Source of the DNA: Escherichia coli
GTDB lineage: Bacteria > Pseudomonadota > Gammaproteobacteria > Enterobacterales > Enterobacteriaceae
Length of the DNA: 64,000 nt
Reading direction: 5' to 3' (one strand)
Assembly (NCBI RefSeq): GCF_003334335.1
Contig: NZ_QOWQ01000022.1
Shown here: positions 1 through 64,000 of the stretch, in pieces
Numbering within the stretch: position 1 is the first letter of the stretch
Layout of the letters: every line of letters begins with the position of its first letter
The notes under the pieces: model-generated
Seen by the model: only the letters and a program-made list of their open reading frames with translations
What the model was told of the DNA's origin: nothing
The model's database searches: none
Program-made: the position numbers and the translations under genes

Positions 1-90
1 TCCATAAATTAACCTTCATTTGATGCTGGATTGAACATATCAAAATCAGGCAATTACACAAATCTATGTACAGGCTCCTTTACGGGGAAA

Positions 91-831
91 TTAGAACATT
101 ACCTTATGACCGTACTGCTCAAGAATGCCTTTCACGCGTTCCATGGTCTCTTTCTTCGGTGGTTTAACACCGTCGAGTTTGTACTCTTCACCCATTGCCA
201 CCCATTTGTGTTTGCCCAGCTCGTGGTAGGGGAGAAGCTCGATTTTCTCAACGTTGCCCATATCACGGGTAAATTCACCGAGGCGATGCGCTGAATCGTC
301 ATCGTCAGACCAGCCTGGGACAACAACGTAGCGGATCCACACCTTCACATTTTTGTTCGCCAGATATTTAGCGAACTCCAGCGTGCGGTGGTTGGAAACT
401 CCAACCAGATTTTGGTGGATCTCGTCGTTCATCTGTTTGAGATCGAGCATTACCAGGTCGGTTACTTCCAGCAGTTCATCAATCACCGGATCGTAACGAC
501 GAACAAAACCGTTGGTGTCCAGACAGGTATGAATGCCTTCTTTTTTGCAGGCGCGGAACCAGTCACGAACAAACTCAGCTTGCAGGATTGCTTCACCGCC
601 GGATGCGGTAACGCCGCCGCCGGAAGCGTTCATAAAGTGGCGATAGGTCACCACTTCCTTCATCAAATCTTCAACGGTAACTTCTTTACCGCCATGCGTG
701 TCCCAGGTGTCGCGGTTATGACAATACAGGCAGCGCATCAGGCAGCCCTGGAAAAAGGTGATAAAGCGAATACCTGGGCCGTCTACGGTTCCACAGGATT
801 CAAAGGAGTGAATGCGACCAATAACTGACAT
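91..831 (-). CDS. pflA: pyruvate formate-lyase activating enzyme (radical SAM); start set at [10 protein letters not shown], 9 codons inside the longest ORF
   Basis: ORF 91..858(-); CxxxCxxC radical-SAM motif ([10 protein letters not shown]) visible; position downstream of pflB. Confidence 0.93.
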
Positions 832-954
832 TGCGGTGTTTCTCCAGATGTGGCCCATCTGAGGCCGTGTTGGTGCGCAGCTCGAAGGCTACGTCGAGTC
901 TGTTTTGGCAGTCACCTTAAAGTATAGATAGCTGACAAAAAAGGCTCTCGCGCT

Positions 955-982
955 AAAAAAGGCCCCACTTTCGTGGAGCCTT
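955..982 (-). terminator. putative intrinsic terminator downstream of pflB
   Basis: minus-strand hairpin GGCUCCAC-GAAA-GUGGGGCC followed by U-run, just 3' of the pflB stop. Confidence 0.6.
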
Positions 983-1022
983 TATTGTACGCTTTTTACT
1001 GTACGATTTCAGTCAAATCTAA

Positions 1023-3305
<2,283 letters not shown>

Positions 3306-3359
3306 GTAACACCTACCTTCTTAAGTGGATTTTTTATTTACTGCGTACTTCGACAACCA

Positions 3360-4217
3360 TTAATGGTGGTCGTTTTCACGCAGGTAAATGACCCAGTATG
3401 TCAACCCAACCAACAAACCACCACCGATAATGTTGCCGATCGTAACCGGAATCAGGTTATCAGTGATGAAATTCATCACGGTCAGGTGAGAAAAATTTTC
3501 CGGTGCAGAACCGACTGCGGTCCAAAATTCCGGGGATGCGAAGTCGCGGATTACAATACCCATCGGGATCATAAACATGTTTGCGATACTGTGCTCAAAA
3601 CCGCTGGCAACAAACATCGCGACCGGCAGCACCATAATGAACGCTTTGTCCATCAGGCTGCGGCCAGAATAACTCATCCATACTGCCAGACATACCATCA
3701 GGTTTGCCAGGATACCAAGACAGACGGCCTCAATAAAAGTATGGTGCACTTTGTGGTCGGCGGTTTGTAGGACGTTTAGTCCCCATTGACCATTTGCGGT
3801 CATATACTCGCCGGAAAGCCACATTAAAAGTACAAACAGCAGTGCGCCGACCAGGTTGCCAAAATAGACATTTAGCCAGTTTTTCGCCAACTGACCCCAG
3901 GTGATGCGCCCACTCGCCTTAGCAACAACAATCAACACGGTGGAAGTAAAGAGATCGGCTCCGCAGACAACACAAAGAATCAGCCCCAGAGAGAAGCAAA
4001 TGCCGCCAACCAGTTTTGCCATGCCGAAGGGCATTGTGCCTGTGCCAGTGGTTGCTGTGATATAGAAGACGAATGCGATTGAGATGAAAACACCGGCGGT
4101 AATCGCCAGATAGAAAGTCTTAAGCGGATGTTTCGTTGCTTTATAGACACCCGCCTCTTCGGCCACTTTGGCCATTGCAGCAGGAAGTAAAAGATCAAAA
4201 GGGTTGTCAGCTTTCAC
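3360..4217 (-). CDS. focA: formate channel FocA (FNT family), 285 aa, GTG start
   Basis: ORF 3360..4391(-) trimmed to the GTG (cac at 4215-4217 on + strand) preceding KADNPFDLL; polytopic membrane protein. Confidence 0.88.
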   Translation of the reverse strand: MKADNPFDLLLPAAMAKVAEEAGVYKATKHPLKTFYLAITAGVFISIAFVFYITATTGTGTMPFGMAKLVGGICFSLGLILCVVCGADLFTSTVLIVVAKASGRITWGQLAKNWLNVYFGNLVGALLFVLLMWLSGEYMTANGQWGLNVLQTADHKVHHTFIEAVCLGILANLMVCLAVWMSYSGRSLMDKAFIMVLPVAMFVASGFEHSIANMFMIPMGIVIRDFASPEFWTAVGSAPENFSHLTVMNFITDNLIPVTIGNIIGGGLLVGLTYWVIYLRENDHH

Positions 4218-4276
4218 ACTAACTCTCTCTTTATTAAGTCGGCGACGAGATACTAACAAAGCATTATAGATGAGAA

Positions 4277-4290
4277 ATTGATATAGATCA
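4277..4290 (-). promoter_or_regulatory. FNR-type box TTGAT-N4-ATCAt in the focA-pflB promoter region
   Basis: TTGATATAGATCAT about 60 bp upstream of the focA GTG; 9/10 match to the TTGAT-N4-ATCAA consensus; AT-rich surroundings. Confidence 0.55.
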
Positions 4291-4622
4291 TATCTCGCCT
4301 GGCTTATAGGCCCGTAACTCGCATGGTTTTTATGCAAATACGGAGTAAATATTTGATTATCCAAATAAAAATAAATTTTAAAAATTAACAAATGAGTTGA
4401 ATTTTTTCCGCATCCTCCGCTAAAACAGTTAATTAAAAGGGAGCATCAGGCGAATAAAGTAACAATATCGATCGTATTTATTAAATACAAATTACCGATA
4501 TTTAACCTTATAATTACAATTATTTTATTAATGCAAATATATGTAAAGCGGGGCATTAAAAAAACGCCCCGTAATATAACTCAGACTAATCATTAAGCCT
4601 ACATTGCGTAGGCTATTTGATT

Positions 4623-6383
4623 TTATTTTGCCCAGAATGCTGCTTTGGCGCGCTGCAGCTTTTCGTAGGCCTTCAACAACGACTGATGTGCAGCAAACGC
4701 GTGCAGATCGCTATCTACCGGTTGCAGGCCGTAAAACGCCGCTTCGCCGCTCATTGCCGCACTGGCGGCTTCTACGGCATCTGCGCCGTACATGCGAACA
4801 AACGCATTCAGATATTGCAGCGGCTGGCGATCTTCTTCCTGTGCCAGTAATAACAACGTTTGCAGGCAGCGATAATAGTTGGCGCGTTCCGGACTAAATA
4901 CTGATGAGTTAAACTCCATCGTCCATTCGGTCCAGACCAGAGCCTGTTCCAGATCGCCACCAGCCAGCGCCAGCATGGCTTTTAATTCACCGATACGCAG
5001 GGTGTACCAACCGTTATCCGACCCGGTCGCCAGACCCAACAGCTCACGCACGCGGGTAAAGTCATCAAAACCTTCTTCATCCAGTTGCTCGATGAGGTTC
5101 AGGTAATCTTCTTTTTCCCACTCGCTGCCTGGTAGCGAAAGAATCGTTTCACGTAAATGGCTGCCCATACTGTTATTCGCGAGCCACAGATCTTCAGCCG
5201 GATAAATATCGGACATGCCAGGCACGATAATACGGCAAGCATAAACGCCCAGATGCTCGTAATCGGCAATATAAACTTCTTTATCTTCTTTGTTGAAGAT
5301 AGCCATCAGTGTGGCGAACTCTTCTTCCGTGGTGCCGGAGAAATTCCAGTCCACAAACGGATAATCGGCATCCTGCTTGAACAGGTCCCAGGAGATTAAA
5401 CCGCTGGAATCGATAAAGTGCGTTTCGAGGTTGGTATGTTCAGCGACTTCTTCATCATCGAAGGTTGGCGGAGTAAACACATCCAAATCTTTCAGGCCAC
5501 GACCTTGCAGCAGCTCGGTCACGGTACGTTCCAGTGCTACGCCAAAATCAGGATGCGCACCGAAAGAGGCAAAGCAGGTACCGTTAGCAGGATTGAACAG
5601 TACCACGCAAATCACCGGATACTGGCCGCCAAGCGAACCGTCATAAGCGAAGATTGGGAAACCCTCCGCTTCCAGCGTTTCGATGGCTTCAACTACTGCT
5701 GGGTAACGCGCCAGCACGTCTGCCGGGATCTCTGGCAGGCTGATGCTTTCAGCAATAATGCGGTTTTTCACGTAGCGTTCGAAAACTTCAGACAATCCCT
5801 GAACGCGTGCTTCGTTGCGGGTATTACCTGCGGACATACCGTTGGAGACGTACAGGTTACCAATGATATTCATCGGAATATAAACGGTCTGATTGTCGGA
5901 CTGACGCGTAAACGGCAGGCCGCAAATACCACGATCTTCGTTACCGGATTGTAGGTCAATCAGCATGCTGCCGGTCAGTTCATTCTCCGGATCATAAAAC
6001 GCGCGCAGACGGTCATCGAGCAGCCCTTCTGGCACATCGTCATTTTCGGTCAGTGGGAACCATTTTTCGTTGGGATAATGCACGAACGGACCGTTGGCGA
6101 TGGTTTCGCCCAGCCAGAAGTCCGCAAAAAAGTAGTTGGTTGAGAGACGCTCGAAATATTCACCGAGTGCAGAAGCCAGCGCCGCTTTCTTGGTTGCGCC
6201 TTTACCGTTGGTAAAACACAGTGCGCACTCTTTGTCGCGAATATGTACAGACCAGACGTTAGGCACGGGATTCAGCCAGGAGGCCTCTTCAATCTGAAAG
6301 CCGAGGTCTGAAAGTTTTTGCTGGAAGCGAGCGATGGAATCTTCCAGAGCGGCATCTTTGCCGGGGATAAATGTTTGCGTCAT
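4623..6383 (-). CDS. ycaO: YcaO-domain ATP-dependent enzyme, 586 aa
   Basis: ORF 4623..6416(-) trimmed to MTQTFIPGKD; divergent from ycaP. Confidence 0.9.
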   Translation of the reverse strand: MTQTFIPGKDAALEDSIARFQQKLSDLGFQIEEASWLNPVPNVWSVHIRDKECALCFTNGKGATKKAALASALGEYFERLSTNYFFADFWLGETIANGPFVHYPNEKWFPLTENDDVPEGLLDDRLRAFYDPENELTGSMLIDLQSGNEDRGICGLPFTRQSDNQTVYIPMNIIGNLYVSNGMSAGNTRNEARVQGLSEVFERYVKNRIIAESISLPEIPADVLARYPAVVEAIETLEAEGFPIFAYDGSLGGQYPVICVVLFNPANGTCFASFGAHPDFGVALERTVTELLQGRGLKDLDVFTPPTFDDEEVAEHTNLETHFIDSSGLISWDLFKQDADYPFVDWNFSGTTEEEFATLMAIFNKEDKEVYIADYEHLGVYACRIIVPGMSDIYPAEDLWLANNSMGSHLRETILSLPGSEWEKEDYLNLIEQLDEEGFDDFTRVRELLGLATGSDNGWYTLRIGELKAMLALAGGDLEQALVWTEWTMEFNSSVFSPERANYYRCLQTLLLLAQEEDRQPLQYLNAFVRMYGADAVEAASAAMSGEAAFYGLQPVDSDLHAFAAHQSLLKAYEKLQRAKAAFWAK

Positions 6384-6512
6384 GAAAATCACTTTAGTCG
6401 TACGGAAAGCGCGCAATAATACGGGTTTTATCTCAAAGGCGCTATCACCGCCGCCATGCCGATGAACTGTTGACTATGCTTTTAGCGGATAAACCACGTT
6501 AAGAGCATAAAA

Positions 6513-7205
6513 ATGAAGGCGTTCGATCTCCACCGTATGGCATTTGATAAAGTGCCTTTTGATTTCCTTGGCGAAGTTGCACTACGTAGTCTTTATACCT
6601 TTGTACTGGTCTTTTTGTTCCTCAAAATGACCGGAAGACGCGGTGTGCGGCAGATGTCGCTGTTTGAAGTTTTAATCATTCTGACGCTGGGATCAGCGGC
6701 GGGAGATGTGGCGTTTTATGATGATGTGCCGATGGTCCCGGTACTTATCGTCTTTATTACTCTGGCGTTGTTATACCGCCTGGTAATGTGGTTGATGGCG
6801 CACAGTGAAAAACTGGAAGATCTTCTGGAAGGCAAGCCAGTTGTCATTATTGAAGATGGCGAGCTGGCCTGGTCGAAACTCAATAACTCCAACATGACGG
6901 AATTTGAGTTCTTTATGGAGCTACGATTGCGTGGCGTGGAGCAGCTGGGGCAGGTACGTCTGGCGATTCTCGAAACCAACGGGCAAATCAGTGTCTATTT
7001 CTTTGAAGATGACAAGGTGAAACCGGGTTTACTTATTTTACCCAGTGATTGTACGCAGCGTTACAAAGTGGTGCCGGAGTCGGCGGACTATGCCTGTATT
7101 CGTTGTAGTGAAATCATTCATATGAAAGCGGGGGAAAAACAATTATGTCCGCGCTGTGCAAATCCAGAATGGACGAAGGCAAGTCGGGCAAAACGGGTGA
7201 CCTGA
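6513..7205 (+). CDS. ycaP: DUF421-family inner membrane protein with C-terminal CxxC...CxxC motif
   Basis: ORF 6513..7205(+), 230 aa; hydrophobic N-terminal half; CIRCSE...CPRCANP near C-terminus. Confidence 0.85.
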   Translation: MKAFDLHRMAFDKVPFDFLGEVALRSLYTFVLVFLFLKMTGRRGVRQMSLFEVLIILTLGSAAGDVAFYDDVPMVPVLIVFITLALLYRLVMWLMAHSEKLEDLLEGKPVVIIEDGELAWSKLNNSNMTEFEFFMELRLRGVEQLGQVRLAILETNGQISVYFFEDDKVKPGLLILPSDCTQRYKVVPESADYACIRCSEIIHMKAGEKQLCPRCANPEWTKASRAKRVT

Positions 7206-7403
7206 CAGTAAAAACATCGGCTTTTTGCTAATAATCCGAGAGATTCTTTTGTGTGATGCAAGCCACATTTTTGCCCTCAACGGTTTTACTCATTGCGATG
7301 TGTGTCACTGAATGATAAAACCGATAGCCACAGGAATAATGTATTACCTGTGGTCGCAATCGATTGACCGCGGGTTAATAGCAACGCAACGTGGTGAGGG
7401 GAA

Positions 7404-8492
7404 ATGGCTCAAATCTTCAATTTTAGTTCTGGTCCGGCAATGCTACCGGCAGAGGTGCTTAAACAGGCTCAACAGGAACTGCGCGACTGGAACGGTCTTG
7501 GTACGTCGGTGATGGAAGTGAGTCACCGTGGCAAAGAGTTCATTCAGGTTGCAGAGGAAGCCGAGAAGGATTTTCGCGATCTTCTTAATGTCCCCTCCAA
7601 CTACAAGGTATTATTCTGCCATGGCGGTGGTCGCGGTCAGTTTGCTGCGGTACCGCTGAATATTCTCGGTGATAAAACCACCGCAGATTATGTTGATGCC
7701 GGTTACTGGGCGGCAAGTGCCATTAAAGAAGCGAAAAAATACTGCACGCCTAATGTCTTTGACGCCAAAGTGACTGTTGATGGTCTGCGCGCGGTTAAGC
7801 CAATGCGTGAATGGCAACTCTCTGATAATGCTGCTTATATGCATTATTGCCCGAATGAAACCATCGATGGTATCGCCATCGACGAAACGCCAGACTTCGG
7901 CGCAGATGTGGTGGTCGCCGCTGACTTCTCTTCAACCATTCTTTCCCGTCCGATTGACGTCAGCCGTTATGGTGTAATTTACGCTGGCGCGCAGAAAAAT
8001 ATCGGCCCGGCTGGCCTGACAATCGTCATCGTTCGTGAAGATTTGCTGGGCAAAGCGAATATCGCGTGTCCGTCGATTCTGGATTATTCCATCCTCAACG
8101 ATAACGGCTCCATGTTTAACACGCCGCCGACATTTGCCTGGTATCTATCTGGTCTGGTCTTTAAATGGCTGAAAGCGAACGGCGGTGTAGCTGAAATGGA
8201 TAAAATCAATCAGCAAAAAGCAGAACTGCTATATGGGGTGATTGATAACAGCGATTTCTACCGCAATGACGTGGCGAAAGCTAACCGTTCGCGGATGAAC
8301 GTGCCGTTCCAGTTGGCGGACAGTGCGCTTGACAAATTGTTCCTTGAAGAGTCTTTTGCTGCTGGCCTTCATGCACTGAAAGGTCACCGTGTGGTCGGCG
8401 GAATGCGCGCTTCTATTTATAACGCCATGCCGCTGGAAGGCGTTAAAGCGCTGACAGACTTCATGGTTGAGTTCGAACGCCGTCACGGTTAA
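7404..8492 (+). CDS. serC: phosphoserine aminotransferase, 362 aa
   Basis: ORF 7404..8492(+); [16 protein letters not shown]-terminus; upstream of aroA. Confidence 0.97.
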
Positions 8493-8511
8493 TGCCGAAA
8501 TTTTGCTTAAT

Positions 8512-8541
8512 CCCCACAGCCAGCCTGTGGGGTTTTTATTT
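8512..8541 (+). terminator. hairpin plus T-run between serC and aroA (attenuator or terminator)
   Basis: CCCCACAG-CCAGC-CTGTGGGG followed by TTTTTATTT. Confidence 0.65.
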
Positions 8542-8562
8542 CTGTTGTAGAGAGTTGAGTTC

Positions 8563-9846
8563 ATGGAATCCCTGACGTTACAACCCATCGCTCGTGTCGA
8601 TGGCACTATTAATCTGCCCGGTTCCAAGAGCGTTTCTAACCGCGCTTTATTGCTGGCGGCATTAGCACACGGCAAAACAGTATTAACCAATCTGCTGGAT
8701 AGCGATGACGTGCGCCATATGCTGAATGCATTAACAGCGTTAGGGGTAAGCTATACGCTTTCAGCCGATCGTACGCGTTGCGAAATTATCGGTAACGGCG
8801 GTCCATTACACGCAGAAGGTGCCCTGGAGTTGTTCCTCGGTAACGCCGGAACGGCAATGCGTCCGCTGGCGGCAGCTCTTTGTCTGGGTAGCAATGATAT
8901 TGTGCTGACCGGTGAGCCGCGTATGAAAGAACGCCCGATTGGTCATCTGGTGGATGCGCTGCGCCTGGGCGGGGCGAAGATCACTTACCTGGAACAAGAA
9001 AATTATCCGCCGTTGCGTTTACAGGGCGGCTTTACTGGCGGCAACGTTGACGTTGATGGCTCCGTTTCCAGCCAATTCCTCACCGCACTGTTAATGACTG
9101 CGCCTCTTGCGCCGGAAGATACGGTGATTCGTATTAAAGGCGATCTGGTTTCTAAACCTTATATCGACATCACACTCAATCTGATGAAGACGTTTGGTGT
9201 TGAAATTGAAAATCAGCACTATCAACAATTTGTCGTAAAAGGCGGGCAGTCTTATCAGTCTCCGGGTACTTATTTGGTCGAAGGCGATGCATCTTCGGCT
9301 TCTTACTTTCTGGCAGCAGCAGCAATCAAAGGCGGCACTGTAAAAGTGACCGGTATTGGACGTAACAGTATGCAGGGTGATATTCGCTTTGCTGATGTGC
9401 TGGAAAAAATGGGCGCGACCATTTGCTGGGGCGATGATTATATTTCCTGCACGCGTGGTGAACTGAACGCTATTGATATGGATATGAACCATATTCCTGA
9501 TGCGGCGATGACCATTGCCACGGCGGCGTTATTTGCAAAAGGCACCACCACGCTGCGCAATATCTATAACTGGCGTGTTAAAGAGACCGATCGCCTGTTT
9601 GCGATGGCAACAGAACTGCGTAAAGTCGGCGCGGAAGTGGAAGAGGGGCACGATTACATTCGTATCACTCCTCCGGAAAAACTGAACTTTGCCGAGATCG
9701 CGACATACAATGATCACCGGATGGCGATGTGTTTCTCGCTGGTGGCGTTGTCAGATACACCAGTGACGATTCTTGATCCCAAATGCACGGCCAAAACATT
9801 TCCGGATTATTTCGAGCAGCTGGCGCGGATTAGCCAGGCAGCCTGA
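8563..9846 (+). CDS. aroA: 3-phosphoshikimate 1-carboxyvinyltransferase (EPSP synthase), 427 aa
   Basis: ORF 8563..9846(+); [24 protein letters not shown]-terminus. Confidence 0.97.
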
Positions 9847-9886
9847 ATGAACAACGGGCAATAAATAGCCAAATCTTTCTTTATCA

Positions 9887-9917
9887 AAACGTCGGCACAT
9901 TGTCGGCGTTTTTTTTC
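9887..9917 (+). terminator. putative intrinsic terminator after aroA
   Basis: imperfect hairpin AACGUCGGCAC...GUCGGCGUU followed by eight T. Confidence 0.5.
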
Positions 9918-10014
9918 GGACCTTGTGAGTCATTTTGATTAATGGTAGCGTCGCTTGTCAATGTAAGTTGTTGATACATAATATTTATATATGATTAATC
10001 AACGGATGATTCAC

Positions 10015-10779
10015 ATGAAGAATACTAAATTACTGCTGGCGATTGCGACCTCTGCAGCATTACTGACAGGGTGTCAAAATACCCACGGTATTGATACCAA
10101 TATGGCTATCAGCTCCGGTTTAAATGCCTATAAAGCAGCAACATTAAGCGATGCCGATGCAAAAGCGATTGCCAATCAGGGCTGTGCCGAAATGGACAGC
10201 GGCAATCAAGTCGCAAGTAAATCCAGCAAGTACGGTAAACGTCTGGCAAAAATCGCCAAAGCATTGGGTAACAATATTAATGGCACGCCGGTCAACTATA
10301 AGGTTTATATGACCAGCGACGTCAACGCATGGGCGATGGCGAACGGCTGTGTTCGTGTCTACAGTGGCCTGATGGACATGATGAATGACAACGAAATTGA
10401 AGGCGTTCTGGGCCATGAACTGGGCCACGTCGCGTTGGGTCACTCGCTGGCTGAAATGAAAGCTTCTTATGCGATCGTTGCCGCACGCGATGCCATTTCA
10501 GCTACCAGCGGTGTGGCTTCCCAGCTTTCCCGCTCACAATTAGGTGATATCGCAGAAGGCGCTATCAATGCTAAATACTCCCGTGATAAAGAGTCCGAAG
10601 CAGATGATTTCTCCTTTGATCTGTTGAAGAAACGTGGCATCAGCACCCAGGGGCTGGTTGGCAGCTTTGAAAAACTGGCTAGCCTGGATGGCGGTCGCAC
10701 CCAGTCCATGTTTGACTCTCACCCACCATCAACAGAGCGTGCGCAACACATCCGTGATCGTATCGCCTCTGGTAAGTAA
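10015..10779 (+). CDS. ycaL: M48-family metalloprotease lipoprotein (HExxH: GHELGHVALGH), 254 aa
   Basis: ORF 9991..10779(+) trimmed to MKNTKLLLAIA; lipobox LTGC; HELGH zinc motif. Confidence 0.85.
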   Translation: MKNTKLLLAIATSAALLTGCQNTHGIDTNMAISSGLNAYKAATLSDADAKAIANQGCAEMDSGNQVASKSSKYGKRLAKIAKALGNNINGTPVNYKVYMTSDVNAWAMANGCVRVYSGLMDMMNDNEIEGVLGHELGHVALGHSLAEMKASYAIVAARDAISATSGVASQLSRSQLGDIAEGAINAKYSRDKESEADDFSFDLLKKRGISTQGLVGSFEKLASLDGGRTQSMFDSHPPSTERAQHIRDRIASGK

Positions 10780-10951
10780 ATCATTGTCATCTTTCGGGCT
10801 GGTCTTCTGCCAGCCCGCTATAATTGCGCAATAAATCCCCATCTGAATACAGACAAAACTGGTTTTTGCACACAACGTTAACGATTTGTGGCGTCGGCGC
10901 GTATAATGCGCGCGGTTATGTTAACGGTACGCCTGTTTTAAGGAGATAAAG

Positions 10952-11635
10952 ATGACGGCAATTGCCCCGGTTATTACCATTGATGGCCCAAGCGGTGCAG
11001 GGAAAGGCACCTTGTGTAAGGCTATGGCGGAAGCGTTGCAATGGCATCTGCTGGACTCGGGTGCAATTTATCGCGTACTGGCATTGGCGGCATTACATCA
11101 CCATGTTGATGTTGCGTCGGAAGATGCGCTGGTACCGCTGGCATCCCATCTGGATGTACGTTTTGTGTCGACCAATGGCAATCTGGAAGTGATCCTCGAA
11201 GGGGAAGATGTCAGCGGCGAAATTCGTACTCAGGAAGTGGCGAATGCAGCTTCACAAGTCGCGGCATTCCCACGCGTTCGTGAAGCATTATTGCGTCGCC
11301 AACGCGCGTTTCGCGAATTACCAGGTCTGATTGCCGATGGCCGCGACATGGGAACGGTGGTATTCCCTGATGCACCAGTGAAAATTTTCCTTGACGCCTC
11401 CTCGGAAGAACGTGCGCATCGCCGCATGCTACAGTTGCAGGAGAAGGGCTTTAGTGTTAACTTTGAGCGCCTTTTGGCCGAGATCAAAGAACGCGACGAC
11501 CGCGATCGTAACCGAGCGGTAGCGCCACTGGTTCCGGCAGCCGATGCTTTAGTGTTGGATTCCACCACCTTAAGCATTGAGCAAGTGATTGAAAAAGCGC
11601 TACAATACGCGCGCCAGAAATTGGCTCTCGCATAA
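10952..11635 (+). CDS. cmk: cytidylate kinase, 227 aa
   Basis: ORF 10952..11635(+); P-loop GPSGAGKGT; upstream of rpsA. Confidence 0.96.
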
Positions 11636-11745
11636 GCGACCGAATTTGCAGTACCCCCGTTGCAATGGAATGACAGCGGGTATGTTAAACAACCCCATCC
11701 GGCATGGAGCCAGGTGGACGTTAAATATAAACCTGAAGATTAAAC

Positions 11746-13419
11746 ATGACTGAATCTTTTGCTCAACTCTTTGAAGAGTCCTTAAAAGAAATCGAAACCC
11801 GCCCGGGTTCTATCGTTCGTGGCGTTGTTGTTGCTATCGACAAAGACGTAGTACTGGTTGACGCTGGTCTGAAATCTGAGTCCGCCATCCCGGCTGAGCA
11901 GTTCAAAAACGCCCAGGGCGAGCTGGAAATCCAGGTAGGTGACGAAGTTGACGTTGCTCTGGACGCAGTAGAAGACGGCTTCGGTGAAACTCTGCTGTCC
12001 CGTGAGAAAGCTAAACGTCACGAAGCCTGGATCACGCTGGAAAAAGCTTACGAAGATGCTGAAACTGTTACCGGTGTTATCAACGGCAAAGTTAAGGGCG
12101 GCTTCACTGTTGAGCTGAACGGTATTCGTGCGTTCCTGCCAGGTTCTCTGGTAGACGTTCGTCCGGTGCGTGACACTCTGCACTTGGAAGGCAAAGAGCT
12201 TGAATTTAAAGTAATCAAGCTGGATCAGAAGCGCAACAACGTTGTTGTTTCTCGTCGTGCCGTTATCGAATCCGAAAACAGCGCAGAGCGCGATCAGCTG
12301 CTGGAAAACCTGCAGGAAGGCATGGAAGTTAAAGGTATCGTTAAGAACCTCACTGACTACGGTGCATTCGTTGATCTGGGCGGCGTTGACGGCCTGCTGC
12401 ACATCACTGACATGGCCTGGAAACGCGTTAAGCATCCGAGCGAAATCGTCAACGTGGGCGACGAAATCACTGTTAAAGTGCTGAAGTTCGACCGCGAACG
12501 TACCCGTGTATCCCTGGGCCTGAAACAGCTGGGCGAAGATCCGTGGGTAGCTATCGCTAAACGTTATCCGGAAGGTACCAAACTGACTGGTCGCGTGACC
12601 AACCTGACCGACTACGGCTGCTTCGTTGAAATCGAAGAAGGCGTTGAAGGCTTGGTACACGTTTCCGAAATGGATTGGACCAACAAAAACATCCACCCGT
12701 CCAAAGTTGTTAACGTTGGCGATGTAGTGGAAGTTATGGTTCTGGATATCGACGAAGAACGTCGTCGTATCTCCCTGGGTCTGAAACAGTGCAAAGCTAA
12801 CCCGTGGCAGCAGTTCGCGGAAACCCACAACAAGGGCGACCGTGTTGAAGGTAAAATCAAGTCTATCACTGACTTCGGTATCTTCATCGGCCTGGACGGC
12901 GGCATCGACGGCCTGGTTCACCTGTCTGACATCTCCTGGAACGTTGCAGGCGAAGAAGCAGTTCGTGAATACAAAAAAGGCGACGAAATCGCTGCAGTTG
13001 TTCTGCAGGTTGACGCAGAACGTGAACGTATCTCCCTGGGCGTTAAACAGCTCGCAGAAGATCCGTTCAACAACTGGGTTGCTCTGAACAAGAAAGGCGC
13101 TATCGTAACCGGTAAAGTAACTGCAGTTGACGCTAAAGGCGCAACCGTAGAACTGGCTGACGGCGTTGAAGGTTACCTGCGTGCTTCTGAAGCATCCCGT
13201 GACCGCGTTGAAGACGCTACCCTGGTTCTGAGCGTTGGCGACGAAGTTGAAGCTAAATTCACCGGCGTTGATCGTAAAAACCGCGCAATCAGCCTGTCTG
13301 TTCGTGCGAAAGACGAAGCTGACGAGAAAGATGCAATCGCAACTGTTAACAAACAGGAAGATGCAAACTTCTCCAACAACGCAATGGCTGAAGCTTTCAA
13401 AGCAGCTAAAGGCGAGTAA
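11746..13419 (+). CDS. rpsA: 30S ribosomal protein S1, 557 aa
   Basis: ORF 11746..13419(+); repeated S1 domains; high-expression codon usage. Confidence 0.98.
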
Positions 13420-13578
13420 TTCTCTGACTCTTCGGGATTTTTATTCCGAAGTTTGTTGAGTTTACTTGACAGATTGCAGGTTTCGTCCTGTAATCAAGCA
13501 CTAAGGGCGGCTACGGCCGCCCTTAATCAATGCAGCAACAGCAGCCGCTTAATTTGCCTTTAAGGAACCGGAGGAATC

Positions 13579-13863
13579 ATGACCAAGTCAGAATTGATAG
13601 AAAGACTTGCCACCCAGCAATCGCACATTCCCGCCAAGACGGTTGAAGATGCAGTAAAAGAGATGCTGGAGCATATGGCCTCGACTCTTGCGCAGGGCGA
13701 GCGTATTGAAATCCGCGGTTTCGGCAGTTTCTCTTTGCACTACCGCGCACCACGTACCGGACGTAATCCGAAGACTGGCGATAAAGTAGAACTGGAAGGA
13801 AAATACGTTCCTCACTTTAAACCTGGTAAAGAACTGCGCGATCGCGCCAATATTTACGGTTAA
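13579..13863 (+). CDS. ihfB: integration host factor beta subunit, 94 aa
   Basis: ORF 13579..13863(+); [11 protein letters not shown]...; followed by terminator hairpin. Confidence 0.97.
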
Positions 13864-13890
13864 GTTTTTTACTCAAACTTGAACGAGAGA

Positions 13891-13916
13891 AAAGCACCTG
13901 TCGGGTGCTTTTTTCA
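13891..13916 (+). terminator. intrinsic terminator after ihfB
   Basis: AGCACC-TGTC-GGGTGCT followed by TTTTTT. Confidence 0.7.
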
Positions 13917-14070
13917 TTTCTCTAATCTGGAACTGGAAGCTGCCTCGCAGAGTTTTGAACAGTTTTCACCCTTTCGTTAAATTCTTCTGAATATGCCTCG
14001 GGGAACGCAAAATTCCCACCAGACAACCGCTCAACAAAGTTGCACACTTTCCATAAACAGGGAGGGGTGC

Positions 14071-16335
14071 ATGAAAATAACGACAGTCGGTGTATGCATA
14101 ATTAGCGGAATTTTTCCGTTGCTGATTTTGCCCCAATTGCCTGGGACATTAACCCTTGCGTTTCTGACTCTCTTCGCCTGCGTACTGGCATTTATCCCTG
14201 TTAAAACCGTCCGTTATATCGCGCTGACGTTGCTGTTTTTCGTTTGGGGCATATTATCAGCAAAGCAAATTTTGTGGGCAGGAGAAACCTTAACTGGCGC
14301 GACGCAGGATGCAATTGTTGAGATCACTGCAACTGACGGCATGACCACTCATTACGGTCAAATTACTCATCTACAAGGTCGACGTATATTCCCTGCGTCA
14401 GGTCTCGTGATGTATGGCGAATATCTTCCGCAAGCGGTTTGTGCTGGACAACAATGGTCAATGAAACTCAAAGTTCGTGCAGTTCATGGCCAACTTAATG
14501 ATGGCGGCTTTGATAGCCAGCGTTATGCCATTGCCCAGCATCAGCCGCTCACCGGCCGTTTTCTGCAGGCAAGTGTCATTGAACCGAATTGTAGCCTGCG
14601 TGCACAGTATCTGGCGTCACTACAAACAACGCTGCAACCCTATCCGTGGAATGCGGTTATTCTTGGTTTAGGTATGGGGGAACGGTTATCCGTCCCCAAA
14701 GAAATCAAAAATATCATGCGCGATACTGGAACGGCGCATTTAATGGCGATATCGGGATTGCACATCGCTTTTGCGGCGTTGCTGGCTGCCGGACTCATTC
14801 GCAGTGGACAAATTTTTCTGCCTGGGCGCTGGATCCACTGGCAAATACCATTAATTGGCGGAATCTGCTGTGCTGCTTTTTATGCCTGGTTGACGGGAAT
14901 GCAACCTCCTGCATTGCGTACCATGGTGGCGCTTGCTACGTGGGGAATGCTTAAGTTAAGTGGGCGACAGTGGAGTGGCTGGGATGTATGGATATGTTGT
15001 CTGGCGGCAATTTTGCTGATGGATCCTGTTGCCATTCTCTCGCAAAGTTTATGGCTCTCTGCCGCTGCGGTCGCGGCATTGATATTTTGGTATCAGTGGT
15101 TTCCCTGTCCTGAGTGGCAACTGCCGCCGGTATTGCGTGCAGTTGTTTCCCTCATCCATCTGCAACTGGGAATCACACTTCTGCTTATGCCCGTGCAAAT
15201 CGTCATATTTCATGGCATTAGTCTGACCTCGTTTATTGCAAATCTATTAGCAATTCCCTTGGTGACATTTATCACGGTTCCGTTGATCCTCGCCGCGATG
15301 GTTGTGCATTTAAGCGGGCCGTTAATCCTGGAGCAAGGGTTATGGTTTCTTGCCGACCGGTCTTTGGCTTTACTTTTCTGGGGGTTAAAGAGTTTGCCGG
15401 AAGGGTGGATCAACATTGCTGAATGTTGGCAATGGCTATCATTTTCCCCATGGTTCTTACTGGTGGTATGGCGATTAAACGCCTGGCGAACGTTGCCAGC
15501 AATGTGTGTGGCTGGAGGCTTGCTGATGTGCTGGCCGCTGTGGCAAAAACCTCGACCTGACGAGTGGCAGCTGTACATGCTTGATGTCGGGCAAGGGCTG
15601 GCAATGGTGATAGCCAGAAACGGCAAAGCGATTCTCTATGACACAGGACTGGCCTGGCCTGAAGGGGATAGTGGGCAACAACTGATTATCCCCTGGCTCC
15701 ACTGGCATAATCTTGAACCGGAAGGCGTTATTCTGAGCCATGAACATCTAGATCACCGGGGAGGGCTGGATTCAATATTGCATATATGGCCGATGTTATG
15801 GATCAGAAGTCCGTTAAACTGGGAACATCATCAGCCCTGTGTGCGTGGCGAAGCGTGGCAATGGCAAGGATTGCGTTTCAGCGCGCACTGGCCTTTACAA
15901 GGTAGCAACGATAAAGGAAATAACCATTCCTGTGTGGTTAAGGTTGATGACGGGACGAATAGCATTCTTCTAACCGGTGATATTGAAGCCCCAGCTGAAC
16001 AAAAGATGCTAAGCCGTTACTGGCAGCAAGTGCAGGCAACATTGCTTCAGGTACCTCACCATGGCAGTAATACCTCATCATCGTTGCCATTAATTCAGCG
16101 AGTGAATGGAAAAGTGGCACTCGCATCGGCATCGCGCTATAACGCATGGCGACTGCCCTCTAACAAAGTTAAGCATCGCTATCAACTGCAAGGATATCAA
16201 TGGATTGATACTCCACATCAAGGTCAAACAACGGTCAATTTTTCAGCGCAAGGCTGGCGGATTAGCAGCCTCAGGGAGCAAATTTTACCTCGTTGGTATC
16301 ATCAGTGGTTTGGCGTGCCAGTGGATAACGGGTAG
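14071..16335 (+). CDS. ycaI: ComEC/Rec2-family membrane protein with C-terminal metallo-beta-lactamase domain, 754 aa
   Basis: ORF 13993..16335(+) trimmed to MKITTVGVCII; polytopic N-terminal part; HEHLDHRGG motif. Confidence 0.85.
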   Translation: MKITTVGVCIISGIFPLLILPQLPGTLTLAFLTLFACVLAFIPVKTVRYIALTLLFFVWGILSAKQILWAGETLTGATQDAIVEITATDGMTTHYGQITHLQGRRIFPASGLVMYGEYLPQAVCAGQQWSMKLKVRAVHGQLNDGGFDSQRYAIAQHQPLTGRFLQASVIEPNCSLRAQYLASLQTTLQPYPWNAVILGLGMGERLSVPKEIKNIMRDTGTAHLMAISGLHIAFAALLAAGLIRSGQIFLPGRWIHWQIPLIGGICCAAFYAWLTGMQPPALRTMVALATWGMLKLSGRQWSGWDVWICCLAAILLMDPVAILSQSLWLSAAAVAALIFWYQWFPCPEWQLPPVLRAVVSLIHLQLGITLLLMPVQIVIFHGISLTSFIANLLAIPLVTFITVPLILAAMVVHLSGPLILEQGLWFLADRSLALLFWGLKSLPEGWINIAECWQWLSFSPWFLLVVWRLNAWRTLPAMCVAGGLLMCWPLWQKPRPDEWQLYMLDVGQGLAMVIARNGKAILYDTGLAWPEGDSGQQLIIPWLHWHNLEPEGVILSHEHLDHRGGLDSILHIWPMLWIRSPLNWEHHQPCVRGEAWQWQGLRFSAHWPLQGSNDKGNNHSCVVKVDDGTNSILLTGDIEAPAEQKMLSRYWQQVQATLLQVPHHGSNTSSSLPLIQRVNGKVALASASRYNAWRLPSNKVKHRYQLQGYQWIDTPHQGQTTVNFSAQGWRISSLREQILPRWYHQWFGVPVDNG

Positions 16336-16371
16336 AATATGCGGCTATTTCAACAAATGCTGGTTTTTTGA

Positions 16372-18120
16372 ATGCATAACGACAAAGATCTCTCTACGTG
16401 GCAGACATTCCGCCGACTGTGGCCAACCATTGCGCCTTTCAAAGCGGGTCTGATCGTGGCGGGCGTAGCGTTAATCCTCAACGCAGCCAGCGATACCTTC
16501 ATGTTATCGCTCCTTAAGCCACTTCTTGATGATGGCTTTGGTAAAACAGATCGCTCCGTGCTGGTGTGGATGCCGCTGGTGGTGATCGGGCTGATGATTT
16601 TACGTGGTATCACCAGCTATGTCTCCAGCTACTGTATCTCCTGGGTATCAGGAAAGGTGGTAATGACCATGCGTCGCCGCCTGTTTGGTCACATGATGGG
16701 AATGCCAGTTTCATTCTTTGACAAACAGTCAACGGGTACGCTGTTGTCACGTATTACCTACGATTCCGAACAGGTTGCTTCTTCTTCTTCCGGCGCACTG
16801 ATTACTGTTGTGCGTGAAGGTGCGTCGATCATCGGCCTGTTCATCATGATGTTCTATTACAGTTGGCAACTGTCGATCATTTTGATTGTGCTGGCACCGA
16901 TTGTTTCGATTGCGATTCGCGTTGTATCGAAGCGTTTTCGCAACATCAGTAAAAACATGCAGAACACCATGGGGCAGGTGACCACCAGCGCAGAACAAAT
17001 GCTGAAGGGCCACAAAGAAGTATTGATTTTCGGTGGTCAGGAAGTGGAAACGAAACGCTTTGATAAAGTCAGCAACCGAATGCGTCTTCAGGGGATGAAA
17101 ATGGTTTCAGCCTCTTCCATCTCTGATCCGATCATTCAGCTGATCGCCTCTTTGGCGCTGGCGTTTGTTCTGTATGCGGCGAGCTTCCCAAGTGTCATGG
17201 ATAGCCTGACTGCCGGTACGATTACCGTTGTTTTCTCTTCAATGATTGCACTGATGCGTCCGCTGAAATCGCTGACCAACGTTAACGCCCAGTTCCAGCG
17301 CGGTATGGCGGCTTGTCAGACGCTGTTTACCATTCTGGACAGTGAGCAGGAGAAAGATGAAGGTAAGCGCGTGATCGAGCGTGCGACTGGCGACGTGGAA
17401 TTCCGCAATGTCACCTTTACTTATCCGGGACGTGACGTACCTGCATTGCGTAACATCAACCTGAAAATTCCGGCAGGGAAGACGGTTGCTCTGGTTGGAC
17501 GCTCTGGTTCGGGTAAATCAACCATCGCCAGCCTGATCACGCGTTTTTACGATATTGATGAAGGCGAAATCCTGATGGATGGTCACGATCTGCGCGAGTA
17601 TACCCTGGCGTCGTTACGTAACCAGGTTGCTCTGGTGTCGCAGAATGTCCATCTGTTTAACGATACGGTTGCTAACAACATTGCTTACGCACGGACTGAA
17701 CAGTACAGCCGTGAGCAAATTGAAGAAGCGGCGCGTATGGCCTACGCCATGGACTTCATCAATAAGATGGATAACGGTCTCGATACAGTGATTGGTGAAA
17801 ACGGCGTGCTGCTCTCTGGCGGTCAGCGTCAGCGTATTGCTATCGCTCGAGCCTTGTTGCGTGATAGCCCGATTCTGATTCTGGACGAAGCTACCTCGGC
17901 TCTGGATACCGAATCCGAACGTGCGATTCAGGCGGCACTGGATGAGTTGCAGAAAAACCGTACCTCTCTGGTGATTGCCCACCGCTTGTCTACCATTGAA
18001 AAGGCAGACGAAATCGTGGTCGTCGAGGATGGTGTCATTGTGGAACGCGGTACGCATAACGATTTGCTTGAGCACCGCGGCGTTTACGCGCAACTTCACA
18101 AAATGCAGTTTGGCCAATGA
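16372..18120 (+). CDS. msbA: lipid A flippase, ABC transporter, 582 aa
   Basis: ORF 16372..18120(+); Walker [10 protein letters not shown], signature LSGGQRQR. Confidence 0.97.
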
Positions 18121-19103
18121 TCGAAAAAATCTGGTCTGGTGAATCCCCTTTGTGGCGGCTATTGCTGCCACTCTCCTGGTTGTATGGCCTGGTGAGTGGC
18201 GCGATCCGTCTTTGCTATAAACTAAAACTGAAGCGCGCCTGGCGTGCCCCCGTACCGGTTGTCGTGGTTGGTAATCTCACCGCAGGCGGCAACGGAAAAA
18301 CCCCGGTCGTTGTCTGGCTGGTGGAACAGTTGCAACAGCGCGGTATTCGCGTGGGGGTCGTATCGCGGGGATATGGTGGTAAGGCTGAATCTTATCCGCT
18401 GTTATTGTCGGCAGATACCACAACAGCACAGGCGGGTGATGAACCTGTGTTGATTTATCAACGCACTGATGCGCCTGTTGCGGTTTCTCCCGTTCGTTCT
18501 GATGCGGTAAAAGCCATTCTGGCGCAACACCCTGATGTGCAGATCATCGTAACCGACGACGGTTTACAGCATTACCGTCTGGCGCGTGATGTGGAAATTG
18601 TCGTTATTGATGGTGTGCGTCGCTTTGGCAATGGCTGGTGGTTGCCGGCGGGGCCAATGCGTGAGCGAGCGGGGCGCTTAAAGTCGGTTGATGCGGTAAT
18701 CGTCAACGGCGGTGTCCCTCGCAGCGGTGAAATCCCCATGCATCTGCTGCCGGGTCAGGCGGTGAATTTACGTACCGGTACGCGTTGTGACGTTGCTCAG
18801 CTTGAACATGTAGTGGCGATGGCGGGGATTGGGCATCCGCCGCGCTTTTTTGCCACGCTGAAGATGTGTGGCGTACAACCGGAAAAATGTGTACCGCTGG
18901 CCGATCATCAGTCTTTGAACCATGCGGATGTCAGTGCGTTGGTAAGCGCCGGGCAAACGCTGGTAATGACTGAAAAAGATGCGGTGAAATGCCGGGCCTT
19001 TGCAGAAGAAAATTGGTGGTATTTGCCTGTAGACGCACAGCTTTCAGGTGATGAACCAGCGAAACTGCTTACGCAACTAACCTTGCTGGCTTCTGGCAAC
19101 TAG
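18117..19103 (+). CDS. lpxK: tetraacyldisaccharide 4'-kinase, 328 aa
   Basis: ORF 18117..19103(+); 4-nt overlap with msbA stop; P-loop [11 protein letters not shown]. Confidence 0.95.
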
Positions 19104-19139
19104 TTACGCCGCGGCAGCGTTCGATTGATGGAGTCATGA

Positions 19140-20372
19140 ATGTCGCTGCCGCACCTCTCCCTTGCTGATGCGCGTAATCTTCACCTTGCCGCACAAGGCC
19201 TGTTAAACAAACCCCGCCGTCGAGCGTCGTTGGAGGATATTCCGGCAACGATCTCCCGCATGTCCTTGCTGCAAATCGATACCATCAATATTGTTGCCCG
19301 TAGTCCATATCTGGTGCTTTTCAGTCGTCTGGGAAATTATCCTGCCCAGTGGCTGGATGAGTCTCTGGCGCGTGGCGAATTAATGGAATACTGGGCGCAT
19401 GAAGCCTGCTTTATGCCGCGTAGCGACTTTCGTCTTATTCGCCACCGCATGCTGGCACCTGAAAAAATGGGCTGGAAATACAAAGACGCCTGGATGCAGG
19501 AACATGAGGCGGAAATTGCACAGTTAATTCAGCATATTCATGATAAGGGGCCGGTACGTTCAGCCGATTTTGAGCATCCTCGTAAAGGTGCAAGCGGCTG
19601 GTGGGAATGGAAGCCGCATAAACGGCATCTGGAAGGTTTATTTACTGCCGGAAAGGTGATGGTGATTGAACGGCGCAACTTCCAGCGCGTTTATGATTTA
19701 ACCCACCGTGTCATGCCTGACTGGGATGATGAGCGCGATCTCGTTTCGCAAACAGAAGCAGAAATCATCATGCTGGATAACAGTGCGCGTAGCCTGGGAA
19801 TATTCCGCGAACAGTGGCTGGCAGATTACTATCGGCTGAAACGTCCGGCACTGGCGGCGTGGCGCGAAGCGAGGGCTGAACAGCAGCAAATCATTGCTGT
19901 GCATGTTGAAAAATTGGGCAATCTTTGGCTGCATGATGATTTGCTGCCGCTACTCGAGCGAGCGCTGGCCGGAAAGCTCACTGCAACGCACAGCGCGGTA
20001 CTTTCGCCTTTTGATCCTGTTGTCTGGGATCGCAAACGCGCAGAGCAGCTTTTTGATTTTAGCTACCGGCTGGAGTGCTATACCCCAGCGCCGAAACGCC
20101 AGTATGGCTATTTTGTTCTGCCGTTATTACATCGTGGGCAATTAGTTGGGCGAATGGATGCCAAAATGCATCGCCAGACAGGCATCCTTGAAGTTATCTC
20201 TCTGTGGTTACAGGAAGGTATTAAACCAACGACAACGCTGCAAAAAGGGCTACGTCAGGCGATTACTGATTTCGCTAACTGGCAGCAGGCAACGCGGGTG
20301 ACATTAGGATGCTGCCCGCAAGGCCTCTTTACTGATTGCCGCACCGGCTGGGAAATAGACCCCGTCGTATAA
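19140..20372 (+). CDS. ycaQ: winged-helix DNA glycosylase family protein (YcaQ/AlkZ-like), 410 aa
   Basis: ORF 19140..20372(+); position between lpxK and ycaR. Confidence 0.88.
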   Translation: MSLPHLSLADARNLHLAAQGLLNKPRRRASLEDIPATISRMSLLQIDTINIVARSPYLVLFSRLGNYPAQWLDESLARGELMEYWAHEACFMPRSDFRLIRHRMLAPEKMGWKYKDAWMQEHEAEIAQLIQHIHDKGPVRSADFEHPRKGASGWWEWKPHKRHLEGLFTAGKVMVIERRNFQRVYDLTHRVMPDWDDERDLVSQTEAEIIMLDNSARSLGIFREQWLADYYRLKRPALAAWREARAEQQQIIAVHVEKLGNLWLHDDLLPLLERALAGKLTATHSAVLSPFDPVVWDRKRAEQLFDFSYRLECYTPAPKRQYGYFVLPLLHRGQLVGRMDAKMHRQTGILEVISLWLQEGIKPTTTLQKGLRQAITDFANWQQATRVTLGCCPQGLFTDCRTGWEIDPVV

Positions 20373-20423
20373 ATGATTATGATAAGATTTATGCATTCAT
20401 AACCCGATCCATCTGGAGGAACT

Positions 20424-21349
<926 letters not shown>

Positions 21350-21502
21350 TTTCACTTCACGACACTTCAGCCAATTTTGGGAGGAGTGTCGTACCGTTAC
21401 GATTTTCCTCAATTTTTCTTTTCAACAATTGATCTCATTCAGGTGACATCTTTTATATTGGCGCTCATTATGAAAGCAGTAGCTTTTATGAGGGTAATCT
21501 GA

Positions 21503-22396
21503 ATGGAACAGCTGCGTGCCGAATTAAGCCATTTACTGGGCGAAAAACTCAGTCGTATTGAGTGCGTCAATGAAAAAGCGGATACGGCGTTGTGGGCTTT
21601 GTATGACAGCCAGGGAAACCCAATGCCGTTAATGGCAAGAAGCTTTAGTACGCCCGGAAAAGCCCGACAACTGGCATGGAAAACCACCATGCTGGCAAGA
21701 AGTGGGACTGTCCGTATGCCGACTATTTATGGTGTGATGACGCATGAAGAACACCCCGGCCCCGATGTCCTGCTACTGGAGCGGATGCGTGGTGTTTCGG
21801 TGGAGGCACCAGCCCGAACACCAGAACGCTGGGAACAACTCAAAGACCAAATCGTTGAAGCCTTACTGGCCTGGCACCGTCAGGACAGTCGCGGTTGCGT
21901 CGGCGCGGTCGACAATACTCAGGAAAATTTCTGGCCCTCATGGTACCGGCAACATGTTGAAGTGCTATGGACCACGCTCAATCAGTTCAATAACACCGGT
22001 CTGACGATGCAGGATAAGCGGATCCTGTTTCGCACTCGCGAATGTCTCCCGGCATTATTTGAAGGCTTTAACGACAATTGTGTGCTGATTCACGGTAACT
22101 TCTGTTTACGCAGCATGTTGAAAGATTCGCGCAGCGATCAGTTACTGGCGATGGTCGGGCCGGGACTAATGCTTTGGGCACCGCGAGAATACGAACTGTT
22201 CCGACTAATGGATAATTCTCTGGCGGAAGATTTGCTCTGGAGTTACCTGCAACGCGCGCCAGTGGCGGAGTCGTTCATCTGGCGGCGTTGGTTGTATGTG
22301 TTATGGGATGAAGTTGCGCAACTGGTTAATACCGGACGATTTAGTCGGCGCAACTTCGATCTGGCATCAAAATCACTCTTGCCGTGGCTCGCCTGA
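21503..22396 (+). CDS. ycbJ: uncharacterised kinase-like protein, 297 aa
   Basis: ORF 21503..22396(+); synteny kdsB-ycbJ-elyC. Confidence 0.8.
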   Translation: MEQLRAELSHLLGEKLSRIECVNEKADTALWALYDSQGNPMPLMARSFSTPGKARQLAWKTTMLARSGTVRMPTIYGVMTHEEHPGPDVLLLERMRGVSVEAPARTPERWEQLKDQIVEALLAWHRQDSRGCVGAVDNTQENFWPSWYRQHVEVLWTTLNQFNNTGLTMQDKRILFRTRECLPALFEGFNDNCVLIHGNFCLRSMLKDSRSDQLLAMVGPGLMLWAPREYELFRLMDNSLAEDLLWSYLQRAPVAESFIWRRWLYVLWDEVAQLVNTGRFSRRNFDLASKSLLPWLA

Positions 22397-23152
22397 CGAA
22401 CCTTTTAGCCACTGCCAGATACGGCCAAGCGTTTCATAGCCAACACGATCGCTATGCATCAACCAGACCGGAGAAGGGATTGCCCGTTCCCACGGGTTAA
22501 GCGGCGAGTCGATGGCCAACTGATTCGCCGGGGCTGGTAGCGGATTTAACCCTTCCTGCTGAAAAAAGATCATCGCCCGCGGCAGATGTGATGCGGAGGT
22601 CACCAGCAGGAAAGGGGCGTCACCAATCGCCTGTTTCACTGCTGCAGCTTCTTCTTCGGTATCTTTTGGCAAATCCAGGGTGATAATTTGCTCGCGCGGC
22701 ACGCCCAGCGATTGCGCAACTCTGGCACCTACTTCCGCTGTACTCACCGTATTGGTTTTTGCTACGCCTCCCGTGAAGATCAGTTTTGATCCCGGATTTT
22801 CGCGCCATAAGCGAATACCTTCATTCAGGCGTGGCAGACTGTTATTGATTAAATTAGAGCTCGGTGCCCACTGCGGGTTCCAGGTATAACCACCTCCGAG
22901 CACCACGATATAGTCCACTTTTTGCGAATTATTCCATGTCGGATAGGTGCTTTCGATGGGACGCAGCAGGCGGTCGGCTACCGGTTGCAAACTCAATAAC
23001 AAGAGCGCCAGCCACCCAATGCTAATAAAAATCTTCCCGGTTTTTTGAAAACGGCTAAACCACAGCAGCGCCAGGCCAGCGCCAATAATCAACAACATCA
23101 GCGGAAGTGGCAGCAACATATTGCCAATCACTTTTTTCAGTGTAAAAAGCAT
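22373..23152 (-). CDS. elyC: envelope biogenesis factor, DUF218 domain, 259 aa
   Basis: ORF 22373..23152(-); N-terminal TM helix; convergent overlap with ycbJ 3' end. Confidence 0.88.
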   Translation of the reverse strand: MLFTLKKVIGNMLLPLPLMLLIIGAGLALLWFSRFQKTGKIFISIGWLALLLLSLQPVADRLLRPIESTYPTWNNSQKVDYIVVLGGGYTWNPQWAPSSNLINNSLPRLNEGIRLWRENPGSKLIFTGGVAKTNTVSTAEVGARVAQSLGVPREQIITLDLPKDTEEEAAAVKQAIGDAPFLLVTSASHLPRAMIFFQQEGLNPLPAPANQLAIDSPLNPWERAIPSPVWLMHSDRVGYETLGRIWQWLKGSSGEPRQE

Positions 23153-23287
23153 CCTTTCTGGTTCCTTTTTTAACCATATAGCAAGGGATCGCCAGCGATA
23201 TTACACCAGACGGGTTCATTCTCGCCGTGGCTGTGACAAAATAGCGTCTTTATCAGAAAACGTCTTAGCCAACCGGTGGAGAAAGCA

Positions 23288-24073
23288 ATGCAGGATCGCA
23301 ATTTTGATGATATTGCGGAAAAGTTTTCCCGTAACATTTACGGCACCACCAAAGGGCAGCTTCGACAGGCTATTCTGTGGCAGGATCTCGATCGCGTGCT
23401 GGCGGAAATGGGCCCGCAAAAACTGCGTGTGCTGGATGCTGGCGGTGGAGAAGGGCAGACCGCAATCAAAATGGCCGAGCGTGGGCATCAGGTCATTTTA
23501 TGCGATCTTTCTGCGCAGATGATCGACCGCGCAAAACAGGCGGCAGAAGCAAAAGGTGTGAGCGACAACATGCAATTTATACATTGCGCCGCTCAGGATG
23601 TTGCTTCGCATTTGGAAACGCCCGTTGATCTGATATTGTTCCATGCGGTGCTCGAGTGGGTGGCTGATCCCCGCAGCGTATTGCAGACCCTGTGGTCAGT
23701 GTTGCGTCCAGGCGGCGTGTTGTCGTTAATGTTCTACAATGCGCATGGTTTGTTGATGCATAACATGGTCGCCGGGAATTTTGATTACGTGCAGGCGGGA
23801 ATGCCGAAAAAGAAAAAACGGACGCTTTCGCCAGATTATCCACGCGACCCGGCGCAGGTTTATCTGTGGCTGGAAGAAGCTGGTTGGCAAATTATGGGTA
23901 AGACAGGCGTTCGCGTGTTTCATGATTATCTGCGCGAGAAACACCAGCAGCGCGACTGCTATGAAGCATTACTTGAATTAGAAACGCGTTATTGCCGTCA
24001 GGAACCGTATATTACCCTGGGGCGTTATATTCATGTCACCGCGCGCAAACCGCAGAGCAAGGATAAAGTATGA
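23288..24073 (+). CDS. cmoM: SAM-dependent tRNA methyltransferase (former smtA), 261 aa
   Basis: ORF 23276..24073(+) trimmed to [16 protein letters not shown] motif LDAGGGEG; stop overlaps mukF start. Confidence 0.88.
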
Positions 24074-25392
24074 GTGAATTTTCCCAGACAGTCCCCGAAC
24101 TGGTTGCCTGGGCCAGAAAAAATGACTTCTCCATCTCGCTGCCGGTAGACCGACTCTCTTTTCTGCTGGCGGTTGCCACGCTGAACGGCGAGCGTCTGGA
24201 TGGTGAGATGAGTGAAGGCGAGCTGGTGGATGCATTCCGCCATGTGAGTGATGCGTTTGAGCAAACCAGCGAAACCATCGGCGTGCGCGCCAATAACGCG
24301 ATCAACGACATGGTGCGTCAACGTCTGCTGAACCGCTTTACCAGCGAGCAGGCGGAAGGGAACGCAATTTACCGTCTGACGCCGCTCGGCATCGGCATTA
24401 CTGACTACTACATCCGTCAGCGCGAGTTTTCTACGCTGCGTCTTTCTATGCAGTTGTCGATTGTGGCGGGTGAGCTCAAACGCGCAGCAGATGCCGCCGA
24501 AGAGGGCGGTGATGAATTTCACTGGCACCGTAATGTCTATGCGCCACTGAAATATTCGGTAGCAGAAATTTTCGACAGTATCGACCTGACGCAACGTCTG
24601 ATGGACGAACAGCAGCAGCAGGTGAAGGACGATATCGCCCAGTTGCTGAACAAAGACTGGCGGGCGGCGATTTCCAGCTGTGAATTGTTGCTTTCGGAAA
24701 CTTCCGGAACGCTGCGTGAATTGCAGGATACGCTGGAAGCGGCAGGCGACAAATTGCAGGCTAATCTGTTGCGCATTCAGGATGCGACGATGACCCATGA
24801 CGATCTGCATTTCGTCGATCGTCTGGTGTTCGATCTGCAGAGCAAACTCGATCGTATTATCAGTTGGGGCCAGCAATCCATCGACTTGTGGATTGGCTAC
24901 GACCGCCACGTACACAAATTTATTCGTACCGCGATCGATATGGATAAAAACCGCGTCTTTGCTCAGCGGTTACGTCAGTCGGTACAAACCTATTTTGATG
25001 AGCCGTGGGCGCTAACTTATGCCAATGCCGATCGTCTGCTGGATATGCGTGACGAAGAGATGGCACTGCGCGATGAAGAAGTGACTGGGGAACTTCCTGA
25101 GGATCTGGAATACGAAGAGTTTAACGAGATCCGCGAACAGCTGGCGGCGATCATCGAAGAACAACTTGCCGTGTACAAAACCAGACAAGTGCCGCTGGAT
25201 CTTGGTCTGGTGGTACGCGAATATCTGTCACAGTATCCGCGTGCACGTCACTTTGACGTTGCGCGTATTGTTATTGATCAGGCGGTACGTCTTGGCGTAG
25301 CGCAAGCAGATTTCACCGGACTGCCAGCGAAATGGCAGCCGATTAATGATTACGGAGCCAAGGTACAGGCGCATGTCATCGACAAATATTGA
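24070..25392 (+). CDS. mukF: condensin kleisin subunit MukF, 440 aa
   Basis: ORF 24070..25392(+); [20 protein letters not shown]. Confidence 0.96.
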
Positions 25393-26077
25393 ACAAGTGA
25401 TGCCGGTTAAGCTGGCGCAGGCGCTGGCGAATCCGTTATTTCCGGCGCTGGACAGCGCCTTACGTTCAGGACGCCATATTGGCCTCGACGAACTGGATAA
25501 TCATGCATTCCTGATGGATTTTCAGGAATATCTGGAAGAGTTTTACGCGCGTTATAACGTTGAGCTTATTCGCGCACCAGAAGGGTTCTTCTATTTACGC
25601 CCACGTTCCACCACGCTGATCCCTCGTTCCGTCTTGTCGGAACTGGATATGATGGTCGGGAAAATCCTCTGTTATCTCTATCTCAGCCCGGAACGGCTGG
25701 CGAATGAGGGGATTTTCACCCAGCAGGAACTGTACGACGAACTGCTCACCCTGGCCGATGAAGCAAAACTGCTGAAACTGGTGAACAACCGTTCAACCGG
25801 TTCAGACGTTGACCGTCAGAAGTTGCAGGAGAAAGTACGTTCTTCGCTCAACCGTCTGCGTCGTTTAGGCATGGTGTGGTTTATGGGCCACGACAGCAGC
25901 AAGTTTCGCATTACCGAATCGGTGTTCCGCTTCGGAGCCGATGTGCGTGCTGGCGACGATCCCCGTGAAGCACAGCGTCGCCTGATTCGTGATGGCGAAG
26001 CAATGCCGATTGAAAATCATCTGCAACTCAACGATGAAACCGAAGAGAATCAGCCAGATAGCGGAGAGGAAGAATAA
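25373..26077 (+). CDS. mukE: condensin subunit MukE, about 234 aa
   Basis: ORF 25346..26077(+) trimmed to [14 protein letters not shown]; overlaps mukF 3' end; stop shares 1 nt with mukB ATG. Confidence 0.85.
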
Positions 26078-29000
26078 TGATTGAACGCGGTAAATTTCGC
26101 TCACTGACGCTGATTAACTGGAACGGCTTTTTTGCCCGAACTTTTGACCTTGACGAGCTGGTCACGACGCTTTCTGGCGGTAACGGGGCGGGTAAATCCA
26201 CCACCATGGCGGCGTTCGTTACGGCGCTGATCCCCGACCTGACCCTGCTGCATTTCCGTAACACTACGGAAGCCGGGGCCACCAGCGGTTCGCGCGATAA
26301 AGGTCTGCACGGTAAGCTGAAAGCGGGTGTCTGTTATTCGATGCTCGACACCATTAACTCGCGCCACCAGCGCGTGGTGGTCGGTGTGCGTCTGCAACAG
26401 GTTGCCGGACGCGATCGTAAAGTGGATATCAAGCCGTTTGCCATTCAGGGACTGCCGATGTCGGTGCAGCCGACACAGCTGGTGACCGAAACCCTGAACG
26501 AACGCCAGGCGCGCGTGCTGCCGCTTAACGAGCTGAAAGACAAGCTCGAGGCGATGGAAGGCGTGCAGTTTAAACAGTTCAACTCCATTACTGATTACCA
26601 CTCGCTGATGTTCGATCTGGGCATCATCGCGCGTCGTCTGCGCTCCGCATCTGACCGTAGCAAATTCTATCGTCTGATCGAAGCTTCGCTGTATGGCGGG
26701 ATCTCCAGTGCCATTACCCGTTCTCTGCGCGACTACCTGTTGCCAGAAAACAGCGGCGTGCGTAAAGCGTTCCAGGACATGGAAGCGGCGCTGCGTGAAA
26801 ACCGTATGACGCTGGAAGCGATTCGTGTCACCCAGTCGGACCGCGACCTGTTTAAGCATCTGATCAGCGAAGCCACCAACTACGTGGCGGCGGACTACAT
26901 GCGTCACGCCAACGAGCGCCGTGTCCATCTCGACAAAGCCCTGGAGTTTCGTCGCGAGCTACATACTTCGCGTCAGCAACTGGCGGCTGAGCAGTACAAA
27001 CACGTCGATATGGCGCGTGAGCTGGCAGAGCACAACGGTGCCGAAGGCGATCTGGAAGCGGATTATCAGGCGGCCAGTGATCACCTGAACCTGGTGCAAA
27101 CCGCACTGCGTCAGCAGGAGAAGATCGAACGCTACGAAGCGGATCTCGATGAGCTGCAGATCCGTCTGGAAGAGCAAAATGAAGTGGTGGCAGAAGCCAT
27201 CGAACGCCAGGAAGAGAATGAGGCTCGTGCGGAAGCTGCCGAACTGGAAGTGGACGAGCTGAAAAGCCAGCTTGCTGACTACCAGCAGGCGCTGGACGTC
27301 CAGCAAACGCGCGCGATCCAGTATAACCAGGCGATTGCTGCGCTTAATCGTGCCAAAGAACTGTGCCATCTGCCGGACTTAACCGCCGACTGCGCCGCCG
27401 AATGGCTGGAAACCTTCCAGGCGAAAGAGCTGGAAGCGACTGAAAAAATGCTCTCTCTTGAGCAGAAAATGAGCATGGCGCAAACCGCGCACAGCCAGTT
27501 TGAGCAGGCTTATCAGCTGGTGGTGGCAATCAACGGCCCACTGGCGCGTAACGAGGCGTGGGATGTCGCTCGCGAACTATTGCGCGAAGGGGTCGATCAG
27601 CGTCACCTGGCAGAGCAGGTTCAGCCGCTGCGGATGCGATTAAGCGAACTGGAACAGCGTCTACGCGAGCAGCAAGAAGCTGAGCGTCTGCTGGCAGATT
27701 TCTGCAAACGTCAGGGCAAGAATTTTGATATCGACGAACTGGAAGCCCTGCATCAGGAACTGGAAGCACGCATTGCCTCTCTTTCCGATAGCGTGTCTAA
27801 CGCCCGTGAAGAGCGCATGGCACTGCGCCAGGAGCAGGAACAGCTGCAGTCTCGCATTCAGAGTTTGATGCAGCGTGCGCCGGTTTGGCTGGCAGCGCAA
27901 AACAGTCTCAACCAGTTGAGCGAACAGTGCGGCGAAGAGTTTACCTCCAGCCAGGACGTCACCGAATATCTGCAACAGTTGCTGGAGCGTGAGCGAGAGG
28001 CGATTGTTGAACGCGATGAAGTGGGCGCGCGCAAAAACGCCGTCGATGAAGAGATCGAACGTTTAAGCCAGCCTGGCGGCTCTGAAGATCAGCGTCTGAA
28101 CGCGCTGGCGGAGCGTTTTGGTGGTGTGCTGCTGTCAGAAATTTATGACGACGTTAGCCTGGAAGATGCGCCGTACTTCTCAGCGCTGTATGGCCCGTCA
28201 CGCCACGCCATCGTGGTGCCAGATCTGTCACAGGTAACTGAACACCTGGAAGGCTTGACCGATTGCCCGGAAGATCTCTATCTGATCGAAGGAGATCCGC
28301 AGTCATTCGATGACAGCGTGTTCAGCGTTGATGAGCTGGAAAAAGCGGTAGTGGTGAAAATCGCCGATCGTCAGTGGCGTTATTCACGTTTCCCGGAAGT
28401 GCCGCTGTTTGGTCGTGCTGCGCGTGAAAGCCGTATTGAAAGCCTCCATGCCGAGCGTGAAGTGCTTTCCGAACGCTTCGCCACGCTCTCCTTTGATGTA
28501 CAGAAAACTCAGCGTCTGCATCAGGCGTTCAGCCGCTTTATCGGCAGTCATCTGGCGGTTGCGTTTGAGTCTGACCCGGAAGCAGAAATCCGTCAACTGA
28601 ACAGCCGTCGCGTCGAACTGGAGCGGGCGTTAAGTAATCATGAAAATGATAACCAGCAGCAGCGTATTCAGTTTGAGCAGGCGAAAGAGGGCGTTACGGC
28701 GCTGAACCGCATTCTGCCGCGTCTCAACCTGTTGGCTGATGACAGCCTGGCGGATCGCGTCGATGAAATCCGCGAACGTCTGGATGAAGCCCAGGAAGCC
28801 GCGCGTTTTGTTCAGCAGTTTGGCAATCAACTGGCGAAACTGGAACCGATTGTTTCGGTATTGCAGAGCGACCCGGAACAGTTCGAACAGTTAAAAGAAG
28901 ATTACGCGTACTCTCAGCAGATGCAGCGCGATGCCCGTCAGCAGGCGTTTGCCCTGACGGAAGTGGTGCAGCGTCGTGCGCACTTTAGCTATTCTGACTC

Positions 29001-30537
29001 GGCAGAAATGCTTAGCGGTAACAGCGATCTCAACGAAAAACTGCGTGAACGTCTGGAACAGGCGGAAGCGGAGCGTACCCGCGCTCGCGAAGCGTTGCGC
29101 GGTCACGCAGCGCAGTTGAGTCAGTACAACCAGGTGCTGGCTTCGCTGAAAAGTTCTTACGACACCAAAAAAGAGCTACTCAACGATCTGCAACGTGAAT
29201 TGCAGGATATCGGCGTGCGTGCTGATAGCGGGGCAGAAGAGCGGGCGCGTATTCGCCGTGACGAGCTGCATGCGCAACTGAGCAATAACCGTTCACGCCG
29301 CAATCAACTGGAAAAAGCGCTTACCTTCTGCGAAGCGGAGATGGACAACCTGACCCGCAAACTGCGCAAGCTGGAGCGGGATTACTTTGAGATGCGCGAG
29401 CAGGTAGTGACCGCCAAAGCGGGCTGGTGTGCGGTGATGCGCATGGTGAAAGATAACGGCGTTGAGCGCCGCTTACACCGTCGTGAGCTGGCTTATCTCT
29501 CCGCTGATGATTTGCGTTCCATGTCGGATAAGGCGTTAGGTGCGCTGCGTCTGGCGGTGGCGGATAACGAACATCTGCGCGACGTGCTGCGCATGTCGGA
29601 AGATCCGAAACGTCCGGAGCGTAAAATTCAGTTCTTCGTGGCGGTTTATCAGCATCTGCGTGAACGTATTCGTCAGGATATTATTCGTACCGATGATCCG
29701 GTGGAAGCTATCGAACAGATGGAGATTGAACTTAGCCGTCTGACCGAAGAATTAACCTCCCGTGAACAGAAACTGGCGATCAGTTCCCGCAGCGTGGCGA
29801 ACATCATTCGCAAAACCATTCAGCGCGAGCAGAACCGTATCCGTATGCTCAACCAGGGGTTGCAGAACGTATCGTTTGGTCAGGTGAACAGCGTGCGTCT
29901 CAACGTGAACGTGCGTGAAACGCACGCCATGCTACTGGATGTGCTCTCTGAACAGCACGAGCAGCATCAGGATCTGTTTAACAGCAACCGTTTGACCTTC
30001 TCGGAAGCGCTGGCGAAACTGTATCAACGTCTTAACCCGCAGATTGATATGGGGCAGCGCACGCCGCAGACCATCGGTGAAGAACTGCTGGATTACCGCA
30101 ACTATCTGGAAATGGAAGTTGAGGTTAACCGTGGTTCCGATGGCTGGCTGCGCGCAGAGTCTGGTGCATTGTCGACCGGTGAGGCGATTGGTACCGGTAT
30201 GTCGATTCTGGTGATGGTGGTACAAAGCTGGGAAGATGAATCTCGCCGCCTGCGCGGTAAAGATATCTCTCCTTGCCGCCTGCTGTTCCTCGATGAAGCA
30301 GCGCGACTGGATGCTCGTTCTATCGCCACGCTGTTTGAATTGTGTGAGCGTTTGCAAATGCAACTCATCATCGCAGCGCCGGAAAATATCAGCCCGGAGA
30401 AAGGCACCACCTATAAACTGGTGCGTAAAGTCTTCCAGAATACCGAACACGTTCATGTCGTCGGCCTGCGAGGATTTGCGCCGCAACTCCCTGAAACGCT
30501 TCCAGGAACTGACGAAGCGCCTTCTCAGGCGAGTTAA
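26077..30537 (+). CDS. mukB: SMC-like condensin ATPase MukB, 1486 aa
   Basis: ORF 26077..30537(+); N-terminal Walker [10 protein letters not shown]; long coiled-coil; C-terminal LLFLDEA. Confidence 0.98.
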
Positions 30538-30542
30538 AATTA

Positions 30543-30570
30543 AGGCGGCAGCAATGCCGCCTTTTCTTTT
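30543..30570 (+). terminator. intrinsic terminator after mukB
   Basis: GGCGGCA-GCAA-TGCCGCC followed by TTTTCTTTTT. Confidence 0.7.
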
Positions 30571-30797
30571 TCCGAAAACTCCGTTTCTGCACTAAAAAAG
30601 TGGCACATTACGGCGCGCTTTTCTTTAAACTTCTTTACATTAGGTTATGTAAAAACGTATCGGCGTTTATATACTGAAGATAAGCCTGATGAGTAACAGG
30701 CTTGCTCGTCATACTTTCGTGAGTATTGGCGTTGTACAGGCAAGTCGTAAAATAACAGCCTGGCTATTCAGAGTATGATAAAAACAGGGGGCAAGGG

Positions 30798-32645
30798 ATG
30801 TTGCTTAATATGATGTGTGGTCGTCGGCTGTCGGCAATCAGTTTGTGCCTGGCCGTAACATTCGCTCCACTGTTCAATGCGCAGGCCGATGAGCCTGAAG
30901 TAATCCCTGGCGACAGCCCGGTGGCTGTCAGTGAACAGGGCGAGGCACTGCCGCAGGCGCAAGCCACGGCAATAATGGCGGGGATCCAGCCATTGCCTGA
31001 AGGTGCGGCAGAAAAAGCCCGCACGCAAATCGAATCTCAATTACCCGCAGGTTACAAGCCGGTTTATCTTAACCAGCTTCAACTGTTGTATGCCGCACGC
31101 GATATGCAACCCATGTGGGAAAACCGTGATGCTGTTAAAGCCTTCCAGCAACAGCTGGCAGAGGTGGCGATTGCCGGTTTCCAGCCGCAGTTTAATAAAT
31201 GGGTAGAGTTACTGACCGATCCTGGTGTTAACGGGATGGCACGCGACGTGGTGCTCTCTGATGCGATGATGGGCTATCTCCATTTCATTGCAAATATTCC
31301 GGTCAAAGGCACTCGCTGGCTATATAGCAGTAAACCTTATGCACTTGCAACGCCGCCGCTCTCGGTGATTAACCAATGGCAGCTGGCGCTGGATAAAGGT
31401 CAATTGCCTACGTTTGTTGCAGGACTGGCACCGCAGCATCCGCAATATGCGGCGATGCATGAATCGTTACTGGCCTTACTCTGTGACACCAAACCGTGGC
31501 CCCAACTGACCGGCAAAGCAACGTTGCGCCCAGGGCAGTGGAGTAACGACGTACCGGCGTTGCGCGAAATATTGCAACGCACAGGCATGTTGGACGGGGG
31601 GCCGAAAATTACTCTACCTGGCGATGACACGCCAACTGACGCGGTAGTCAGCCCATCCGCTGTTACTGTTGAAACAGCAGAAACTAAGCCGATGGATAAG
31701 CAAACGACGTCTCGTAGTAAACCTGCGCCTGCCGTTCGCGCCGCCTACGATAATGAACTGGTGGAAGCCGTTAAACGTTTTCAGGCATGGCAAGGATTGG
31801 GGGCAGATGGTGCTATTGGCCCGGCAACACGTGACTGGTTAAACGTAACGCCCGCCCAGCGTGCTGGCGTGTTGGCTCTCAACATCCAGCGATTGCGCTT
31901 GCTGCCAACAGAGCTTTCTACCGGGATCATGGTTAACATTCCGGCCTATTCGCTGGTCTACTATCAGAACGGCAATCAGGTGCTGGATTCGCGAGTCATT
32001 GTCGGTCGCCCCGATCGCAAAACGCCGATGATGAGCAGTGCCCTTAACAACGTAGTGGTAAACCCGCCGTGGAACGTACCTCCAACTCTGGCACGCAAAG
32101 ATATTCTGCCAAAAGTGCGCAACGATCCGGGATATCTCGAAAGCCATGGCTATACGGTGATGCGCGGCTGGAACAGCAGAGAAGCGATTGACCCATGGCA
32201 GGTTGACTGGTCTACAATCACGGCCTCGAATTTACCGTTCCGCTTCCAGCAGGCTCCAGGCCCACGGAACTCGCTGGGGCGCTATAAATTCAATATGCCG
32301 AGTTCAGAGGCCATTTATTTGCATGACACGCCGAACCACAATCTGTTCAAGCGTGATACACGCGCATTGAGCTCAGGCTGTGTACGAGTGAATAAAGCTT
32401 CCGATCTGGCGAATATGCTGTTGCAGGATGCAGGCTGGAATGACAAACGTATTTCTGATGCGCTGAAGCAGGGTGATACACGTTACGTCAATATTCGGCA
32501 GTCGATTCCGGTGAATCTCTACTACCTGACGGCCTTTGTTGGTGCAGATGGTCGTACCCAGTATCGTACAGATATTTACAATTATGATCTGCCTGCGCGA
32601 TCCAGCTCGCAAATCGTATCGAAAGCGGAACAATTAATCAGGTAA
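30798..32645 (+). CDS. ldtD: L,D-transpeptidase (YkuD domain), 615 aa
   Basis: ORF 30798..32645(+); signal peptide; catalytic region HDTPNHNLF...SSGCVRV. Confidence 0.93.
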
Positions 32646-32825
32646 ATGAAGTAGTTCGGGGAAATCAGTTGTCGTAATAATTAGCATGATTGGGGGCGAT
32701 TCTCTGCAGCCCCCGTCACTGCTGGGGTTGAGTCATCTTGACGTCTGCTTTACGGGCGGTTAAGGTGCCTCTTGTGCGCCAGAAGTGCATATAAACGATA
32801 ACATTGACCTGTAGACTTGATTATC

Positions 32826-33374
32826 ATGGACAAATTCGACGCTAATCGCCGCAAATTGCTGGCGCTTGGTGGCGTTGCACTCGGTGCCGCCATCCTGCCG
32901 ACCCCTGCGTTTGCAACACTCTCTACCCCACGCCCGCGCATTTTGACACTCAATAATCTTCATACCGGAGAGTCAATCAAAGCGGAGTTTTTCGATGGCA
33001 GAGGCTATATTCAGGAAGAATTGGCAAAACTTAACCATTTTTTCCGCGATTACCGCGCGAACAAAATAAAGTCCATCGACCCAGGATTATTCGACCAGTT
33101 GTATCGCCTGCAAGGGTTGTTAGGCACGCGCAAACCGGTGCAACTCATTTCCGGTTATCGTTCTATTGATACCAACAATGAACTACGCGCCCGCAGCCGT
33201 GGAGTAGCGAAGAAAAGCTATCACACTAAAGGCCAGGCGATGGATTTCCATATTGAAGGTATCGCGTTAAGCAATATTCGCAAAGCCGCGTTATCTATGC
33301 GCGCAGGTGGTGTAGGATATTATCCACGTAGTAACTTTGTGCATATTGATACCGGGCCAGCACGGCACTGGTAG
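32826..33374 (+). CDS. mepK: peptidase M15-like murein endopeptidase with Tat-type signal peptide, 182 aa
   Basis: ORF 32817..33374(+) trimmed to MDKFDANRRKLLALGG (twin-arginine-like RRKLL). Confidence 0.85.
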   Translation: MDKFDANRRKLLALGGVALGAAILPTPAFATLSTPRPRILTLNNLHTGESIKAEFFDGRGYIQEELAKLNHFFRDYRANKIKSIDPGLFDQLYRLQGLLGTRKPVQLISGYRSIDTNNELRARSRGVAKKSYHTKGQAMDFHIEGIALSNIRKAALSMRAGGVGYYPRSNFVHIDTGPARHW

Positions 33375-33400
33375 TAATTGCTTAACGAAACAGGGGCAGT

Positions 33401-34048
33401 ATGAACTATCGTATTATTCCGGTCACCGCATTCTCCCAGAACTGTTCATTAATCTGGTGTGAACAAACCCGTCTGGCCGCACTGGTCGATCCTGGCGGCG
33501 ATGCGGAAAAAATCAAACAGGAAGTTGATGACAGCGGCCTGACACTGATGCAGATCCTGCTGACGCATGGTCATCTGGACCACGTTGGCGCAGCGGCGGA
33601 ACTGGCGCAACATTACGGCGTGCCGGTTTTCGGCCCGGAAAAAGAAGATGAGTTCTGGCTGCAAGGCTTGCCTGCGCAAAGTCGTATGTTTGGTCTGGAA
33701 GAGTGCCAGCCGCTGACGCCAGATCGTTGGCTGAACGAAGGCGATACCATCAGCATAGGGAATGTGACTTTACAGGTGTTACATTGCCCTGGGCATACGC
33801 CGGGTCATGTCGTGTTTTTTGATGATCGGGCAAAGCTGCTGATTTCTGGCGATGTTATTTTCAAAGGCGGAGTAGGGCGCAGTGACTTCCCGCGTGGCGA
33901 TCATAATCAACTGATTTCTTCAATCAAAGATAAATTGCTGCCACTGGGGGATGACGTGATATTTATTCCGGGTCACGGACCATTATCCACACTTGGTTAT
34001 GAACGCCTGCATAATCCCTTCCTGCAAGACGAAATGCCCGTCTGGTAA
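33401..34048 (+). CDS. gloC: metallo-beta-lactamase fold hydrolase (glyoxalase II-like), 215 aa
   Basis: ORF 33401..34048(+); THGHLDHVG metal-binding motif. Confidence 0.88.
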
Positions 34049-34110
34049 GGCACATAAAAAAGCCCGCTTTTAATGCGGGCCTGGATTTCTGGCAAAGTGC
34101 GCTTTGTTTA

Positions 34111-34210
34111 TGCCGGATGCGGCACGAGCGCCTTATCCGGCCTACAAAATCGTGCAAATTCAAAATATTGCAGGGGACGCGTAGGCCTGATAAGCGTAGC
34201 GCATCAGGCA
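34111..34210. repeat. REP/BIME-type extragenic palindromic element (two inverted REP units) between gloC and aspC
   Basis: GCCGGATGCGGCACGAGCGCCTTATCCGGCCTAC and inverted GCGTAGGCCTGATAAGCGTAGCGCATCAGGCA. Confidence 0.8.
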
Positions 34211-34269
34211 ATGTTGCGTTTGTCATCAGTCTCAGCCCGCTTTTCAGCGGGCTTCATTGTTTTTAATGC

Positions 34270-35460
34270 TTACAGCACTGCCACAATCGCTTCGCACAGC
34301 GGAGCCATGTTATCTGGTGTCATCCCGGCCACATTTACGCGACCAGAAGCAACCGCATATACGCCAAACTCTTCGCGCAGACGCAGCACTTGTTCTTTTG
34401 TCAGGCCACTGAAGGAGAACATGCCGTTCTGTTTGATGATAAAGCTGAAGTCGCGGTTTGCGCCTTTTTCCTGCAGCGTATTGACGAACAACTGACGCAT
34501 ACGCTGAATACGCTGGCGCATATCAGTCAGCTCTTGTTCCCAAATCGCACGTAACGCATCGTTGCTCAGGATGGTGGCAACAACAGAAGCGCCGTGTGCT
34601 GGTGGGTTAGAGTAGTTAGCGCGAATCGCCGCTTTCATTTGGCTGAATGCGCGATCAACGGTTTCACTGTCGGCAGCAACCAGAGTACAAGCGCCAACAC
34701 GCTCGTTGTACAGGCCAAAGTTTTTAGAGTAGGAACTGGCAACAATCAGCTCTTTATGCATAGCCGCGAAAGCGCGCAGTCCTTCAGCATCTTCTTCCAG
34801 ACCACGGGCAAAACCCTGGTAAGCGAAGTCAAACAGCGGTAACCAGCCTTTCTCAACGGAGAGTTGTGCCAGTGTTTGCCATTGTTCCAGCGTAGGGTCG
34901 ATACCGGTTGGGTTATGGCAGCAGCCATGGAACAGCACTACGTCGCCAGCCTGAGCTTCATTCAGGCTGTTAATCAGTGCATCGAAGTCAAGAGTGTGAT
35001 TTTCCGCATCATAATAAGCGTATTCACGAACTTCCAGACCTGCAGAGTTAAAGACGCTCTTATGGTTCGGCCAGCTTGGGTTGCTCACCCACACACGCTT
35101 AACGCTGGTATTTTTTGCCAGGAAATCGGCAGCCACGCGTAGTGCGCCAGTGCCCCCCGGAGTCTGTGCCGTGCGAGCACGTTTGTCATTGATCAGGGCG
35201 CTACCTTTACCAAACAGCAGTTCCTGAGTGCAGCGACCAAATTCAGGGATGCCGTCAATGCCGAGGTAATTTTTGGTGGTTTCATTTTCGAGCAGATACT
35301 GTTCAGCCTTTTTCACGCTGGTCAGTACCGGGGTTTTGCCCGTCTCATCTTTATAGACACCAATCCCGAGGTTAATTTTGCCGGGACGTTCATCGGCACG
35401 AAACAGATCGGCCAGGCCCAGAATCGGGTCGGCAGGAGCGGCGGTAATGTTCTCAAACAT
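34270..35460 (-). CDS. aspC: aspartate aminotransferase, 396 aa
   Basis: ORF 34270..35460(-); [23 protein letters not shown]. Confidence 0.97.
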
Positions 35461-35588
35461 GACGAGGTTCCATTATGGTTACAGAAGGGAAGTCCGCTAT
35501 CAGGGTAACGGGAGATTTACAAAATTCCAACTATTACTGATGAAAACGCAGGCTGTTTTTGCAAGACGTGAGATTGCTCTGGAAGGTA

Positions 35589-35619
35589 TAAAAAAAACAG
35601 GACCAAAGTCCTGTTTTTT
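35589..35619 (-). terminator. intrinsic terminator after ompF (hairpin flanked by A-run and T-run, potentially bidirectional)
   Basis: AAAAAAAA-CAGGAC-CAAA-GTCCTG-TTTTTT. Confidence 0.7.
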
Positions 35620-35644
35620 CGGCATTTAACAAAGAGGTGTGCTA

Positions 35645-36733
35645 TTAGAACTGGTAAACGATACCCACAGCAACGGTGTCGTCTGAACCTACGCCCAGTT
35701 TGTTGTCAGAATCGATCTGGTTGATGATGTAGTCAACATAGGTGGACATGTTTTTGTTGAAGTAGTAGGTTGCGCCCACTTCAAAGTAGTTCACCAGATC
35801 AACATCACCGATACCTTCTACGTCTTTCGCTTTAGATTTGGTGTAAGCGATGGACGGACGCAGACCGAAATCGAACTGGTATTGCGCAACTAACAGAACG
35901 TCTTGCGTTTTGTTGGCGAAGCCGCTGGTGTTTGTAAATTTATTAGTGATCGGCGTAGCGTTACGGGTTTCACCGTAGTTCGCTGCCAGGTAGATGTTGT
36001 TCGCGTCGTACTTCAGACCAGTAGCCCACTGTTCAGCTTTTTTACCGTTGCCAAGAGGTTGAGCTTCTTGCAGGTTGGTACGGTCAGCTGCACCATAAGC
36101 ACCAACGATACCAAAGCCTTCGTATTCGTAGCTGATAGAACCGCCAACACCGTCGCCGTTAGAACGGCGTGCAGTGTCACGCTCGTTTTTACCCAGGTAC
36201 TGAACAGCGAAGTTCAGGCCATCAACCAGACCAAAGAAGTTGGAGTTACGATAGGTAGCAACGCCGCCAACACGACCAACGAAGAAGTCATCGCTGTATG
36301 CAGTATCACCACCAAATTCTGGCAGCATATCGGTGTAACCCAGTGCATCATAAACCACACCGTAGTTACGGCCGTAATCGAAAGAACCAACGTCAGCGTA
36401 TTTAAGACCCGCGAATGCCAGACGCGTTTTGTTACCAGTTTGAGCGTCAGCGCCTTCAGAGTTGTTACCCTGGAAGTTATATTCCCACTGACCATAACCG
36501 GTCAGATCGGAATTGATTTGAGTTTCCCCTTTAAAACCAAGACGGGCATAGGTCATGTCGCCATTGCCACCGTAACTGTTTTCACCGTTACCCTTGGAAA
36601 AATAATGCAGACCAACAGCTTTACCGTACAGATCTACTTTGTTGCCATCTTTGTTATAGATTTCTGCAGCGTTTGCAGTACCTGCTACTAACAGAGCAGG
36701 GACGATCACTGCCAGAATATTGCGCTTCATCAT
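35645..36733 (-). CDS. ompF: outer membrane porin F, 362 aa
   Basis: ORF 35645..36733(-); signal peptide [23 protein letters not shown]-terminal VGIVYQF. Confidence 0.98.
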
Positions 36734-36960
36734 TATTTATTACCCTCATGGTTTTTTTATGACACCTGCCACTGCCGTCAATAAGTTCTGTCAATAAAAA
36801 TTTACGGAACTATTGATGAGAGTTTGGTGTCTTTATGTGTCTGCAGGCATCTTTCCATTCAAACTAACGTTTCGCTACCGTGAAAGTGCTACAAAGATAA
36901 AGATTTGGTTTCAAAAAGAAAAAATATGTAACCAAAAGTAAAATTTAAGGAACTTTGTGA
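36734..36960 (-). promoter_or_regulatory. ompF 5' UTR and promoter with OmpR-binding region (F1-F3 boxes)
   Basis: minus-strand sequence TTTACTTTTGGTTACATATTTTTTCTTTTTGAAACCAAATCTTTATC...TTATTGACGGCAGTGGCAGGTGTCATAAA matches the ompF regulatory region as I recall it; the 600-bp intergenic region is long for this genome. Confidence 0.7.
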
Positions 36961-37293
36961 ACACCGTCATATTTCCATAGAGACGTGATGATATTTACAG
37001 CAATTTTAATCTATTTATATGATTTCCTTATATTTAAATTAACTAAACGGAAATTTTGTTTCTGATGGAAACTTTATCGACCTGGCACAAAATCTTCTTT
37101 CAGACATCCAGAATGCCAAAAAATAGTATGAAAATTGTGCTATTAGCTAAGAAAAAACTAATCCGCAATAAGAATGCGGATTAGTTTTTGCGCGTAAATG
37201 TTGCAATGTAATATTCCGTAACAGGATGATCGTTATGGCGGGGTTGCAAATAGATTGCTTGACTTAACAAACAGATAACTTGACAGAAAAGAT

Positions 37294-37321
37294 AAAAAAA
37301 GAGCCAGCGGGCGCTGGCTCT
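37294..37321 (-). terminator. intrinsic terminator after asnS
   Basis: minus-strand hairpin GAGCCAGCG-CCC-GCTGGCTC followed by TTTTTTT. Confidence 0.7.
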
Positions 37322-37334
37322 TGAAGACGCTAAA

Positions 37335-38735
37335 TTAGAAGCTGGCGTTACGCGGAGTACGTGGGAACGGAATCACATCACGTACGTTTTGCACGCCAGT
37401 TACGTAAGCAATCAGACGTTCAAAACCAAGACCGAAACCTGAATGCGGAACAGTACCGTAGCGACGCAGATCGCGATACCACCAGTAATCTTCTTTATTC
37501 AGGCCCATTTCCAGCATACGCTCGTCCAGCACGTCCAGACGTTCTTCACGCTGGGAGCCACCAATGATCTCACCGATGCCCGGAGCCAGAACGTCCATAG
37601 CCGCAACGGTTTTACCGTCTTCGTTAAGGCGCATATAGAACGCTTTAATATCTTTCGGATAGTTTTTAACCACTACCGGTGCTTTAAAGTGTTCTTCCGC
37701 CAGATAACGCTCATGCTCAGAAGAGAGATCGACTCCCCAGTAAACCGGGTTTTCAAACTTCCTGCCGCAGTTTTCGAGAATGGTCACTGCGTCGGTATAA
37801 TCCACCTGCGCAAAATCGGCTTCAATGAAGCGTTCCAGACGTGAAACGGCATCTTTATCTACGCGTTCAGCGAAGAATTTCATGTCGTCAGCGCGTTCTT
37901 CGAGAACCGCTTTGAAGACATATTTCAGCATGGCTTCAGCCAGACCCGCAATATCGTTCAGGTTAGCAAACGCCACTTCCGGCTCCAGCATCCAGAATTC
38001 CGCCAGGTGACGGCTGGTGTTGGAGTTTTCAGCACGGAAAGTCGGGCCGAAGGTATAAATTTTGGACAATGCGCAAGCGTAGGTTTCGCCGTTCAACTGG
38101 CCAGATACGGTCAGGAAAGACTCTTTACCAAAGAAGTCTTTGTCGAAATCCACTTTGCCCTGATCGTTACGCGGCAGGTTTTCCAGATCCAGCGTAGAAA
38201 CGCGGAACATTTCGCCTGCACCTTCGGTATCAGATGCGGTAATCAGTGGCGTTGAAACCCAGAAGAATCCCTGCTCGTTAAAGAAGCGATGCAGCGCCTG
38301 CGCCAGCGTATGGCGAACGCGCGCGACGGCACCAATCAGGTTTGTGCGCGGACGCAGGTGAGCGACTTCACGCAGATACTCAATGCTGTGGCGTTTTGCC
38401 GCCATCGGGTAAGTGTCTGGATCTTCAACCCAACCAGCAACTTCAACCTTGCTGGCCTGAATTTCAAATTGTTGCCCCTGGCCCGGCGACGCCACGACTT
38501 TACCCGTCACAATGACCGAGCAGCCGGTGGTCAGACGCAGGACGTCTTCATTGTAATTGGGCAGAGAATTATTGATGACAGCCTGTACAGGATCAAAGCA
38601 GGAACCGTCATAAACGGCGAGGAAGGAGATGCCAGCTTTTGAATCTCGGCGGGTACGTACCCATCCGCGCACGGTGACTTCGCTGTCAACGGCTACACGG
38701 CCCTGGAGTACGTCGGCTACAGGCACAACGCTCAT
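37335..38735 (-). CDS. asnS: asparaginyl-tRNA synthetase, 466 aa
   Basis: ORF 37335..38780(-) trimmed to [14 protein letters not shown]. Confidence 0.95.
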
Positions 38736-38870
38736 AATATTCTCTCTGTTAATAGTCGGAAAAAATAAACACTTGTCCACCCGTAAATGGGGGGATACCT
38801 ATGTTACCTGGCATCTGCAATCAGACAAGCAGAATTCGCAAATGCAGCGAAAGATTTCGGAATTAAAGGT

Positions 38871-38895
38871 AAAAAAAGGGAGCCGATTAGCTCCC
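38871..38895 (-). terminator. intrinsic terminator after pncB
   Basis: minus-strand hairpin GGGAGC-TAATC-GGCTCCC followed by TTTTTTT. Confidence 0.7.
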
Positions 38896-38903
38896 TGATG
38901 ATA

Positions 38904-40106
38904 TTAACTGGCTTTTTTAATATGCGGAAGGTCGAACGCTTTGCGCAGCGCCCGAACAAACGCTTTATCATGGCAGATAGTTTTGCCAGGGCTGTCAGAA
39001 AGTTTCGCCACCGGTTTACCGTTACACTCTACCAACTTAATGACAATATTCAGGGGTTTTACCTGGGGGATATCGCAGGTCAGGCGAGTCCCAATACCAA
39101 AACTTAATTGCACGCGGGAAGAGAAGTGGCGGTATAGCTCAACCGCTTTGCGTAAATCCAGATTGTCAGAGAAAACCAGCGTTTTACTCTGTGGATCAAT
39201 TCCCAGCTTTTCATAATGTGCAATGGCTTTTTCACCCCATTCAACCGGGTCGCCAGAGTCATGACGCAGGCCCTGATACCGACTAGCGAACTCGACACCG
39301 AAATCACGCAGGAAAGCATCCATAGTGATGCAGTCGGTTAATGCAATGCCAAGTTGGTCGGGATACTCTTCCAGCCAGGCAGCAAGTGCAGCTCGCTGGC
39401 TGTTGGCTAGATCCGGGCTGATTTGCTGATGTGCCTGGAACCATTCGTGTGCCTGTGTTCCCATCGGCGTGAGGGAAAGCCGACGCGCCAGATCGTAGTT
39501 GCTGGTGCCCACAAACCAGGATTCCTGTTGCAGACGCTTAACGATGGTTTCTTGTACTTCGCGAGAAAAACGGCGACGGGTGCCAAAATCCATCAGATGG
39601 AAGCGCGACATATCAAGACCGGCGGTTAACGCCGAGAAGTCGACTAATTTGCTTTCCAGCGTGTCGAGGGCTTGCGCAACGTCGGCCTGCGGTGAGCGAT
39701 AGCGATGTACCATTTCACTGATAACCGCCAGCAAAGGAACTTCCCAGAGGATGACTTCACGCCACGGGCCGCTTAAACGAATATCCAGCTTGCCATTATC
39801 GTTGGACACGGTGACTTGTTCCGGGTTAAAGCGGAACTCGCGTAACCAGTTAAGATAGTCGGCCTTAAAGAAAGGCAGGGCAGAAAGCCACTGATATTCA
39901 TCATCCTGCAGGCGCAGGTGCTGCATCGCCTGAACCTGTTCACGAATAGCATCGGCATAAATACCCAGCAGATCGTCACCTCGGCAACGAAACTCCGCCG
40001 CGACATGCACATCGTAATAGTGATGAAACACGGCTTGCTGCATATGCAACTTATAAGCATCTGTATCCAGCAACGAGTGCAGAACAGGAGAAGCGAATTG
40101 TGTCAT
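38904..40106 (-). CDS. pncB: nicotinate phosphoribosyltransferase, 400 aa
   Basis: ORF 38904..40154(-) trimmed to [20 protein letters not shown]. Confidence 0.93.
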
Positions 40107-40371
40107 AGGTGCGCAGTAGCGTCCTCGTACAGGAGCGTTTAGTACAATAAACATCTTCAGGAACTGCTGGAGTATACCTTGTTTCGCAATTTATTGAACC
40201 CCGATCACACCATATGCCACCTTTCTGGTCGATGGCATTACGCGGTGTATGTTATAAAAATGTAGCAATAAAGGCGTTTGTACCTGAAAAGATGAAGATT
40301 CTGCATAGCGCGATTTACGCAACAGGAATAGACTGAACACCAGACTCTATAAAAGATGCTAAAGGTTATTT

Positions 40372-42984
40372 ATGACTCAACAGCCACAAGCCAAATACCG
40401 TCACGATTATCGTGCGCCGGATTACCAGATTACTGATATTGACTTGACCTTTGACCTCGACGCGCAAAAGACGGTCGTTACCGCGGTCAGCCAGGCTGTC
40501 CGTCATGGTGCATCAGATGCTCCCCTTCGTCTCAACGGCGAAGACCTCAAACTGGTTTCTGTTCATATTAATGATGAGCCGTGGACCGCCTGGAAAGAAG
40601 AAGAGGGCGCACTGGTTATCAGTAATTTGCCGGAGCGTTTTACGCTTAAGATCATTAATGAAATAAGCCCGGCGGCGAATACCGCGCTGGAAGGGCTTTA
40701 TCAGTCAGGCGATGCGCTTTGCACCCAGTGTGAAGCCGAAGGTTTCCGCCATATTACGTATTATCTCGACCGCCCGGACGTGCTGGCGCGTTTTACCACC
40801 AAAATTATTGCCGATAAAATCAAATATCCCTTCCTGCTTTCCAATGGTAACCGCGTTGCGCAAGGCGAACTGGAAAACGGACGCCATTGGGTACAGTGGC
40901 AGGACCCGTTCCCGAAACCGTGCTACCTGTTTGCGCTGGTGGCAGGCGACTTTGATGTACTGCGCGATACCTTTACCACGCGTTCTGGTCGCGAAGTAGC
41001 ACTGGAGCTGTACGTCGATCGCGGCAACCTTGATCGCGCGCCGTGGGCGATGACCTCGCTGAAAAACTCCATGAAATGGGATGAAGAACGCTTTGGCCTG
41101 GAGTATGACCTCGACATCTATATGATCGTCGCGGTGGATTTCTTCAATATGGGCGCAATGGAGAATAAGGGGCTGAATATCTTTAACTCCAAATATGTGC
41201 TGGCCCGCACCGACACCGCCACCGACAAAGATTACCTCGATATTGAACGCGTTATCGGCCATGAATATTTCCATAACTGGACCGGTAACCGAGTGACCTG
41301 TCGCGACTGGTTCCAGCTCAGCCTGAAAGAAGGTTTAACCGTCTTCCGCGATCAGGAGTTCAGCTCTGACCTTGGTTCCCGCGCAGTTAACCGCATCAAT
41401 AATGTACGCACCATGCGCGGATTGCAGTTTGCAGAAGACGCCAGCCCGATGGCGCACCCGATCCGCCCGGATATGGTCATTGAGATGAACAACTTCTACA
41501 CCCTGACCGTTTACGAGAAGGGCGCGGAAGTGATTCGCATGATCCACACCCTGCTTGGCGAAGAAAACTTCCAGAAAGGGATGCAGCTTTATTTCGAGCG
41601 TCATGATGGTAGTGCAGCGACCTGTGACGACTTTGTGCAGGCGATGGAAGATGCGTCGAATGTCGATCTCTCCCATTTCCGCCGTTGGTACAGCCAGTCC
41701 GGTACACCGATTGTGACCGTCAAAGACGACTACAATCCGGAAACCGAGCAGTACACCCTGACCATCAGCCAGCGCACGCCAGCCACGCCGGATCAGGCAG
41801 AAAAACAGCCGCTGCATATTCCGTTTGCCATCGAACTGTATGATAACGAAGGCAAAGTGATCCCGTTGCAGAAAGGCGGTCATCCGGTGAATTCCGTGCT
41901 GAACGTCACTCAGGCGGAACAGACCTTTGTCTTTGATAATGTCTACTTCCAGCCGGTGCCTGCGCTGCTGTGCGAATTCTCTGCGCCAGTGAAACTGGAA
42001 TATAAGTGGAGCGATCAGCAACTGACCTTCCTGATGCGTCATGCGCGTAATGATTTCTCCCGCTGGGATGCGGCGCAAAGTTTGCTGGCAACCTACATCA
42101 AGCTGAACGTCGCGCGTCATCAGCAAGGTCAGCCGCTGTCTCTGCCGGTGCATGTGGCTGATGCTTTCCGCGCGGTACTGCTTGATGAGAAGATTGATCC
42201 AGCGCTGGCGGCAGAAATCCTGACGCTGCCTTCTGTCAATGAAATGGCTGAATTGTTCGATATCATCGACCCGATTGCTATTGCCGAAGTACGCGAAGCA
42301 CTCACTCGTACTCTGGCGACTGAACTGGCGGATGAGCTACTGGCTATTTACAACGCGAATTACCAGAGCGAGTACCGTGTTGAGCATGAAGATATTGCAA
42401 AACGCACTCTGCGTAATGCCTGCCTGCGTTTCCTCGCTTTTGGTGAAACGCATCTGGCTGATGTGCTGGTGAGCAAGCAGTTCCACGAAGCAAACAATAT
42501 GACTGATGCGCTGGCGGCGCTTTCTGCGGCGGTTGCCGCACAGCTGCCTTGCCGTGACGCGCTGATGCAGGAGTACGACGACAAGTGGCATCAGAACGGT
42601 CTGGTGATGGATAAATGGTTTATCCTGCAAGCCACCAGCCCGGCGGCGAATGTGCTGGAGACGGTGCGCGGCCTGTTGCAGCATCGCTCATTTACCATGA
42701 GCAACCCGAACCGTATTCGTTCGTTGATTGGCGCGTTTGCGGGCAGCAATCCGGCAGCGTTCCATGCCGAAGATGGCAGCGGTTACCTGTTCCTGGTGGA
42801 AATGCTTACCGACCTCAACAGCCGTAACCCGCAGGTGGCTTCACGTCTGATTGAACCGCTGATTCGCCTGAAACGTTACGATGCCAAACGTCAGGAGAAA
42901 ATGCGCGCGGCGCTGGAACAGTTGAAAGGGCTGGAAAATCTCTCTGGCGATCTGTACGAGAAGATAACTAAAGCACTGGCTTGA
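40372..42984 (+). CDS. pepN: aminopeptidase N (M1 family), 870 aa
   Basis: ORF 40372..42984(+); HEYFHNWTGN zinc motif. Confidence 0.98.
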   Translation: MTQQPQAKYRHDYRAPDYQITDIDLTFDLDAQKTVVTAVSQAVRHGASDAPLRLNGEDLKLVSVHINDEPWTAWKEEEGALVISNLPERFTLKIINEISPAANTALEGLYQSGDALCTQCEAEGFRHITYYLDRPDVLARFTTKIIADKIKYPFLLSNGNRVAQGELENGRHWVQWQDPFPKPCYLFALVAGDFDVLRDTFTTRSGREVALELYVDRGNLDRAPWAMTSLKNSMKWDEERFGLEYDLDIYMIVAVDFFNMGAMENKGLNIFNSKYVLARTDTATDKDYLDIERVIGHEYFHNWTGNRVTCRDWFQLSLKEGLTVFRDQEFSSDLGSRAVNRINNVRTMRGLQFAEDASPMAHPIRPDMVIEMNNFYTLTVYEKGAEVIRMIHTLLGEENFQKGMQLYFERHDGSAATCDDFVQAMEDASNVDLSHFRRWYSQSGTPIVTVKDDYNPETEQYTLTISQRTPATPDQAEKQPLHIPFAIELYDNEGKVIPLQKGGHPVNSVLNVTQAEQTFVFDNVYFQPVPALLCEFSAPVKLEYKWSDQQLTFLMRHARNDFSRWDAAQSLLATYIKLNVARHQQGQPLSLPVHVADAFRAVLLDEKIDPALAAEILTLPSVNEMAELFDIIDPIAIAEVREALTRTLATELADELLAIYNANYQSEYRVEHEDIAKRTLRNACLRFLAFGETHLADVLVSKQFHEANNMTDALAALSAAVAAQLPCRDALMQEYDDKWHQNGLVMDKWFILQATSPAANVLETVRGLLQHRSFTMSNPNRIRSLIGAFAGSNPAAFHAEDGSGYLFLVEMLTDLNSRNPQVASRLIEPLIRLKRYDAKRQEKMRAALEQLKGLENLSGDLYEKITKALA

Positions 42985-42991
42985 TAAATAA

Positions 42992-43021
42992 CCGAATGGC
43001 GGCAATAGCGCCGCCATTCGG
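42992..43021. terminator. perfect 12-bp inverted repeat between convergent pepN and ssuB (shared terminator or REP-like hairpin)
   Basis: CCGAATGGCGGC-AATAGC-GCCGCCATTCGG. Confidence 0.6.
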
Positions 43022-43026
43022 GGAAT

Positions 43027-43794
43027 TTACCCCTGTTTTCTCAGGCGAGTTTCAGATTCACCACGTTGCATCACCCGTTGCAACACCTCCGCTTCCAGCT
43101 CCGCTAATCGCACCGACCCTAATCGACGCGGACGGGGGATATCCACTGTCAAATCCAGACCAATTTTTCCCTCTTCAATTAACAGCACCCGGTCAGCCAT
43201 CGCTACCGCTTCGCTCACATCATGCGTCACCAACAGTACGGTAAAGCCGTGCTCCTGCCAAAGTGACACAATCAAATCCTGCATCTCGAGTCGCGTTAAG
43301 GCGTCCAGCGCCCCGAGCGGTTCATCAAGCAACAATAATCCCGGTCGATGAATCAACGCTCTTGCCAGCGCCACTCGCTGTTTCTGCCCGCCAGAAAGTG
43401 CGGCAGGCCATTCCCCTGCGCGATTCTCCAGTCCTACCGCAGCCAACGCTCGACGTGCGGCATCGCGCCACTGGCCTTTAAGGCCTAACCCAACGTTATC
43501 AATCACCGATTTCCACGGTAGCAGACGCGCATCCTGAAACATCATTCGCGTGTCTTCCTGAATTTCAGCCAGCGGTGTGGTGCCCGCTAACACATCGCCT
43601 GCGGTTGGCGTTTCCAGACCTGCCAGCAGGCGCAGCAGGGTACTTTTGCCACCACCGCTGCGGCCCACCACCGCCACAAACTGACCTGCCGGAATATGTA
43701 AATCCAGTTGGTTCAGGACGATATTTTCCGCGTAATGTTTGCTTACTGCATTGAGCAACAATGGCGTGCCCTGGTTCAGACGAGCAGTATTCAT
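43027..43794 (-). CDS. ssuB: aliphatic sulfonate ABC transporter ATPase, 255 aa
   Basis: ORF 43027..43794(-); Walker [10 protein letters not shown]. Confidence 0.95.
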
Positions 43795-44582
43795 ACCGTG
43801 GCCTCCTTCAAATGATAAGCCGGGTTCCAGCGCAACCAGAGGCGCTCTAACAGCTGCGCGCTGACGTCAGCCAGTTTGCCGAGCAGGGCGTAAAGAATAA
43901 TAGCGACTACCACCACGTCCGTTTGCAAAAACTCCCGCGCATTCATCGCCAGATAACCAATGCCTGAATTGGCAGAAATGGTTTCGGCAACAATCAGCGT
44001 CAGCCACATCAGGCCCAACGCAAAACGCACGCCGACCATAATTGAGGGCAGGGCACCAGGCAGGATCACATGGATAAACAGCGGTATGCCGGATAATCCA
44101 TAGCTACGCGCCATCTCCACCAACCCGCGATCGATATTACGGATGCCATGCCAGGTGTTGATATAAATGGGGAATAGCGTACCGAGCGCCACCAGAAAGA
44201 TTTTTGCGGATTCATCAATGCCAAACCACAAAATCACCAGCGGGATCAGCGCCAGATGCGGCACGTTGCGCAACATCTGAATTGAGGTATCCAGCAGCCG
44301 TTCTCCCCAGCGAGATAGCCCGCTAATCAGTCCCAAAATCAACCCCAGCGATCCGCCAATTGAAAAGCCAATCAGCGCCCGCCAGGAGCTGATCGCCAGA
44401 TGCTGCCACAGTTCGCCGCTGGCGGAGAGCGTCCAGAACGCCGTCACCACTCCTTCCGGTGAAGGCAAAATACGCGTCGACAGCCAGCCAACCGAGGAGG
44501 CCAGTTGCCACACCGCCACGATGCCCACCGGTAAAAACCAGGGGGCAACGCGCAATAACCACTTCTTCACTGGCGTTGCCAT
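43791..44582 (-). CDS. ssuC: aliphatic sulfonate ABC transporter permease, 263 aa
   Basis: ORF 43791..44627(-) trimmed to [15 protein letters not shown]; 4-nt overlap with ssuB. Confidence 0.9.
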
Positions 44583-44592
44583 TATTTCTTCC

Positions 44593-45738
44593 TTAGCTTT
44601 GCGCGACTTTACGGGGGATAAAATCATTCGCCACCGCTTCGCCTTGCGGATTCAGCGGCTGCGGCTGGGGAATTTCCGGGATGGCGACATCCAGAAGCGG
44701 GAACAGCAACTCGCCAACCCGATACGCTTCTTCCAGATGCGGATAGCCCGAAAGCACAAAACTGTCGATGCCAAGCGCGGCATATTCGTTGATTCGCGCA
44801 GCGACCGTAGGACCATCGCCCACCAGCGCCGTCCCGGCACCGCCGCGCACTAAGCCAACGCCCGCCCATAAATTGGGGCTGATCTCCAGATTGTCGCGCT
44901 TGCCGTTATGTAACGCCGCCATTCGCTGTTGCCCTACGGAATCCGTCCGGGCGAATGCGGCCTGTGCTTTGGCGATAGTTTCATCATCAAGATGCGAGAT
45001 TAACCGCTCGGCGGCCTGCCACGCTTCGTCGTTAGTTTCACGAACAATCACATGCAGACGAATACCGAAACGAATTTTGCGTCCATGCGCGGCAGCTTTC
45101 GCCCGCACTTGTTCGATTTTCTCTTTAACCAGTTCCGGCGGTTCGCCCCAGGTGAGGTAGAGATCAACCTGTTCTGCCGCCAGCTCCTGGGCGACATCTG
45201 ACGATCCGCCAAAGTAAAGTGGCGGATACGGCTGTTGAATCGCCGGGAAGAGCAGTTTTGCTCCGCGCACATGAATATGTTTACCGTTGAAATCGACGGT
45301 TTCTCTCTGCAATAAACGCCGCCAGACCTGGGTAAATTCCGCCGAGGCTTCGTAGCGCTCGCTATGATCAAGGAACACTCCGTCGCCTGCCAGCTCTTGT
45401 GGATCGCTGCCTGTGACCAGGTTAAACAACGCACGTCCATTTGAGAGACGGTCAAGCGTGGCGGCCTGGCGGGCGGCAACGGTAGGTGAGGTTACGCTGG
45501 GACGCAGGGCGACAAGAAACTTCAGCCGCTGCGTCACCGGGATCATCGATGCGGCAACCAGCCACGCATCTTCGCAGGAGCGCCCCGTTGGAATTAGCAC
45601 ACCGGTATAGCCAAGACGATCCGCCGCTTGCGCAATTTGTTGCAGATAACCGTGATCAACCGGGCGTGAACCTTCTTCCGTTCCCAGATAATGCCCGTCA
45701 CCGTGGGTCGGTAAAAACCAGAACATATTCAGACTCAT
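44593..45738 (-). CDS. ssuD: FMNH2-dependent alkanesulfonate monooxygenase, 381 aa
   Basis: ORF 44593..45738(-); [19 protein letters not shown]. Confidence 0.96.
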
Positions 45739-46694
45739 AATTGTTTTCCTTCCAGTTGAGTGGGCTGCCAGATGCGCTGGCGAATATCGACTTTTTTCGG
45801 CACCAGACGATTTTCATAAAACAGATCTGCCGTTTGCTGCTGTAAGGCGGCAACCTCGGCGTTAACCGGTTTGATGGTGGTAGGAGGGCGATGATCTAAG
45901 TAAGAGGCAATCACCGGTGCCGGTAAGCCCATCGTTTTTGCCAGTAAAGCGATGCTTTGCTCGCGCTGGCTGCGGGTTAACGCATCGGCCTCACTAAAGG
46001 TTGCCAGTACGCCCTGAATAAAAGCGCCGTTTTTTTCTGCATAGGGACGAGCTGCCAGATAAAACGATCCAGTTTGATTGAGATCGGTGCCGTCTTTCAG
46101 CACCCGCACGCCGCCCTGTAATAATGCAGCAGAGTAGTAGGGATCCCAGATAGCCCAGGCGTCAACGTTACCTTGCTGGAACGCGGCGCGGGCATCAGCG
46201 GGCGTCAGGTAAGTGGGTTGGATATCGGTAAACTTAAGTCCGGCCTGACGCAGTGCACGCAGTAAAAGGTTGTGTGAACTGGAACCTTTCTGAAAGGCAA
46301 CTTTGTGACCTTTAAGATCGGCTACGGTTTTGATCGGGCTGTTTTCTGCCACCAGAATCACTTCGGCTTTGGGCTTCGGTGGCTCGACGCCCACGTACAC
46401 CAAATCAGCCCCGGCAGCCTGGGCAAAGATTGGCGGAATATCCCCGGTACTGCCGAGATCAATACTGCCAACGTTTAACGCTTCCAACATTTGCGGACCC
46501 GCGGGGAACTCCACCCAGGAGATTTTTGATTCCGGATAGCGTTTTTCCAGTAACTGGTGGCTTTTTGCCAGCACCATACCAATACTGCCTTTCTGATAGC
46601 CTATACGTAACGCTTCAGGCGAGGATTCTGCAGCAACCGCAAAAGTAGAGACGCTAAGCAATCCCGCCAGCGCCAGTTTAATGATGTTACGCAT
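45735..46694 (-). CDS. ssuA: aliphatic sulfonate periplasmic binding protein, 319 aa
   Basis: ORF 45735..46736(-) trimmed to [14 protein letters not shown]; overlaps ssuE stop. Confidence 0.9.
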
Positions 46695-47262
46695 GGGCAT
46701 TACCTCGCAGAGACAGAAGGTCAGGAACCTGAACATCGCGGCGGTGCAATGCCTGCCAGAAAGTTTCTAGCGCGGTATCAAGACGGGTTTGCAGATTTGG
46801 CGTGAACTGGGGTCTGTGATGGTAATCAATTACTTGTGAGTCATCGGCAAACACGCCGTGCAGGATCTCCTGAGCTTTCAGTGCGCTTAAAACTGGTTTA
46901 AGGGCATAATCGACCGCCAGCAGATGGGCCACGGTACCGCCCGTCGCCAGCGGTAGCACCACTTTGCCTTGCAAAGCGCGTTCTGGCAGCAGGTCGAGCA
47001 GGGTTTTCAACGCACCGGAATAGGCGGCTTTATACACAGGCGTGGCGACAATCAGCCCATCGGCCTGTTGCAGCTGTTCGGTGAAGGTCTTGAGTGCCGG
47101 ACTATCGAAACGAGCATAAAGTAGATCTTCCGGGGCGAAGTTTTGCAGATTCCAGTGATAAACCTCTACATCCAGGCCATTTAGTTTTTCCCGCGCATAT
47201 TCCAGCAAGGAGCTGGAGCGAGAAGGAAAGCGAGGACTACCCGCCAGGGTGATGACACGCAT
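46687..47262 (-). CDS. ssuE: NADPH-dependent FMN reductase, 191 aa
   Basis: ORF 46687..47262(-); first gene of the ssuEADCB operon. Confidence 0.95.
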   Translation of the reverse strand: MRVITLAGSPRFPSRSSSLLEYAREKLNGLDVEVYHWNLQNFAPEDLLYARFDSPALKTFTEQLQQADGLIVATPVYKAAYSGALKTLLDLLPERALQGKVVLPLATGGTVAHLLAVDYALKPVLSALKAQEILHGVFADDSQVIDYHHRPQFTPNLQTRLDTALETFWQALHRRDVQVPDLLSLRGNAHA

Positions 47263-47617
47263 ACTCTCTCCTTATAACCAATTGTTCTTTTTTTGTTAAC
47301 ATTGATAACAATTCGGTCAGTCTGTCGGAGAGACAAGAAAATTCCAAATATAAATTTTGTGTATCTTTTTCTGAAAATAAACTAAAGAAAGGGCTTTATA
47401 TATCACGCATATTTATTTATTGGATAGTCATTAGATGTTGAATCAATGAATTACTCGTTCAGTTAATATTTAAATATTCATGAAATCTATAAATTAAAGA
47501 TTTGTCACTTATTGGATTTAGTATGCTTGATTTAAATGGCGGACAATTATTGTTATTATTAAGTCTAATGTCATTTAAAGGCATTATCATATTTACGAAG
47601 AGATCAGGATGATAACG
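47263..47617. promoter_or_regulatory. AT-rich divergent control region between ssuE and elfA
   Basis: 355 bp of strongly AT-rich sequence between divergent operons. Confidence 0.5.
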
Positions 47618-48157
47618 ATGAAAAAAAGTGTATTGACGGCGTTTATAACTGTGGTATGTGCAACGTCCAGCGTTATGGCTGCTGATGATAATGCTATCAC
47701 GGATGGCTCAGTAACATTTAATGGTAAAGTTATTGCTCCAGCTTGTACCCTGGTAGCTGCGACGAAAGATTCCGTGGTGACTTTGCCAGATGTTAGTGCC
47801 ACGAAGTTGCAAACCAATGGTCAGGTTTCTGGCGTGCAAATTGATGTGCCAATTGAATTAAAAGATTGTGATACTACCGTAACAAAAAATGCAACGTTCA
47901 CCTTTAATGGCACTGCGGATACTACTCAGATTACAGCGTTTGCTAACCAGGCCTCATCTGATGCTGCTACAAACGTGGCCCTGCAAATGTATATGAATGA
48001 TGGTACAACGGCCATCACGCCAGACACAGAAACCGGGAACATTTTGTTGCAGGATGGAGATCAGACGTTGACTTTTAAAGTTGATTATATCGCTACGGGG
48101 AAAGCGACTTCAGGTAATGTGAATGCGGTAACAAATTTCCATATTAACTATTATTAA
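47618..48157 (+). CDS. elfA: fimbrial major subunit-like protein, 179 aa
   Basis: ORF 47609..48157(+) trimmed to MKKSVLTAFITVV; signal peptide; C-terminal aromatic residue typical of pilins. Confidence 0.88.
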   Translation: MKKSVLTAFITVVCATSSVMAADDNAITDGSVTFNGKVIAPACTLVAATKDSVVTLPDVSATKLQTNGQVSGVQIDVPIELKDCDTTVTKNATFTFNGTADTTQITAFANQASSDAATNVALQMYMNDGTTAITPDTETGNILLQDGDQTLTFKVDYIATGKATSGNVNAVTNFHINYY

Positions 48158-48239
48158 TAGAACTCATTAATTGTTTTATTAATTAGTACCCCTCCAGTGT
48201 TCTGGAGGGGATATTCATATTTTTTAAGAGTGACTATTT

Positions 48240-48941
48240 ATGAAAACTTGCATAACAAAGGGAATTGTGACCGTAAGTTTAACGGCAATATTACTCAGCT
48301 GCTCATCCGCATGGGCGGCAGGTAAAGGCGGGATTGGACTTGCAGCAACACGTCTTGTTTATTCAGAAGGTGAAGAGCAAATTTCACTGGGTGTACGTAA
48401 CACCAGTCCGGATGTTCCTTATCTTATTCAGTCATGGGTGATGACCCCAGATAATAAAAAATCAGCAGACTTTATTATTACACCACCGCTATTTGTGCTG
48501 AATCCGGCAAATGAGAATCTGTTACGCATTATGTACATTGGAGCGCCGTTGGCGAAAGACAGAGAAACCCTTTTCTTCACTAGCGTACGGGCAGTCCCTT
48601 CAACAACGAAGCGGAAAGAGGGAAATACCCTGAAGATTGCCACACAAAGCGTCATCAAACTTTTCTGGCGACCAAAAGGTTTAGCGTATCCCTTAGGCGA
48701 GGCTCCGGCGAAACTGCGTTGCACTTCGTCAGCTGACATGGTTACGGTCAGTAACCCAACACCTTATTTCATTACCCTGACAGACCTGAAAATAGGTGGA
48801 AAAGTAGTTAAAAATCAAATGATTTCCCCCTTTGATAAATACCAATTTTCTCTGCCAAAGGGGGCCAAAAATAGCAGCGTAACGTATCGAACCATCAATG
48901 ACTACGGGGCGGAAACGCCGCAACTCAACTGTAAATCGTAA
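48240..48941 (+). CDS. elfD: periplasmic fimbrial chaperone (PapD-like), 233 aa
   Basis: ORF 48240..48941(+); signal peptide; chaperone fold motifs. Confidence 0.9.
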   Translation: MKTCITKGIVTVSLTAILLSCSSAWAAGKGGIGLAATRLVYSEGEEQISLGVRNTSPDVPYLIQSWVMTPDNKKSADFIITPPLFVLNPANENLLRIMYIGAPLAKDRETLFFTSVRAVPSTTKRKEGNTLKIATQSVIKLFWRPKGLAYPLGEAPAKLRCTSSADMVTVSNPTPYFITLTDLKIGGKVVKNQMISPFDKYQFSLPKGAKNSSVTYRTINDYGAETPQLNCKS

Positions 48942-48965
48942 TTCGTCTTCAGTTAAGAGAGCGAG

Positions 48966-52119
<3,154 letters not shown>

Positions 52120-52130
52120 CGCGTGAACGT

Positions 52131-52673
52131 ATGAAGAAAAAAACGATATTTCAGTGCGTTATCTTGTTCTTTAGCATTCTTAACATCCATGTCGGGATGG
52201 CTGGGCCTGAACAAGTTAGTATGCATATTTATGGGAATGTGGTCGATCAGGGCTGTGATGTCGCCACCAAAAGTGCATTACAAAATATTCGTATTGGTGA
52301 TTTTAATATCAGTGATTTTCAGGCTGCGAATACCGTAAGCACTGCTGCTGATTTGAATATCGATATCACCGGTTGTGCCGCTGGTATTACTGGCGCGGAC
52401 GTCCTTTTTAGCGGCGAGGCTGACACCCTTGCGCCGACACTGCTCAAACTAACTGACACAGGCGGAAGCGGTGGTATGGCAACGGGGATTGCCGTGCAAA
52501 TTCTTGATGCGCAAAGTCAGCAAGAAATCCCGCTCAATCAGGTCCAGCCTCTTACGCCCTTAAAAGCCGGGGATAACACACTCAAATATCAACTTCGTTA
52601 TAAGTCCACAAAGGCGGGAGCAACGGGCGGTAATGCGACGGCGGTTCTCTATTTTGATCTGGTTTACCAGTGA
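52131..52673 (+). CDS. ycbU: fimbrial subunit-like protein, 180 aa
   Basis: ORF 52131..52673(+); signal peptide; pilin-like C-terminus ...YFDLVYQ. Confidence 0.85.
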   Translation: MKKKTIFQCVILFFSILNIHVGMAGPEQVSMHIYGNVVDQGCDVATKSALQNIRIGDFNISDFQAANTVSTAADLNIDITGCAAGITGADVLFSGEADTLAPTLLKLTDTGGSGGMATGIAVQILDAQSQQEIPLNQVQPLTPLKAGDNTLKYQLRYKSTKAGATGGNATAVLYFDLVYQ

Positions 52674-52680
52674 AGGAGTG

Positions 52681-53196
52681 ATGTTGAAACGGATAATCTG
52701 GATTCTGTTCTTACTGGGATTAACGGGGGGCTGTGAGCTATTTGCCCATGATGGCACGGTCAACATTAGCGGATCGTTTCGCCGTAATACATGCGTGCTG
52801 GCACAGGATAGCAAGCAAATCAATGTGCAGTTAGGCGATGTCTCGCTGACACGTTTTTTTCATGGGAATTATGGCCCGGAGAAATCTTTCATCATTAATT
52901 TGCAGGATTGCGGAACAGATGTCAGCACGGTTGACGTCACCTTTTCAGGAACCCCCGACGGAGTGCAGAGCGAAATGCTGTCCATTGAAAGTGGTACGGA
53001 TGCAGCCAGCGGGCTGGCAATTGCGATTCTGGATGATGCGAAGATATTGATTCCGCTTAACCAGGCGAGTAAAGACTACAGCCTACATAGCGGTAAGGTG
53101 CCATTAACTTTTTATGCGCAATTGCGACCTGTCAATAGCGATGTGCAGTCGGGTAAAGTGAATGCCAGCGCGACATTTGTACTTCATTATGACTAA
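52681..53196 (+). CDS. ycbV: fimbrial subunit-like protein, 171 aa
   Basis: ORF 52633..53196(+) trimmed to the ATG at 52681 preceded by AAGGAG; pilin-like C-terminus. Confidence 0.8.
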   Translation: MLKRIIWILFLLGLTGGCELFAHDGTVNISGSFRRNTCVLAQDSKQINVQLGDVSLTRFFHGNYGPEKSFIINLQDCGTDVSTVDVTFSGTPDGVQSEMLSIESGTDAASGLAIAILDDAKILIPLNQASKDYSLHSGKVPLTFYAQLRPVNSDVQSGKVNASATFVLHYD

Positions 53197-53899
53197 TACG
53201 TGGAACAGATTGGCGCTCTTGATTTTCGCCGTTTTATCGCTGCTGGTGGCGGGTGAATTGCGGGCAGGAGTGGTGGTCGGCGGAACGCGATTTATCTTTC
53301 CGGCAGACAGAGAATCGATATCTATTTTACTGACTAATACCAGTCAGGAATCCTGGCTTATTAACAGTAAAATCAACCGCCCAACGCGTTGGGCCGGGGG
53401 GGAAGCGTCGACAGTGCCAGCACCATTACTGGCCGCTCCGCCACTTATTCTCCTGAAGCCCGGTACTACAGGCACGTTGCGCTTGCTGAGAACGGAAAGC
53501 GACATCTTGCCTGTGGATCGCGAAACGCTATTTGAGTTAAGCATTGCCAGCGTGCCATCCGGCAAAGTTGAAAATCAGAGCGTAAAAGTGGCGATGCGCT
53601 CGGTATTTAAACTGTTCTGGCGACCCGAAGGTTTGCCGGGCGACCCGCTGGAAGCTTATCAACAATTACGCTGGACACGGAATTCGCAGGGTGTACAACT
53701 CACTAACCCAACGCCTTACTACATTAACCTGATTCAGGTGAGCGTAAATGGTAAAGCGTTAAGTAATGCGGGAGTTGTGCCGCCTAAAAGCCAGCGTCAG
53801 ACAAGCTGGTGTCAGGCAATCGCACCGTGTCATGTCGCCTGGCGGGCGATAAATGATTACGGCGGGTTGAGTGCAAAGAAGGAGCAAAATCTGCCCTGA
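53189..53899 (+). CDS. ycbF: second periplasmic fimbrial chaperone-like protein, about 236 aa
   Basis: ORF 53162..53899(+) trimmed to MTNTWNRLALLIF; PapD-like. Confidence 0.8.
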   Translation: MTNTWNRLALLIFAVLSLLVAGELRAGVVVGGTRFIFPADRESISILLTNTSQESWLINSKINRPTRWAGGEASTVPAPLLAAPPLILLKPGTTGTLRLLRTESDILPVDRETLFELSIASVPSGKVENQSVKVAMRSVFKLFWRPEGLPGDPLEAYQQLRWTRNSQGVQLTNPTPYYINLIQVSVNGKALSNAGVVPPKSQRQTSWCQAIAPCHVAWRAINDYGGLSAKKEQNLP

Positions 53900-54009
53900 A
53901 ACAGGTTCGGAAAACGTTTGCGTTTTTTTTGCCGCAGGTCAATTCCCTTTTGGTCCGAACTCGCACATAATACGCCCCCGGTTTGCACACCGGGAATCCA
54001 GGAGAGTTC

Positions 54010-55020
54010 ATGTACTACCCCTTCGTTCGTAAAGCCCTTTTCCAGCTCGATCCAGAGCGCGCTCATGAGTTTACTTTTCAGCAATTACGCCGTATTACAG
54101 GAACGCCGTTTGAAGCACTGGTGCGGCAGAAAGTGCCTGCGAAACCTGTTAACTGCATGGGCCTGACGTTTAAAAATCCGCTTGGTCTGGCAGCCGGTCT
54201 TGATAAAGACGGGGAGTGCATTGACGCGTTAGGCGCGATGGGATTTGGATCGATCGAGATCGGTACCGTCACGCCACGTCCACAGCCAGGTAATGACAAG
54301 CCGCGTCTCTTTCGTCTGGTAGATGCCGAAGGTTTGATCAACCGTATGGGCTTTAATAATCTTGGCGTTGATAACCTCGTAGAGAACGTAAAAAAGGCCC
54401 ATTATGACGGCGTCCTGGGTATTAACATCGGCAAAAATAAAGATACGCCAGTGGAGCAGGGCAAAGATGACTATCTGATTTGTATGGAAAAAATCTATGC
54501 CTATGCGGGATATATCGCCATCAATATTTCATCGCCGAATACCCCAGGATTACGCACGCTGCAATATGGTGAAGCGCTGGATGATCTCTTAACCGCGATT
54601 AAAAATAAGCAAAATGATTTGCAAGCGATGCACCATAAATATGTGCCGATCGCAGTGAAGATCGCGCCGGATCTTTCTGAAGAAGAATTGATCCAGGTTG
54701 CCGATAGTTTAGTTCGCCATAATATTGATGGCGTTATTGCAACCAATACCACACTCGATCGTTCTCTTGTTCAGGGAATGAAAAATTGCGATCAAACCGG
54801 TGGCTTAAGTGGTCGTCCGCTTCAGTTAAAAAGCACCGAAATTATTCGCCGCTTGTCACTGGAATTAAACGGTCGCTTACCGATCATCGGTGTTGGCGGC
54901 ATCGACTCGGTTATCGCTGCGCGTGAAAAGATTGCTGCGGGTGCCTCACTGGTGCAAATTTATTCTGGTTTTATTTTTAAAGGTCCGCCGCTGATTAAAG
55001 AAATCGTTACCCATATCTAA
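54010..55020 (+). CDS. pyrD: dihydroorotate dehydrogenase (quinone), 336 aa
   Basis: ORF 53983..55020(+) trimmed to [23 protein letters not shown] at 54001-54005. Confidence 0.95.
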
Positions 55021-55193
55021 TTATTTCTTCGAATTCCTCTTTATAAGATAATCAGGGCTTTATTTTCAGCCCTGGTTGTTTTATATTCATCTCTGTTGCT
55101 TATTTAGACATTTTGTACTTTTATTGTTGAGGTTATTAAGCGAAGCGACAATGGATTGTGTTGCTGCGGTTTTATAGGGTAGGGGAGAGGCAG

Positions 55194-55736
55194 ATGCGAA
55201 TTAAACCAGACGATAACTGGCGTTGGTATTACGATGAAGAGCACGATCGAATGATGCTCGATTTAGCCAATGGTATGCTATTTCGCTCACGTTTTGCGCG
55301 CAAGATGTTGACTCCAGATGCCTTTTCTCCCGCAGGCTTTTGCGTTGACGACGCCGCGCTCTATTTCTCTTTTGAAGAAAAGTGCCGCGATTTTAATTTA
55401 TCTAAAGAACAAAAAGCCGAACTGGTGCTGAATGCACTGGTAGCAATTCGCTATCTCAAACCGCAAATGCCGAAAAGCTGGCATTTTGTTTCCCATGGTG
55501 AAATGTGGGTGCCCATGCCGGGCGATGCGGCCTGCGTTTGGTTGAGCGATACTCACGAGCAGGTCAATTTGCTGGTCGTTGAATCTGGCGAAAATGCCGC
55601 ACTATGCCTGCTGGCACAACCCTGCGTTGTTATTGAGGGTCGCGCGATGCAGTTGGGCGACGCCATTAAAATCATGAACGACAGGCTGAAACCGCAGGTT
55701 AATGTTGACAGCTTCAGCCTCGAACAGGCAGTCTAA
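55194..55736 (+). CDS. zapC: FtsZ-associated cell division protein ZapC, 180 aa
   Basis: ORF 55158..55736(+) trimmed to [18 protein letters not shown]. Confidence 0.88.
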
Positions 55737-56842
55737 CGCGCCAACTTAAGTGCAGTCTTCGGTACACAGCTACAGCAAAGAATGGTGCCATCATCGCCCA
55801 TTGCTGATTTTTTCAGCGGCGTGACTTCGCCTTCTAAAAGCTGAACACGGCAACTTCCACAAATGCCCGCGCGGCAAGAATAAGGGATACGAATTCCCTG
55901 ATTTTCTAATTGCTCCAGCAACACCTGTTGGTTATTTCCACGAAATGCCTGTCCCTGCCAGTCAATATCTACATTTGCGTCCGGTTGTTGCGTGATGTTG
56001 GCGGTATCATCAGCGGCAGCTGCGCCGTAAATTTTTGCCGGAGCCGTTGCCAGAATTTCCACCTCATCGCCAACGCGAATCACGCCGCTATTACGGGCAA
56101 TTAAATTCTGACCAAAATCGACATCGCCGTTATCCTGGGCAGTGCGGAAAGATTGCAATGTTTTTAATGGTTCGCCTGCCGGATGTTTTTGCCCTTTTTC
56201 TGGGCTGACGGTGGTGAAAATACAGCGGCTACAAGGTTTAACCACATCAAACACCACATCACCAATGCGAATCACTTTCCAGCGATCTTCTTCCCAGGCT
56301 GACGCGCCGGAAACCACCAGATTGGGGCGGAATTGCTCCATTTTTACACTGGCCGGACAACGTTGTTGGAGATCACGTAACGAGGCTTCGTTAGCAAGAA
56401 GGTAAGGATAGCCATCAGCAAATGACAGAGGTACAGTGTTGTGGCGTTTCACGCGCCGGGTCATTTGTGGCCCCACCCAGCGTAATTGCACTTCGCGGGA
56501 GAAAAATCCACTTAGCCATTTGTTGATCGCGTCTGGCGCAATTCGCGCGGTAAAATGTGTGCCCCAAACTTCGGTTGGTGCGTCTTGTGTGGCGAAATCA
56601 GCAAAACGAACATATGCGCTACTGCCATCTGGTGCGGTGAGATGCAAGCCATCATGCACAGGTGAAGGAGTAAACCGTACCATCTGGGGAAACTGGCGAG
56701 CGGTAATAAACGTACCGTCAGGTTCCGTGATCATAAAGATGCGATCGAAGGCCAGACCACTGACATCTGCCAGAGCATGTGTAAGACCAATGCCGCGCAT
56801 CGATTTAACAGGATGAATAAAAAGCCGGATTAATGTCGCCAC
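55733..56842 (-). CDS. ycbX: MOSC-domain protein with C-terminal 2Fe-2S ferredoxin-like domain, 369 aa
   Basis: ORF 55733..56842(-); C-terminal CRAGICGSC...CCSC cysteine cluster. Confidence 0.9.
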
Positions 56843-57085
56843 GGTGCGGTCCTCAAATGAAAATAAGCCCTCAACTTTATGACATGACGCGCTTATTAGC
56901 TATAATGCGCAACAATTTTCTTAGCGCCTGTCCCATTAGGCTATTTTATTTGTCAGTTTGGCCCTGGGTTATGCTCGAAATCCTCACGTACTTGTGTACG
57001 CTCCGGTTTCTCCGCGCTGTCCATGTCCAGACTGACTGCAACAATTACGCCTACTGCGGTAGGCTCTTAGAGTAAAAGTGACGAT

Positions 57086-59194
57086 ATGAATTCTCTGTTT
57101 GCCAGTACGGCCCGTGGGCTGGAAGAGCTGTTAAAAACTGAACTGGAAAACCTGGGGGCCGTTGAATGCCAGGTGGTTCAGGGTGGGGTCCATTTCAAGG
57201 GCGACACACGGCTTGTTTACCAGAGCCTGATGTGGAGCCGCCTGGCCTCGCGTATTATGTTGCCGCTGGGCGAGTGTAAGGTTTACAGCGATTTAGACCT
57301 CTATCTCGGTGTTCAGGCGATCAACTGGACAGAGATGTTTAATCCTGGCGCGACCTTCGCTGTCCACTTCAGTGGTTTGAATGACACCATCCGCAACAGT
57401 CAGTACGGCGCGATGAAAGTGAAAGACGCGATCGTCGATGCTTTCACGCGGAAAAATCTGCCGCGTCCAAATGTTGATCGCGATGCGCCGGATATCCGCG
57501 TTAACGTCTGGCTGCATAAAGAAACCGCCAGTATCGCTCTTGATCTGAGTGGTGATGGTTTACATCTGCGTGGCTATCGCGATCGTGCTGGTATTGCGCC
57601 GATCAAAGAAACCCTGGCAGCCGCTATTGTGATGCGATCCGGCTGGCAGCCAGGAACACCGCTGCTCGATCCGATGTGTGGTTCCGGTACGTTGCTGATT
57701 GAAGCAGCGATGCTGGCGACCGATCGCGCACCTGGCTTGCACCGTGGGCGTTGGGGCTTTAGCGGCTGGGCGCAGCATGATGAAGCTATCTGGCAGGAAG
57801 TGAAAGCGGAAGCGCAAACTCGCGCCCGTAAAGGCCTGGCTGAGTATAGCTCTCATTTTTACGGTTCGGACAGCGACGCACGGGTGATTCAACGTGCGCG
57901 CACTAACGCCCGTCTTGCGGGGATTGGTGAACTGATCACCTTTGAGGTGAAAGATGTCGCGCAACTGACCAATCCGCTGCCGAAAGGGCCGTACGGTACA
58001 GTGTTGAGCAACCCGCCATACGGTGAACGTCTGGACAGCGAACCGGCGCTGATAGCGCTGCATAGTCTGCTGGGCCGAATCATGAAAAACCAGTTCGGTG
58101 GCTGGAATCTCTCTTTGTTTAGTGCCTCGCCGGATCTGCTCAGCTGCCTGCAGCTGCGTGCAGACAAACAGTACAAGGCGAAAAACGGCCCGCTGGACTG
58201 CGTACAGAAAAATTACCACGTTGCCGAAAGCACTCCAGACAGCAAACCGGCGATGGTAGCGGAAGACTACGCTAACCGCCTGCGTAAGAACCTCAAAAAA
58301 TTCGAGAAGTGGGCTCGCCAGGAAGGGATTGAATGTTACCGCCTGTATGACGCCGATCTGCCGGAATATAACGTTGCCGTTGACCGTTATGCCGACTGGG
58401 TGGTGGTGCAGGAGTATGCGCCGCCAAAAACTATTGATGCGCACAAAGCGCGTCAGCGTCTGTTCGATATTATCGCTGCAACCATTTCGGTACTGGGGAT
58501 TGCGCCAAACAAACTGGTGCTGAAAACCCGTGAACGCCAGAAGGGCAAAAATCAGTACCAGAAACTGGGCGAGAAGGGCGAGTTTCTCGAAGTCACCGAA
58601 TATAACGCTCACTTGTGGGTGAACCTGACGGATTACCTCGATACCGGTCTGTTCCTCGATCACCGTATCGCCCGTCGTATGCTCGGTCAGATGAGCAAAG
58701 GCAAAGATTTCCTCAACCTGTTCTCTTATACCGGCAGCGCCACCGTGCACGCGGGATTAGGCGGTGCACGCAGCACCACCACCGTGGATATGTCGCGTAC
58801 TTATCTGGAGTGGGCAGAACGCAACCTGCGTCTGAATGGCCTGACCGGGCGTGCGCATCGCCTGATTCAGGCCGATTGCCTGGCGTGGCTGCGTGAGGCA
58901 AATGAACAGTTCGATCTGATCTTTATCGATCCGCCAACCTTCTCTAACTCAAAACGAATGGAAGATGCGTTTGATGTTCAGCGCGATCATCTGGCGCTGA
59001 TGAAAGATTTGAAACGTCTGCTGCGTGCTGGTGGGACGATCATGTTCTCGAACAACAAACGTGGCTTCCGTATGGATCTCGACGGCCTGGCAAAACTGGG
59101 ACTGAAAGCACAAGAAATTACGCAAAAAACGCTCTCCCAGGATTTCGCCCGTAACCGCCAGATCCACAACTGCTGGCTGATTACCGCAGCCTGA
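57086..59194 (+). CDS. rlmL: bifunctional 23S rRNA methyltransferase (m2G2445/m7G2069), 702 aa
   Basis: ORF 57086..59194(+); two methyltransferase modules (NPPYGER motif). Confidence 0.95.
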
Positions 59195-59205
59195 AAGGAA
59201 TAGTA

Positions 59206-61113
59206 ATGTCATTAATCAGTATGCATGGCGCATGGCTGTCGTTCAGCGACGCGCCGCTTCTCGATAACGCAGAACTGCATATCGAAGATAACGAACGTGT
59301 TTGTCTGGTGGGCCGCAACGGCGCAGGCAAATCGACGTTAATGAAAATCCTCAACCGTGAACAAGGGCTGGATGACGGTCGCATTATTTACGAGCAGGAT
59401 TTGATTGTAGCGCGTCTGCAACAGGATCCGCCGCGTAACGTTGAGGGTAGTGTTTATGATTTCGTTGCCGAAGGCATTGAAGAACAAGCGGAATATCTGA
59501 AACGCTATCACGATATTTCTCGCCTGGTGATGAACGACCCGAGCGAGAAAAATCTCAACGAACTGGCAAAGGTTCAGGAACAGCTGGATCACCACAACCT
59601 GTGGCAGCTGGAAAACCGCATCAACGAAGTGCTGGCGCAACTGGGGTTAGATCCTAACGTTGCGCTGTCGTCGCTTTCCGGCGGCTGGTTGCGTAAAGCG
59701 GCATTAGGACGCGCGCTGGTGAGCAATCCGCGCGTATTGCTGCTGGACGAACCGACTAACCACCTGGATATCGAAACCATCGACTGGCTGGAAGGGTTCC
59801 TCAAAACCTTCAATGGGACGATTATTTTCATCTCCCACGACCGTTCGTTTATCCGCAATATGGCGACGCGCATTGTTGATCTCGATCGCGGCAAGCTGGT
59901 GACCTATCCGGGCAATTACGATCAGTACCTGCTGGAAAAAGAAGAAGCCCTGCGCGTGGAAGAACTACAAAATGCCGAGTTCGATCGCAAACTGGCGCAG
60001 GAAGAAGTGTGGATTCGGCAGGGGATCAAAGCACGCCGTACCCGTAATGAAGGCCGCGTACGCGCCCTGAAAGCGATGCGTCGCGAGCGGGGCGAACGTC
60101 GCGAAGTGATGGGTACCGCAAAGATGCAGGTGGAAGAGGCCAGCCGCTCCGGTAAGATCGTTTTCGAAATGGAAGACGTTTGCTATCAGGTTGACGGTAA
60201 GCAACTGGTGAAAGATTTTTCTGCCCAGGTTCTACGTGGCGACAAAATTGCCCTGATTGGTCCGAATGGGTGCGGCAAAACCACGCTGCTGAAACTGATG
60301 CTCGGTCAGCTTCAAGCAGACAGCGGGCGTATTCACGTTGGCACCAAACTGGAAGTGGCTTATTTCGATCAGCACCGCGCGGAACTGGATCCCGATAAAA
60401 CGGTGATGGATAACCTTGCCGAAGGTAAGCAAGAGGTGATGGTTAACGGCAAGCCACGCCACGTATTGGGCTATTTGCAGGACTTCCTGTTCCATCCAAA
60501 ACGGGCGATGACGCCGGTACGTGCGCTTTCTGGCGGTGAGCGTAACCGTTTGTTGTTGGCGCGTTTGTTCCTCAAACCAAGCAACTTATTGATTCTTGAC
60601 GAACCGACCAACGATCTTGATGTCGAAACGCTGGAACTGCTGGAAGAACTGATCGACAGCTATCAGGGCACGGTATTGCTGGTTAGCCACGATCGTCAGT
60701 TTGTCGATAACACCGTTACAGAATGCTGGATCTTCGAAGGCGGCGGTAAAATTGGTCGTTATGTCGGCGGTTATCATGATGCCCGTGGTCAGCAAGAGCA
60801 GTATGTGGCGCTCAAACAGCCTGCGGTGAAAAAAACCGAAGAAGCCGCCGCGGCAAAAGCAGAAACTGTAAAACGCAGCAGTAGCAAACTAAGCTATAAA
60901 TTGCAGCGCGAACTGGAGCAGCTACCGCAATTGCTCGAAGATCTGGAGGCGAAGCTGGAAGCCCTACAGACGCAGGTGGCGGATGCTTCCTTCTTCAGTC
61001 AGCCACATGAGCAGACACAAAAAGTGCTCGCCGATATGGCTGCTGCAGAGCAGGAGTTGGAGCAAGCCTTTGAACGCTGGGAGTATCTTGAAGCGTTAAA
61101 AAATGGTGGCTGA
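59206..61113 (+). CDS. uup: ABC-F family ATPase Uup, 635 aa
   Basis: ORF 59206..61113(+); two Walker A motifs (GRNGAGKST, GPNGCGKTT) and C-terminal coiled coil. Confidence 0.96.
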   Translation: MSLISMHGAWLSFSDAPLLDNAELHIEDNERVCLVGRNGAGKSTLMKILNREQGLDDGRIIYEQDLIVARLQQDPPRNVEGSVYDFVAEGIEEQAEYLKRYHDISRLVMNDPSEKNLNELAKVQEQLDHHNLWQLENRINEVLAQLGLDPNVALSSLSGGWLRKAALGRALVSNPRVLLLDEPTNHLDIETIDWLEGFLKTFNGTIIFISHDRSFIRNMATRIVDLDRGKLVTYPGNYDQYLLEKEEALRVEELQNAEFDRKLAQEEVWIRQGIKARRTRNEGRVRALKAMRRERGERREVMGTAKMQVEEASRSGKIVFEMEDVCYQVDGKQLVKDFSAQVLRGDKIALIGPNGCGKTTLLKLMLGQLQADSGRIHVGTKLEVAYFDQHRAELDPDKTVMDNLAEGKQEVMVNGKPRHVLGYLQDFLFHPKRAMTPVRALSGGERNRLLLARLFLKPSNLLILDEPTNDLDVETLELLEELIDSYQGTVLLVSHDRQFVDNTVTECWIFEGGGKIGRYVGGYHDARGQQEQYVALKQPAVKKTEEAAAAKAETVKRSSSKLSYKLQRELEQLPQLLEDLEAKLEALQTQVADASFFSQPHEQTQKVLADMAAAEQELEQAFERWEYLEALKNGG

Positions 61114-61242
61114 TCGCAAAATAGTCGATTTAAACAGAGACAGCTGACAACGGTAAAATTGCCTGATGAACTGGGTTTATCAGGCATGAAAAACAACACT
61201 TTGTTAGTCATCTGTAAAATAGCGCATCATTAAGGAGTACCA

Positions 61243-62496
61243 ATGTGCGAACATCATCATGCCGCGAAGCACATCCTGTGCTCGCAGTGTGACATGCTGG
61301 TGGCGTTACCGCGCCTTGAGCATGGTCAGAAAGCGGCATGTCCCCGGTGTGGCACAACGTTAACCGTGGCGTGGGATGCCCCTCGGCAGCGTCCGACCGC
61401 CTATGCGTTGGCTGCACTGTTCATGCTGTTGCTGTCCAACTTGTTTCCTTTTGTGAATATGAACGTTGCAGGAGTTACCAGTGAAATAACATTACTGGAA
61501 ATTCCCGGCGTGCTTTTTTCTGAGGACTACGCCAGCCTCGGCACCTTTTTCCTGTTGTTTGTGCAACTGGTTCCAGCGTTTTGTCTGATAACCATTCTGT
61601 TACTGGTGAATCGCGCGGAATTACCGGTCCGTTTAAAAGAGCAACTGGCACGGGTGCTTTTTCAACTCAAAACCTGGGGAATGGCGGAGATTTTCCTCGC
61701 GGGTGTGCTGGTCAGTTTCGTTAAACTGATGGCTTACGGCAGCATTGGCGTAGGCAGCAGCTTTCTCCCCTGGTGTTTATTTTGTGTCCTGCAACTGCGT
61801 GCTTTTCAGTGCGTTGATCGTCGCTGGTTATGGGACGATATCGCCCCGATGCCAGAACTGCGCCAGCCGCTAAAACCAGGCGTCACGGGGATACGTCAGG
61901 GGCTGCGTTCATGCTCCTGTTGTACGGCAATCCTTCCTGCTGATGAACCCGTGTGCCCGCGTTGTAGTACCAAAGGGTACGTTCGGCGTAGAAACAGCCT
62001 GCAATGGACACTCGCGCTGCTTGTTACGTCCATCATGCTGTATCTTCCGGCTAATATTTTGCCCATCATGGTGACGGATTTATTAGGCTCGAAGATGCCA
62101 TCGACGATTCTCGCTGGGGTCATCCTGTTATGGAGCGAAGGCTCTTATCCCGTCGCTGCGGTGATCTTTCTGGCCAGTATTATGGTGCCAACGTTAAAGA
62201 TGATCGCCATCGCGTGGCTGTGTTGGGATGCCAAAGGGCATGGCAAGCGCGACAGTGAAAGAATGCATTTGATTTATGAAGTTGTTGAGTTTGTAGGCCG
62301 CTGGTCGATGATTGACGTTTTCGTTATCGCGGTGCTCTCGGCGCTGGTGCGTATGGGAGGTTTAATGAGTATTTATCCGGCAATGGGTGCATTAATGTTT
62401 GCTTTAGTCGTCATAATGACAATGTTTTCTGCTATGACGTTTGACCCGCGTTTGTCGTGGGATCGTCAACCTGAATCAGAGCATGAGGAGTCCTGA
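61243..62496 (+). CDS. pqiA: paraquat-inducible inner membrane protein A, 417 aa
   Basis: ORF 61243..62496(+); two CxxC...CxxC motifs and polytopic segments. Confidence 0.93.
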   Translation: MCEHHHAAKHILCSQCDMLVALPRLEHGQKAACPRCGTTLTVAWDAPRQRPTAYALAALFMLLLSNLFPFVNMNVAGVTSEITLLEIPGVLFSEDYASLGTFFLLFVQLVPAFCLITILLLVNRAELPVRLKEQLARVLFQLKTWGMAEIFLAGVLVSFVKLMAYGSIGVGSSFLPWCLFCVLQLRAFQCVDRRWLWDDIAPMPELRQPLKPGVTGIRQGLRSCSCCTAILPADEPVCPRCSTKGYVRRRNSLQWTLALLVTSIMLYLPANILPIMVTDLLGSKMPSTILAGVILLWSEGSYPVAAVIFLASIMVPTLKMIAIAWLCWDAKGHGKRDSERMHLIYEVVEFVGRWSMIDVFVIAVLSALVRMGGLMSIYPAMGALMFALVVIMTMFSAMTFDPRLSWDRQPESEHEES

Positions 62497-62500
62497 CAGT

Positions 62501-64000
62501 ATGGAATCTAATAATGGGGAAGCCAAAATCCAGAAAGTGAAGAACTGGTCTCCCGTGTGGATATTTCCTATCGTCACGGCGCTCATTGGGGCCTGGGTTC
62601 TTTTTTATCATTACAGCCATCAGGGACCGGAAGTGACCCTGATCACCGCGAATGCGGAAGGAATTGAAGGTGGCAAAACCACCATTAAAAGCCGTAGCGT
62701 TGACGTCGGCGTGGTTGAAAGTGCCACACTGGCTGATGATTTGACACACGTTGAAATCAAAGCGCGGCTGAATTCCGGTATGGAAAAATTGCTGCATAAA
62801 GATACCGTCTTTTGGGTGGTGAAACCGCAGATTGGTCGCGAAGGGATTAGCGGCCTGGGAACGCTGCTGTCTGGAGTTTATATCGAACTGCAGCCAGGCG
62901 CGAAAGGCAGCAAAATGGATAAATACGATTTGCTGGACTCGCCACCGTTGGCCCCGCCTGATGCGAAAGGTATCCGTGTGATTCTCGATAGCAAAAAAGC
63001 CGGGCAGCTCTCGCCAGGAGATCCGGTGCTGTTCCGTGGCTATCGGGTAGGTTCGGTTGAAACCAGCACCTTCGATACGCAAAAACGCAATATCAGCTAT
63101 CAACTGTTCATCAATGCACCTTATGACCGACTGGTGACCAGCAATGTTCGCTTCTGGAAAGATAGTGGCATTGCGGTTGATCTGACGTCAGCGGGAATGC
63201 GTGTGGAGATGGGCTCATTGACAACGCTGCTGAGTGGCGGTGTCAGCTTTGATGTGCCGGAAGGTCTGGATTTAGGGCAGCCAGTGGCACCGAAAACAGC
63301 TTTCGTTTTGTATGATGATCAGAAGAGCATTCAGGATTCGTTGTACACCGATCACATTGATTATCTGATGTTCTTTAAAGATTCGGTACGCGGTCTGCAA
63401 CCGGGAGCTCCGGTAGAATTCCGGGGTATTCGCCTGGGTACCGTAAGCAAAGTGCCATTCTTTGCGCCGAATATGCGTCAGACATTTAACGATGATTACC
63501 GTATTCCGGTACTGATTCGTATCGAGCCAGAGCGGCTGAAAATGCAGCTTGGCGAAAATGCGGATGTTGTTGAGCACCTTGGCGAATTGTTGAAACGTGG
63601 TTTACGCGGATCGCTGAAAACCGGAAACCTGGTCACTGGCGCACTGTATGTTGATCTCGATTTCTATCCAAATACGCCTGCAATAACCGGTATTCGTGAA
63701 TTTAATGGTTATCAGATTATCCCGACTGTTAGCGGCGGCCTGGCGCAAATCCAGCAACGACTGATGGAAGCGTTGGATAAGATCAACAAACTGCCATTGA
63801 ATCCGATGATTGAACAGGCAACCAGTACGCTTTCTGAAAGTCAGCGCACAATGAAAAACCTGCAAACGACGCTGGATAGCATGAACAAGATCCTCGCCAG
63901 CCAGTCGATGCAGCAGTTGCCGACGGATATGCAGTCAACGTTGCGTGAATTGAATCGCAGCATGCAGGGCTTCCAGCCTGGCTCCGCAGCCTACAACAAG
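62501..64000 (+). CDS. pqiB: MCE-domain protein PqiB, 5' portion only (runs off the window end)
   Basis: ATG at 62501 after pqiA stop; open frame MESNNGEAKIQKVKNWSPVWIFPIV... to position 64000 with no stop. Confidence 0.9.
   Translation, partial: MESNNGEAKIQKVKNWSPVWIFPIVTALIGAWVLFYHYSHQGPEVTLITANAEGIEGGKTTIKSRSVDVGVVESATLADDLTHVEIKARLNSGMEKLLHKDTVFWVVKPQIGREGISGLGTLLSGVYIELQPGAKGSKMDKYDLLDSPPLAPPDAKGIRVILDSKKAGQLSPGDPVLFRGYRVGSVETSTFDTQKRNISYQLFINAPYDRLVTSNVRFWKDSGIAVDLTSAGMRVEMGSLTTLLSGGVSFDVPEGLDLGQPVAPKTAFVLYDDQKSIQDSLYTDHIDYLMFFKDSVRGLQPGAPVEFRGIRLGTVSKVPFFAPNMRQTFNDDYRIPVLIRIEPERLKMQLGENADVVEHLGELLKRGLRGSLKTGNLVTGALYVDLDFYPNTPAITGIREFNGYQIIPTVSGGLAQIQQRLMEALDKINKLPLNPMIEQATSTLSESQRTMKNLQTTLDSMNKILASQSMQQLPTDMQSTLRELNRSMQGFQPGSAAYNK

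Follow-up and report, generated by a model that had tools for sequence, protein, structure and literature searches.

A BIME-1 repeat between two copies of a terminator hairpin in the gloC-aspC spacer of Escherichia coli

The spacer between the convergent genes gloC and aspC of Escherichia coli carries a BIME-1 repeat of about 151 bp, a non-autonomous mobile element that very probably inserted in the terminator of the two genes, with the terminator hairpin copied on both sides, and that is probably mainly tolerated there. We analysed the element in a stretch of 64,000 nucleotides of E. coli DNA (contig NZ_QOWQ01000022.1 of assembly GCF_003334335.1), referred to here as the window. The gene order is ldtD-mepK-gloC, followed on the opposite strand by aspC-ompF; the convergent arrangement of gloC and aspC, as given in a preliminary description of this DNA, is borne out by the open reading frames and by the MG1655 annotation. 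From stop to stop (34048 and 34270) the spacer measures 221 bp and comprises, from left to right, an A-run, a hairpin, a 28-nt flank, a Y-type REP, a 34-nt linker, an inverted Z1-type REP, a 23-nt flank, a second hairpin and a T-run (Table 1). Positions 33750-34570 are 100% identical to BL21(DE3) and many other strains, and across 33990-34330 a single base, at 34077, differs from MG1655. Open reading frames of 49-140 amino acids that start in or cross the spacer on either strand were taken as chance occurrences because they traverse palindromic repeat sequence.

Table 1. Features of the gloC-aspC region, in window coordinates
Feature	Position	Strand	Sequence or detail	Basis
gloC (ycbL) CDS	33401..34048	+	stop codon 34046-34048	ORF list; MG1655 annotation b0927
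Rho termination region, peak	34024 (MG1655 984273)	-	antisense to gloC, Rho score 4.5	Adams et al. 2021, supplementary file 2
Duplicated terminator hairpin, left copy	34060..34082 (edges +/-2 nt)		AAGCCCGC-TTTTAAT-GCGGGCCT	terminator scan, direct repeat, empty alleles
BIME-1 outer left flank	34083..34110	+	GGATTTCTGGCAAAGTGCGCTTTGTTTA; family consensus CAGATTGTTGACAAAGTGCGCTTTGTTCA	paralog coverage and sequences, conservation profile
Y-type REP with CTAC tail	34111..34145	+	TGCCGGATGCGGCACGAGCGCCTTATCCGGCCTAC	match to published consensus (PMC11208160)
L linker with IHF-like site	34146..34179	+	34 nt	consensus match and Rfam ES036
Z1-type REP, inverse orientation	34180..34210	-	contains ATCAGGCCTAC	exact 30-mer consensus match
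BIME-1 outer right flank	34211..34233	+	ATGTTGCGTTTGTCATCAGTCTC	paralogs; conservation drops at about 34234
Primary aspC mRNA 3' end, MG1655 Term-seq	34230 (MG1655 984479)	-		Adams et al. 2021, supplementary file 1
Duplicated terminator hairpin, right copy	34234..34255		AGCCCGCT-TTTC-AGCGGGCT, then TCATTGTTTTT	terminator scan, empty alleles
aspC CDS	34270..35460	-	stop codon 34270-34272	ORF list and MG1655 annotation
Rho termination region, peak	34288 (MG1655 984537)	+	antisense to aspC, Rho score 3.1	Adams et al. 2021, supplementary file 2

REPs were typed by matching to the Y and Z1 consensus sequences as quoted in PMC11208160, together with a fuzzy scan. The Y unit (34111-34145) departs from its consensus by four substitutions, all in the loop region, and the Z1 unit (34180-34209, minus strand) is identical to its consensus GCCTGATGCGCTACGCTTATCAGGCCTACG at 30 of 30 positions. 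Both qualify as REPs (palindromic units), being imperfect GC-rich palindromes of 30-40 nt with a conserved GTAG/CTAC foot, and each folds stably into a hairpin whichever strand is taken (-13 to -19.5 kcal/mol, z -2.6 to -3.7). Y (GCCGGAT...ATCCGGC) and Z1 (GCCTGAT...ATCAGGC) differ by a G/T exchange that is compensated inside each unit, indicating that the conserved structure is the individual REP hairpin; the entire spacer can in addition fold as one long hairpin, far better than shuffled sequences (z -4.9 and -5.5). The linker holds an IHF-like site ATTCAAAATATTG at 34158-34170 with one mismatch to the consensus WATCAANNNNTTR, which is kept across 24 aligned BIME-1 copies, and the column identity of the linker in this alignment is mostly 0.8-1.0.

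The 221-bp spacer contains one Y and one Z1 only, extragenic and in single copy, without a tandem array. According to PMC3333891, a BIME-1 consists of one y and one z1 unit with a long conserved L linker and frequently an IHF site, and occurs in single copies. On all sequence-level criteria the element at 34111-34210 is a BIME-1 (RIB/RIP), and its linker probably binds IHF, by analogy with what is reported for the family. Consensus matching found no Z2 unit within six errors anywhere in the window, and therefore the element is not a BIME-2; the short S linker and the tandem amplification that mark BIME-2 are likewise absent from the locus. The two inverted REP units and the BIME-like module that the preliminary description had proposed thus hold up against the published consensus and can be refined to BIME-1, the IHF-associated class, whereas the suggested binding of gyrase is mainly a feature of BIME-2, for which strong binding is reported. 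Within the window this is the only REP pair with the GGCCTAC tail. A separate REP-like palindrome at 61160-61185 (TGCCTGATGAACTGGGTTTATCAGGC) has Z-type stem arms and lacks this tail.

The repeated unit is larger than the two REPs. We aligned 24 copies, namely that of the window and those of 23 distinct sites from metagenome contigs, found through a Z1 29-mer. Conservation sets in sharply at about 34081 and drops just as sharply at about 34234, and the unit is therefore about 151-152 bp long (34083-34233), with the consensus CAGATTGTTGACAAAGTGCGCTTTGTTCA - Y - L - Z1 - GTTTTGCGTTTGTCATCAGTCTC. Its outer flanks CAGATTGnTGACAAAG and CTTTGTCATCAGTCTC form an imperfect inverted repeat, and we equate them with the motifs that Gilson and co-workers named 'A' and 'B'. 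With terminal inverted repeats, a small non-coding core and flanking direct repeats, the element displays the traits of a MITE. A 241-nt spacer query matches at 4-44 places per genome (median at least 21) in all 5426 complete E. coli genomes, and the 150-nt unit (34084-34233) is covered to at least 80% somewhere in every one of them, again at a median of at least 21 places. Genomes without the element at gloC-aspC have full-length copies of 84-91% identity elsewhere as their best matches. The paralogous sites include fepA-entD, gcd-cueO, satP-mog, yvcK-uvrB and a site beside glpD. The sequence is thus a repeat present throughout the species, in line with the preliminary description, and not unique to this locus.

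The hairpins on both sides of the unit are two copies of one terminator. Comparison of the filled and the empty allele reveals that the hairpin of about 22 bp lies on both sides of the unit in the filled allele, and the two copies have an identical 11-nt direct repeat in common (AGCCCGCTTTT at 34061-71 and 34234-44). In the alignment to the empty allele the right copy can also be written AGCCCGC-TTTTC-AGCGGGCTT. The predicted folding energies are -12.9 (plus strand) and -14.1 kcal/mol (minus strand) for the left hairpin and -14.6 and -16.5 kcal/mol, respectively, for the right one. Two additional hairpins had been noted before. The first is found where it had been placed (34062-34080, here extended to 34060-34082), but the second occupies 34234-34253 instead of the 34241-34262 given earlier, a shift of about 8 nt to the left, and the two are copies of the empty-allele terminator rather than independent features.

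The same footprint is observed at other BIME-1 sites. At satP-mog the element is found in 467 of the 5426 E. coli genomes; K-12 and others are empty and have one hairpin GATCCCCCCGCTCGGGGGGAT, which stands on both sides of the element in the filled allele, its left copy already decaying. Together with gloC-aspC this gives two pairs of filled and empty alleles. In Pseudocitrobacter a BIME-1 occupies the gloC-aspC spacer in the opposite orientation, between two copies of that genome's own, different terminator GGCCGCGAAAGCGGCC, and we regard it as an independent insertion. More generally, 12 of the 23 distinct BIME-1 sites have flank-to-flank direct repeats that score above the 99th percentile of a control in which left and right flanks from different sites were paired (observed scores 12-23; control mean 6.2, maximum 12). 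The duplications are 16-27 nt long, with 0-3 nt between them and the unit, and each is a complete palindrome down to its basal A/T pairs (e.g. AAACGCCGGAGCAATCCGGCGTT). At the remaining 11 of the 23 sites no clear duplication was detected; five of these have a one-sided hairpin, and the intra-operon site fepA-entD has none. As a pattern, the duplicated-terminator footprint of BIME-1 is well supported. We found no mention of it in the literature covered, the primary papers of the 1990s lying outside that scope, and it may be the only aspect with possible novelty, the element and the locus being ordinary and already known in kind.

A further insert was noted in the gloC-aspC spacer of Entomohabitans teleogrylli (L076, 3148-3377). 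It is about 150 bp long and has no recognisable REPs; its ends (TAGATTGATGGC... and ...GCTTTGTCAGCAGT) resemble the BIME-1 outer flanks, it holds a central perfect IHF consensus AATCAATTTATTG, and the local terminator hairpin stands on both sides of it in a perfect duplication of 25 nt. The corresponding sequence of Tenebrionibacter (L081) has a similar right end. The Entomohabitans insert may be a REP-less relative of BIME-1.

The full spacer, i.e. the filled allele, is present in 2823 of 5426 E. coli genomes (about 52%), and the locus is covered to at least 80% in 5040; the short allele accounts for about 2217 genomes (41%), a number obtained as the difference of these two and not as a direct count, since BLAST joins split pieces. 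The residual 386 or so genomes (7%) include other variants, such as insertions of IS621 and a tandem duplication of 26 bp. The short allele, as sampled in O157:H7 and four further strains, consists of a spacer of 49-50 bp with a single bidirectional terminator, e.g. CATAAAAAAGCCCGCTTTTCAGCGGGCTTCATTGTTTTT. A variant of it in E. coli strain 401656 (L006, 550-600) has a 75-bp spacer with a 26-bp tandem duplication AACGCTTACAGCACTGCCACAATCGC across the aspC stop region. In 78 other species in which gloC and aspC converge, the spacer has a median length of 57 bp and does not exceed 110 bp in 69 of the 78, and these spacers typically hold one terminator composed of an A-run, a hairpin and a T-run. 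The general enterobacterial state is one bidirectional intrinsic terminator within about 50 bp, common to gloC and aspC.

Several other spacers are longer. In Enterobacteriaceae bacterium LSJC7 (L064, 3148-3491) the gloC-aspC spacer is 342 bp long and includes about nine units of a (GCCAGA)n microsatellite, and a related spacer of 284 bp (L071) lacks the microsatellite. Single Y-like REPs lie beside the terminator in three Citrobacter spacers (L010, L028 and L031), and a REP pair is found in Leclercia (L021), suggesting that the gloC-aspC spacer has been colonised by REP-type repeats several times independently.

E. albertii and the divergent Escherichia genome E69 carry the long allele at the same site and in the same orientation, so that the insertion may be old. 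Between E. albertii and the window the BIME core is 97% identical and the flanking genes 83-92%. A recent transfer from E. coli to E. albertii was considered, but the genes on either side have diverged to the extent usual between species; the insertion may also be old and have been lost later in some genomes, the site may have been hit more than once, or the repeat may have been homogenised. The distribution in E. albertii, E69 and E. coli, together with the perfect 11-nt direct repeat on either side of the insert, raises the possibility that the long allele is ancestral in Escherichia and that the short alleles are precise excisions or deletions by recombination between the hairpin copies, the direct repeats then being a cause of loss. 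Work by Bachellier from 1997, cited in PMC1187871, reportedly describes 'excisions of a whole BIME-1'. We consider this a serious possibility with the balance somewhat against it: deletion accounts for the loss of an element but not for the origin of two hairpin copies, the single hairpin and short spacer are the state of 69 of the 78 outgroup species, and the filled satP-mog allele is confined to the 467 genomes mentioned above. Moreover, the two hairpins of each lineage resemble that lineage's own empty-site hairpin, with the loop TTTCG in E. albertii and TTTT or TTTC in E. coli. Insertion and later deletion can both be true, and part of the short alleles in E. coli could have arisen secondarily, by precise deletion between the copies of AGCCCGCTTTT.

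In the preferred reading, insertion into the terminator, gloC and aspC would originally have shared one bidirectional terminator made up of A-run, GC hairpin and T-run, which BIME-1 then would have entered, leaving a full copy of the hairpin of about 22 bp on each side. As the duplication always comprises the whole palindrome and its length varies with the hairpin, the target appears to be recognised as a structure, and integration is probably directed by the hairpin or cruciform itself. Cuts would be placed at the two sides of the hairpin, which are adjacent in an extruded cruciform and 16-27 bp apart in the linear duplex.

More tentatively, and with slightly less than even confidence, we propose that BIME-1 elements are MITE-like transposons that are mobilised through their outer flanks, and not by RAYT at the REPs, and that integrate at the base of terminator palindromes, thereby duplicating the hairpin. 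The target would perhaps be an extruded cruciform or a hairpin in single-stranded DNA, and strand cuts on either side of the palindrome would duplicate the whole hairpin of 16-27 bp. The REP-less insert of Entomohabitans fits such a mechanism. To our knowledge, neither a transposase for the BIME-1 outer flanks nor a parent IS is known. If true, the proposal would explain why BIME-1 elements are located at the 3' ends of transcription units and why they are tolerated, each neighbouring gene retaining a hairpin, and it would provide the movement of REP/BIME elements with a concrete footprint. In vitro, RAYT cleavage has been mapped to the REP feet and not to the unit ends (PMC3333891). According to one review, REPs 'do not display MITE signatures' (PMC3184786), and a 2026 preprint describes the insertion mechanism of REP/BIME elements as 'not fully established' and suggests semi-random insertion.

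The insertion has rearranged the termination signals of both genes, which in the short allele rely on a single hairpin with a U-tract in either direction. The left hairpin is preceded by an A-run (34056-34061), so that hairpin plus U-tract occur only on the minus strand, where they form an intrinsic terminator (34082-34060, tail TTTTTTATGT) that would serve as the distal terminator of aspC; on the plus strand the hairpin at 34234-34253 with the tail TCATTGTTTT would be the distal terminator of gloC. The hairpin copy proximal to each gene runs on into the element and lacks a U-tract; a stable hairpin remains just after each stop codon. Since the matching U-tract lies beyond the element, the canonical terminator would be reached only after the BIME has been transcribed.

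Mapping of the gloC and aspC 3' ends had been proposed in the preliminary description. Published MG1655 Term-seq data, converted to window coordinates with an offset of 950249, place the primary 3' end of aspC 4 nt past the aspC-proximal hairpin and upstream of both REPs on the aspC transcript; for gloC, which appears weakly expressed, the curated MG1655 table lists no 3' end. Because the aspC end lies at the duplicated hairpin and not at a REP, the stabilisation of upstream mRNA by the REPs, which had also been suggested, gains no support at this locus. The end at 34230 would reflect weak termination at the proximal hairpin or the stop of a 3' exonuclease. Rho termination regions are found beyond the spacer on both strands (Table 1), which suggests that some transcription on either strand runs through the entire spacer and would be stopped by Rho inside the opposing gene. 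Position 34077 (MG1655 984326) is G in the window, in BL21 and in most strains and T in K-12 MG1655, where it breaks a G-C pair of the left hairpin and reduces its predicted stability on the aspC strand from -14.1 to -7.9 kcal/mol. As the window lacks this weakening SNP, read-through into gloC may be lower than in MG1655, and data from K-12 may overstate the leakiness for other strains.

Could the element nevertheless be kept by selection as a 3'-UTR module, its REP hairpins raising gloC and aspC mRNA by terminating transcription in both directions or by blocking exonucleases? The REP hairpins at the locus are stable on both strands, and the presence of REPs between convergent genes goes along with higher expression of both partners, 78 REPs being found inside predicted bidirectional terminators (10.64898/2026.03.23.713779). 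The BIME core is also more conserved between E. coli and E. albertii than the neighbouring genes, but recent copying within a repeat family, or gene conversion among its members, would also produce a high core identity. With the mapped aspC 3' end preceding both REPs, with no global effect of terminal REPs on half-life (10.64898/2026.03.23.713779), and with the element missing at this locus from about 41% of E. coli genomes, by subtraction, and from most other genera, such a function appears unlikely.

A role at the level of the DNA, in which an IHF-bound bend or a topological barrier between the convergent units would explain the position of the element, appears quite unlikely. The conservation of the IHF-like site at 34158-34170 across copies and the reported binding of IHF to the BIME-1 linker are consistent with it, yet the site has a mismatch to the consensus, almost half of the strains manage without the element at this locus, and a preference of the insertion for terminators explains the position equally well.

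The linker was finally compared with Rfam, where family RF02751 (ES036, CssrF) matches 34146-34188 with 53 bits against a gathering score of 37.6. That the linker is a genuine small RNA gene, with the REPs as its processing or stability signals, is very improbable despite this score, given that the same model matches the linkers of nine other BIME-1 copies at unrelated loci, that the predicted stem is weak (-5.3 and -3.6 kcal/mol, z -2.3 and -1.6), that the curated Term-seq table has no 3' end in the linker or between 983121 and 984479, and that a sequence scan found no promoter-like site in the gloC-aspC spacer. Because of the matches to unrelated linkers, the model describes the repeat and provides no evidence of a gene here; judged by these alignments, the ES036 'sRNA' family is in effect the BIME-1 linker. 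A literature search on ES036 and on the aspC/ycbL terminator returned nothing relevant. Two further kinds of Rfam match in the spacer fell below their gathering scores and were set aside: Trp_leader (25.8 bits), which is just the terminator hairpin, and naRNA4 (20-30 bits), which is a single REP. A full naRNA4 (CssrE, RF02564, 81 bits) lies at 9100-9177 of a metagenome contig (L149) that also holds a BIME-1 with a perfect 23-nt hairpin duplication, illustrating that the 'Cssr' families of Rfam are pieces of REP/BIME elements. Elsewhere in the window, at 53942-54015 on the plus strand, Rfam identifies a PyrD leader (RF02373, 97.9 bits), which is expected upstream of pyrD.

The most economical reading is that of selfish or neutral mobile DNA. 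The element would be mainly tolerated, with small local effects, since each gene regains a protective hairpin through the insertion. As read from the DNA, it would bring with it a site of the IHF type and a landing pad for IS621, and it would contribute about 170 nt of 3' UTR in which the two transcripts could overlap. Expression may be affected to a modest degree that depends on context. The finding itself matters little, as this is one among many BIME-1/RIP repeats of E. coli. With filled and short alleles in about 52% and, by subtraction, about 41% of genomes, and with published 3'-end and Rho data for the filled allele, the locus is a convenient test case of the effect of a BIME on convergent genes. 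The recurrent hairpin footprint, if undescribed, is a usable mark of the integration of REP-derived elements.

Compared with known systems, the element is identical in kind to the BIME-1 of the literature (RIB, 'reiterative ihf BIME', or RIP). It has the same Y and inverse Z1 units, L linker and IHF-type site, is present in single copy, measures about 140-150 bp with the outer flanks and, like the family, is extragenic at gene 3' ends and variable in presence between isolates; the duplicated host hairpin is the added feature, in a comparison to which the primary papers of the 1990s were external. BIME-2 elements, Y/Z2 tandems that bind gyrase strongly and adjoin the RAYT gene yafM, belong to the same REP superfamily and have a similar extragenic location, but the locus has neither Z2 nor the short S linker nor tandem amplification. 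IS621, an element of the IS110 family with a bridge-RNA recombinase, is separate and uses the BIME as a landing pad: the Z1 REP carries its natural target ATCAGGCCTAC (PMC11208160). It is absent from the window. In E. coli strain 6817 (L007, 3435-4716) IS621 lies in the Z1 REP of the gloC-aspC BIME, at the AG/CT core of ATCAGGCCTAC, corresponding to window position 34184, and in strain A8 the spacer match is interrupted at that same position. Alleles broken by an IS may therefore amount to a few percent of genomes.

REPIN/RAYT systems, i.e. REP doublets served by a Y1 HUH transposase acting on single-stranded DNA, likewise consist of inverted REPs that form a long hairpin, are non-autonomous and reach high copy numbers. 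In contrast to these, the 16-27-nt duplications seen here abut outer flanks that lie outside the RAYT cleavage sites at the REP feet. The 'peel and paste' transposition of the IS200/IS605 type leaves no target duplication. Closer in build are the MITEs with an IHF site, such as the Correia elements, which are likewise intergenic and about 150 bp long, with imperfect terminal inverted repeats, a central IHF site, the capacity to form one long hairpin and flanking direct repeats; ERIC is another bacterial MITE with an IHF site. Classical MITEs produce a short target duplication of fixed length (e.g. TA), whereas at the BIME-1 sites described here the whole palindrome is duplicated, with a length that varies with the hairpin.

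Follow-up and report, generated by a model that had tools for sequence, protein, structure and literature searches.

The asnS-ompF intergenic region of this Escherichia coli genome occupies exactly positions 36734-37334 of the window (the whole 64-kb stretch of DNA that was analysed), and its 601 bp raise the question of what so long a spacer contains and why its length is kept. Both flanking genes lie on the minus strand, and the ORFs and RefSeq annotation give the gene order pncB-asnS-ompF-aspC, the same as in K-12. An earlier note had read the spacer as the regulatory region of ompF, carrying OmpR boxes, the asnS terminator, and the target of the antisense RNA MicF, and had proposed alignment to the K-12 ompF regulatory region as a check. 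When this alignment was made, the spacer proved to be 100% identical to that of K-12 MG1655 (NC_000913.3, 986983-987584) except for one A fewer (601/602 positions); the sole difference lies in an A-run of the leader, which is A7 here (36752-36758, minus strand) and A8 in K-12. The K-12 identity bears out the core of the earlier reading, and it makes us nearly certain that the region is the canonical E. coli ompF promoter-regulatory region with its 5' leader, lying downstream of the asnS terminator. Judged by sequence, it agrees with K-12 in its weak core promoter and conserved leader, in all four OmpR sites, and in the MicF target (Table 1).

Of 5426 complete E. coli genomes, 5425 carry the spacer, with an identity of 90-100% (at least 95% in all but 34 records). 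Among the roughly 38 intergenic gaps in the 950-1000 kb interval of K-12 none is longer, and the next in size measure 405 and 355 bp. One genome per species was then scanned with a 22-mer spanning the ompF Shine-Dalgarno sequence and start codon; it was matched exactly in at least 120 species, and 85 of the matched loci have asnS upstream. These 85 loci fall into three length classes: 66 from Enterobacteriaceae with spacers of 518-629 bp, 14 from Pantoea/Erwinia with spacers of about 300 bp, and 5 with spacers of 724-1214 bp. The description of a spacer of about 600 bp as unusually long therefore holds for its chromosomal surroundings but not as a quirk of the strain, since the length is kept in 66 Enterobacteriaceae species. 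The 22-mer also matched contigs assigned to Candidatus Dependentiae (a MAG, L021) and Chryseobacterium sp. 18061 (L107), which are most likely contaminating or mis-binned enterobacterial DNA. The GC content of the spacer is 26-41% throughout, against about 51% for the window, with a minimum of 26-29% at 36850-37100, over the OmpR and IHF region. The distal part, which had been singled out as AT-rich, is so relative to the window (33-39% GC) but is in fact the least AT-rich part of the spacer.

Table 1. Features of the asnS-ompF spacer and its flanks, in window coordinates; relative positions count from the putative ompF transcription start.
Feature	Coordinates	Strand	Relative position	Sequence or structure	Basis or remark
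asnS	37335-38735	-		stop codon 37335-37337	
asnS intrinsic terminator (predicted)	37292-37322	-		stem 37322-37299 (AAGAGCCAGCG/CGCTGGCTCTT), then T7	terminator scan
OmpR site F4	37222-37203	-	-380..-361	GTTACGGAATATTACATTGC	exact match to RegulonDB site in Table S5 of PMC3945435
Palindrome	37153-37189	both		perfect, 15 bp, 7-nt loop (AAAAACTAATCCGCA ttcttat TGCGGATTAGTTTTT)	folding
-300 block	37143-37136	-	-301..-294	(A/T)TAGCA(C/T)A	conservation profile
Sigma-70-like site	36994-37023	+		TTTACA-18-TATGAT	10/12; points away from ompF, towards palindrome
Distal IHF-consensus match	37019-37007	-	-177..-165	TATAAATAGATTA	one mismatch
CRP-like site	36956-36971	-	-129..-114	TATGACGGTGTTCACA	consensus match; one mismatch to TGTGA-N6-TCACA
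OmpR site F1	36942-36923	-	-100..-81	TTTACTTTTGGTTACATATT	exact match to RegulonDB site
OmpR site F2	36922-36903	-	-80..-61	TTTTCTTTTTGAAACCAAAT	exact match to RegulonDB site; strongly conserved
Proximal IHF-consensus match	36898-36910	-	-68..-56	AACCAAATCTTTA	one mismatch; overlaps F2 and F3
OmpR site F3	36902-36883	-	-60..-41	CTTTATCTTTGTAGCACTTT	exact match to RegulonDB site; conserved
Core promoter (putative)	36842-36877	-		-35 TAGCGA 36877-36872; -10 AAAGAT 36854-36849	read from sequence
ompF 5' untranslated leader	36734-36842	-		109 nt here, 110 nt in K-12	
MicF pairing site (predicted)	36724-36749	-		covers Shine-Dalgarno GAGGG 36747-36743 and ATG ATG start 36733-36728	
ompF	35645-36733	-			ORFs and RefSeq annotation of K-12 and strain 720632

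All four ompF sites in the RegulonDB list of OmpR sites (Table S5 of PMC3945435) were found here, in the right order and with an F4-to-F1 offset of 280 bp that matches the -380 / -100 numbering. The tandem OmpR repeats claimed for the minus strand upstream of ompF are accounted for by F1, F2, and F3, three tandem 20-bp sites that abut the -35 region, match exactly over 36942-36883 (-100..-41), and are conserved in 66 species; the repeat that had been quoted, TTTACTTTTGGTTACATATTTTTTCTTTTTGAAACCAAATC, was placed at 36942-36902 on this strand. The far-upstream site F4, which had been only suspected within 37140-37260, was likewise recovered in that interval, and its half-site GTTAC is kept in 56-62 of the 67 sequences in our alignment. 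Genetic work by Huang et al. in 1994 is said to have assigned F4 a role in repression. We also scanned for OmpR sites with a weight matrix built from 14 non-ompF sites, ompC sites among them. With this matrix, F1 ranked first of 127,962 window positions and F2, F3, and F4 ranked 112-130, and against a genome-wide background the spacer appears 8- to 10-fold enriched for matches. When the background was matched for AT content and the spacer was dinucleotide-shuffled 500 times, the F1 score was reached by only 2 of the 500 shuffles, and the scores of F2, F3, and F4 fell within the noise of shuffled AT-rich DNA; the matrix scan, which the earlier note had suggested as a check, thus speaks for F1 and not for the other three, and we rejected it as a decisive test because just F1 survives. 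Weak discrimination of F2-F4 by the matrix agrees with the low sequence specificity reported for OmpR (PMC3945435), and we identify these three as OmpR sites through their identity with footprinted K-12 DNA and their conservation. A scan for CpxR boxes (GTAAA-N5-GTAAA) returned OmpR-site look-alikes only, and CpxR was rejected.

The transcription start of ompF was placed at 36842 from the literature numbering, with F1 taken as -100..-81, and this placement puts F4 at -380..-361, in agreement with that numbering. The core promoter is nearly invariant across 66 species; its -35 is poor, the sigma-70 consensus scan gave no call there, and the promoter is presumably weak and activator-dependent. 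For the leader downstream of it, folding predicts a long, irregular stem-loop at 36831-36761 and a small hairpin towards the 3' end, and most leader positions are at least 90% conserved in the 67-sequence alignment; a conserved stem-loop of ompF leaders, together with the conserved MicF 5' end and ompF leader, has been described (PMC1489923). Of 5414 E. coli genomes, 757 match the 67-nt leader segment with the A7 run at 99% identity or more. This run adjoins the MicF duplex on its 5' side, and the predicted duplex is unaffected by A7 versus A8; the length of the run varies between genera too.

The micF gene is located outside the window; the MicF sequence was taken from K-12 (2313084-2313176). 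The duplex energy of full-length MicF proved uninformative (-39.5 kcal/mol versus a shuffle mean of -31.5, sd 4.5, with one shuffle at -52.2), after which pairing was restricted to nt 1-33 (GCUAUCAUCAUUA at the 5' end). This segment is predicted to form 25 pairs with 36749-36724 at -27.4 kcal/mol, and the ompF site is the best of 3196 window tiles, with a z of about -4.8. The runner-up, on the minus strand at about 43640-43720 inside ssuB/ssuC (MicF nt 1-34), reaches -26.7 kcal/mol against -27.4 for ompF, and it is probably a chance pairing in AU-rich sequence; duplex energy alone is not decisive, as the margin over ssuB/ssuC is marginal. The long leader had been described as the MicF target, and a check of complementarity had been suggested for 36734-36800. 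The Shine-Dalgarno sequence and start codon are indeed predicted to pair, but the duplex takes in no more than the final 16 of the leader's 109 nt and continues past the lower of these coordinates into the first 10 nt of the coding sequence.

At the other end of the spacer, the asnS terminator was confirmed as a 10-bp GC-rich stem followed by T7 just past the stop codon, spanning 37322-37292 (-17.8 kcal/mol, z -4.4), and about 90% of 66 species keep the stem bases GCCAGCG/CGCTGGC. Further in, a perfect palindrome that resembles a terminator on either strand lies a short way downstream of F4; it folds at -21.2 and -20.3 kcal/mol on the two strands, is flanked by A5 and T6, and forms a stronger hairpin than the asnS terminator. 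The perfect form is limited to the K-12-type allele: 1343 of 5393 E. coli genomes match the surrounding 61-nt segment at 99% identity or more, the commoner class at 90-95% identity comprises 3843 genomes, and in a sequenced member of this class one arm carries two mismatches without compensation. In E. albertii, Citrobacter, and other genera, the palindrome is reduced to a weak remnant. As it is not kept outside the K-12-type allele and shows no compensatory changes, we rejected it as a conserved backup or bidirectional terminator and treat it as what appears to be a lineage-specific accident. In a Cambodian urine isolate (NZ_OZ121091.1, 3501-4530; L128), an IS200C element replaces ompF and the proximal promoter, and homology to the spacer stops beside the palindrome, with the breakpoint at about window position 37149.

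The palindrome also underlies the more durable of two alternatives to a purely regulatory spacer, namely that the spacer hides a small RNA or a small gene, with a transcript ending at the 37153-37189 hairpin. Such an RNA could come from the minus strand, between the two terminator-like hairpins, or from the promoter-like site on the plus strand at 36994-37023, and what speaks for it is that the palindrome forms a strong hairpin on both strands with flanking A and T runs, at which a sigma-70-like site matching 10 of 12 positions is aimed. However, a search of 35500-39000 against Rfam matched zero families even at an E-value of 1, and the RefSeq records of K-12 and of strain 720632, whose spacer is 100% identical, have no annotated feature inside it. 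The perfect palindrome, moreover, occurs in about a quarter of E. coli genomes only and lacks compensatory changes elsewhere. The -10 of the plus-strand site overlaps a conserved IHF-like block, but its -35 lies in poorly conserved sequence, and one promoter-like match was found where shuffles lead one to expect 2.5; we therefore rejected it as the start of a divergent RNA. The sole ORFs in the spacer are 42-aa frames with a TTG start, which were rejected as genes for want of support. Taken together, a hidden small RNA or gene is very improbable.

We read the spacer as a promoter-regulatory region, which leads to its remaining elements. A search across the spacer for the IHF consensus WATCAANNNNTTR, allowing up to one mismatch, gave two matches and none in 37140-37260, so that the IHF sites proposed for this distal interval were not borne out; the matches lie nearer to ompF, at 37007-37019 and 36898-36910. 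We take the published IHF footprints of ompF to lie near -180 and near -60. The distal match is overlapped by a strongly conserved AT-rich block (37012-37046, minus strand), and in 63 of 67 sequences exactly 77 bp separate this IHF-like block from F1. IHF is among the proteins that act on the ompF promoter, and the gene for its beta subunit, ihfB, is found within the window as well (13579-13863, plus strand).

The half-sites of the CRP-like site are conserved across 66 species, with a variable spacer between them. The site shares its position with the CRP footprint of Yersinia pestis ompF at -131..-109 (PMC3050693); for E. coli porins, CRP control has been described solely as indirect, through ompR-envZ (PMC3050693). 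The conserved site could mean direct cAMP-CRP control of E. coli ompF. Further upstream, 59-65 of 67 Enterobacteriaceae sequences share one base at each of five of the eight positions of the -300 block (T, A, G, A, A), and the block keeps a fixed spacing of 76-80 bp to F4 and 123-125 bp to the IHF-like block. The block (TAGCACA) resembles the OmpR half-site F3b, GTAGCAC. We consider it possible, if rather doubtful, that the distal spacer holds an extra cis-element here; the block could be an additional contact for OmpR or another protein that sets the geometry of a repression loop. The -300 block, the conserved CRP-like site, and the palindrome of the K-12 lineage are the modest puzzles that remain.

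Why the spacer is long is best approached through its geometry across species. In the 67-sequence alignment, the core promoter and nearly the whole leader are at least 90% conserved, and F1b, F2, F3, the CRP-like half-sites, 37046-37012, the TAGCACA block, and the GTTAC of F4 are conserved as well. Segment 37050-37125 is barely alignable between genera; despite this, 63 of the 67 sequences keep F4 and F1 276-281 bp apart. The asnS-to-F4 distance, by comparison, varies from 50 to 158 bp. Five loci have spacers longer than the Enterobacteriaceae norm (L007, L030, L033, L044, and L094; Salmonella enterica subsp. arizonae is among them). In four of these five species, an F4-like GTTAC lies 476-493 bp from the ATG (489 bp here), indicating that their extra DNA lies upstream of F4; the fifth has its nearest GTTAC at 470 bp. 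In Pantoea and Erwinia (L011, L020, L023, L026, and others), a spacer of about 300 bp leaves no room for an F4 at -380, and the four loci examined show neither GTTAC nor TAGCAYA at the corresponding positions.

From these distances we infer that the long spacer reflects the demands of the F4-to-promoter module, whose fixed geometry would take up about 490 bp, with only the stretch between the asnS terminator and F4 free to vary in length. The fixed F4-to-F1 geometry fits the published looping model, and the cross-species spacing provides a modest independent argument for it. The weakest alternative, that the extra length is functionless debris such as a mobile-element or repeat remnant and that only the proximal 200 bp or so matter, can point to 37050-37125, almost unalignable between genera, and to Pantoea and Erwinia, which get by with a 300-bp spacer, but it deserves next to no credence given that 63 of 67 sequences keep the F4-to-F1 length to within about 3 bp although the sequence itself has turned over, that F4, TAGCACA, and the IHF-like block keep fixed spacing, that repeat families and IS remnants were looked for in the spacer and none were found, and that published genetics give F4 a role in repression, as in the model in PMC3050693.

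For a regulatory region of this layout, the four-site looping model of ompF has been stated in PMC3050693 and PMC6970295, and OmpR-P binding and DNA looping at our locus are carried over from published footprinting and genetics of K-12, where the sequence is identical (model in PMC3050693). At low osmolarity, OmpR-P would fill F1 and F2, and loosely F3, at -100..-41, bringing RNA polymerase to the weak promoter. When osmolarity is high, additional OmpR-P would also occupy the weak distal site F4 at -380..-361; F4 would then interact with F1-F3, looping out about 280 bp with IHF bending the DNA between, and the promoter would be shut off. In parallel, MicF, made from the ompC-micF locus elsewhere in the genome, would pair with the ribosome-binding site and start codon, and translation would be blocked.

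Compared with known systems, the K-12 ompF region (F4, F1, F2, F3; IHF; 110-nt leader; MicF target) has the same flanking genes, OmpR sites, terminator, and leader, and differs by the A8 leader run in place of A7. The ompC/micF region likewise has three tandem 20-bp OmpR sites (C1-C3) directly upstream of a weak promoter, but these three sites come without a distal repressing site or loop in the model of PMC3050693; that locus encodes MicF, whereas ompF here is the MicF target. Pantoea and Erwinia conserve the 22-mer from the Shine-Dalgarno sequence to the start but have the spacer of about 300 bp, and the four loci examined lack the -300 block. Y. pestis ompF keeps F1-F3 (PMC3050693) and has a leader that resembles those of other enterobacterial ompF genes (PMC1489923), yet it is reported to be without F4 and without repression at high osmolarity (PMC3050693). 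The short Pantoea and Erwinia spacers, with no room for F4 at -380, parallel this reported absence.

The region is therefore an already known one, the textbook ompF control region with wild-type OmpR boxes. It is one of the founding examples of control by two-component systems and by antisense RNA, and its occurrence in E. coli adds nothing new. On the practical side, the asnS-ompF spacer serves as a SNP marker for E. coli source tracking (PMC5007776), and mutations in the region lower OmpF and accompany carbapenem resistance, an example being the C>T change in F3 described in carbapenemase-producing lineages (PMC6970295). In the genome analysed here, F3 is wild type, without the C>T change.

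Follow-up and report, generated by a model that had tools for sequence, protein, structure and literature searches.

Does the imperfect inverted repeat upstream of pncB serve as an operator for NadR, the regulator through which NAD is expected to repress this gene? The question was raised by a 64,000-nucleotide stretch of E. coli DNA (the window), in which the initial annotation had singled out a TGTTTA/TAAACG repeat as a candidate NadR site. The proposal is supported by the match to the published consensus, by the equivalent sites at nadA and nadB, by the position of the mapped transcription start site (TSS) and by the listing of pncB among the NadR targets. We therefore regard the element as very likely to be the NadR operator ("NAD box") that serves pncB in E. 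coli, one that is already documented. As such, it is almost certainly a known member of a well-characterised operator family under textbook regulation, and the sequence, comparative and public TSS data support NAD feedback on nicotinate salvage via NadR. The additions made here are the exact distance of the operator from the mapped TSS, its restriction to certain lineages, its derivation from an older 5'UTR element and a plus-strand TSS nested in it. These additions help annotation and leave the understanding of NAD regulation unchanged. The case also indicates that real operators can be recovered from raw sequence by reading alone.

The inverted repeat in the pncB–pepN intergenic region

The window is E. 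coli chromosome; a 701-bp query around the site matched 5426 of 5426 complete E. coli genomes, with pncB and pepN as the annotations under the query. The pncB gene together with 144 bp of upstream DNA (1347 bases) is identical to K-12 MG1655. Translation from the ATG at 40106 gives a product that starts MTQFASP, in agreement with the annotated K-12 gene; the mechanical open reading frame goes back to an in-frame ATG at 40154 and exceeds the 400-residue PncB by 16 codons. The pepN gene starts at 40372 and is divergent from pncB, with an intergenic region of 265 bp between them.

The repeat, aTGTTTAttgtacTAAACg, runs from 40154 to 40136 on the minus strand, which is the sense strand of pncB. The initial annotation had read the sequence correctly and had placed it at 40137-40155, one base too high; its estimate of 31-50 nt upstream of the start codon is near the measured position of the 18-bp core, -47 to -30 from the pncB ATG (Table 1).

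Table 1. Coordinates of the features at the pncB promoter (positions in the window)
Feature	Position	Strand	Description
pncB CDS	38904..40106	-	nicotinate phosphoribosyltransferase, 400 aa; NCBIfam TIGR01514, 621 bits; regulated gene
Probable NadR operator (NAD box)	40136..40153	-	TGTTTA-ttgtac-TAAACg on pncB sense strand; plus strand CGTTTAGTACAATAAACA
Promoter-proximal half-site TGTTTA	40148..40153	-	perfect; invariant in 54 operator-bearing species
Promoter-distal half-site TAAACg	40136..40141	-	one mismatch, G for A at outer base
pncB TSS	40164..40165	-	G at 40164 or A at 40165; 5'UTR 58-59 nt
pncB -10 TATACT	40171..40176	-	at -12..-7 of mapped TSS; conserved in essentially all 80 species
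pncB -35-like TTCAAT	40193..40198	-	16-bp spacer; read from sequence, conserved across genera
Plus-strand promoter core	40143..40156	+	-10 TACAAT 40143-40148 inside operator; TSS 40156, toward pepN

The repeat matches the NadR operator consensus

The NadR operator consensus is an 18-bp sequence, TGTTTA-N6-TAAACA (PMC2330245, PMC2330246). The pncB core is an imperfect palindrome that agrees with it at 11 of the 12 half-site positions and has a spacer of exactly 6 bp. The initial annotation had expected a spacing of N8 and had lowered its confidence on that ground, an expectation at odds with the published consensus. Because N6 is the canonical spacing, the spacing favours the operator call. Furthermore, TGTTTA-N8-TAAACA was absent from the three K-12 promoters searched (pncB, nadA and nadB), and N8 was rejected.

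The frequency of the motif was assessed at three scales. The pncB site is the sole match to TGTTTA-N6-TAAACA with at most one mismatch in the 64-kb window, where 0.15 matches were expected and 14 of 100 shuffles contained at least one; a single such match per window is unremarkable by itself. Scaled from the window rate, about 11 chance matches of this quality would fall in a 4.6-Mb genome, and the motif alone is of low information. Within the 265-bp pncB–pepN intergenic region, the probability of such a site arising by chance was about 0.002, as obtained from 200,000 first-order Markov simulations using the region's own dinucleotide make-up. A full-text literature search for the exact operator strings returned no match.

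Equivalent sites at nadA and nadB

The initial annotation had proposed a comparison with the nadA and nadB upstream regions, and the N6 palindrome was found in both. In K-12, nadA carries TGTTTAGCATATAAAACA at -90 to -73 from its ATG, with one mismatch, and nadB carries the perfect TGTTTAGTAAATTAAACA at -24 to -7, together with a second, two-mismatch copy 74 bp upstream; the nadA and the perfect nadB site both have N6 spacing. Fifteen of the 18 positions of the nadB operator recur in the pncB site when the latter is read on the plus strand. A search for an autoregulatory NadR box near E. coli nadR gave at best a sequence with three mismatches, located inside ettA. [quoted passage not shown]

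The pncB site shares with the nadA-pnuC and nadB operators of E. coli and Salmonella the same 18-bp dyad, the N6 spacing and the presumed regulator, as well as an A+T-rich spacer starting GTA on one strand, a position at the transcription start or shortly after it (-8 to +10 at nadA) and the presumed control by NAD, ATP and c-di-GMP (PMC12421817). Unlike those operators, it lies further downstream (+12 to +29) and has a terminal-G mismatch, its distal half-site is built on an older conserved 5'UTR block, and the response of pncB to the loss of NadR is apparently weaker. Its distribution also differs, as the pncB operator occurs in about two thirds of the sampled Enterobacteriaceae, whereas nadA-pnuC forms the conserved core of the regulon (PMC5343134). 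A further relative is the NadR operator predicted at niaP of Proteus mirabilis, TGTTTAGTATACTAAACA, which has the same consensus and spacing and a spacer beginning GTA (PMC2330245); it differs in being a perfect palindrome, in belonging to a niacin transporter gene of a more distant enterobacterium and in being a computational prediction only. The operators of NiaR/YrxA, NrtR and NadQ likewise control de novo and salvage NAD genes, pncB included, in other lineages, but these are unrelated proteins that respond to other effectors (niacin, ADP-ribose), recognise other DNA motifs and are not the NAD regulator in Enterobacterales, the order to which HTH-bearing NadR is restricted.

The probable operator lies just downstream of the pncB transcription start

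The position of the repeat relative to the promoter was determined from published TSS maps. The supplement of Kim 2012 gives the pncB TSS at 989637 (U00096.2) with 180 reads, a UTR of 58 and printed flanking sequence, and the supplement of Romero 2014 gives a reverse-strand pncB TSS at 989638 with the flag YES, which probably denotes a site already recorded in RegulonDB. The offset of +777 from U00096.2 to NC_000913.3 was confirmed by gene coordinates printed in Kim's table, and the mapping of the window to K-12 was separately checked on the identical pncB region. The operator occupies +12/13 to +29/30 of the mapped TSS and follows the -10 by 17 bp. A TSS mapping far from the repeat had been named in the initial annotation as evidence against an operator; the pncB TSS lies 11-12 nt upstream of it. 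A consensus promoter and terminator scan of 40050-40420 made no call, because the -35 is weak and the combination of TTCAAT (3/6) with TATACT (5/6) fell under the scan threshold. Judging from the sequence, TTCAAT is the putative pncB -35.

At nadA, the Cappable-seq data place the TSS at 781226 (RRS 136), within an operator that extends from -8 to +10 relative to this start. Together with the position of the pncB operator, this places NadR boxes on or just after start sites. The nadA TSS datasets are in conflict: Cappable-seq, performed in minimal medium, reports a strong start at 781226, whereas the nadA entry of Kim 2012 holds only 781272, a weak start with 5 reads located 46 nt further downstream. 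The conflict may arise because NadR kept the main promoter repressed under the growth conditions of Kim 2012.

A half-site in the promoter itself was also observed. At 40180-40185 (minus strand), the spacer between the pncB -35 and -10 contains a NadR half-site in 54 of 54 operator-bearing species, with the exact TAAACA in 50 of them and GAAACA in Escherichia, and operator-less species have TAATCA or TAATAA at this position. Its centre is 44 bp from that of the main operator; it could be an auxiliary half-site or simply reflect shared ancestry.

Conservation of the probable operator across Enterobacteriaceae

Conservation was examined with a protein-guided scan of one genome per species, which yielded 80 Enterobacteriaceae pncB loci with PncB identities of 82-98%. 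In 54 of the 80 species, among them members of Escherichia, Salmonella, Citrobacter, Enterobacter, Kluyvera, Lelliottia, Kosakonia, Phytobacter and Pluralibacter, the operator is present at -46/-47 from the pncB ATG. These 54 operators comprise only 5 distinct 18-mers, every difference being at spacer position 7 or 9, and all 12 half-site bases, the mismatched terminal G included, are invariant. The stretch separating the -10 from the operator, by comparison, occurs as 22 distinct sequences, 7 or 15-20 nt long. The half-sites are conserved beyond the flanking non-coding DNA, and their invariance in 54 species while the neighbouring positions drift argues for continuing selection. Among complete E. 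coli genomes, 5407 of 5426 agree at every base of a 62-bp segment that surrounds the site.

The remaining 26 species, which include Klebsiella, Raoultella, Trabulsiella, Atlantibacter, Franconibacter, Siccibacter, Mangrovibacter, Superficieibacter and Pseudescherichia vulneris, lack an operator at this position but retain both the promoter and the 3' portion of the leader; the homologous sequence in them reads ...TGATGGAAACGCTCCTGTGAGAGGA... The absence of the operator from 26 of 80 species indicates that NadR regulation of pncB is lineage-specific. This distribution fits the published view that nadA-pnuC is the conserved core of the regulon and pncB a lineage-specific addition (PMC5343134). 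The AAACG of the distal half-site is part of the 5'UTR block GGAAACGCTCC..., which is conserved even without the operator and is therefore older than it; the terminal G is probably fixed because AAACG sits in this block.

Several lineages show rearrangements of the region. In nine loci from Klebsiella, Raoultella and Trabulsiella, the region from about -160 to -65 relative to the pncB ATG contains an insertion of about 61 bp that separates the ancestral -35 region from the -10. In these genera a new GGGACA -35 lies within the insert, there is no operator at the E. coli position, and the ancestral -35 region reads TGTTCAATATATTAAACT, with 2 mismatches to the NadR consensus. This two-mismatch "site" at about -155 is the displaced homologue of the ancestral -35 and not clearly a relocated operator, and it was rejected as such. 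Four Enterobacter species have a 10-bp deletion, equal to one helical turn, that brings the operator to 7 nt after the -10, where it would overlap the TSS as it does at nadA. In Enterobacter sp. Ag1, a perfect NadR palindrome, TGTTTAGTACTCTAAACA, is located at -197 from the pncB ATG; the upstream neighbour of pncB is not pepN at this locus, and the palindrome may belong to a different adjacent gene.

NadR and the proposed repression of pncB

NadR is listed as a repressor of nadB, nadA, pnuC and pncB (PMC12421817, PMC5343134), and the RegulonDB-derived NadR regulon consists of nadA, pnuC, pncB and nadB (PMC3224099). NAD is the co-repressor, and ATP releases NadR, as does c-di-GMP in Salmonella (PMC12421817, PMC2330246). 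In addition, Data 7 of the PPTP-seq study enters nadR-pncB as a "known regulatory interaction". The EMSAs with NadR published in 2025 covered the promoters of nadB and nadA-pnuC only.

Two expression datasets bear on the size of the effect. In the PPTP-seq CRISPRi reporter screen, the pncB promoter did not respond to nadR knock-down, with log2 fold changes of 0.14, 0.10 and -0.13 in three media, all called 0; these figures come with neither a displayed nadR knock-down efficiency nor a nadA or nadB positive control in the data consulted, and NadR may not repress in minimal media. An evolved K-12 derivative that carries a nadR mutation showed about 3-fold higher expression of nadA, pnuC and nadB; pncB is not mentioned with these genes. 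Both datasets suggest that pncB repression is modest in K-12, in keeping with an operator that is imperfect and lies beyond the start site.

The operator lies in the promoter region of a NAD salvage gene, where a bound repressor could hinder RNA polymerase. The open complex protects DNA to about +20. NadR with NAD would bind the operator right after the TATACT -10, occupy DNA in the downstream portion of the RNA polymerase footprint and, by this presumed clash, block stable polymerase binding or promoter escape. Plentiful NAD would thereby lower nicotinate salvage through pncB repression. With the single mismatch and the downstream position, pncB would be repressed less strongly than nadA and nadB.

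A plus-strand promoter nested in the probable operator

A second start site was found on the opposite strand. Cappable-seq data for the plus strand, which cover TSSs up to about 1 Mb in the part compared, contain a TSS at U00096.2 989629(+), corresponding to position 40156, with an RRS of 39.4; the main pepN starts have 59.9 and 70.1. The same position is listed in Kim 2012 with 5 reads, a 216-nt pepN leader and a printed flank that ends ...AATAAACATCT. The TACAAT within the operator is located at -13 to -8 of this TSS, and no -35 could be recognised for it in the sequence. The plus-strand and pncB promoters thus face each other, and their transcripts overlap by about 10 nt.

This arrangement raises the possibility, which we hold only tentatively and consider rather doubtful, that one operator is shared by two face-to-face promoters, with NadR and NAD shutting both and the polymerases competing for overlapping DNA when NadR is absent. 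If true, the distal pepN transcript would be NAD-responsive, and the competition without NadR could explain why the loss of NadR yields little net pncB induction. No link between NadR and pepN in E. coli was found in the papers searched.

A separate pepN start was observed exactly at its ATG (40372, corresponding to 989845), with an RRS of 21.2 in Cappable-seq and 7 reads in Kim 2012. This start suggests a leaderless form of the pepN mRNA, besides the starts at 40265 and 40341.

Alternative explanations for the conserved repeat

A genuine NadR site may have a negligible influence on pncB in E. coli K-12 today, that is, it may be a weak or vestigial operator. The absence of a response in the three PPTP-seq media, the absence of pncB from the targets reported up in the nadR-mutant derivative, the one mismatch and the location at +12 to +29, rather than over the -10 or -35, all point in this direction. 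However, the 12 half-site bases are invariant in 54 species whose neighbouring sequence drifts, the PPTP-seq values carry the reservations on knock-down, controls and medium given above, and the literature repeatedly describes pncB as NadR-repressed (PMC12421817, PMC5343134, PMC3224099), so that we consider a vestigial operator unlikely. It is very unlikely that the block is kept mainly as the -10 region of the plus-strand promoter, with the resemblance to a NadR box being secondary. The TSS at 989629 does occur in two independent datasets, TACAAT (40143-40148) is suitably placed at -13 to -8 of it, and the spacer TTGTAC is conserved more than an "N6" would require. But a -10 hexamer explains neither the dyad symmetry nor why the outer bases of the half-sites (40136-40141 and 40149-40153) never vary, and the promoter has no recognisable -35. 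The spacers at nadB, Proteus niaP and Enterobacter sp. Ag1 also begin GTA, and NadR itself may prefer such a spacer. Promoter and operator functions are, moreover, not mutually exclusive. Since the plus-strand promoter does not account for the invariant outer bases, the assignment to NadR is not displaced by it.

The repeat is also transcribed, as the TSS lies upstream of it, and its minimum-free-energy fold has a 6-bp stem; it could in principle be an RNA hairpin at +12 to +29 of the pncB 5'UTR that acts on mRNA stability or translation. The fold of this 5'UTR is nonetheless ordinary (z = 0.18, with 110 of 200 shuffles folding as well or better), the stem consists of six mostly A-U pairs, and the location of the nadA TSS inside the motif makes a full hairpin impossible in nadA RNA. 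An Rfam search of 39900-40500 at a permissive E-value returned only a sub-threshold PepN-thermometer (21 bits against a gathering threshold of 83) on the pepN side, and nothing for the repeat. Because the stem bases never vary, covariation neither supports nor excludes a hairpin. With a fold no better than shuffles and no Rfam match, we rejected this idea as highly improbable. A functionless A+T-rich palindrome of chance origin is scarcely credible. Only 12 bases are specified, and matches in 14 of 100 whole-window shuffles show that such sequences do arise, but the low chance probability for this intergenic region (P about 0.002), the invariance in 54 species amid variable flanks and the identical motif and spacing at nadA and nadB stand against it, and the conservation pattern effectively refutes it. 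The NadR operator thus remains the preferred reading of the repeat.

Additional elements of the region

Further sequence elements were noted around the operator. A TGTGA at 40205-40209 (minus strand), just upstream of and overlapping the pncB -35, is kept in nearly all 80 species and may be the CRP half-site; PPTP-seq Data 7 counts crp-pncB (repression) among the known interactions. In the pncB leader, the 3' part at 40107-40140 (minus strand), AAACGCTCCTGTnnGAGGAnGCTACTGCGCACC, is kept in 80 of 80 species, operator-less ones included. The sole Shine-Dalgarno-like sequence of the leader, GAGGA, is 15 nt from the AUG, and a small predicted hairpin, CGCUACUGCG, between GAGGA and AUG could shorten this distance. 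Elsewhere in the window, Rfam matches at the gathering threshold were a PyrD leader at 53942-54015 (plus strand, 97.9 bits) and the ES036/CssrF sRNA at 34146-34188 (plus strand, 53 bits), both of which are known elements expected for this E. coli region.

Follow-up and report, generated by a model that had tools for sequence, protein, structure and literature searches.

The perfect hairpin located between the convergent genes pepN and ssuB of Escherichia coli is probably a shared but asymmetric 3'-end element of two convergent transcription units, serving the ssuEADCB operon as an intrinsic terminator and pepN as a leaky terminator or trimming stop that is backed by Rho. On the minus strand, the 12-bp GC-rich stem followed by UUAUUUAU would act as a Rho-independent terminator for ssuEADCB, with a U-tract that is templated by the pepN stop codons and the ATAA next to them. 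In plus-strand RNA, where the poor tail GGAAUUUA follows the stem, the hairpin would halt only part of the polymerases; the remaining ones would enter the C-rich untranslated RNA antisense to ssuB, where Rho would stop them within ~270 nt, and 3'-to-5' exonucleases would trim the Rho-terminated pepN transcripts back to the hairpin. The two routes, i.e., termination in place and trimming, would thus lead to the same stable pepN 3' end 2–4 nt past the stem.

The features of the locus are collected in Table 1 in the coordinates of the window, that is, of the whole 64-kb stretch of DNA that was analysed. The 11-kb stretch around the hairpin is identical to the E. coli K-12 MG1655 genome (NC_000913.3), and the addition of 950250 to a window coordinate gives the genome coordinate. 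The stop codons of pepN and ssuB are convergent and separated by a 42-bp gap, inside which the hairpin is located with its stem starting 5 nt past the ssuB stop codon. The 12-bp-stem hairpin described in the earlier note for this gap was recovered with the same sequence, coordinates and fold. Eight of the 12 pairs of the stem are G-C, and an RNA hairpin can be formed from both strands. The folding energy, proposed there as a check, bore this out: the 30-mer has a dG of -24.1 kcal/mol with z-scores of -6.3 for the plus strand and -6.6 for the minus strand, and none of 200 shuffled sequences was as stable. In the longer minimum-energy fold, the A-rich 5' flank (TAAATAA) pairs with the U-rich 3' flank (AATTTA) and extends the stem; such pairing of the flanks beyond the stem is typical of two-way terminators.

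Table 1 Features of the pepN–ssuB locus (window coordinates, unless MG1655 is named)
Feature	Position	Strand	Remarks
pepN (aminopeptidase N), monocistronic	40372-42984	+	stop TGA 42982-42984; TSS MG1655 990591 (window 40341)
A-rich stretch TGATAAATAA	42982-42991	-	pepN stop TGA, in-frame TAA, then ATAA; templates U-rich tail UUAUUUAUCA of the predicted ssuB-strand terminator
Perfect 12-bp stem with 6-nt loop, CCGAATGGCGGC-AATAGC-GCCGCCATTCGG	42992-43021 (MG1655 993242-993271)	either	
Weak tail GGAATTTA	43022-43029	+	overlaps ssuB stop codon 43027-43029; holds published pepN 3' ends 43023 and 43025
ssuB, last gene of the ssuEADCB operon	43027-43794	-	stop TAA (TTA on + strand) 43027-43029
RNA rich in C and poor in G, antisense to the 3' end of ssuB	43030-43290	+	likely rut-like; Rho region ~43287

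Structures of this kind are rare in the window. A search for perfect inverted repeats with a short loop and arms of 12 bp or more returned only three over its whole length, including the hairpin under study, against a chance expectation from base composition of ~0.023 per 64-kb window and ~5e-6 per 42-nt gap. A scan of positions 42000–44000 with the Rfam covariance models, accepting E values up to 10, returned no family at the hairpin. In the other two perfect hairpins, located at 37153-37189 and 35592-35619, the arms themselves contain runs of A and T (AAAAACTAATCCGCA...TGCGGATTAGTTTTT and AAAAAACAGGAC...GTCCTGTTTTTT, respectively), by which these hairpins would be classed as classical two-way terminators; the hairpin between pepN and ssuB, unlike them, has no A/T runs in its arms. 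Note that the hairpin at 35592-35619 has next to it a minus-strand 3' end (985842, window 35592) that Term-seq lists as 'orphan' and that lies just downstream of ompF.

The RNAs made from the two strands differ greatly in what follows the stem. The minus-strand RNA continues with UUAUUUAUCA, in which six of the first eight nucleotides are U, and the T-tail weight, calculated as a decaying weight modelled on that of d'Aubenton-Carafa, is 3.09 on the ssuB strand vs 0.33 on the pepN strand. Moreover, a terminator consensus scan of 10 kb (38000-48000) returned the hairpin as the top minus-strand site, with 13 pairs counted and the tail TTATTTATCA. So, the earlier statement on the flanks, which denied both of them a strong U-tract, turned out to be wrong for the ssuB side. 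Both a GC-rich stem-loop just after the last gene, with a loop inside the usual 3-8 nt, and a U-rich tract directly past it, where one of ~7-9 nt is expected, are present on this strand; as far as its sequence goes, the hairpin is a classical intrinsic terminator for ssuEADCB, and we infer that transcripts of the operon terminate here.

Induction of the ssu operon, through Cbl and CysB, is known only from sulfate starvation. The Term-seq and SMRT-Cappable-seq tables, compiled from media in which ssu should be unexpressed, contain no minus-strand 3' end near 99323x-99324x, and the absence of an ssuB 3' end from these published maps is attributed to the repression of ssu under the conditions used. 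According to at least one paper, ssuB has no annotated termination site, and the ssuEADCB operon gains a predicted terminator that is missing from the annotation described there.

The situation on the pepN strand is different. The tail GGAAUUUA / GGAAUUUACC has U at only three of its first eight positions, so that a U-tract in the sense required for an intrinsic terminator is lacking. At the same time, the pepN 3' end has been mapped at the hairpin by two methods. A 'primary' pepN 3' end at 993275 (+), window 43025, is given in the Term-seq data (Adams et al. 2021, Supplementary file 1), where it appears three times in a file of three condition tabs, and where the printed sequence ends with ...CAUUCGGGGAA, 4 nt past the stem. 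SMRT-Cappable-seq of cells grown in rich medium (Yan et al. 2018) detected a monocistronic pepN transcript extending from 990591 to 993273 (window 43023), 2 nt past the stem, with the end flagged as 'novelTTS'; 29 reads end at this point, and 10 of 39 pass it with a median read-through of 41 nt. The 2-nt difference between the two data sets may reflect the fact that a terminal genomic A and an added poly(A) tail are inseparable in SMRT-Cappable-seq. The published pepN 3' end lies at GGGGAA, 2–4 nt past the stem and outside any U run. The locus has no entry in the TERMITe supplements. The weak U-tract noted earlier for the pepN side is borne out by the low T-tail weight. The published 3'-end maps by which the idea of a 3'-end element could have failed for pepN place its ends at the hairpin with only partial read-through. 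The alternative raised in the earlier note, a 3'-end stabiliser or non-classical terminator, fits pepN, given the weak tail, the end at the hairpin, the partial read-through and the Rho region downstream; on the ssuB strand, the element with its U-rich tail is classical by sequence.

A second candidate for the pepN terminator was considered and rejected. This small hairpin, GGGG-AAUUUA-CCCC followed by UGUUUUCU (43019-43045, plus strand), was a site of the terminator scan; its 5' G residues are those of the large stem, the minimum-energy fold does not contain it, and the published Term-seq and SMRT-Cappable-seq tables contain no 3' end at ~993290-993295. Separately, the Term-seq list of Adams et al. 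includes an 'orphan' 3' end at window 40349 (MG1655 990599, plus strand), which precedes the start codon of pepN by 23 nt; this end lies only 8 nt past the SMRT-Cappable-seq start at 990591 and has a Rho score of ~1.0 and an intrinsic-terminator score of 1.3.

A Rho-sensitive region lies downstream of the hairpin. In the bicyclomycin experiment of Adams et al. (Supplementary file 2), a Rho termination region antisense to ssuB was assigned to 993537 (+), window ~43287, i.e., ~265 nt downstream of the hairpin, where the count of downstream reads, 19 without bicyclomycin, reached 135 in its presence (Rho score 5.8, p 5e-11); the score was taken over 800-nt windows, so that part of the bicyclomycin signal could start at a promoter inside the antisense ssuB sequence instead of stemming from pepN read-through. 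The 200 nt of plus-strand RNA next to the hairpin, taken in 80-nt windows, have C/G ratios of 1.7-3.4, values that reach or exceed the 95th percentile for the whole 64-kb stretch, and the segment from 43030 to 43290 is likely the tract at which Rho is loaded.

These data have to be weighed against the possibility that the hairpin never terminates pepN transcription, all ends being produced by Rho downstream, while the hairpin would do no more than block PNPase and RNase II and so set the mature 3' end. Such a possibility is rather unlikely in our estimation, and yet several observations agree with it: the tail GGAAUUUA is poor, and it is poorer still in some strains (AGAACUUA); the 3' end is at GGAA, outside the U run; and the Rho region and the C-rich tract are located downstream, in agreement with the model of Dar and Sorek. 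However, the extension of 10 of 39 reads by a median of 41 nt would be given just as well by a roughly 75% efficient terminator, very stable hairpins can terminate partially despite weak U-tracts, and steady-state data fit both explanations. Some direct, leaky termination of pepN at the hairpin is likely, because ~74% of the full-length reads (29/39) already end there. In the asymmetric two-strand element that we favour, the pepN ends would be divided between the two routes, and the GGGGAA end itself could arise by termination at +7/+8 with later trimming, or entirely from Rho-terminated RNA shortened to the hairpin.

The comparison of strains carrying the hairpin indicates which parts of the element are kept. 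In a non-random sample of 10 alleles chosen across identity classes, one of the 30 hairpin columns was variable (G-C to G-U) vs 9 of the 21 flank columns (Fisher p 7e-4). No double changes were found within E. coli, and 11 of the 12 pairs are invariant, which is too little variation for covariation to be informative. The tail on the pepN side varies among strains (GGGGAAUUUA, GGGAAUUUA, GGAGAAUUUA, GGAGAACUUA and GGGGAUUUUA), and its U-richness is not kept. The O157:H7 variant has a 14-bp stem and a T-tail weight of 1.92 on both sides. Additionally, two loci (L091 and L094) carry a C-to-T change in the 3' arm at window 43019, which gives a G-U pair in the pepN-strand RNA and a C-A mismatch in the ssuB-strand RNA; therefore, the hairpin is weakened on one strand only in these strains.

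Two further observations concern individual strains. In strain 23GD11002 (L092:2540-2560, 3880-3905; window 43020-43033), the hairpin is immediately followed by an IS4-family element annotated as IS421; the insertion has duplicated 12 bp of target, GGGAATTTACCC, and its target, GGGG-N6-CCCC, matches the IS186 target consensus. In strain 23CRST031 (L095:61-90), a hairpin with a near-identical core, AATGGCGGC-AATTAC-GCCGCCATT, is located between the long-polar-fimbria genes lpfB and lpfA1; the blastn E value of ~5 makes a chance match possible.

The hairpin is not the only occupant of this gap in the species. Of 5426 complete E. coli genomes, 3166-3173 (~58%) carry it, always as a single copy, and the hypothesis that it is a dispersed repeat was rejected by megablast and blastn searches over the 5426 genomes together with a search within the window. 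In 2228 genomes (~41%), one to three REP/BIME units are present in the gap instead, with spacers of 97-307 bp, and the repeats of this BIME allele match a median of 34 places per genome. The two alleles differ in a block that extends from the pepN stop codon into the last ~45 nt of ssuB (window 42985-43070; BIME examples L001:386-591, L002:386-482 and L006:2005-2311), so the SsuB tails encoded by them are equal in length and different in sequence (13 residues with the hairpin vs RRGHSEQLIRRHG with the BIME). Other Escherichia species, as far as their representatives show, have the BIME form as well. A search for the donor of the K-12-type ssuB tail returned no candidate, the best match being 73% identity over 48 nt. 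In one BIME-carrying strain, CB7286 (L003:1600-3021), IS1397 is inserted inside the first REP, which fits the reported specific targeting of REPs by this element (PMC1525189); IS1397 was seen in the BIME allele only.

A search of genome contigs for the PepN C-terminus provided 80 loci, and the 59 Enterobacteriaceae loci with convergent pepN and ssuB were compared. All 59 gaps, of 37-350 nt, hold one or more predicted stem-loops, which are strong with few exceptions, and the gap sequences in other Enterobacteriaceae are mostly unrelated, non-homologous palindromes. This suggests that the slot between pepN and ssuB needs a hairpin, not one particular hairpin. The exact arm of the hairpin was seen in none of the species representatives examined outside E. 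coli. Raoultella terrigena (L077:2004-2058) and Citrobacter (L022, L024, L029, L035 and L038) have hairpins in the orthologous gap with CCGAA/GGCGG...GCCGCC motifs, as in K-12, which outscore 194-200 of 200 random palindromes of equal composition, and the R. terrigena hairpin would represent one U-A to G-C double change if it were homologous. Homology of the Raoultella and Citrobacter hairpins was discarded as a conclusion, the similarity being too short to establish it.

These comparisons bear on the origin of the hairpin, for which a decayed or 'perfected' REP-like palindrome with no selected function beyond that of any stable hairpin may be imagined. One mismatch and one indel separate the arm CCGAATGGCGGC from the REP core CCGGATGCGGC, and the arm also resembles the Citrobacter element GCCGGATAAGGCGGTAACGCCGCCATCCGGC from the same locus; several spacers outscore 198-200 of 200 random palindromes of equal composition, and true BIMEs occupy the site in the alternative E. 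coli allele and in other Escherichia species. Nevertheless, we consider the relic hypothesis doubtful. The hairpin is single-copy wherever it is present, lacks GTAG, and is a perfect rather than an imperfect palindrome; the MG1655 annotation shows no repeat here; the similarity is short and GC-rich and may be convergent; and the stem is conserved relative to its flanks. Note that a REP origin would be compatible with a present terminator function, i.e., with the asymmetric element described above. A wider evolutionary scenario is offered with little confidence: the ~90-bp block, comprising the hairpin spacer and the last ~13 ssuB codons, may be a foreign or very old haplotype that replaced an apparently ancestral BIME in ~58% of E. 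coli, the alleles and the K-12/O157 sub-variants may differ heritably in pepN mRNA stability and in the insulation of pepN from ssu, and the hairpin could be a descendant of a REP, now immobile and perfected into a terminator. Whatever its origin, the dimorphism of hairpin vs BIME could be suitable for a natural comparison of a dedicated hairpin with a REP as 3'UTR elements.

A different role for the second transcription unit is assumed by the collision type of bidirectional terminator, in which RNA polymerases running in from pepN and from ssuB would collide head-on at the stem-loop and thereby yield precise ends (Ju et al. 2019; Wang et al. 2022 preprint). The arrangement of the locus, convergent genes with a common stem-loop in a 42-bp gap, is what would be expected in this case; according to the Wang et al. 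2022 preprint, a stem-loop is required to place collisions between gene boundaries, and the O157:H7 variant is symmetric, both in its 14-bp stem and in the T-tail weights of 1.92 on each side. However, the K-12 allele is strongly asymmetric (3.09 vs 0.33), and cells grown in LB, M63 glucose or rich medium, in which ssu should be silent, still give the precise pepN end, which therefore does not need collisions. We therefore judge the collision mechanism very unlikely. That the palindrome acts at the DNA level, as the site of a dimeric protein, a cruciform or a recombination site, rather than as an RNA element, is extremely improbable: in spite of the perfect 12-bp inverted repeat and the IS4-family element inserted right beside it in one strain, an RNA 3' end lies at the base of the hairpin, the location is between two stop codons and far from any promoter, 12-bp arms with a 6-bp spacer are atypical of operators, and the IS insertion is explained by the adjoining GGGG-N6-CCCC motif, not by the hairpin.

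The asymmetric 3'-end element can be compared with three known systems. The first is that of the intrinsic and bidirectional terminators, the latter being shared between convergent genes (Ju et al. 2019; Wang et al. 2022 preprint). The hairpin resembles them in its GC-rich stem, its 6-nt loop, its position directly after the stop codons, and its flanks, A-rich on the 5' side and T-containing on the 3' side, which give a hairpin with a tail in the reading of either strand. As in bidirectional terminators, a stem-loop is located between convergent stop codons and flanked by A- and U-tracts, the mapped end being that of the plus strand only. At the same time, the two sides are very unequal in K-12 (3.09 vs 0.33), whereas those of O157:H7 are equal.

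The second system is represented by the protective stem-loops of Dar and Sorek 2018 (PMC6061677), who described steady-state 3' ends located just after stable stem-loops without a U-tract, with enrichment of C over G downstream and trimming by PNPase and RNase II. The pepN strand matches this class in the lack of a U-tract, in the 3' end after the stem, in the excess of C over G and in the bicyclomycin-sensitive read-through downstream. Exonuclease trimming would apply to the pepN hairpin by analogy. The difference from this class is that ~74% of the pepN full-length reads end at the hairpin.

The third system, the REP/BIME repeats, occupies the same genomic slot, presumably in the same role, and has a loosely similar stem. 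In the Harris et al. 2026 preprint, REPs are reported to be dual terminator-stabilisers, and the variable occupancy of sites by REPs among strains is recognised. However, REP/BIME repeats are dispersed in many copies, whereas the hairpin has one locus per genome, the 'two places' matched being the two strands of the palindrome; a REP is an imperfect palindrome with a GTAG head, whereas the hairpin is perfect and has no GTAG on either flank. The best local alignment of the hairpin with the REP consensus covers 12-13 nt only and includes a gap. So, the hairpin is not a REP, and the loose likeness of the stems makes an origin from one possible.

Overall, the hairpin is an ordinary element of a known kind, and the pepN 3' end, which it explains, is already contained in published genome-wide tables. 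One hairpin with two roles depending on the strand would make a textbook case, of little importance beyond careful annotation, in which features of the intrinsic terminators on the ssuB side are combined with those of the protective stem-loops on the pepN side.

Follow-up and report, generated by a model that had tools for sequence, protein, structure and literature searches.

The window, the whole 64,000-nucleotide stretch of DNA analysed here, is a piece of Escherichia coli chromosome that carries elf/ycb fimbrial genes, pyrD and zapC. A 601-base query taken around a short GC-rich hairpin 5' of pyrD found a match in all 5426 of 5426 complete E. coli genomes, with the gene order ycbF (fimbrial chaperone), pyrD, zapC, ycbX, rlmKL in the matched genomes. 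The gene that begins at 54010 is annotated pyrD, for quinone-dependent dihydroorotate dehydrogenase, in every one of them (5426/5426), and its ATG corresponds to position 1004768 of NC_000913.3. The hairpin lies 78 nt downstream of the ycbF stop, and its 3' end is 15 nt upstream of the pyrD ATG. Features of the locus, in order along the window, are as follows.

53908..53923, + strand: PurR operator CGGAAAACGTTTGCGT, identical to the pyrD PurR ChIP-chip motif at NC_000913.2 1003889-1003904 (PMC3159470)
53929..53942, + strand: FNR-type site TTGCCGCAGGTCAA, 7 of 10 matches to TTGAT-N4-ATCAA, centred 41.5 nt before C 53977
53942..54015, + strand: match to Rfam family RF02373 (PyrD_leader), 97.9 bits, model positions 1-74 of 74
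53943..53948, + strand: probable weak -35 element TTCCCT, inferred, with a 17-bp spacer; position deduced from the -10
53966..53971, + strand: -10 hexamer CATAAT; ATAAT is invariant in all hairpin-type leaders
53977..53981, + strand: start-site cluster C6 C7 C8 G9 G10, counted from the last -10 base
53977..53994, + strand: leader hairpin, made of CCCGGT (53977-53982), loop TTGCAC (53983-53988) and ACCGGG (53989-53994)
53995..53999, + strand: five-base spacer AATCC between stem and Shine-Dalgarno
54000..54004, + strand: Shine-Dalgarno AGGAG; GGAG is invariant across all leaders compared
54010..55020, + strand: pyrD coding sequence, 336 aa, stop codon included, with ATG at 54010-54012; homologues carry PF01180

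From the -10 hexamer to the start cluster the sequence reads CATAAT-ACGCC-CCCGG, so that the 5' arm of the stem begins with the five bases at positions 6-10. A first-pass annotation, made from the sequence without database searches, had described the hairpin CCCGGT-TTGCAC-ACCGGG at 53977-53994, the AGGAG and the ATG at 54010, and the sequence is just as it described; the gap of 6 nt that it gave between stem and AGGAG is actually one of 5 nt.

A search of the whole window against Rfam gave the RF02373 match an E-value of 1.5e-15. The score far exceeds the gathering score of 47, and the match is one of only two in the 64-kb window to stand above threshold. The consensus structure of the family is the same 6-bp stem, with no non-canonical marks in the cmscan alignment. 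By its score above gathering, its 6-bp stem and its position directly 5' of pyrD the element belongs to RF02373, a family whose model also spans -35/-10 promoter DNA that lies outside the RNA. Compared with the pyrD leader of Salmonella Typhimurium and E. coli, it has the same sequence, the same 6-bp stem and the same position before pyrD, with no substantive difference. The hairpin is the known, Rfam-curated pyrD leader, and element, mechanism and family have all been described before. As a discovery it carries little weight; it is usable as a positive control, because a true regulatory RNA and its correct mechanism were recognised from sequence alone, with no tools.

Taken by itself the hairpin is statistically unremarkable. 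The window has 23 perfect 6-bp stems with at least five G/C pairs and a loop of 3-8 nt, where dinucleotide shuffles give 14.7±4.3, and the 54-56 nt leader folds no better than its shuffles (z about -0.9). Since neither the bare hairpin count nor the fold z is exceptional, the case for the element rests on its position and its conservation, which lift it above chance. The commonness of such stems, the short distance from the ycbF stop and a terminator-like site that a scan reports on the minus strand all fit a reading of the hairpin as intrinsic terminator of the ycbF/elf fimbrial operon, or else as a functionless chance GC stem; we give this reading next to no likelihood. On the + strand the stem is followed by GGGAATCCAGG and not by a U-tract, and a search for intrinsic terminators found no + strand site, with AATCCAGG standing 3' of the stem. 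The minus-strand site has no convergent downstream gene to use it. Across species and E. coli lineages, moreover, the leader precedes pyrD even where pepN or a divergent flavodoxin-like gene, and not ycbF, lies upstream. The missing + strand U-tract, together with the constant association with pyrD across differing upstream genes, excludes a terminator, and a chance stem is excluded by conservation and the Rfam score.

Conservation within the species is close to complete, with the 56 nt of 53960-54015 identical in 5395 of the 5426 E. coli genomes. A scan of species-representative genomes yielded 80 Enterobacteriaceae pyrD loci, at 91-99% protein identity, and from the -10 to the ATG these 80 species are almost invariant; the Salmonella enterica arizonae leader (96.7 bits) is identical over that interval. 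Sequence is free to vary in the -35/-10 spacer and in the five bases that separate the -10 from CCC, but the length of each is constant. Variants of the loop include TTTGCACA, TCTGCACA, TTTGCAA, TTTGCTA, TTTGCCA and TTTGCAC, and in several genera the loop is 1 nt shorter, with the CCCGG/CCGGG core retained. One E. coli urine isolate (UID2404240040, positions 61-70) has lost a base from the spacer between stem and Shine-Dalgarno, AATCC becoming AATC with a 4-nt gap, and the same one-base deletion occurs independently in Pluralibacter gergoviae.

With E. coli PyrD as the protein query, the search yielded only E. coli variants, hence no outgroups. Yersinia PyrD used as the probe led to ten further loci in Yersiniaceae, Hafniaceae and Pectobacteriaceae. 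The layout of ATAAT, 5 nt, CCC, hairpin and GGAG is present also in Serratia, Chimaeribacter, Nissabacter, Buttiauxella, Rahnella, Hafnia and Rouxiella, with scores to RF02373 that run from 82.5 bits in Serratia down to 47.3 in Rahnella and 46.4 in Hafnia. It is absent from the roughly 130 nt compared upstream of pyrD in Yersinia, Pectobacterium and Brenneria, and the leaders of these three genera and of Rouxiella gave no RF02373 match. Because Yersinia, Pectobacterium and Brenneria have neither an ATAAT-CCC-hairpin leader nor an Rfam match, their pyrD must be under other control or be preceded by an unrecognised leader.

Among 25 distinct leaders, pairing holds in 94% of the cells of the stem alignment; sliding the 3' partners lowers this to 14-55%. 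One stem pair is changed on both sides, and the others are either invariant or, for outer pairs, lost. The double change is that of Buttiauxella, whose CCCAGT/ACTGGG embodies one compensatory replacement of G-C by A-U, while Rahnella and Hafnia have a stem reduced to 4 bp around a 9-nt loop. Covariation support is real but thin, as it comes from a single compensatory change with the remaining pairs invariant or lost.

The same comparisons bear on whether the inverted repeat could act as DNA, that is, as a palindromic operator at +1 to +18 on which a dimeric repressor would block initiation or promoter escape. Over the start region CCCGGT-N6-ACCGGG is indeed perfectly palindromic as DNA, it is strongly conserved, and the Buttiauxella double change preserves the symmetry of the DNA as well as the pairing of the RNA. 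Half-site spacing, however, is 1 nt less (5 nt) in Kosakonia, Pluralibacter, Serratia and others, and the Rahnella and Hafnia form departs further still. Spacing that varies by genus is tolerated by an RNA hairpin and usually not by a dimer operator, which makes the DNA reading highly improbable. Moreover, PurR and FNR are the only pyrD promoter regulators in the literature consulted (PMC3159470, PMC3688515), and the sites of both lie upstream; the regulation is ascribed to start-site choice, with no pyrimidine-responsive repressor (PMC6524683, PMC7818426).

For the leader read as RNA, the choice of start base decides how much of the 5' arm is transcribed. The isolated leader was folded from each candidate start base from 53977 to 53981, with the following hairpin free energies.

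start at 53977 (C6): -10.3 kcal/mol
start at 53978 (C7): -7.2 kcal/mol
start at 53979 (C8): -3.9 kcal/mol
start at 53980 (G9): -1.9 kcal/mol
start at 53981 (G10): 0 kcal/mol

Stem-pair probabilities in the ensemble of a longer mRNA follow suit, at about 1.0 from C6 and C7, about 0.7 from C8, 0.28 from G9 and 0.01 from G10. The minimum free energy (MFE) and centroid folds both contain the stem, with pair probabilities of 0.89-1.0 from the C starts. C starts thus retain the 5' arm, and G starts truncate it, with loss of the stem. The same gradient of stem loss with start base was found in all 12 leader types folded (12 species), and in 25 of 25 distinct leaders CCC occupies positions 6-8 at a fixed distance from the -10 and is followed by a purine.

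A published genome-wide map of transcription start sites (TSS; Kim et al. 2012) gives a single start for pyrD, at NC_000913.2 1003961, supported by 421 reads and leaving a 5' UTR of 30 nt; the upstream sequence listed for it ends ...CATAATACGCCCCCG. This position is window 53980, that is, G9, the first G of the cluster, 9 nt past the last -10 base. The map covers one growth condition, mid-log cells in M9 glucose without pyrimidines, for which a G start is the start expected. For pyrC the same study places the TSS at the equivalent G after CC. The first-pass annotation had reckoned a single start downstream of the hairpin as evidence against its reading; the mapped G falls within the 5' arm, and hence not downstream of the hairpin.

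According to published accounts, it is the CTP/GTP ratio that controls pyrC and pyrD in both E. coli and S. Typhimurium, by way of the initiating nucleotide: RNAs begun at C, with extra C's at the 5' end, form a stable 5' hairpin and are translated poorly, and pyrC and pyrD transcripts begun at G are unable to make the 5' hairpin (PMC6524683, PMC7818426; both cite Frick 1990, Sorensen 1993, Wilson 1992 and Turnbough & Switzer 2008). Hairpin mutants lose pyrD regulation, as shown in the literature for Salmonella.

The pyrD leader of this window is very probably the effector of such a CTP/GTP-sensitive start-site switch. The anatomy, the start-dependent folding, the conservation and the Rfam membership are observed here, and the TSS at G is published; the shift of start with the nucleotide pool and its translational consequence are taken from the literature. 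In the mechanism as we envisage it, RNA polymerase at the weak, FNR-activated and PurR-repressed pyrD promoter could initiate at any of five bases 6-10 nt past the -10. With CTP high relative to GTP it would start at a C (53977-53979), the whole 5' arm would enter the RNA, and a stable 5'-terminal hairpin would form; such an RNA, its stem ending 5 nt before the Shine-Dalgarno, would be poorly translated. With CTP low it would start at a G (53980 or 53981), the three C's would be absent, no stem would form, and the mRNA would be translated. The sensor would then be RNA polymerase, in its selection of the initiating nucleotide, and the hairpin the effector. The first-pass proposal of a nucleotide-sensitive start-site switch of the pyrC/pyrD type is thus borne out by the literature, Rfam, the anatomy, the start-by-start folding and the TSS; its suggestion that the hairpin is the sensing structure gives way to the role of effector.

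How the hairpin would lower translation is less straightforward. In the predicted folds the AGGAG has an unpaired probability of 0.21-0.30 for every start and for each of three 3' limits, and pairing of the stem with the Shine-Dalgarno is absent from every MFE and centroid fold, whatever the start. The first-pass annotation had advised folding the alternative leaders to see whether the hairpin extends into the Shine-Dalgarno; the stem never reaches AGGAG, and an extension of this kind, absent in all predicted folds, is ruled out. Because AGGAG accessibility is independent of the start base, equilibrium folding alone predicts no translational repression, and the hairpin would need to act by a steric or kinetic route, of a kind that folding does not reveal.

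A stem at the extreme 5' end of an mRNA is a geometry known to be protective, and the 5' stem-loop of ompA does protect its message. Stems from C starts stand at the very 5' end, with 0-2 unpaired bases, and predicted Shine-Dalgarno accessibility is the same for all starts, so the hairpin might be regarded as mainly a 5'-terminal stabiliser of the ompA sort, which would counter 5'-end-dependent decay by RppH and RNase E and raise expression. We consider this quite unlikely. The sign of the effect in the literature is the opposite, hairpin-bearing transcripts being the repressed form (PMC6524683, PMC7818426), and when cells grow without pyrimidines and need pyrD, transcription starts, on the published map, at the G whose use abolishes the stem. 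Some stabilisation could still accompany repression.

Under the start-site switch, the hairpin likely hinders the 30S subunit sterically, by removing single-stranded RNA just 5' of the Shine-Dalgarno and not by pairing with it. The geometry suggests this route, since the 30S, with a stable stem occupying the extreme 5' end, would find only five unpaired bases before the Shine-Dalgarno. Because 5 nt separate the stem from the Shine-Dalgarno and accessibility is equal for all starts, one may also entertain, as a speculative and rather doubtful proposal, that the regulated unit exceeds the hairpin, with a 5' hairpin acting on a 30S standby or platform site together with a constrained early coding region, instead of sequestering the ribosome-binding site. 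How a stem without Shine-Dalgarno contact lowers translation is of modest interest. The conserved CCC at the start would also offer the possibility of CTP-dependent slippage.

The start of the coding region shows unusual constraint at silent sites (81 sequences; codons 2-20 = 54013-54069). Synonymous-codon entropy in pyrD is 0.18 bits over codons 2-8, 0.47 bits over codons 9-20 and 1.10 bits over the rest, and the corresponding values for the neighbouring gene zapC, used as a control, are 0.59, 0.61 and 1.19 bits. Codons 2-8 form the 7-codon window of lowest entropy in pyrD, and Leu13 is encoded by CTC in all 80 of the 80 sequences that have Leu there. RNAalifold pairs the GGAGA of the Shine-Dalgarno with the UUUCC of codons 10-12 in 21 of 21 diverse leaders, the only variation being alternation between G-C and G-U, and ensemble folding showed no effect of the start base. 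We considered a three-part switch in which a freed 3' arm, through its GGGAA, would compete with GGAGA for UUUCC. Ensemble calculations give this idea no support: GGGAA and UUUCC pair with a probability of 0.07 or less, and the Shine-Dalgarno is unpaired with a probability of 0.24-0.30 whatever the start and the 3' limit (three limits). The cause of the silent-site constraint in the first 20 codons of pyrD is a second matter of modest interest.

Upstream of the transcribed region, the PurR box of the pyrD promoter is a 16-bp sequence bound in vivo, as recorded by the ChIP-chip motif (PMC3159470), whose coordinates we converted to the window by way of the pyrD ATG. A PurR-box-like sequence lies 5' of pyrD in related species also, at a distance that varies. 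In 85 of 88 leaders the FNR-type site stands at one fixed place, 38 nt before ATAAT, and matches the consensus at 7 or more of its 10 positions. Myers et al. 2013 (PMC3688515) include pyrD among the direct targets of FNR activation and report a ChIP-seq peak there and, when oxygen is absent, a higher occupancy by sigma-70; a site near -41.5 with published FNR occupancy marks a class II FNR promoter. The block AGGTCAATTCCCTTT around the -35 is almost invariant and contains the FNR-type site, and a near-invariant block TTGCCGCAGGTCAATTCCCTTT, at 53929-53951, overlaps the -35 region and includes the TTG-N8-TCAA of the same site. Since the FNR-type site lies within it and pyrD is published as directly FNR-activated, this conserved block is accounted for by an FNR site that is already known. 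A simple sigma-70 consensus scan found no promoter pair at pyrD, a null result that is uninformative at an activator-dependent promoter with a weak -35.

The elf/ycb fimbrial flank (the region 53700-53907) is variable, with a boundary that seems to fall at the pyrD promoter, as judged from lower genome coverage and from unrelated sequence in two genomes. Coverage of at least 80% of 53700-54300 is found in only 4067 of the 5426 E. coli genomes, with the leader covered in all. In one E. coli locus (L006) and one of E. albertii (L007) the sequence left of the PurR box is unrelated, and between the PurR box and the FNR site these two have GCTATTTCTTGCC and GCTATTTATTGCC, respectively, in place of GCGTTTTTTTTGCC.

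A close relative of this system is the E. coli pyrC leader (RF02372; Wilson et al. 1992), which like that of pyrD has a PurR box, a -10 and C-C-G-G starts that form the 5' arm of a hairpin. The K-12 pyrC leader matches Rfam RF02372; the pyrC and pyrD leaders are separate Rfam families. The pyrC hairpin has arms UCCGGC and GCCGGA around a loop of 15 nt, and its TSS in M9 is at G, as for pyrD. The two differ where stem and ribosome-binding site meet: the pyrC 3' arm GCCGGA overlaps the GGAG taken as Shine-Dalgarno, whereas the pyrD stem ends 5 nt before AGGAG. The predicted unpaired probability of the pyrC GGAG falls from about 0.3 to about 0.1 with the full 6-bp stem, and that of pyrD is unchanged. 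Further parallels are the UTP-sensitive reiterative transcription and start-site switching of pyrBI, codBA and upp-uraA in E. coli and the CTP-sensitive case of pyrG in Bacillus subtilis. As at pyrD, RNA polymerase senses nucleotide pools at initiation in these systems, with no repressor protein; unlike pyrD, they work by homopolymer slippage, with abortion or antitermination as the output, and have no translation-lowering 5' hairpin.

A metagenome scan with GFGFIEVGTVTP returned only PyrD homologues of at most 63% identity, whose upstream regions are without the element; at that distance they are unusable for the leader alignment. Two of the metagenomic pyrD homologues (60-62% identity; L133, 7931-8000 on the minus strand, and L098, 12240-12299) have TAAAAT directly before GCCCCG...CGGGGC and 6-7 T, ending 15-20 nt before the ATG and standing just 3' of a long co-directional ORF. 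To judge from its sequence this arrangement looks like an upstream-gene terminator with a -10-like hexamer abutting the stem. Four of the 5429 places that match the pyrD leader in E. coli genomes are on plasmid-labelled records and may be extra copies or assembly artefacts.

Elsewhere in the window, 34146-34188 (+ strand) has an Rfam match to the sRNA ES036 (CssrF), at 53 bits. Occurrences of the 251 bases around this match, which adjoin aspC, number a median of 21 per E. coli genome, and because of this recurrence the match probably lies within a REP-type repeated element and does not mark a unique sRNA gene.

What the first reader, a model, noticed from the sequence alone, without database searches (positions are those of the whole stretch)
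55733..56842. MOSC protein with a fused C-terminal 2Fe-2S ferredoxin-like cysteine cluster
The ycbX product ends with CRAGICGSC...CCSC, a plant-type ferredoxin cysteine pattern, fused to a MOSC (molybdenum cofactor sulfurase C-terminal) domain. This suggests a self-contained electron-transfer and reductase module, in line with its reported role in detoxifying N-hydroxylated bases.
Basis: partly seen in the sequence, partly recalled or inferred. Interest (0 to 1): 0.15.

Follow-up and report, generated by a model that had tools for sequence, protein, structure and literature searches.

The report
E. coli YcbX, a known molybdoenzyme
This is the ordinary, already characterised E. coli gene ycbX, whose product joins a molybdenum-cofactor N-reductase to a small 2Fe-2S ferredoxin domain and protects the cell against mutagenic N-hydroxylated bases.

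Summary
Window 55733-56842 (minus strand) is a 369-aa ORF whose product is 100% identical to E. coli K-12 YcbX (b0947). It is present in all 5426 complete E. coli genomes searched.

Pfam finds MOSC_N (1-116, 1.7e-33), MOSC (139-262, 1.7e-23) and Fer2 (294-362, 4.1e-15). The quoted cysteines are real: C323-x4-C328-x2-C331, then C356-C357-S-C359. Across 45 homologues that carry this domain, C323, C328, C331 and C357 are invariant, while C356 and C359 vary. So the cluster motif is CX4CX2CX25C, and "CCSC" supplies one ligand. The MOSC cysteine C207 aligns with the Mo ligand C273 of human mARC1.

The predicted structure (pLDDT 90.5) matches mARC1 plus a plant-type ferredoxin, joined by a disordered tether.

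The protein has no flavin or NAD(P)H domain, and published genetics make the flavoprotein CysJ its electron donor. Only longer relatives of about 600-660 aa fuse FAD and NAD domains as well.

Everything here is already published, so interest is low. Side observations: a polymorphic 146-nt MITE-like insertion in the ycbX-rlmL spacer; a 4-nt overlap of the convergent zapC and ycbX ends; and homologues that lost the Mo-ligand cysteine but keep the Fe-S cysteines.

The parts
55733..56842 (-). ycbX coding sequence (369 codons plus TAG stop; GTG start at 56842-56840)
   Evidence: ORF list and translation. Product 100% identical to MG1655 YcbX b0947. Annotated as ycbX in RefSeq genomes.
56850..56854 (-). 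Shine-Dalgarno-like GAGGA, 7 nt upstream of the GTG start
   Evidence: Read directly from the sequence. Function inferred.
56495..56842 (-). MOSC_N beta-barrel domain (aa 1-116)
   Evidence: Pfam PF03476, E 1.7e-33. Aligns with the N-terminal part of human mARC1.
56057..56428 (-). MOSC domain (aa 139-262), the molybdenum-cofactor catalytic domain
   Evidence: Pfam PF03473, E 1.7e-23. mARC1 6fw2 matches aa 92-265 at E 3.8e-25. Foldseek to mARC1: E 7.5e-23, TMq 0.66.
56222..56233 (-). CSRC motif (C204-S-R-C207). C207 is the predicted cysteine ligand of Mo.
   Evidence: Aligned residue for residue with mARC1 ACSRCILTT. The second Cys is mARC1 C273 by my count on the mARC1 sequence, and PMC10637980 names C273 as the ligand candidate. 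C204 is conserved in 131 and C207 in 132 of 137 homologues.
55964..56056 (-). Ala/Asp/Gln-rich linker (aa 263-293) between the MOSC and Fer2 domains
   Evidence: No Pfam domain. AlphaFold pLDDT below 50 for aa 275-284. Poorly conserved and of variable length in alignments.
55757..55963 (-). Fer2 domain (aa 294-362), plant-type [2Fe-2S] ferredoxin fold
   Evidence: Pfam PF00111, E 4.1e-15. NCBIfam YfaE 5.9e-16 and fdx_plant 4.1e-11, both below their family cut-offs. PDB ferredoxins about 4e-9. Foldseek TMt 0.63-0.74 to plant and cyanobacterial ferredoxins.
55850..55876 (-). C323-RAGI-C328-GS-C331: the first three predicted cluster ligands (CX4CX2C)
   Evidence: Read from the sequence. Invariant in 46 of 46 Fer2-bearing sequences and in the 19-sequence alignment A2.
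55772..55774 (-). C357, the fourth predicted cluster ligand (middle Cys of CCSC, which spans 55766-55777)
   Evidence: Invariant in 46 of 46. The flanking C356 (Ala in 29) and C359 (Cys in 22, otherwise Ser/Thr/Ala) vary.

Best explanation
The ORF is E. coli ycbX. Its product is a cytoplasmic two-module molybdoenzyme. The N-terminal MOSC_N plus MOSC part (aa 1-262) binds the molybdopterin form of the molybdenum cofactor, with C207 as the protein ligand to Mo. It carries out two-electron reduction of N-hydroxylated compounds, for example 6-N-hydroxylaminopurine to adenine. The C-terminal plant-type ferredoxin domain (aa 294-362) holds one [2Fe-2S] cluster on C323, C328, C331 and C357, and is joined to the catalytic part by a flexible tether. 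Electrons run from NADPH to the CysJ flavins (a separate protein), then to the YcbX [2Fe-2S] cluster, then to Mo, then to the substrate. The ferredoxin domain plays the part that cytochrome b5 plays for eukaryotic mARC. Shown here: identity with the characterised protein, domain content, conservation of the ligand cysteines, fold, and absence of a flavin/NAD(P)H domain. Taken from the literature: HAP reduction, dependence on Moco, the CysJ requirement, and the Mo coordination seen by XAS. Inferred: which four cysteines bind the cluster, that C207 is the Mo ligand, and that electron transfer is intramolecular through a mobile ferredoxin domain.
For: The product is 100% identical to K-12 YcbX. 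The gene is present and annotated as ycbX in 5426 of 5426 complete E. coli genomes. Pfam finds MOSC_N, MOSC and Fer2, all highly significant. The closest solved structure is human mARC1 (3.2e-32), with the CSRC motif aligned; the next matches are plant-type ferredoxins. The AlphaFold model has pLDDT 90.5, matches mARC1 (E 7.5e-23) and ferredoxins (TMt about 0.7), and has a disordered linker at aa 275-284. C323, C328, C331 and C357 are invariant in 46 of 46 sequences, and C204/C207 are 95-96% conserved in 137. Canonical CX4CX2CX29C spacing is the commonest form among homologues (29 of 46); the E. coli form is CX4CX2CX25C. Literature: YcbX and YiiM reduce HAP to adenine, CysJ is the specific electron donor for YcbX, and YcbX is an iron-sulfur protein (PMC3831636). 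The flow CysJ to Fer-domain cluster to Moco to substrate is proposed in PMC5818509. The spinach-type ferredoxin domain standing in for CYB5, the XAS of the Mo site and catalytic electrochemistry are reviewed in PMC10637980.
Against: Nothing found here contradicts it. Four limits remain. No YcbX structure exists in the PDB copy searched, so the ligand assignments rest on homology and conservation. The set used to score the Fer2 cysteines was chosen by presence of a CX4CX2C...C motif, which makes the 100% partly circular. Even so, all 45 homologues of 320 aa or more that end in a ferredoxin-like extension have the motif, and the 6 without it carry other extensions. Whether HAP is the physiological substrate is questioned in the literature (PMC10637980).
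Confidence: 0.95

Rival explanations
1. Strict reading of the first reader: YcbX is a fully self-contained reductase that takes electrons directly from NAD(P)H and needs no partner protein.
For: The Fe-S relay and the catalytic Mo domain are on one chain. Some relatives do carry the whole chain in one polypeptide (P0010: MOSC_N, MOSC, FAD_binding_6, NAD_binding_1, Fer2).
Against: The window protein has no flavin or NAD(P)H-binding domain; only MOSC_N, MOSC and Fer2 are found, with a 31-residue linker. Published genetics identify CysJ as the specific electron donor (PMC3831636, PMC5818509, PMC10637980).
Confidence: 0.03
2. The C-terminal domain is a degenerate ferredoxin remnant that no longer binds a cluster and serves only as a docking or structural domain.
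For: The spacing before the fourth cysteine is 25 residues rather than the canonical 29. NCBIfam ferredoxin models score below their curated cut-offs.
Against: The four ligand positions are invariant across homologues down to about 35% identity, along with G326, G329 and L355. The fold is confidently predicted as a plant-type ferredoxin. YcbX is described as an iron-sulfur protein with a [2Fe-2S] ferredoxin domain (PMC3831636, PMC10637980). The low NCBIfam scores are expected, because those models are equivalogs for other whole proteins.
Confidence: 0.02
3. YcbX acts mainly as a sulfur-carrier or Moco-handling protein, as was first guessed for MOSC domains from their homology to the C-terminus of Moco sulfurase. 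On this view N-reduction is a side activity and not its main job.
For: The MOSC domain is named after Moco sulfurase. The review notes that even the MOS C-terminal domain shows N-reductive activity in vitro, and that the physiological relevance of HAP is questioned (PMC10637980).
Against: There is no NifS-like domain. A fused ferredoxin domain and a dedicated flavin-reductase partner point to redox catalysis. ycbX mutants are HAP-hypersensitive, and the protein reduces HAP to adenine (PMC3831636). Electrochemically driven catalysis has been reported (cited in PMC10637980).
Confidence: 0.03

Closest known systems
E. coli K-12 YcbX (b0947, NP_415467.1, UniProt P75863), 6-N-hydroxylaminopurine resistance protein
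   Same: Identical protein, 369 of 369 residues. Same neighbours: pyrD, zapC and ycbX, then rlmL and uup.
   Different: Nothing at the protein level. The window is not K-12 itself at the DNA level (99.9% to a K-12 derivative, 100% to strains EC416 and GDSC2BY4G over 1.8 kb).
Eukaryotic mARC1/mARC2 (mitochondrial amidoxime-reducing component; PDB 6fw2)
   Same: MOSC_N plus MOSC catalytic core. The CSRC motif carrying the Mo-ligand cysteine is aligned. Both reduce N-hydroxylated compounds including HAP (PMC10637980).
   Different: mARC has an N-terminal membrane anchor and no Fe-S domain, and receives electrons from separate cytochrome b5 and NADH-cytochrome b5 reductase. YcbX has a fused [2Fe-2S] ferredoxin domain and uses CysJ. 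Identity is about 21% over the structural alignment.
Long YcbX-type proteins with fused flavin reductase (e.g. Vibrio VCA0924 and VPA0411 as cited in PMC5818509; representative P0010, 641 aa)
   Same: MOSC_N, MOSC and a C-terminal Fer2 with the same four cysteines; 43% identity over the MOSC part.
   Different: They insert FAD_binding_6 and NAD_binding_1 domains between MOSC and Fer2, so they hold the whole electron chain. The window protein has only a 31-residue linker there.
E. coli YiiM (second HAP-resistance MOSC protein; Geobacillus YiiM PDB 5yhh)
   Same: MOSC domain, Moco-dependent HAP reduction (PMC3831636, PMC5818509). A weak structural match was found (rank 50).
   Different: YiiM has a C-terminal helical bundle in place of MOSC_N and has no ferredoxin domain. 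Its proposed donor is Fre, not CysJ (PMC3831636).
Plant-type [2Fe-2S] ferredoxins and E. coli YfaE
   Same: Beta-grasp Fer2 fold, CX4CX2C...C ligand set.
   Different: Those are free-standing proteins of about 85-100 aa with X29 before the fourth Cys (plant type). Here the domain is fused, has X25, and has two extra non-conserved cysteines beside the fourth ligand.

Membership tests
YcbX family (MOSC_N-MOSC-Fer2 N-reductases) | MOSC_N beta-barrel domain at the N-terminus | tested here: met
   PF03476, aa 1-116, E 1.7e-33.
YcbX family (MOSC_N-MOSC-Fer2 N-reductases) | MOSC domain with the conserved cysteine that ligates Mo | tested here: met
   PF03473, aa 139-262, E 1.7e-23. C207 is aligned with the second Cys of mARC1 CSRC and is conserved in 132 of 137 homologues.
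YcbX family (MOSC_N-MOSC-Fer2 N-reductases) | C-terminal [2Fe-2S] ferredoxin domain with four cysteine ligands | tested here: met
   PF00111, aa 294-362, E 4.1e-15. C323, C328, C331 and C357 are invariant.
YcbX family (MOSC_N-MOSC-Fer2 N-reductases) | Sequence identity with the experimentally characterised E. coli protein | tested here: met
   369 of 369 identical to MG1655 b0947.
YcbX family (MOSC_N-MOSC-Fer2 N-reductases) | Binds Mo-MPT and reduces N-hydroxylated bases; mutant is HAP-hypersensitive; depends on CysJ | not testable with these tools
   Literature only: PMC3831636, PMC5818509, PMC10637980, citing Kozmin et al. 2008 and 2010. The two primary papers were not held in the library.
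Plant-type [2Fe-2S] ferredoxin (Pfam Fer2, PF00111) | CX4CX2CX29C ligand spacing | tested here: inconclusive
   The CX4CX2C part is met exactly. The last spacer is 25 residues, not 29, a 4-residue shorter loop shared by 6 of 21 short-architecture sequences. X29 is the commonest form among homologues.
Plant-type [2Fe-2S] ferredoxin (Pfam Fer2, PF00111) | Beta-grasp ferredoxin fold | tested here: met
   Foldseek hits to plant and cyanobacterial ferredoxins: probability 1.00, TMt 0.63-0.74, rmsd 2.2-3.4 over about 87-94 columns. The model has pLDDT 90.5.
Single-chain MOSC-flavin reductase-ferredoxin proteins (Vibrio type) | FAD-binding and NAD(P)H-binding domains between MOSC and Fer2 | tested here: not met
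   The 369-aa protein has no FAD_binding_6 or NAD_binding_1 hit. Both are found in the 641-aa relative P0010.
Eukaryotic mARC | MOSC_N-MOSC core only, N-terminal membrane or targeting segment, separate cytochrome b5 partner | tested here: not met
   The core is homologous. However, the window protein starts directly with the MOSC_N domain at residue 1 and carries a fused Fer2 domain. It is a homologue, not a member.
Moco sulfurase (MOS/ABA3) | N-terminal NifS-like cysteine desulfurase domain | tested here: not met
   No aminotransferase class V / NifS domain in the Pfam scan.

The most novel reading that the evidence does not exclude
The enterobacterial YcbX ferredoxin domain differs from the family norm. 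It has a loop 4 residues shorter before the fourth ligand (X25, not X29) and two extra, non-conserved cysteines (C356, C359) beside the ligand C357. The evidence does not exclude that these tune the cluster potential, allow ligand swapping or make the cluster redox- or NO-sensitive. It also does not exclude that the real physiological substrate of the CysJ-YcbX pair is something other than HAP, such as hydroxylamine or another N-oxygenated metabolite tied to sulfur and nitrogen assimilation.
Probability: 0.1. Interest if true: 0.3.

Novelty: already known. Interest (0 to 1): 0.05.

Why it matters
It matters little as a discovery. The gene, its three-domain architecture, its Moco and Fe-S dependence, its CysJ partner and its base-analogue detoxification role have all been in the literature since 2008-2010 and are in standard annotation. 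The value of this check is to close the item. The exact ligand set can be stated as C323, C328, C331 and C357, plus C207 for Mo. The one over-statement ("self-contained") is corrected. YcbX remains of interest as the bacterial model for human mARC, a drug-metabolising enzyme and liver-disease target. No experimental YcbX structure was found in the PDB copy searched.

Tried and rejected
- I tried to read the primary papers (Kozmin 2008 PMC2740630, Kozmin 2010 PMC2849459, Yang 2023 PMC10544827). They are not held, so their content is cited second-hand from PMC3831636, PMC5818509 and PMC10637980.
- I looked for model coordinates to measure the Fe-S to Mo distance. None were exposed in /data.
- The Rfam scan of 54900-57400 gave only a sub-threshold sX9 hit (25.8 bits against gathering 44, E 0.057). 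I treat it as chance; it falls inside the MITE-like element.
- I tried to name the intergenic repeat through two literature searches. Nothing useful came back, and the 'RSA' label is memory only.
- NCBIfam has no YcbX-specific hit above cut-off. The best hits are ferredoxin-domain equivalogs for other proteins, all below their thresholds, so I did not use them for naming.
- I considered that the 'CCSC' triplet might provide alternative or additional ligands. Conservation rejects this as a family feature.
- The cluster look-up gave no organism names for the Mo-Cys-less homologues.

Full report
**Observation**

The window carries a 369-codon ORF on the minus strand at exactly 55733-56842. It has a GTG start, a TAG stop and a GAGGA Shine-Dalgarno-like motif 7 nt upstream. 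The C-terminus reads ...YSC(323)RAGIC(328)GSC(331)[25 protein letters not shown](356)C(357)SC(359)[10 protein letters not shown].

**Identity**

A 1.8-kb stretch around the gene matches all 5426 complete E. coli genomes in the collection. There it is annotated 'ycbX: 6-N-hydroxylaminopurine resistance protein YcbX', flanked by zapC and rlmKL. The translated product is 369/369 identical to MG1655 YcbX (b0947, NP_415467.1) and 98% identical to the APEC O1 allele. This is the experimentally studied protein itself.

**Domains**

| Domain | Pfam | Residues | E-value |
|---|---|---|---|
| MOSC_N | PF03476 | 1-116 | 1.7e-33 |
| MOSC | PF03473 | 139-262 | 1.7e-23 |
| Fer2 | PF00111 | 294-362 | 4.1e-15 |

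No flavin or NAD(P)H domain was found.

- In the PDB, the best sequence relatives are the human mARC1 crystal constructs (3.2e-32). Their ...ACSRCILTTVDPDTG... aligns with ...[16 protein letters not shown]... in YcbX.
- The next matches are plant and cyanobacterial [2Fe-2S] ferredoxins (about 4e-9) over aa 300-367. No YcbX entry exists in that copy.
- NCBIfam gives only sub-cut-off ferredoxin-domain hits (YfaE 5.9e-16, fdx_plant 4.1e-11).

**Conservation**

A full HMMER search of 1.84 billion representatives found 9218 relatives at E of 0.001 or better, and 1315 at 1e-30 or better. Among the best 150, three architectures stand out:

| Length | Architecture | Count |
|---|---|---|
| 240-320 aa | MOSC_N-MOSC only | about 85 |
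| 320-450 aa | With C-terminal CX4CX2C...C (the E. coli type) | 20 |
| 560 aa or more | With the motif | 25 |

P0010, one of the long form, has MOSC_N, MOSC, FAD_binding_6, NAD_binding_1 and Fer2.

- In the 46 Fer2-bearing sequences, C323, C328, C331 and C357 are invariant, together with L309, G326 and L355.
- C356 is Ala in 29 sequences. C359 is Cys in 22 and otherwise Ser, Thr or Ala.
- An independent 19-sequence alignment gives the same invariant set.
- That set was picked by presence of the motif, so the 100% is partly circular. However, every homologue of 320 aa or more that ends in a ferredoxin-like extension has the motif. The six without it carry unrelated N- or C-terminal extensions.
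- Spacing is canonical CX4CX2CX29C in 29 of 46. E. coli and five others have X25, a loop 4 residues shorter.
- In the MOSC part, C204 and C207 are conserved in 131 and 132 of 137 sequences.
- C207 corresponds to mARC1 C273, by my count from the mARC1 C-terminus on the alignment. The review PMC10637980 discusses C273 as the Mo ligand.

**Structure**

AlphaFold2 on alignment A2 gives mean pLDDT 90.5 and pTM 0.76. The only segment below 50 is aa 275-284, in the linker. Foldseek against the PDB returns mARC1 (E 7.5e-23, TMq 0.66) for the N-terminal two-thirds. For the last roughly 87-94 residues it returns dozens of plant-type ferredoxins (probability 1.00, TMt 0.63-0.74).

**Mechanism**

From the literature:
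- YcbX and YiiM are the two Moco-dependent activities that reduce 6-N-hydroxylaminopurine to adenine, using a non-MGD (MPT) form of Moco.
- CysJ flavin reductase is the specific electron donor for YcbX, and YcbX is an iron-sulfur protein (PMC3831636).
- The proposed flow is NADPH, then the CysJ flavin, then the [2Fe-2S] cluster of the YcbX Fer domain, then Moco, then the substrate. Vibrio proteins fuse all these domains (PMC5818509).
[quoted passage not shown] XAS shows a sulfite-oxidase-like Mo site with one cysteine ligand (PMC10637980).

My results fit each step that sequence can address. The assignments of C323, C328, C331 and C357 to the cluster and of C207 to Mo, and the idea of a tethered mobile ferredoxin domain, are inferences.

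Observation and interpretation are both right. The only over-statement is 'self-contained'. The chain holds the relay and the catalytic site but not the NAD(P)H-oxidising flavin module, which is the separate protein CysJ. Novelty: already known. Interest: low.

**Side observations**

1. **Insertion in the ycbX-rlmL spacer.**
   - The spacer is 243 bp here but 97 bp in APEC O1. The difference is a 146-nt insertion (56925-57070) with TCTTAG at both edges.
   - It has imperfect terminal inverted repeats and folds into one long hairpin (-51.1 kcal/mol, z -4.0).
   - It occurs 2-4 times per genome at megablast stringency, and 1235 of 5426 genomes lack a full-length match at this locus.
   - Another copy (87% identity) lies between qseE and qseG.
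   - It sits between a near-consensus promoter-like site (56879-56906, 11/12) and the rlmL start codon.
2. **Overlapping gene ends.** The convergent zapC and ycbX ends overlap by 4 nt. The pair is listed as a convergent excludon in PMC12288877. The adjacency persists in a locus whose YcbX is only 37% identical.
3. **Homologues without the Mo-ligand cysteine.** Three homologues (P0004, P0020, P0027) have lost this cysteine but keep all four Fe-S cysteines.
4. **Natural disruption.** In strain EC06 an IS1A insertion separates the Fer2 cysteine region from the rest of ycbX.

Noticed in passing
window 56925-57070 (ycbX-rlmL intergenic region); second copy at L003 about 2501-2642: A 146-nt MITE-like insertion with TCTTAG at both edges, imperfect terminal inverted repeats and a single long hairpin fold (z -4.0). 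It is absent from APEC O1 (97-bp spacer against 243 bp here). It occurs 2-4 times per E. coli genome, with another copy between qseE and qseG. It probably lies in the rlmL leader, downstream of a promoter-like site at 56879-56906. No Rfam family reaches threshold. It may be the old 'RSA' repeat, but that is from memory only.
   Followed up: partly
window 55733-55736: The convergent genes zapC (+) and ycbX (-) overlap by 4 nt at their stop codons (CTAA). No terminator can therefore sit between them, and their transcripts must overlap. The pair is listed as a convergent excludon in PMC12288877. The zapC-ycbX convergent adjacency is conserved in a distant locus (L005, YcbX 37% identical).
   Followed up: partly
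homologues P0004, P0020, P0027; locus L005 5001-6146: These YcbX homologues (37-45% identical, from unnamed Logan/ENA assemblies; L005 has GC about 0.37-0.41) have replaced the Mo-ligand cysteine (C207 to Y or F). P0020 and P0027 have also degraded the surrounding MOSC motif. All three keep the four Fer2 cysteines. They are either decaying genes or proteins reused as ferredoxins.
   Followed up: partly
L006 (E. coli EC06, NZ_CM169496.1) 534-2420: A natural IS1A insertion inside ycbX splits off the last roughly 52 codons, which hold the Fer2 cysteine region. Both pieces are annotated as pseudogenes, making this a ready-made natural test of the need for the ferredoxin domain.
   Followed up: partly
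window 56986-57051 (+): A weak, sub-threshold Rfam match to Xanthomonas sRNA sX9 (25.8 bits against gathering 44, E 0.057), inside the MITE-like element. Most likely a chance match to its hairpin.
   Followed up: no
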